Positions 1-13,240 are shown, counted from the stretch's first letter. The stretch: 13,240 nt of DNA from Candidatus Sigynarchaeum calidifontis (GCA_030587475.2 JAUQYZ020000028.1:1-13240); one strand, 5' to 3'. Notes: generated from the letters alone by a model not told the origin. A program made the numbers and translations.

Positions 1-235
1 CGAACTGGTCGAATTCGCCACGGGAGATCTTGATCTCCTTGCCGGGTTGGCTCACGATCTCCTGAACGCGGCTTTGCAACTGCGAGGACTTTGCAAGCAC
101 ATCGCCGATCACGGGGTAGAGGACATCCCAGCGAGTGATAACCGTGGATCTGACGTGTGGTTCCTTCATTCCAAGGCGACGAGGTTTCTGGTACCGCTCG
201 ATGATGCCGAAGGGAATCAAGTTTACCTTGTCCAT
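1..235 (-). CDS. Hypothetical protein, N-terminal part only (runs off the left edge of the window)
   Basis: Manual translation from ATG at 235 is open to base 1: MDKVNLIPFGIIERYQKPRRLGMKEPHVRSTVITRWDVLYPVIGDVLAKSSQLQSRVQEIVSQPGKEIKISRGEFDQF. It starts 46 bp after the proA stop on the same strand, has a G-rich GTGGGG just upstream, and uses codons like its neighbours (ATC/AAG/GAG). No recognisable motif. Confidence 0.7.
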   Translation of the reverse strand, partial: MDKVNLIPFGIIERYQKPRRLGMKEPHVRSTVITRWDVLYPVIGDVLAKSSQLQSRVQEIVSQPGKEIKISRGEFDQF

Positions 236-281
236 TGTCCCCACGTCAGATGGAACGGATGATGCAAGCTAACGTGGCCGC

Positions 282-1544
282 TCATTTTCGGATCTGGCCT
301 TCCCCGAGCACGATGAACTTGGTCGTCGTGAGCTCTGGCACGCTCATCGGCCCGCGAGCATGCAATTTTTGCGTCGATATGCCGATCTCCGCGCCCATGC
401 CATATTCCCCGCCGTCGGTGAATCTGGTAGACGCGTTCCAATTCACTGCAGCGGAATCCACGGCGGTCAGGAACTTCATCGCCCGCGAATAATCCCGCGT
501 GATAATCGCATCCGTGTGGTGCGAGCTGTACTTGTTGATGTGTTCGATAGCATCGTCAATGCCGTCCACGACGATGATGCCCAGGCGCATATCGAGGAAT
601 TCGGTGGAGAGATCCGATTCCGACAGCGATTTCGCTCCCGGGACCAAGCCTTTCGCGCTATCGTGAACGAGTATCTCGACATTCGCACCTAGAAGGGCTG
701 GAACGGAGATCGCAAGGAATTTCTCGGCAATCGCGCGATGCAAGATAACCTTTTTCGTGGCGTTGCACACTGAAGGTCGCTGGACTTTTCCGTTGTAGAC
801 GATGGCTGCGGCCATGTCGAGATCGGCAAGATCATCTACATACACGTGGCAATTGCCGGCGCCGGTCTCAATGACCGGAACGCGTGCCATGCCCACGACT
901 TTTTCGATGAATTCCGCCCCGCCACGTGGAATGAGCAGGTCGATGCAATCGCGTGCTGTCAAGAGCACGTCGACCGCCTCGCGATCGGTGGTTGAAACGA
1001 ACTGGATGCCACCTTTCGGAAAGCCTTCTTTTTCCGCTGCCGTGGCGATGATCTCGGCCAGTTTCTTGCTCGAGTTGAAGGCCTCGGACCCGCATCGCAA
1101 GATGATGGTATTGCCTGACTTGATGCAGATACCCGCCGCGTCGACGGTCACGTTCGGCCTCGCCTCGTAGATGATGGCGATGCAACCGATGGGGACGACC
1201 ATCCGCCCGACGCGCAAACCATTGGGTCGCGTTTTCACGTCCTTGATCTGGCCCAGTTGATCAGGTAATCCCGCAACTCCCTTCAATCCATCGATCATTG
1301 CATCGATGCGTGCATCGTTGAGCAACAACCGGTCTATCAACGCTGGCGAGAGCCCGTTTGCTTTCCCCGCTTGAACGTCCATCGCGTTCGCTTCCTTGAT
1401 ATCCTTCCTGAACGCGTCGATCGCCGACGCCATGGCGTGCAATACGCGAACGCGCGTTCCCTCGCTCAAGAGTGCTGCTTTCAGCGATGCAACCTTTGCT
1501 TGCCGCGCTTGCTGCAGCACTGCTTCGCGTGTTGATGTCGTCAT
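282..1544 (-). CDS. proA: Gamma-glutamyl phosphate reductase (glutamate-5-semialdehyde dehydrogenase)
   Basis: ProA motifs LIDRLLL, VPIGCIAIIYEARPNVTVD, KSGN..ILRCGSEA, DLLIPRGG, ETGAGNCHVYVD, catalytic RPSVCNA, HTDAI and NASTRFTDGGEYGMGAEIGISTQKLHARGPM. GGTGA SD-like sequence at 1555-1559 (minus strand). Confidence 0.97.
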   Translation of the reverse strand: MTTSTREAVLQQARQAKVASLKAALLSEGTRVRVLHAMASAIDAFRKDIKEANAMDVQAGKANGLSPALIDRLLLNDARIDAMIDGLKGVAGLPDQLGQIKDVKTRPNGLRVGRMVVPIGCIAIIYEARPNVTVDAAGICIKSGNTIILRCGSEAFNSSKKLAEIIATAAEKEGFPKGGIQFVSTTDREAVDVLLTARDCIDLLIPRGGAEFIEKVVGMARVPVIETGAGNCHVYVDDLADLDMAAAIVYNGKVQRPSVCNATKKVILHRAIAEKFLAISVPALLGANVEILVHDSAKGLVPGAKSLSESDLSTEFLDMRLGIIVVDGIDDAIEHINKYSSHHTDAIITRDYSRAMKFLTAVDSAAVNWNASTRFTDGGEYGMGAEIGISTQKLHARGPMSVPELTTTKFIVLGEGQIRK

Positions 1545-1578
1545 CCTTGATGCTTCACCGGTCTGGTGTTGGGTTGGA

Positions 1579-2742
1579 TTACAAGGTGCACGGGTACTCG
1601 TCTGTGACTTCGACTTTATCCTTAAGAACCGCCACGTTGCGCTCGAATCGGAGTGCGCCCATGTCCTTCATGTACAGCCCAGGCTCCACCGAGCAATAGT
1701 GGCCGGCTTGAAACAAAAATTTCTCGTCGACGCTTCCGTGCATTATGGGCACCTTCTCGTGTAGCTTCACGCCGATCCCGTGGCCGAGGAATGGCGTGTG
1801 ATGCTGTCCCTGGTGCTTGTCGACGATGGCTCGCCGGGAAGCCTCGTAGGCACCGCGCCACGATTTCCCCGGGCGCATGACCTGGAACGCTGCTTCGATA
1901 GCAGCGTTCACCGCGTCCTCTTGATCTTTTTGAGCCGGGGTCGGGTTTCGGCCGCAAACCCACGTGCGAGTCAGGTCTGACCACCAGCCGTTCACTTGCG
2001 TGTTCAGCTCGAGCATGACGTATTCCCCGTGCTTGCACCGATAGGCCGTGCTGATGTTGTAGGGACGACTCGCCTTGATGCCGTTCGGTCCTGCCATAAC
2101 GAACGCGTAGGCTCGAATGAAGTCGACCGCATCGTTTTCCTTGATGGCATCCATGATTGCTTTCTCGCAAGCCGTGGCGATTTCCATTTCGGAAATGCCG
2201 GTCGCGTGGATGAGCTCGGCGGCGGCATCCAGGCCATAATAATTCATCTCGTTCACGAGGGCTAATTGCTTGAGATCGCTGGCCGTTTTTACTTCCCGCA
2301 TCTCGTCGATGACAGGCGTTGCATCGATGATGGTGCAGTCCGGGAAAGCGCGGGCGACCGAGTCAAAGCTGGGCTTGTTGGGGAACGCGACCTCGTACCC
2401 GAGATGGGAGCTGGCAAGTCCTTCCTTCGTGATTTCCAGCCCGATGCGTGCTCCTCGCTTGATGTCGAGATTTTTCAAGAGCAACTCGATCCCGGCAACG
2501 CTCGTGTCACTATACGGCCTTATATCTTTGATCGTGGCACGTCTGGTGAAATCCATCTCGGAATCCGGGAGAAACAAGATGGGATCCTTGTCTCTATAAA
2601 TGATCGCAACGCCCCATCCAGTGATGGGCCAGACATTGGTGAAATACAAGACGTTCTCGGTGTACCGGCTGATGATGACGTCCAGGTCTGCCTTTTGCAT
2701 GATTTCCTTGACACGTCTTGCTTTTTCCGCGTCTTGTGCCAT
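1579..2742 (-). CDS. M24 family (Xaa-Pro peptidase/creatinase fold) metallo-hydrolase, divergent active site
   Basis: Creatinase_N-like start (ENVLYFT), R.VKT..D/E linker, SDLTRT, GHGIG..LHE, SVEPGLY and LRFE motifs. Predicted metal ligands are E245, D256, H321, E353 and E367. Confidence 0.9.
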   Translation of the reverse strand: MAQDAEKARRVKEIMQKADLDVIISRYTENVLYFTNVWPITGWGVAIIYRDKDPILFLPDSEMDFTRRATIKDIRPYSDTSVAGIELLLKNLDIKRGARIGLEITKEGLASSHLGYEVAFPNKPSFDSVARAFPDCTIIDATPVIDEMREVKTASDLKQLALVNEMNYYGLDAAAELIHATGISEMEIATACEKAIMDAIKENDAVDFIRAYAFVMAGPNGIKASRPYNISTAYRCKHGEYVMLELNTQVNGWWSDLTRTWVCGRNPTPAQKDQEDAVNAAIEAAFQVMRPGKSWRGAYEASRRAIVDKHQGQHHTPFLGHGIGVKLHEKVPIMHGSVDEKFLFQAGHYCSVEPGLYMKDMGALRFERNVAVLKDKVEVTDEYPCTL

Positions 2743-2790
2743 GGATGCCTACCACTTGAGATTACTTGGATGAAAATGGGTGTTCGTCGG

Positions 2791-2805
2791 AATAAAACGT
2801 TTATG
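2791..2805. promoter_or_regulatory. Back-to-back TATA-like boxes of the divergent M24/MDR promoter
   Basis: AATAAAACGTTTATG gives TTTAT on + (2800-2804) and TTTTATT on - (2797-2791), each about 50-60 bp from its start codon. Confidence 0.55.
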
Positions 2806-2860
2806 TAGCCCGTGATTATCCATTCGTGATCTGCATTCGCTTCATGAACCATGGTGCGAC

Positions 2861-4072
2861 ATGATGAGCGCGAAGAAACCCCTTAAAGGTCCCGCAAAAC
2901 CCAGGATCTCCCCGCCCCCGGCTCCAGTGAAGGTCGAAAAAACACGCGGCTTGTTCTTGCTCGAGCCAGGCAAGCTCGAGCTGAAGGAATTCGACGTCGA
3001 GGAACTCTTCGGACACCCGCCGAGGTCCGACATGTGCCTGGTGAAGACCGCCGCTTGTGGCATATGCGGTTCGGACGTTTCCTATTACAAGGGGCGAAAT
3101 CCCTGGTCCTTGCACACGCTCGGCATCAACATCCCGAGCGATCCGAACATGGTGCTCGGCCACGAGATCACGGGCATCATCGCGGACACCCGCGGTGCCA
3201 CGAGCGAGAAACGCAAGGGAGAGCGAGTCGGCATCATCGCCTACAAGGAATGTGGCGAGTGCATCGATTGCCTCGAAGGCAACTACAACCTGTGCTCGCA
3301 TTGCGACCACATCGGCCACGGCGAGACGCTGCCCGACGGCACCAAGAACTCGTGGTACAACCACAAGATCGTCCCTGGCGGGTTTTCAGACTACTTCACT
3401 TGCTGGCACGAGAAACTCGTGAAACTCCCCGAGAGCGTGGACATGAAAGAGGCGACGCAGCTCGATGGCCTCGCCGTGTCCGTTCATGGCTGCAACCGCG
3501 TCGGCATCAAGAAGGGTGGCTCGGTGCTCGTCCTCGGAACCGGGCCGATCGGGTTCATGAGCGCGCAGGTCGCTGCTGCCTACGGGGCGGCGCACGTGGT
3601 GGTCACCGACGTGTTCGACAAGCCCTTCGAGGTGTTGGAAAGGATCGCGAAGGGCTGGAGTGGCTGCCAGCTGCACTGCATCAACGTGCGGAAGGAAGAC
3701 CCCGTCAAGACTTGCATGGCCCTCACCAATAACCTTGGCGTCGATGCCGTCCTCGACACGATCGGCGACAAGACGACCGTCATCCCCGGCATCAAGTCAC
3801 TACGCCGGGGACGCACCATGCTCATGTACTCGGGCTTCGAGGACACGATAGAGTTTCCCTTGACGTGGGTATCTGGGGAGCGCATCTTGACATCGTCATG
3901 CAACAACCCCTTCCCGGATTACCCCGCGGCCATCGATTTGCTCGCTACCGGTAAGGTCCAGATCAAGCCCATGATCACGCACACGTTCCGGCTCGAGCAA
4001 TATCAAGAAGCATTTGATGTTGCCATCAACAAGGAGGCACATGACTCGATCAAGGTCGTCATCGTTCCTTGA
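2861..4072 (+). CDS. Zinc-dependent medium-chain dehydrogenase/reductase (sorbitol/threonine dehydrogenase-like), probably NAD-preferring
   Basis: Catalytic Zn motifs ACGICGSD and LGHE, structural Zn CGECIDC...NLC, Rossmann GTGPIG with acidic TD after beta2, and C-terminal MITHTF.L....EAF / IKVVI. The start could be 2861 or 2864. Confidence 0.92.
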   Translation: MMSAKKPLKGPAKPRISPPPAPVKVEKTRGLFLLEPGKLELKEFDVEELFGHPPRSDMCLVKTAACGICGSDVSYYKGRNPWSLHTLGINIPSDPNMVLGHEITGIIADTRGATSEKRKGERVGIIAYKECGECIDCLEGNYNLCSHCDHIGHGETLPDGTKNSWYNHKIVPGGFSDYFTCWHEKLVKLPESVDMKEATQLDGLAVSVHGCNRVGIKKGGSVLVLGTGPIGFMSAQVAAAYGAAHVVVTDVFDKPFEVLERIAKGWSGCQLHCINVRKEDPVKTCMALTNNLGVDAVLDTIGDKTTVIPGIKSLRRGRTMLMYSGFEDTIEFPLTWVSGERILTSSCNNPFPDYPAAIDLLATGKVQIKPMITHTFRLEQYQEAFDVAINKEAHDSIKVVIVP

Positions 4073-4244
4073 TGCATTCCAGAAACCAATAATCGACCTA
4101 CGCTGGTTGCTTCTTGATTTTACTTGAACCGACGAGCATTCATGCTTATATCCTTGAATTCGAAGTTAGAATATAGAGTCATAAGTTCTACATCATGACT
4201 ATCGATCATCAAAACATGGTATACAAACGAGAAGGAGAATGAAC

Positions 4245-4892
4245 ATGTCGAATCAACCCCAAGACACGGAAACCCTTTTCACGAAGAAAATGCCCCTGGC
4301 AATCGTTATCATGGTATTCGCCGTGGTCAACATCGTGGTTCTCGGGATCATGATCGGTGCCCACCATGGTTACCCACTTCCCCTCTTCTATGCATACAAC
4401 GTTCCCTTGATTGTTTATGCCGTGACTCACCTGGTGTTCACGATCATTGGAAAGAACAAGGGGAAAGAAAACCAGATAATGGCCTTCGTCTTCGGGATCA
4501 TCACGCTTGGCCTCTGTGCAATCATGGTCATCGATCGCCTTACGAAAATCGCATCCATGATAGACGAAATCTACGATGCCGTGTTGTTGATCCCCTCCTG
4601 GCCAATATACGTCGTCGACGTGATAATGCGCAGCGCGTCGCTCGCATTCATTGTCTTGATAACCGTGTTCTCGATCTTGTCGATCGTGAACAGCGTCAAC
4701 ATCATCAAGGAGAACGTGCCATCAAAATCAGCGACGACAAGCACTGCCGGTGTTGCTGCGCCCGTGCAACCAGCAACGACCACGCCACCACCTGCATCCG
4801 CGGGCGCGAGGGCGCAGTTCTGCTCGTCATGTGGTGCTGCGCTTGATGCGAACGCGGTGTTTTGCAACAAGTGTGGCGCGAAGGTCCAGTAG
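4245..4892 (+). CDS. Membrane protein (about 4 TM) with Thr/Ala/Pro-rich linker and C-terminal zinc ribbon
   Basis: Four hydrophobic segments, the low-complexity linker SATTSTAGVAAPVQPATTTPPPAS, then FCSSCG-x8-FCNKCG. AGGAG at 4233-4237 favours ATG 4245 over 4239. Confidence 0.85.
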   Translation: MSNQPQDTETLFTKKMPLAIVIMVFAVVNIVVLGIMIGAHHGYPLPLFYAYNVPLIVYAVTHLVFTIIGKNKGKENQIMAFVFGIITLGLCAIMVIDRLTKIASMIDEIYDAVLLIPSWPIYVVDVIMRSASLAFIVLITVFSILSIVNSVNIIKENVPSKSATTSTAGVAAPVQPATTTPPPASAGARAQFCSSCGAALDANAVFCNKCGAKVQ

Positions 4893-4906
4893 TGCCTGTA
4901 TTCCTA

Positions 4907-4918
4907 TCTTTTTTCTTA
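4907..4918 (+). terminator. Oligo-T archaeal-type terminator (putative)
   Basis: T-rich tract (TCTTTTTTCTT) about 15 bp after the stop at 4892, between convergent genes. Confidence 0.45.
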
Positions 4919-4971
4919 TACAACAAGGTCTAGAAGGCTAGATAAATCCGGGGCGCGGCAATTGCATACCA

Positions 4972-5331
4972 TCATTCGTCCTGGTGGCGATCCACGGCCG
5001 CACGTGCCTTGCGGTGGATGACTTCCTTCATCTTTTGCTCGAGATCTTGCTCGATCTGGAAAAGGGCAGCGAATTCCTGGCCAAAGGTCGCGTGTGACTT
5101 GAGCTGGCTCTTGATCGCGGCGAAGTATTGCTCCAGCATCGAGACTTCCCACTCCTTCATGGTCGAAAACTTCGTACCGACGTGCTTGCACGTGATCCAG
5201 ATCAAGTATTCGAGCAGGTACTTGCGATCGTCTCCAAACTCCTCGAACGCGTCGAGCAGCTGGACGGGGATGCGATTGTTGTACTGCCCGCGCTTTAGCT
5301 TGAAGGATAACGAATCCTCGGGATCTGTCAT
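4972..5331 (-). CDS. Hypothetical, predicted alpha-helical protein (119 aa)
   Basis: Fills the gap between neighbouring genes, has host-like codon usage and a charged amphipathic helical composition. No motif recognised. Confidence 0.75.
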   Translation of the reverse strand: MTDPEDSLSFKLKRGQYNNRIPVQLLDAFEEFGDDRKYLLEYLIWITCKHVGTKFSTMKEWEVSMLEQYFAAIKSQLKSHATFGQEFAALFQIEQDLEQKMKEVIHRKARAAVDRHQDE

Positions 5332-5437
5332 GGTATCTCGGTGTTATACTGATTTGCAAGGTACATATCTTCTTGTATCACCGGGAACATACGATGGGAT
5401 GGTGGTGGCGGTTCAGCGCTCGTGCCACGACCGCCAA

Positions 5438-6223
5438 TCATCCTTTCAGAATGGAGATTTCCTTCAAGACGAAGTAGTCCTCGCCGGGCGCGTTGATCGT
5501 GATGCCGCTCACGAGGGCATACCTGTTCTCGCACTTGTTCTTGGACAAGAAGGCATCGAGCATTCTCTTGAGCGATTTCTTGACGAGATCGTGGTTGATC
5601 TTTGCCAGCTCGATTACTTGCTTGTTCTCATCCTCGTTCTTGATGATGATGTCCAGCTCGCTTTTATACTGCTTAGCGAGCTCGCAAAACACGATCTGGC
5701 GCGCGATGTCGAGCGGGTCATCCAGATCGAGCTCGAGACTGCTACAAGTTTTTGCTTTTTTCAATGCATTCAAGAAACCCATCATCGCCCCGCAGCAAGG
5801 GGTCTCGTGTTCTTGACCCGGGCGCACGACATTCCCGTATGTCGGCCTGGTACCAGGCACGATGCCCACGTGCGGGCTGGCAAAAAAGATCACGTCGCCC
5901 TCGATGCAAGCCCCCTTAACGTGCCTTTCCGGAGCGTGATGCGATGCGGCGGCGATCCCGGTAACCCCACCGATCGGATATGCTGCCAGCGTACCCATGT
6001 GGAAGTCTCCATCGTACGCGCTCGCCATCGCACCCTCGATCGTCCGTCGCTCGCGTAACCGGTTGATCTCGTCAGGGCACACCGAGAACACGACGCGGCT
6101 ACTCCCGGCAGTGAAGCCCTTGGCACCAAGATCCGACTTGACCTGCTTGATGAGACCATCAACGTCGTGCACCTTTCCCCAGTCGCCGAAATCTGCTTGC
6201 AGCAGCGCGATGACACGATCCAT
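5438..6223 (-). CDS. LCIB/LCIC-family (theta-class, beta-like fold) carbonic anhydrase
   Basis: Family motifs in the expected order: GFT...SVC49PD51E52IN, F.MG.LA.YP.GGVTG..A..H95H96AP, IFFASPH118VG, G.V.RPGQ, CC144GA and C-terminal YALVSGI.I. The Cys/His/Cys Zn triad (C49, H118, C144) is intact. Recognised from memory of the Chlamydomonas LCIB and diatom theta-CA consensus. Confidence 0.88.
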   Translation of the reverse strand: MDRVIALLQADFGDWGKVHDVDGLIKQVKSDLGAKGFTAGSSRVVFSVCPDEINRLRERRTIEGAMASAYDGDFHMGTLAAYPIGGVTGIAAASHHAPERHVKGACIEGDVIFFASPHVGIVPGTRPTYGNVVRPGQEHETPCCGAMMGFLNALKKAKTCSSLELDLDDPLDIARQIVFCELAKQYKSELDIIIKNEDENKQVIELAKINHDLVKKSLKRMLDAFLSKNKCENRYALVSGITINAPGEDYFVLKEISILKG

Positions 6224-6257
6224 AAAACACTGCCTCTCGCGTTGTTAAGCCGAGCAC

Positions 6258-6297
6258 ACGTTTAAAACTTGCGGCGGTCTTTCTGCAGCTTTTTATG
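6258..6297. promoter_or_regulatory. Divergent promoter region (CA / dapL) with TATA-like boxes
   Basis: TTTAAAA at 6261-6267 (TTTTAAA on -, about 38 bp upstream of the CA ATG). TTTTTATG at 6290-6297, about 25 bp upstream of the dapL ATG at 6320, which fits a leaderless mRNA. Confidence 0.55.
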
Positions 6298-6319
6298 AAA
6301 AAAAAACTTGGTAAATGTC

Positions 6320-7558
6320 ATGGCTCGAGTGAATGACAATTACTTGAAGCTGCAGAGCAGGTATCTCTTCTCCGAGATAGGCAAGCGCACGAAGGACTTC
6401 GCGGAGAAGCATCCAAAGGCTCCGATCATCAAGCTCGGCATTGGTGACACGACTCGGCCCCTCCCGCCCGCGATCATCAAGGCGTTCCACGATGCAGTGG
6501 ACGAGATGGCCGCGACCGAGACATACAAGGGATACGGGCCTGAACAAGGTTATGATTTTCTCCGAGAGGCGATCGCGAAAAACGATTTCGTGGCGAGGGG
6601 CGCGGACATCACGCCCGACGAGATATTCATCTCCGACGGTTCAAAATGCGACACGGGTAACATCCTCGAGATCTTCGGCCCCAACAAGATAGCCATCAGC
6701 GACCCGTCCTACCCGGTCTATGTCGACACGAACGTGATGGCCGGGAACACGGGGCCGATCATGGAAAACGGTCAATACGAGGGGCTCGTGTACTTGCCTT
6801 GCAAGCCGGATGATGATTGGTCTCCCCCACTCCCGAAAGAACACGTGGACTTGATCTACCTGGTGTCGCCGAACAACCCGACGGGCACCGCCATCCGCAA
6901 GCAACAGCTCGAAGCTTGGGTGAACTACGCGCTGGACAACAAGGCAATCATCTTTTTCGATGCCGCGTACGAGCGTTATGTCACGGACAAGGACGTGCCC
7001 CGGTCGATCTACGAGATCAAGGGGGCAAGAGAATGCGCGATAGAGTTTCGCAGCTTCTCGAAGACCGCGGGGTTCACGGGGGTGCGCTGCGCGTTCGCGG
7101 TCATCCCACGGTCCTTGAAAGGCTACGACGGCAAGGGCAATCCCGTCGCCATTCACGACCTTTGGAATCGCCGGCACACGACCAAGTTCAACGGCGTTTC
7201 CTATCCCGTCCAGAAAGCAGCTGCCGCGGTGTACTCGGCCGATGGTGCAAGGCAAGTCGACGAGATCATTGCCTATTACAAGCAAAACGCGGCGCTGATC
7301 CGCGATAGCTTCGCCAAGGCCGGGTTCGCTTGTTATGGGGGCGTCAACTCGCCATACGTCTGGATAAAGACCCCGGGCAAGCTCAGCTCGTGGGATTTCT
7401 TCGACGTCATGCTATCCAAGCTCAACATCGTGGGCACGCCAGGATCGGGGTTCGGCCCGAGCGGCGAGGGATATTTCCGCTTCACTGGTTTCAACACGCG
7501 AGAAAAAACGAAAGAGGCCGTCGACCGCATCGCCCAATTCAACTGGAGCGCTTTGTAG
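6320..7558 (+). CDS. dapL: LL-diaminopimelate aminotransferase
   Basis: DapL motifs [50 protein letters not shown]-lysine [25 protein letters not shown] and [18 protein letters not shown] 6320 is preferred over TTG 6308. Confidence 0.95.
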
Positions 7559-7560
7559 GC

Positions 7561-7585
7561 TCTTTTCCATGCTTTTTTACTTCTT
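7561..7585 (+). terminator. Oligo-T terminator after dapL (putative)
   Basis: T-rich tracts immediately after the TAG at 7556-7558. Confidence 0.5.
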
Positions 7586-7630
7586 GATCATGCCAGCGCG
7601 TGTTTCTTGGCTTTTTCCTGGACAGCATCT

Positions 7631-9385
7631 TCATGTAGCGGTCAAGGCCAGGAACCGCTCCATGTAATAGATGCAAACTTGATTGTAGAAGTTATTGTAG
7701 AAGATGTCGAACATGTGCCCAGCCCCGTTGAACGTTCCAAGGATGCAAGGTGCCCCGATTGCCACCATGCGTGCTTGAAACGCCTCTGCTTGGGCTATCG
7801 GGACGACCCCGTCCGCGGTCCCGTGGAAGCACAAGACCGGGGGGCTCGATGGCGAGACGAGCTCGATCGGGTTGAAGTGCCAGAACTCGGCCGCGGGCAC
7901 GCCGAACAACTCCTCCCCGCCAGCCAGGCCCATGAGATGGCTGATGTTTGTCGGCGCGTAAAACGCGATGATACCGCGGCAATCGAGCAACGAGGAAAAA
8001 TTGCCAGCAAAATAAGGCGCATCGTACGCGAGTCCTGCCACGAGCGCGAGGGTGGATCCCGAGCTGCGTCCCAGGAAATACGTGCGAGATAAATCGACAT
8101 GATACTCGTTCGCGTGCGCCTCGAGGAACCGCGTGAGGGTGGCGATCTCCACGATCATGTCCTTGATGGTGAACGTGCCCGCCGAGCCGTTGTAAAGGCC
8201 ATACTGCACGTCCACGACGATGAATCCTTGATCGGCCATGTACCGGCTCGTCGGCGGGACGTTCGATGGACCCTTGTCCCAGTAACGGAAGGAACCGGGA
8301 TGGAGGGCGATGATGACCGGCAGGAGCTTCGATGTCGCGGAGATGCCGGCCGGCCCGTACCAGTCGAATCGCAGCGTTTTTCCCTTGTCCTCCATGTACG
8401 GGATGTCGTGTCGCTCGTCGACGGCCGGGATGGGTATCGTGAGGATGATGTCCTTCAAGGCGACGGGCCTGTCCCTGAAACGGCTCGACGCGGACGCGGG
8501 GATGCTGGTTCTCCATGCAGTGCCGAACGTGCTCGCGAATTGCCGCTCTAGCGAGCCGATCGACGTGCTGGACGAGAAGAGGGGGATCGTGTTGAAAGCC
8601 GCGATGGCCGAGCTCGTGATGACCACGCTCAAGAGGAGCAAGCGATGCCGCTTGCTGCGCGTTCGCGGGACCTGCCTCGCGAGCAAGAAGATGACGGGCA
8701 CGATCAAGAACACGCCGAAAATCGACAAGTTACCTGCCAGCCAGTATTCGACGGACGGGCCGGCCGTCATGAAGATGAACGGGCCATAGACCGCGATCGC
8801 GAGCAGCAGCAGCATGACCCCGATGCTCGTGTTCTTGAGAAATTCCAGGACGTTCATCTTGCGTGCCGGCGCGGGATCGTCGGTGATGGGGCAGTCGAAC
8901 CGCCAGACAGGCGTGCTTCCCCCGTCCTCGCATCCATATTCTATGCCCATTCGGGTGGAAACGTAAGCAAGATACCCGCCGGCGATCGCAAACAAGTGGG
9001 TCGTGATGAACGTTGCGATGGCAATCGCATCGACAAGGAAATGAAGGGGGTTTTTCAAGTCCACGATGAACACGTTCACGGCGGTCACGAGCATGCTCGC
9101 GCCGATCGTCGCGCACGCGACGGCGAGGTACCTCGAGAAATGGGCATGGATCCGCTTGGCCAGTGCATTTCGCCGCCAGTTCAGGTTCGTCCACTTGATG
9201 ACGATGAACGCGAGGTTCAAGAGAGTCGTGCCGATGATGACATCCTCCACGAGCACGTCCAGCCAAAGGTCGAAAAGTACAAGCATTCCGGCGATGCCGA
9301 GGACGATCATGCACGTGTTACTCAAGATAATGAGGCCAGAAAGCACGTGCACGGCTTGCTTGTAGAACACGCGGTAGGCCACCAT
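7631..9385 (-). CDS. Polytopic membrane alpha/beta-hydrolase (HSL/family IV-like esterase domain), paralog 1
   Basis: About 7 N-terminal hydrophobic helices, oxyanion loop HPGS, nucleophile GRSSG, acid HGTADGVVP and base AGHMFD. Confidence 0.9.
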   Translation of the reverse strand: MVAYRVFYKQAVHVLSGLIILSNTCMIVLGIAGMLVLFDLWLDVLVEDVIIGTTLLNLAFIVIKWTNLNWRRNALAKRIHAHFSRYLAVACATIGASMLVTAVNVFIVDLKNPLHFLVDAIAIATFITTHLFAIAGGYLAYVSTRMGIEYGCEDGGSTPVWRFDCPITDDPAPARKMNVLEFLKNTSIGVMLLLLAIAVYGPFIFMTAGPSVEYWLAGNLSIFGVFLIVPVIFLLARQVPRTRSKRHRLLLLSVVITSSAIAAFNTIPLFSSSTSIGSLERQFASTFGTAWRTSIPASASSRFRDRPVALKDIILTIPIPAVDERHDIPYMEDKGKTLRFDWYGPAGISATSKLLPVIIALHPGSFRYWDKGPSNVPPTSRYMADQGFIVVDVQYGLYNGSAGTFTIKDMIVEIATLTRFLEAHANEYHVDLSRTYFLGRSSGSTLALVAGLAYDAPYFAGNFSSLLDCRGIIAFYAPTNISHLMGLAGGEELFGVPAAEFWHFNPIELVSPSSPPVLCFHGTADGVVPIAQAEAFQARMVAIGAPCILGTFNGAGHMFDIFYNNFYNQVCIYYMERFLALTAT

Positions 9386-9467
9386 CGCTCGCCCTTTGTA
9401 TATAGATCATTTATGAGAAACCATTTGTTAACATGGAGATAGTTCCCATGCTTTCTCAAGCTTTGTT

Positions 9468-11216
9468 CTATGCGGTGCAAAGCGCGAGGAACCGCTCCAT
9501 GTAGTAGATGCAAGCCTGGTTGTACGGGTAGTTGTAGAAGATGTCGAACGCGTGGCCCGCGCAGGGGAACTCGCCGATGATGCACTTCCCGCCGGAGGCC
9601 GCCATGGCTGCCTTGAGATCCCTTGAATGCACGGGTGGCACCAGCGTGTCCGAGAGTCCTTGAAAGCACAAGACGGGCGGGCTCGCGGGCGACACGAGAT
9701 CCACGGGATTGAAGTATGAAAATTGTGAATAGGGCACCCCGAAAAACGCGGTGCTCGAATTGTTAAAGAAAGAGAATCGCGTCAAGTTCGCCGGCGGGTA
9801 AAAGGGGATGAGGCCCACGCAGTCGAAGTCGACCGAAAAGTTTCCCGAGAAGTAAGGGTTGTCGTGCCCGAGGCCACAAACGAGGGCGAGGTGCGCCCCG
9901 GCACTCCGCCCGAGAAATACCGTTCTCGAAACATTCGCATGGAACCGGGCCGGGTTCCCGGCGATGAACCGCGTGAGATTGGCGATTTCCATTACCATGT
10001 CCTTGAGCGTGAAGGGAGAGGCGTCATCCTCGTTGTAGAGCCCGTATTGCACGTCGACGACGACGTGGCCGAGGCTGGCGATGTATTTCTGCGTTGGCAT
10101 GATGTTGTAGATGCCTTTATCGTACAATCGCCAGCTACCGCCGTGGATGGCGACGACGACGGGGAGCATGTTCGAAGTCCCGGAAGTGCCTTTTGGTGCA
10201 TACCAGTCGAACCGCAGCGTTTGTCCCTTGTGAACCATGTAGGGAACATCGATCTGCTGCTCCACGGGATCGAGCGGGAGCGTGTAGAAGAAATCATTGA
10301 ACACGACCGGCGCGCTGCGAAATGGACGGTAGGGACTGGGCGGGATGGTCGCTTGCCAGCTTGGCCCGTAGATGGAGGCAAATTGCGCGTCGAGCGAGCT
10401 GATGGTGGATTGGATTTGCACGACGGGGAGCGCGTTGAAAGCCACGAGGACGCAGCCAGCAGATATGATAGCAATGACGAGGGCCCGGTTCGCGCCTCCC
10501 CGGGCACGAGGCACATGGCGGGCGAGCATCAGCGTGCACGGTGGGAGTGCGACGAGTAGCAGCGCCGCCAGGTCTCCTGCAATGAACGAAGGCCAATCGG
10601 CACCGCCCGGGATGAAAATCGCGGGTGCCAGGATCGAGAGCACGAACACGACCAAGATGCAAGCCACGCCGATCGTCTTGAGAAACTTCTTGAAGCCGGG
10701 CTTGAATTCCCACGACGGGTCATCTCTGACAAGCTTCAAGGAAAGGATGATCTCGTCGCCGGCCCCGGTCTCGCCCCGCCCGGGCATGGTGATCGTGAAA
10801 AGCTTGAAACACGCGAGCATGGGGAAGAGATGGACAAGAACATTCAGCACCAGCGCGATAATGATGCAGGACAAGTAGAATATCGAGCCCAGGGAATAAC
10901 CGAGCATGCTCGCCAGTGTAACGAGCGTGTTCCCGAGGATCACGAGCCCGATGCCGACGAGATGCGCGGAAAACCACCACTGGATGCGCGAGGCTTGCTT
11001 ATTCTTCCGATGATTCAATAACACGTGCCCTACCACCGCGATAAACAGGTTAAGTGTAAATGTCGCGACGATGAGCACGTCAAGCAAGACTTCAAGCGTT
11101 GATCCGCTTGCATCGAGCAACGACCACGTGCCCGCAAGCATCACGAGGCCATTGCATGCCACGACCGGAACAGCGAGGCCACGAACCAATCGATGGATGG
11201 CATTCTGCATTGGCAT
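9468..11216 (-). CDS. Polytopic membrane alpha/beta-hydrolase (HSL/family IV-like esterase domain), paralog 2
   Basis: Same architecture as paralog 1: HGGSW, GRSAG, QGLSDTLVP and AGHAFD. ATG 11216 (or 11210) matches the N-terminal length of paralog 1 better than the track start at 11246. Confidence 0.9.
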   Translation of the reverse strand: MPMQNAIHRLVRGLAVPVVACNGLVMLAGTWSLLDASGSTLEVLLDVLIVATFTLNLFIAVVGHVLLNHRKNKQASRIQWWFSAHLVGIGLVILGNTLVTLASMLGYSLGSIFYLSCIIIALVLNVLVHLFPMLACFKLFTITMPGRGETGAGDEIILSLKLVRDDPSWEFKPGFKKFLKTIGVACILVVFVLSILAPAIFIPGGADWPSFIAGDLAALLLVALPPCTLMLARHVPRARGGANRALVIAIISAGCVLVAFNALPVVQIQSTISSLDAQFASIYGPSWQATIPPSPYRPFRSAPVVFNDFFYTLPLDPVEQQIDVPYMVHKGQTLRFDWYAPKGTSGTSNMLPVVVAIHGGSWRLYDKGIYNIMPTQKYIASLGHVVVDVQYGLYNEDDASPFTLKDMVMEIANLTRFIAGNPARFHANVSRTVFLGRSAGAHLALVCGLGHDNPYFSGNFSVDFDCVGLIPFYPPANLTRFSFFNNSSTAFFGVPYSQFSYFNPVDLVSPASPPVLCFQGLSDTLVPPVHSRDLKAAMAASGGKCIIGEFPCAGHAFDIFYNYPYNQACIYYMERFLALCTA

Positions 11217-11349
11217 GGTTGTTATGCTGCTTCCACCGATAATCAACTTGACGCCGCCTTGGAACGCAATCCGAACCTTGCATATCTGTCACGGGACCCA
11301 CGCGCGTCGTGAATTGCCCGCGTCGCATCATTTTTCGTTCCAAAACGGC

Positions 11350-11361
11350 ACGTTTTTATAA
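11350..11361 (+). promoter_or_regulatory. TATA box (putative) in the divergent hydrolase / zinc-ribbon intergenic region
   Basis: TTTTTATAA at 11353-11361, about 45 bp upstream of ATG 11407. Confidence 0.55.
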
Positions 11362-11406
11362 GGGCGATGAATGGCTTCCTCTCGTCCAGTTGTTGGAGTG
11401 ATGCAC

Positions 11407-11697
11407 ATGAACAAGAAGGCCGTGCTAGCCAAGCTAACAGAATTAGAATCGATTATCAAGGAAATTCGTGAGATGCTTCAAGACGAGCCCGCTGAAAAGA
11501 AGGATGGTGAGGCGGGAGCTGCGGACGAAGGTGGCGAGGAAAAGGGCGATTCGACACGCATCGCATGCTCGAAATGCGGTTCGCTCAAGATCATCACGCA
11601 CGTTGACAAGGCGAAGGTGCTGTACTACCACCAGGGTGCCCCGATCTACGCGAAAAAGGGCGTTTGCAGCCAGTGCGGGACGGAAATGCCCTTGTAG
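11407..11697 (+). CDS. Small protein: N-terminal coiled-coil helix, acidic linker, C-terminal CxxC-x29-CxxC zinc ribbon
   Basis: Heptad-like VLAKLTELESIIKEIREML, D/E/G-rich linker, then CSKCG...DK.KVL.Y....PIYAKK..CSQCG. GGAGTGA at 11395-11401 favours a start at 11407 (11401 and 11371 are alternatives). Confidence 0.8.
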   Translation: MNKKAVLAKLTELESIIKEIREMLQDEPAEKKDGEAGAADEGGEEKGDSTRIACSKCGSLKIITHVDKAKVLYYHQGAPIYAKKGVCSQCGTEMPL

Positions 11698-11795
11698 CGT
11701 GAATGGCCCTCCACTTCGCATTCATTCCTTTTATCTATCGGCTTATTCATCCGTGCTGCTGCCGTGGAATCAAGTTCTCGGGGGAGATGCATGGG

Positions 11796-11823
11796 TGACA
11801 AGTGTCAACGGGTCATTTATATA
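11796..11823 (+). promoter_or_regulatory. dnaK promoter: TATA box with upstream palindrome
   Basis: TTTATATA at 11816-11823, preceded by the perfect inverted repeat TGACA-AG-TGTCA at 11796-11807. Confidence 0.55.
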
Positions 11824-11913
11824 GAAGTCCAGATCAGTCATCTTTTTTTGATCCGAGTGATTTATCCGTCAAAAGCGATGCATCAAGTATTGTCCCACTG
11901 AAGGTGTCATCCA

Positions 11914-13240
11914 ATGCCAGAAGCAGACAAGAAAAAGGAAAAAATCGTCGGGATCGACCTTGGTACGTCAAATAGTGCCGCGGCGGTCGTGATCGGGGGT
12001 AAACCCGTCATCATCCCCGCGGCGGAAGGTACCACCATCGGTGGCGGCAAGGCCTTCCCCTCATTCGTTGCTTTCACGAAAGACAAGAACATCCTGGTCG
12101 GTGAACCCGCGAGGCGCCAAGCTATCTCCAACCCCGAGCGCACGATCACGGCGATCAAGCGCAAGATGGGGACCGATTACAAGGTGGAGATCGACGGGAA
12201 AAAGTACACGCCGCAAGAGATCTCCGCCATGATCCTCGCGAAGATCAAGAAAGATACCGAGGAATATCTCAACGAGAAGATCGAGAAGGCCGTCATCACG
12301 GTGCCTGCATACTTCAACGACGCGCAGCGAACTGCGACGAAAGATGCCGGGAAGATCGCCGGCCTCGATGTCGTTCGCATCATCAACGAACCGACCGCGG
12401 CGGCCCTGGCTTACGGGCTCGACAAGGAGGGCGCGACCATGAAGATCGTCGTGCTGGACCTTGGTGGTGGCACGTTCGACGTCACGATAATGGAGATGGG
12501 CGAGGGCGTGTTCCAGGTCATCTCCACGTCCGGCGACACGCAGCTCGGGGGTACCGACATGGACCGGCTCATTCACGAAGACATCGCCGCGGAATTCAAG
12601 CGCAAGGAGAACATCGATCTCCTCAAGGATCCCACGGCCAAGCGACGCCTGCTCGAGGCGGCTGAAAAGGCCAAGATCGAGCTATCCACGACCTTCAGCA
12701 CGCAGATCAACTTGCCCTTCATCGCCCAGGACGCGAGCGGCCCGAAGCATCTCGACATGGAATACACGCGCGCCCGCCTCGAGAAGGTCATCGCTCCCGT
12801 TCTCGATCGCCTTACCCCTTGCATGCAGCGAGCGGTAGATGATGCCAAGATCTCCAAGGACGAGATCAAGAAGATCATCCTCGTTGGCGGTCCTACGCGC
12901 ATGCCATCGGTGCTCGATCGATTCGAGAAGTTCTTCGGGAAAAAGGCTGAACGCGGCGTCGACCCGATGGAAGCCGTTGCCGTTGGTGCAGCGATCCAGG
13001 GCGCCGTCCTTGCCGGCGAGATCAAGGACATCTTGCTGCTCGATGTCACGCCGCTCACGCTAGGCGTGGAAACGCTCGGGAACGTCAGAACACCCATCAT
13101 CGAGCGCAACACCACGGTTCCCGTGAGACGGCAGAAGGTCTTTTCCACGGCGTCGGATAACCAGCCATCCGTCGAGATCCACGTGCTCCAGGGCGAACGT
13201 CCCGTCGCGGCTGGAAACCGGACGCTCGGCCGCTTCATCC
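11914..13240 (+). CDS. dnaK: Hsp70 chaperone DnaK, partial (runs off the right edge)
   Basis: Manual translation from ATG 11914 (AAGGTG SD at 11901-11906) is open to the window end: [88 protein letters not shown], linker [18 protein letters not shown] and HVLQGER. It lacks the N-terminal ~23-aa insertion, as in archaeal and Gram-positive DnaK. Confidence 0.98.

Follow-up and report, generated by a model that had tools for sequence, protein, structure and literature searches.

A putative LCIB/theta-type carbonic anhydrase encoded in the genome of an Asgard archaeon

The locus and its protein product

The window, the whole stretch of 13,240 nucleotides that was analysed, corresponds to the entire contig C229 of a 4.99-Mb metagenome-assembled genome (MAG) of Candidatus Sigynarchaeum calidifontis. 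The interval 5438–6223 is occupied by exactly one open reading frame (ORF) of the minus strand, which begins with an ATG (6223–6221) and ends with a TGA stop codon (5440–5438), and encodes a protein of 261 amino acids that was identified, through the ORF list, its translation, the Pfam and PDB matches, and a structural model, as a homologue of the LCIB/theta-type carbonic anhydrases (CAs). The plus strand is interrupted by a stop codon across this interval, and the overlapping plus-strand ORF at 5009–6058 has no match in Pfam.

The LCIB gene is separated by a spacer of 96 nt from a divergent gene encoding a class I/II aminotransferase (6320–7558, plus strand). Two short motifs can be read from the minus strand of this spacer, a TATA-box-like TTTTAAA (6261–6267), 38–44 nt upstream of the ATG of the LCIB gene, and a Shine-Dalgarno-like purine run, GAGAGG (6233–6238), which lies 9 nt before it. 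Together, they would be compatible with an archaeal promoter and a short leader. An ORF of 119 amino acids (4972–5331, minus strand) follows the LCIB gene in the same orientation, after a gap of 107 nt; it has no Pfam match and adjoins the LCIB gene only in the congeneric MAG described below, being absent from the vicinity of the homologues at the other Asgard loci.

The neighbours in the window (an aldehyde dehydrogenase, an M24 peptidase, a zinc-dependent alcohol dehydrogenase [ADH], the aminotransferase, two BD-FAE/S9 hydrolases, and DnaK) point to the breakdown of peptides and amino acids, and are common to the congener only. The clustering of the ORFs around 29 homologous loci revealed no partner gene conserved beyond single genera, so that the genomic context gives no functional support to a CA reading. 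The LCIB gene stands alone, and belongs to no conserved operon. In one Loki genus (loci L031, L035, and L036), the homologue is co-directional within a chemotaxis cluster that comprises CheB, a CheR–CheD fusion, an MCP, and CheW.

The protein has a computed mass of 28.5 kDa and a pI of 6.2, and contains the motifs CPDE (from residue 49), GVTG (86), HHAP (95), FFASPHVG (113), RPGQ (134), CCGA (143), and YALVSG (235), with Cys, His, and Cys at residues 49, 118, and 144, respectively. The Kyte-Doolittle hydropathy reaches a maximum of 1.26 in a 19-residue window, and the N-terminus is polar rather than hydrophobic. For these reasons, neither a transmembrane segment nor a signal peptide is apparent, and the protein looks to be soluble and cytosolic.

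The Pfam family LCIB_C_CA (PF18599) matches the protein at an E-value of 1.4e-34 and 119.8 bits, against a cut-off of 25, over positions 4–219 of the 223 of the profile. A six-frame search of the genome was concordant. Pfam offers no other credible family, NCBIfam contains no matching model, and no match to the classical beta-CA family Pro_CA (PF00484) was recorded at E-values of up to 1. The real matches among the PDB sequences are limited to chains of the LCIB family, that is, 9w05/9vzj, 5b5y (PtLCIB4 of the diatom Phaeodactylum tricornutum), 6kfs (presumably a structure of PtLCIB3 or PtLCIB4), 5k5w (CrLCIB of Chlamydomonas), and 5b5x (LCIC), with E-values of 3e-13 to 5e-10.

The same affinity is apparent in the predicted fold. 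A model computed with AlphaFold2 from 26 Asgard sequences (pLDDT 92, pTM 0.91) retrieved PtLCIB4 first in a Foldseek search (E = 3e-18, TM 0.76/0.82), followed by 6kfs, CrLCIB, LCIC, and only then the classical beta-CAs. The VIA-align comparison of the model with PtLCIB4 returned a Z score of 27.1 and an rmsd of 2.2 Å over 228 amino acids, with values of Z 22–26 for the other LCIB structures and a clear drop to Z 10–12 for the ordinary beta-CAs, which indicates that the LCIB-type elaboration of the beta-CA fold is present in the model. On this evidence, the membership of the protein in the LCIB/theta-CA family is practically certain.

These results agree with a preliminary description of the window, made by reading the sequence, which had recognized the seven motifs in the spacing of the LCIB family, together with C49/H118/C144, and had assigned the protein to this family as a cytosolic member with no signal peptide or transmembrane segment. 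All seven motifs and the three residues were found, and two of the analyses that it had proposed, a profile search against LCIB_C_CA and the superposition of a predicted structure on the LCIB structures, both returned the expected family.

The predicted active site and dimer

The residues of the active site were placed by a HMMER alignment to 5b5y, in which the chain index equals the numbering of the entry titles plus 15, an offset fixed through the titles of the S47R (5b60) and H88A (5b5z) entries. In this alignment, the Ser that follows the first Cys is S47, while the His of the G-H-I-P-D motif is H88, which aligns with H96 of the archaeal protein. Once the offset is applied, Cys46, His102, and Cys126 of PtLCIB4, reported to be the zinc ligands of that enzyme (Jin et al. 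2016), correspond to C49, H118, and C144, and their numbering is consistent with this offset.

The codons of the three predicted ligands are found, on the minus strand, at 6077–6079 (Cys49, in C-P-D-E, aligned with the Cys preceding S47 of PtLCIB4), 5870–5872 (His118, in S-P-H-V-G, aligned with the His of the H-V-G of PtLCIB4), and 5792–5794 (Cys144, the second Cys of C-C-G, aligned with the second Cys of A-C-C-G). Three further codons of the same strand encode Asp51 (6071–6073), a beta-CA-like catalytic Asp two residues after the zinc Cys, His96 (5936–5938), the equivalent of the PtLCIB4 His88 mutated in 5b5z, and Arg134 (5822–5824), the conserved active-site Arg of R-P-G-Q.

Conservation was assessed in two alignments, one of 26 Asgard homologues, and the other of 31 sequences, including 30 diverse cluster representatives that are 21–32% identical to the query. 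The invariant columns of the Asgard alignment include C49, D51, H96, H118, R134, and C144. In the diverse alignment, C49, D51, F74, L79, G86, H96, H118, and C144 are the only invariant columns, and R134 is retained in at least 90% of the sequences. As all these invariant columns are present in the archaeal protein, it retains every residue that is kept family-wide. Position 143 varies among Ser, Cys, and Ala across the two alignments, while C144 is invariant, and it is thus C144, rather than C143, that is identified as the ligand. The intact Cys-His-Cys zinc site predicted in the preliminary description is borne out by both the alignment to the PtLCIB4 ligand positions and the invariance of the three residues.

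The Loki-type sequences, as the archaeal clade that includes the window protein is referred to here, are extended by approximately nine residues following HHxPD, and are also longer in a helical segment near residues 160–200. These features could bear on the active-site cleft, and would, in this case, count against a CA reading.

A homodimer was predicted, with zinc included, at an ipSAE of 0.87 in three of three runs, in comparison with 0.00 for the best of three controls, although LCIB dimers have already been solved, and the prediction may only reflect this likeness. The contact agreement was at least 96%, and the pLDDT of the partner chain was 91; among proteins of solved structure, 20 of 30 one-chain pairs attained the same ipSAE mark, as did one of 23 single chains. 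The predicted interface is formed by residues 50–58, 71–79, 84–99, and 134–146, which surround the active-site residues, with H96 and R134 lying within it.

In comparison with PtLCIB4 and PtLCIB3, the archaeal protein belongs to the same Pfam family, has the same fold, and shares the aligned Cys-His-Cys ligands, the catalytic Asp, the His88 equivalent, and the Arg, as well as a single domain of approximately 250 amino acids, for which the prediction, in the archaeal case, is a homodimer whose interface holds the active site. It is, however, only 26–28% identical to the diatom proteins, carries the insertion and the longer helical segment of its own clade, and has a Pro, instead of the diatom Ser, after the first zinc Cys. 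Its host is an archaeon and non-photosynthetic, and the protein has no targeting peptide. Chlamydomonas LCIB and LCIC (5k5w and 5b5x) are also of the same family, with the same ligands (Z 22–24), but these algal proteins are chloroplast proteins of approximately 450 amino acids, which form a hetero-oligomer around the pyrenoid and are inactive in vitro (PMC5876011), whereas the archaeal gene encodes the bare domain. A search of its own genome recovered a single copy of the family, with no LCIC-like paralogue.

The classical beta-CAs (PF00484), such as the archaeal Cab, Can of E. coli, and Nce103 of yeast, share the core fold, the Cys2-His zinc chemistry, and the adjacent Asp with the archaeal protein, but differ in the first motif, which is C-x-D-E-x-x-R in the archaeal protein and C-x-D-x-R in the classical enzymes, and in the spacing of the second and third ligands, given that the His and Cys are approximately 26 residues apart in the former, as opposed to HxxC. 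The genome also encodes one separate PF00484 protein, of 322 amino acids, in which the C-x-D-x-R motif reads C-T-S-P.

Provenance, distribution, and phylogeny

The MAG consists of 269 contigs and is 89% complete, with an estimated contamination of 5.2%. It has a GC content of 54%, with 56% in contig C229. As neither an archaeal nor a bacterial SSU rRNA was found in the MAG, the taxonomy of the host was derived from protein markers. The genome encodes the ribosomal protein S8e and true actins (436 and 265 bits), which together indicate that the host is an Asgard archaeon. The nearest named homologue of the LCIB protein, with an identity of 76%, is that of Candidatus Sigynarchaeum springense, followed by proteins from MAGs labelled Lokiarchaeota or Promethearchaeota (40–67%). 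The Sigynarchaeota have been described from hot-spring sediment, as a sister group of the Lokiarchaeota (preprint 10.1101/2021.04.02.438162).

A bacterial or algal contaminant misbinned in the Asgard MAG might also account for the presence of the gene, and certain features of the contig would be compatible with this, in addition to the contamination estimate of the MAG. Contig C229 is only 13 kb long, it contains no universal archaeal marker, and its tetranucleotide profile is a peripheral one for the bin (rank 156 of 175), albeit within the spread of contigs of similar size. Some of the homologue records also carry bacterial names in NCBI, although the record titled Deferrimicrobium apparently corresponds to genome G164, which is grouped in the class of the window.

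The locus itself is conserved, however, in a congeneric MAG obtained by a separate study (G001, from Zodletone), in which a contig of 3.2 kb retains the order of the aminotransferase, LCIB, small ORF, zinc-ribbon protein, and ADH genes, with identities of 84%, 66%, 62%, 53%, and 90%, respectively. An identical LCIB protein is found, in the same gene order, on contigs of 30, 50, and 72 kb of three NCBI assemblies, and these contigs link C229, at 99.9–100% identity, to two others of its bin, C27 and C89. The latter contig encodes a three-domain ATP-dependent DNA ligase of the Lig1 type. In addition, Loki-type homologues are present in 20 more genomes of the phylum (GTDB-based grouping), on contigs of up to 131 kb, where they adjoin genes for Ras-family GTPases and the A and B subunits of the A-type ATPase. 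Given this, contamination is scarcely credible as an explanation, and there is little doubt that the LCIB gene is native to the Asgard genome and of archaeal origin. The preliminary description had taken the contig to be Asgard archaeal, and had proposed that its taxonomy be checked through marker genes; the S8e and actin markers, the nearest named homologue, the synteny, and the longer contigs all support this placement.

The PF18599 family was found in 23 of the 400 Asgard genomes searched, with 21 belonging to the Loki-type clade and two to a separate, Heimdall-type group. The carriers include three of the four genomes of the window's family (the window's own genome among them), 17 of the 135 genomes of the sister family f4, one genome of another order in the class, and the two distant genomes. 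Within f4, the carriers are concentrated in the genera g20 (5/6), g16 (5/7), and g11 (5/42). The Loki-type proteins of the 21 genomes are 41–66% identical to the window protein, and the gene is patchy, being present in 20 of the 154 genomes of the order (approximately 13%).

The proteins of the two distant genomes (G050, locus L009, and G085, locus L010) match proteins labelled Heimdallarchaeota, represented in NCBI by P0199 and P0201 ("Candidatus Heimdallarchaeota archaeon"). These Heimdall-type proteins resemble the window protein in their family, their invariant residues, their Asgard hosts, and their lack of annotation, but are only 24–26% identical to it (approximately 25% in the two genomes), lie nearer the Pfam consensus (189–201 bits, as opposed to 120), lack the Loki-type insertions and Arg55, and form a separate group in the trees.

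The possibility that LCIB represents a non-orthologous displacement of the classical beta-CA was considered and discarded, given that the two families are not complementary in their distribution: within one order, PF00484 is found in 11 of the 20 LCIB-positive genomes and in 84 of the 134 LCIB-negative ones, these genomes being related to one another. In the genus g16, LCIB is present in five of the seven genomes, and PF00484 in none of the seven.

A library of 1.84 billion cluster representatives yielded 1394 clusters of the family at E-values of up to 1e-3, and 890 at up to 1e-10. Outside the Asgard clade, named members come from, among others, DPANN-labelled archaea, a Bdellovibrionales MAG, green algae (Mesostigma, Pedinophyceae, and Chlorokybus), chlorarachniophytes, a diatom, a pelagophyte, and a diplonemid, and almost all the eukaryotic ones belong to photosynthetic lineages. 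The expectation, raised in the preliminary description, that standard pipelines would call such a gene hypothetical proved accurate, in that every named prokaryotic member is annotated as a "hypothetical protein"; precomputed Pfam matches are already attached to all the homologues.

In a FastTree analysis of 212 domains, all the Loki-type sequences, together with eight unnamed metagenomic representatives, formed a single clade with a support of 98. This clade was recovered once more by IQ-TREE (LG+C20+F+G4 PMSF, quick search, 90 domains), with 31 sequences and one very long fragment labelled Nanoarchaeota, an SH-aLRT of 98, and a stem of approximately 1.0 substitution per site. The backbone of the family collapsed in the IQ-TREE analysis, and the Loki-type clade stood alone on its long stem. 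FastTree had placed a protein labelled Woesearchaeota and a clade of green-algal two-domain proteins (Mesostigma/Pedinophyceae) beside the Loki-type clade, with a support of 81–87. The green-algal sister relationship was recovered by FastTree only, being lost under the site-heterogeneous model, and is probably a long-branch effect.

The Heimdall-type sequences fell, in the IQ-TREE analysis, in a different, weakly supported group (92) with algal sequences. When the Loki-type and Heimdall-type sequences were constrained to form one clade, the cost was 17 log-likelihood units, with a p-AU of 0.23 (LG+G4, 47 rows), and a single origin of the two types is neither shown nor rejected by these sequence comparisons. 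Within the Loki-type clade, the sequences of G002, of the window's family, and of G164, of another order, nest among those of f4, which means that the gene tree does not simply follow the taxonomy. This nesting could be the result of either transfer or paralogy within the Asgard archaea.

The preliminary description had also held that the gene bears on the source of the eukaryotic family, and had proposed a phylogeny with algal, bacterial, and other archaeal homologues. While the well-supported Loki-type clade emerged from this phylogeny, the claim about the eukaryotic source found no support, given the position of this clade on its long stem, the collapsed backbone, and the predominance of photosynthetic lineages among the eukaryotic members. 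Because the backbone is collapsed, the available sequences lend no support to a specific link between the archaeal gene and its eukaryotic counterparts. An old presence of the LCIB family in the Asgard archaea would be compatible with the trees. A broader scenario, in which the Loki-type proteins would represent an old, vertically kept theta-CA lineage that, together with the Heimdall type, would identify the Asgard archaea as the group from which the LCIB family of the algal CO2-concentrating mechanism came, or as one that received it early (and in which, alternatively or also, some members would act as CO2/bicarbonate sensors in chemotaxis clusters), is considered improbable.

Putative function and significance

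The reading preferred here, with a probability of roughly 0.65, is that the LCIB gene, which is native to an Asgard archaeon of the Sigyn/Loki lineage, encodes, by analogy with the diatom enzymes, an LCIB-type zinc carbonic anhydrase that is cytosolic and dimeric. The protein would be a soluble, homodimeric enzyme of the LCIB/theta-CA branch of the beta-CA fold, in which the zinc would be held by Cys49, His118, and Cys144, as in the active PtLCIB3 and PtLCIB4, while Asp51 would orient the zinc-bound water or hydroxide for its attack on CO2, and the rest of the pocket would be formed by His96 and Arg134, from the dimer interface. An enzyme of this type would interconvert CO2 and HCO3-. Both PtLCIB3 and PtLCIB4 have been reported to be constitutively active (PMC9614477).

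Intact residues do not guarantee catalysis, however, given that Chlamydomonas LCIB and LCIC, which have the same fold and the same ligands, proved inactive as CAs in vitro (PMC5876011). The archaeal protein may, in a similar way, have the LCIB fold and the metal site without being a free-standing CA, being silent or only conditionally active, or serving to bind or sense CO2/HCO3- or in a regulatory role. The homologues found inside the chemotaxis cluster of one Loki genus would suit a sensory role, and the LCIB gene evolves faster than its neighbours, with an identity of 66% between the congeners, in comparison with 84–90% for the aminotransferase and ADH. The chemotaxis context is, on the other hand, absent from the window, and its occurrence in one genus amounts to a single event. 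Asgard homologues that are 41–76% identical also retain, under strong conservation, all the residues that do not vary within the family, among them the catalytic Asp and the equivalent of His88. A further point concerns the residue that follows the first zinc Cys, which is an Arg in Chlamydomonas LCIB and in the S47R mutant of PtLCIB4 (PDB 5b60), but a Pro in the archaeal protein. A silent or sensory protein is thus considered unlikely, although a real chance of it persists.

Some enzymes of the beta-CA fold from sulfur-rich habitats act on analogues of CO2, and the fold has given rise to hydrolases of both carbonyl sulfide (COS) and carbon disulfide (CS2), such as the COSase of Thiobacillus and the CS2 hydrolase of Acidianus. 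A substrate of this type, rather than CO2, might be envisaged for the archaeal protein, whose nearest named relative was obtained from hot-spring sediment (preprint 10.1101/2021.04.02.438162), and whose clade has insertions of its own near the active site. This proposal is pure analogy, however, and no match to these hydrolases, in sequence or in structure, ranked above the generic beta-CAs, nor are there any genes of sulfur metabolism nearby, which makes it a long shot.

If the protein is indeed a carbonic anhydrase, it would most likely serve to equilibrate inorganic carbon in a general way, in an anaerobe that would both release CO2, as the neighbouring genes of amino-acid and peptide catabolism would imply, and consume it through CODH/ACS, which is encoded in the MAG, as evidenced by the presence of CdhC. 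No biotin carboxylase domain was detected in this 89%-complete genome. Given the presence of CODH/ACS and this negative result, the supply or removal of CO2 around the Wood-Ljungdahl pathway and decarboxylation reactions appears to be more plausible than the feeding of biotin carboxylases. The proposal, in the preliminary description, of a role in CO2/HCO3- handling is thus weakened with respect to the carboxylases, while its Wood-Ljungdahl component is compatible with the gene content.

In the published literature, one review assigns theta-CA to the diatoms and green algae (PMC7215798), and the theta class is considered, in a 2026 survey of microbial CAs, to be mainly restricted to diatoms and protozoa (PMC13098186). 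No paper combining LCIB with the Asgard archaea was found in the literature searched, in which the papers that refer to LCIB, archaea, and carbonic anhydrase mention the archaea for the beta and gamma classes only. The archaeal group is a distinct subfamily, itself undescribed, of a known family, and the existing Pfam model detects its members at once.

Since the tree gives no firm link to the eukaryotic sequences, the gene does not inform eukaryogenesis at present. What is documented here is a branch of the LCIB/theta-CA family in the archaea that is intact, conserved, and entirely without annotation, and that offers compact, single-domain enzymes for biochemistry. Some Asgard genera, such as g16, have the LCIB type and no classical beta-CA, and the family represents a third candidate type of carbonic anhydrase for the archaea, beside the beta-class Cab and the gamma-class Cam.

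Neighborhood of the LCIB gene in the window and in related genomes

In the window, the LCIB gene is accompanied by a gene for a 217-aa protein (4239-4892, plus strand), in which a C-terminal zinc ribbon is the sole domain, and by a 119-aa open reading frame without a family (4972-5331, minus strand). Both also adjoin the LCIB gene in the congeneric Zodletone MAG, with identities of 53% and 62%, respectively, and their conservation beside this gene was not found beyond that MAG. The window also contains two tandem paralogues of approximately 590 aa each (7631-9385 and 9468-11246, minus strand), which carry a BD-FAE or prolyl-oligopeptidase-type hydrolase domain at the C-terminus, and an N-terminal half of some 340 aa that has no family assignment.

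In genus g16, of a sister family, Loki-type LCIB homologues, that is, members of the Asgard clade that includes the window protein, are embedded in chemotaxis clusters of the Promethearchaeota MAGs BC1, BC3, and TEKIR_8 (L031:1141-12482, L035:2189-12544, and L036:2085-12716, respectively), in the same direction as the cluster genes. The genes encoding CheB and a CheR-CheD fusion lie upstream of the homologue, and are followed, downstream of it, by those of an approximately 500-aa protein, an MCP, a 271-aa protein, CheW, and a CheY-like receiver, with the 500-aa and 271-aa proteins lacking any assignment. This arrangement might hint at a form of taxis linked to CO2 or bicarbonate. The classical beta-CA family (PF00484) was found in none of the seven g16 genomes.

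Loki-type genes under other organism names

Loki-type genes also occur in records titled Deferrimicrobium sp. (L038, DATKTP010000204.1), Nanopelagicaceae bacterium (L044, DATKTW010000013.1), Bathyarchaeota (L034, WJJB01000379.1), and Woesearchaeota (L030, JBJKRA010000116.1). To judge from the contig number and the coordinates, L038 and contig C204 of the Asgard genome G164, a genome placed in the class of the window, seem to be one and the same record; if so, the NCBI organism name of L038 is wrong. At L030 (2755-5907), the A and B subunit genes of an A-type ATPase are followed directly by the LCIB homologue, on the same strand and after a gap of 81 nt, in this one genome.

The classical beta-CA family protein of the genome

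The sole match to the classical beta-CA family in the window's genome, at approximately 50 bits, is a 322-aa protein (contig C101, 15307-15723; locus L050:1084-2052, minus strand). This protein retains H-A-G-C, and has C-T-S-P in place of the expected C-x-D-x-R, so the Asp-Arg dyad is absent. It ends in a Lys/Glu-rich C-terminal tail of approximately 130 aa. Most PF00484 matches of the order lie in open frames approximately 300 aa long.

Heimdall-type and eukaryotic members of the family

The Asgard genomes hold a second LCIB lineage, the Heimdall-type, found in G050 (L009:1435-2208) and G085 (L010:1441-2154), which scores 189-201 bits against the Pfam profile and is far nearer the consensus; in the trees, it shares a weakly supported group with algal sequences. 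Many eukaryotic members of the family have two or three LCIB domains in tandem, including P0035 (EukProt Namystynia karyoxenos), P0070 (Pedinophyceae), and P0075 (Mesostigma). One multi-domain protein comes from a diplonemid, which we take to be non-photosynthetic, and the eukaryotic distribution of LCIB may therefore extend beyond the algae, rather than being strictly algal.
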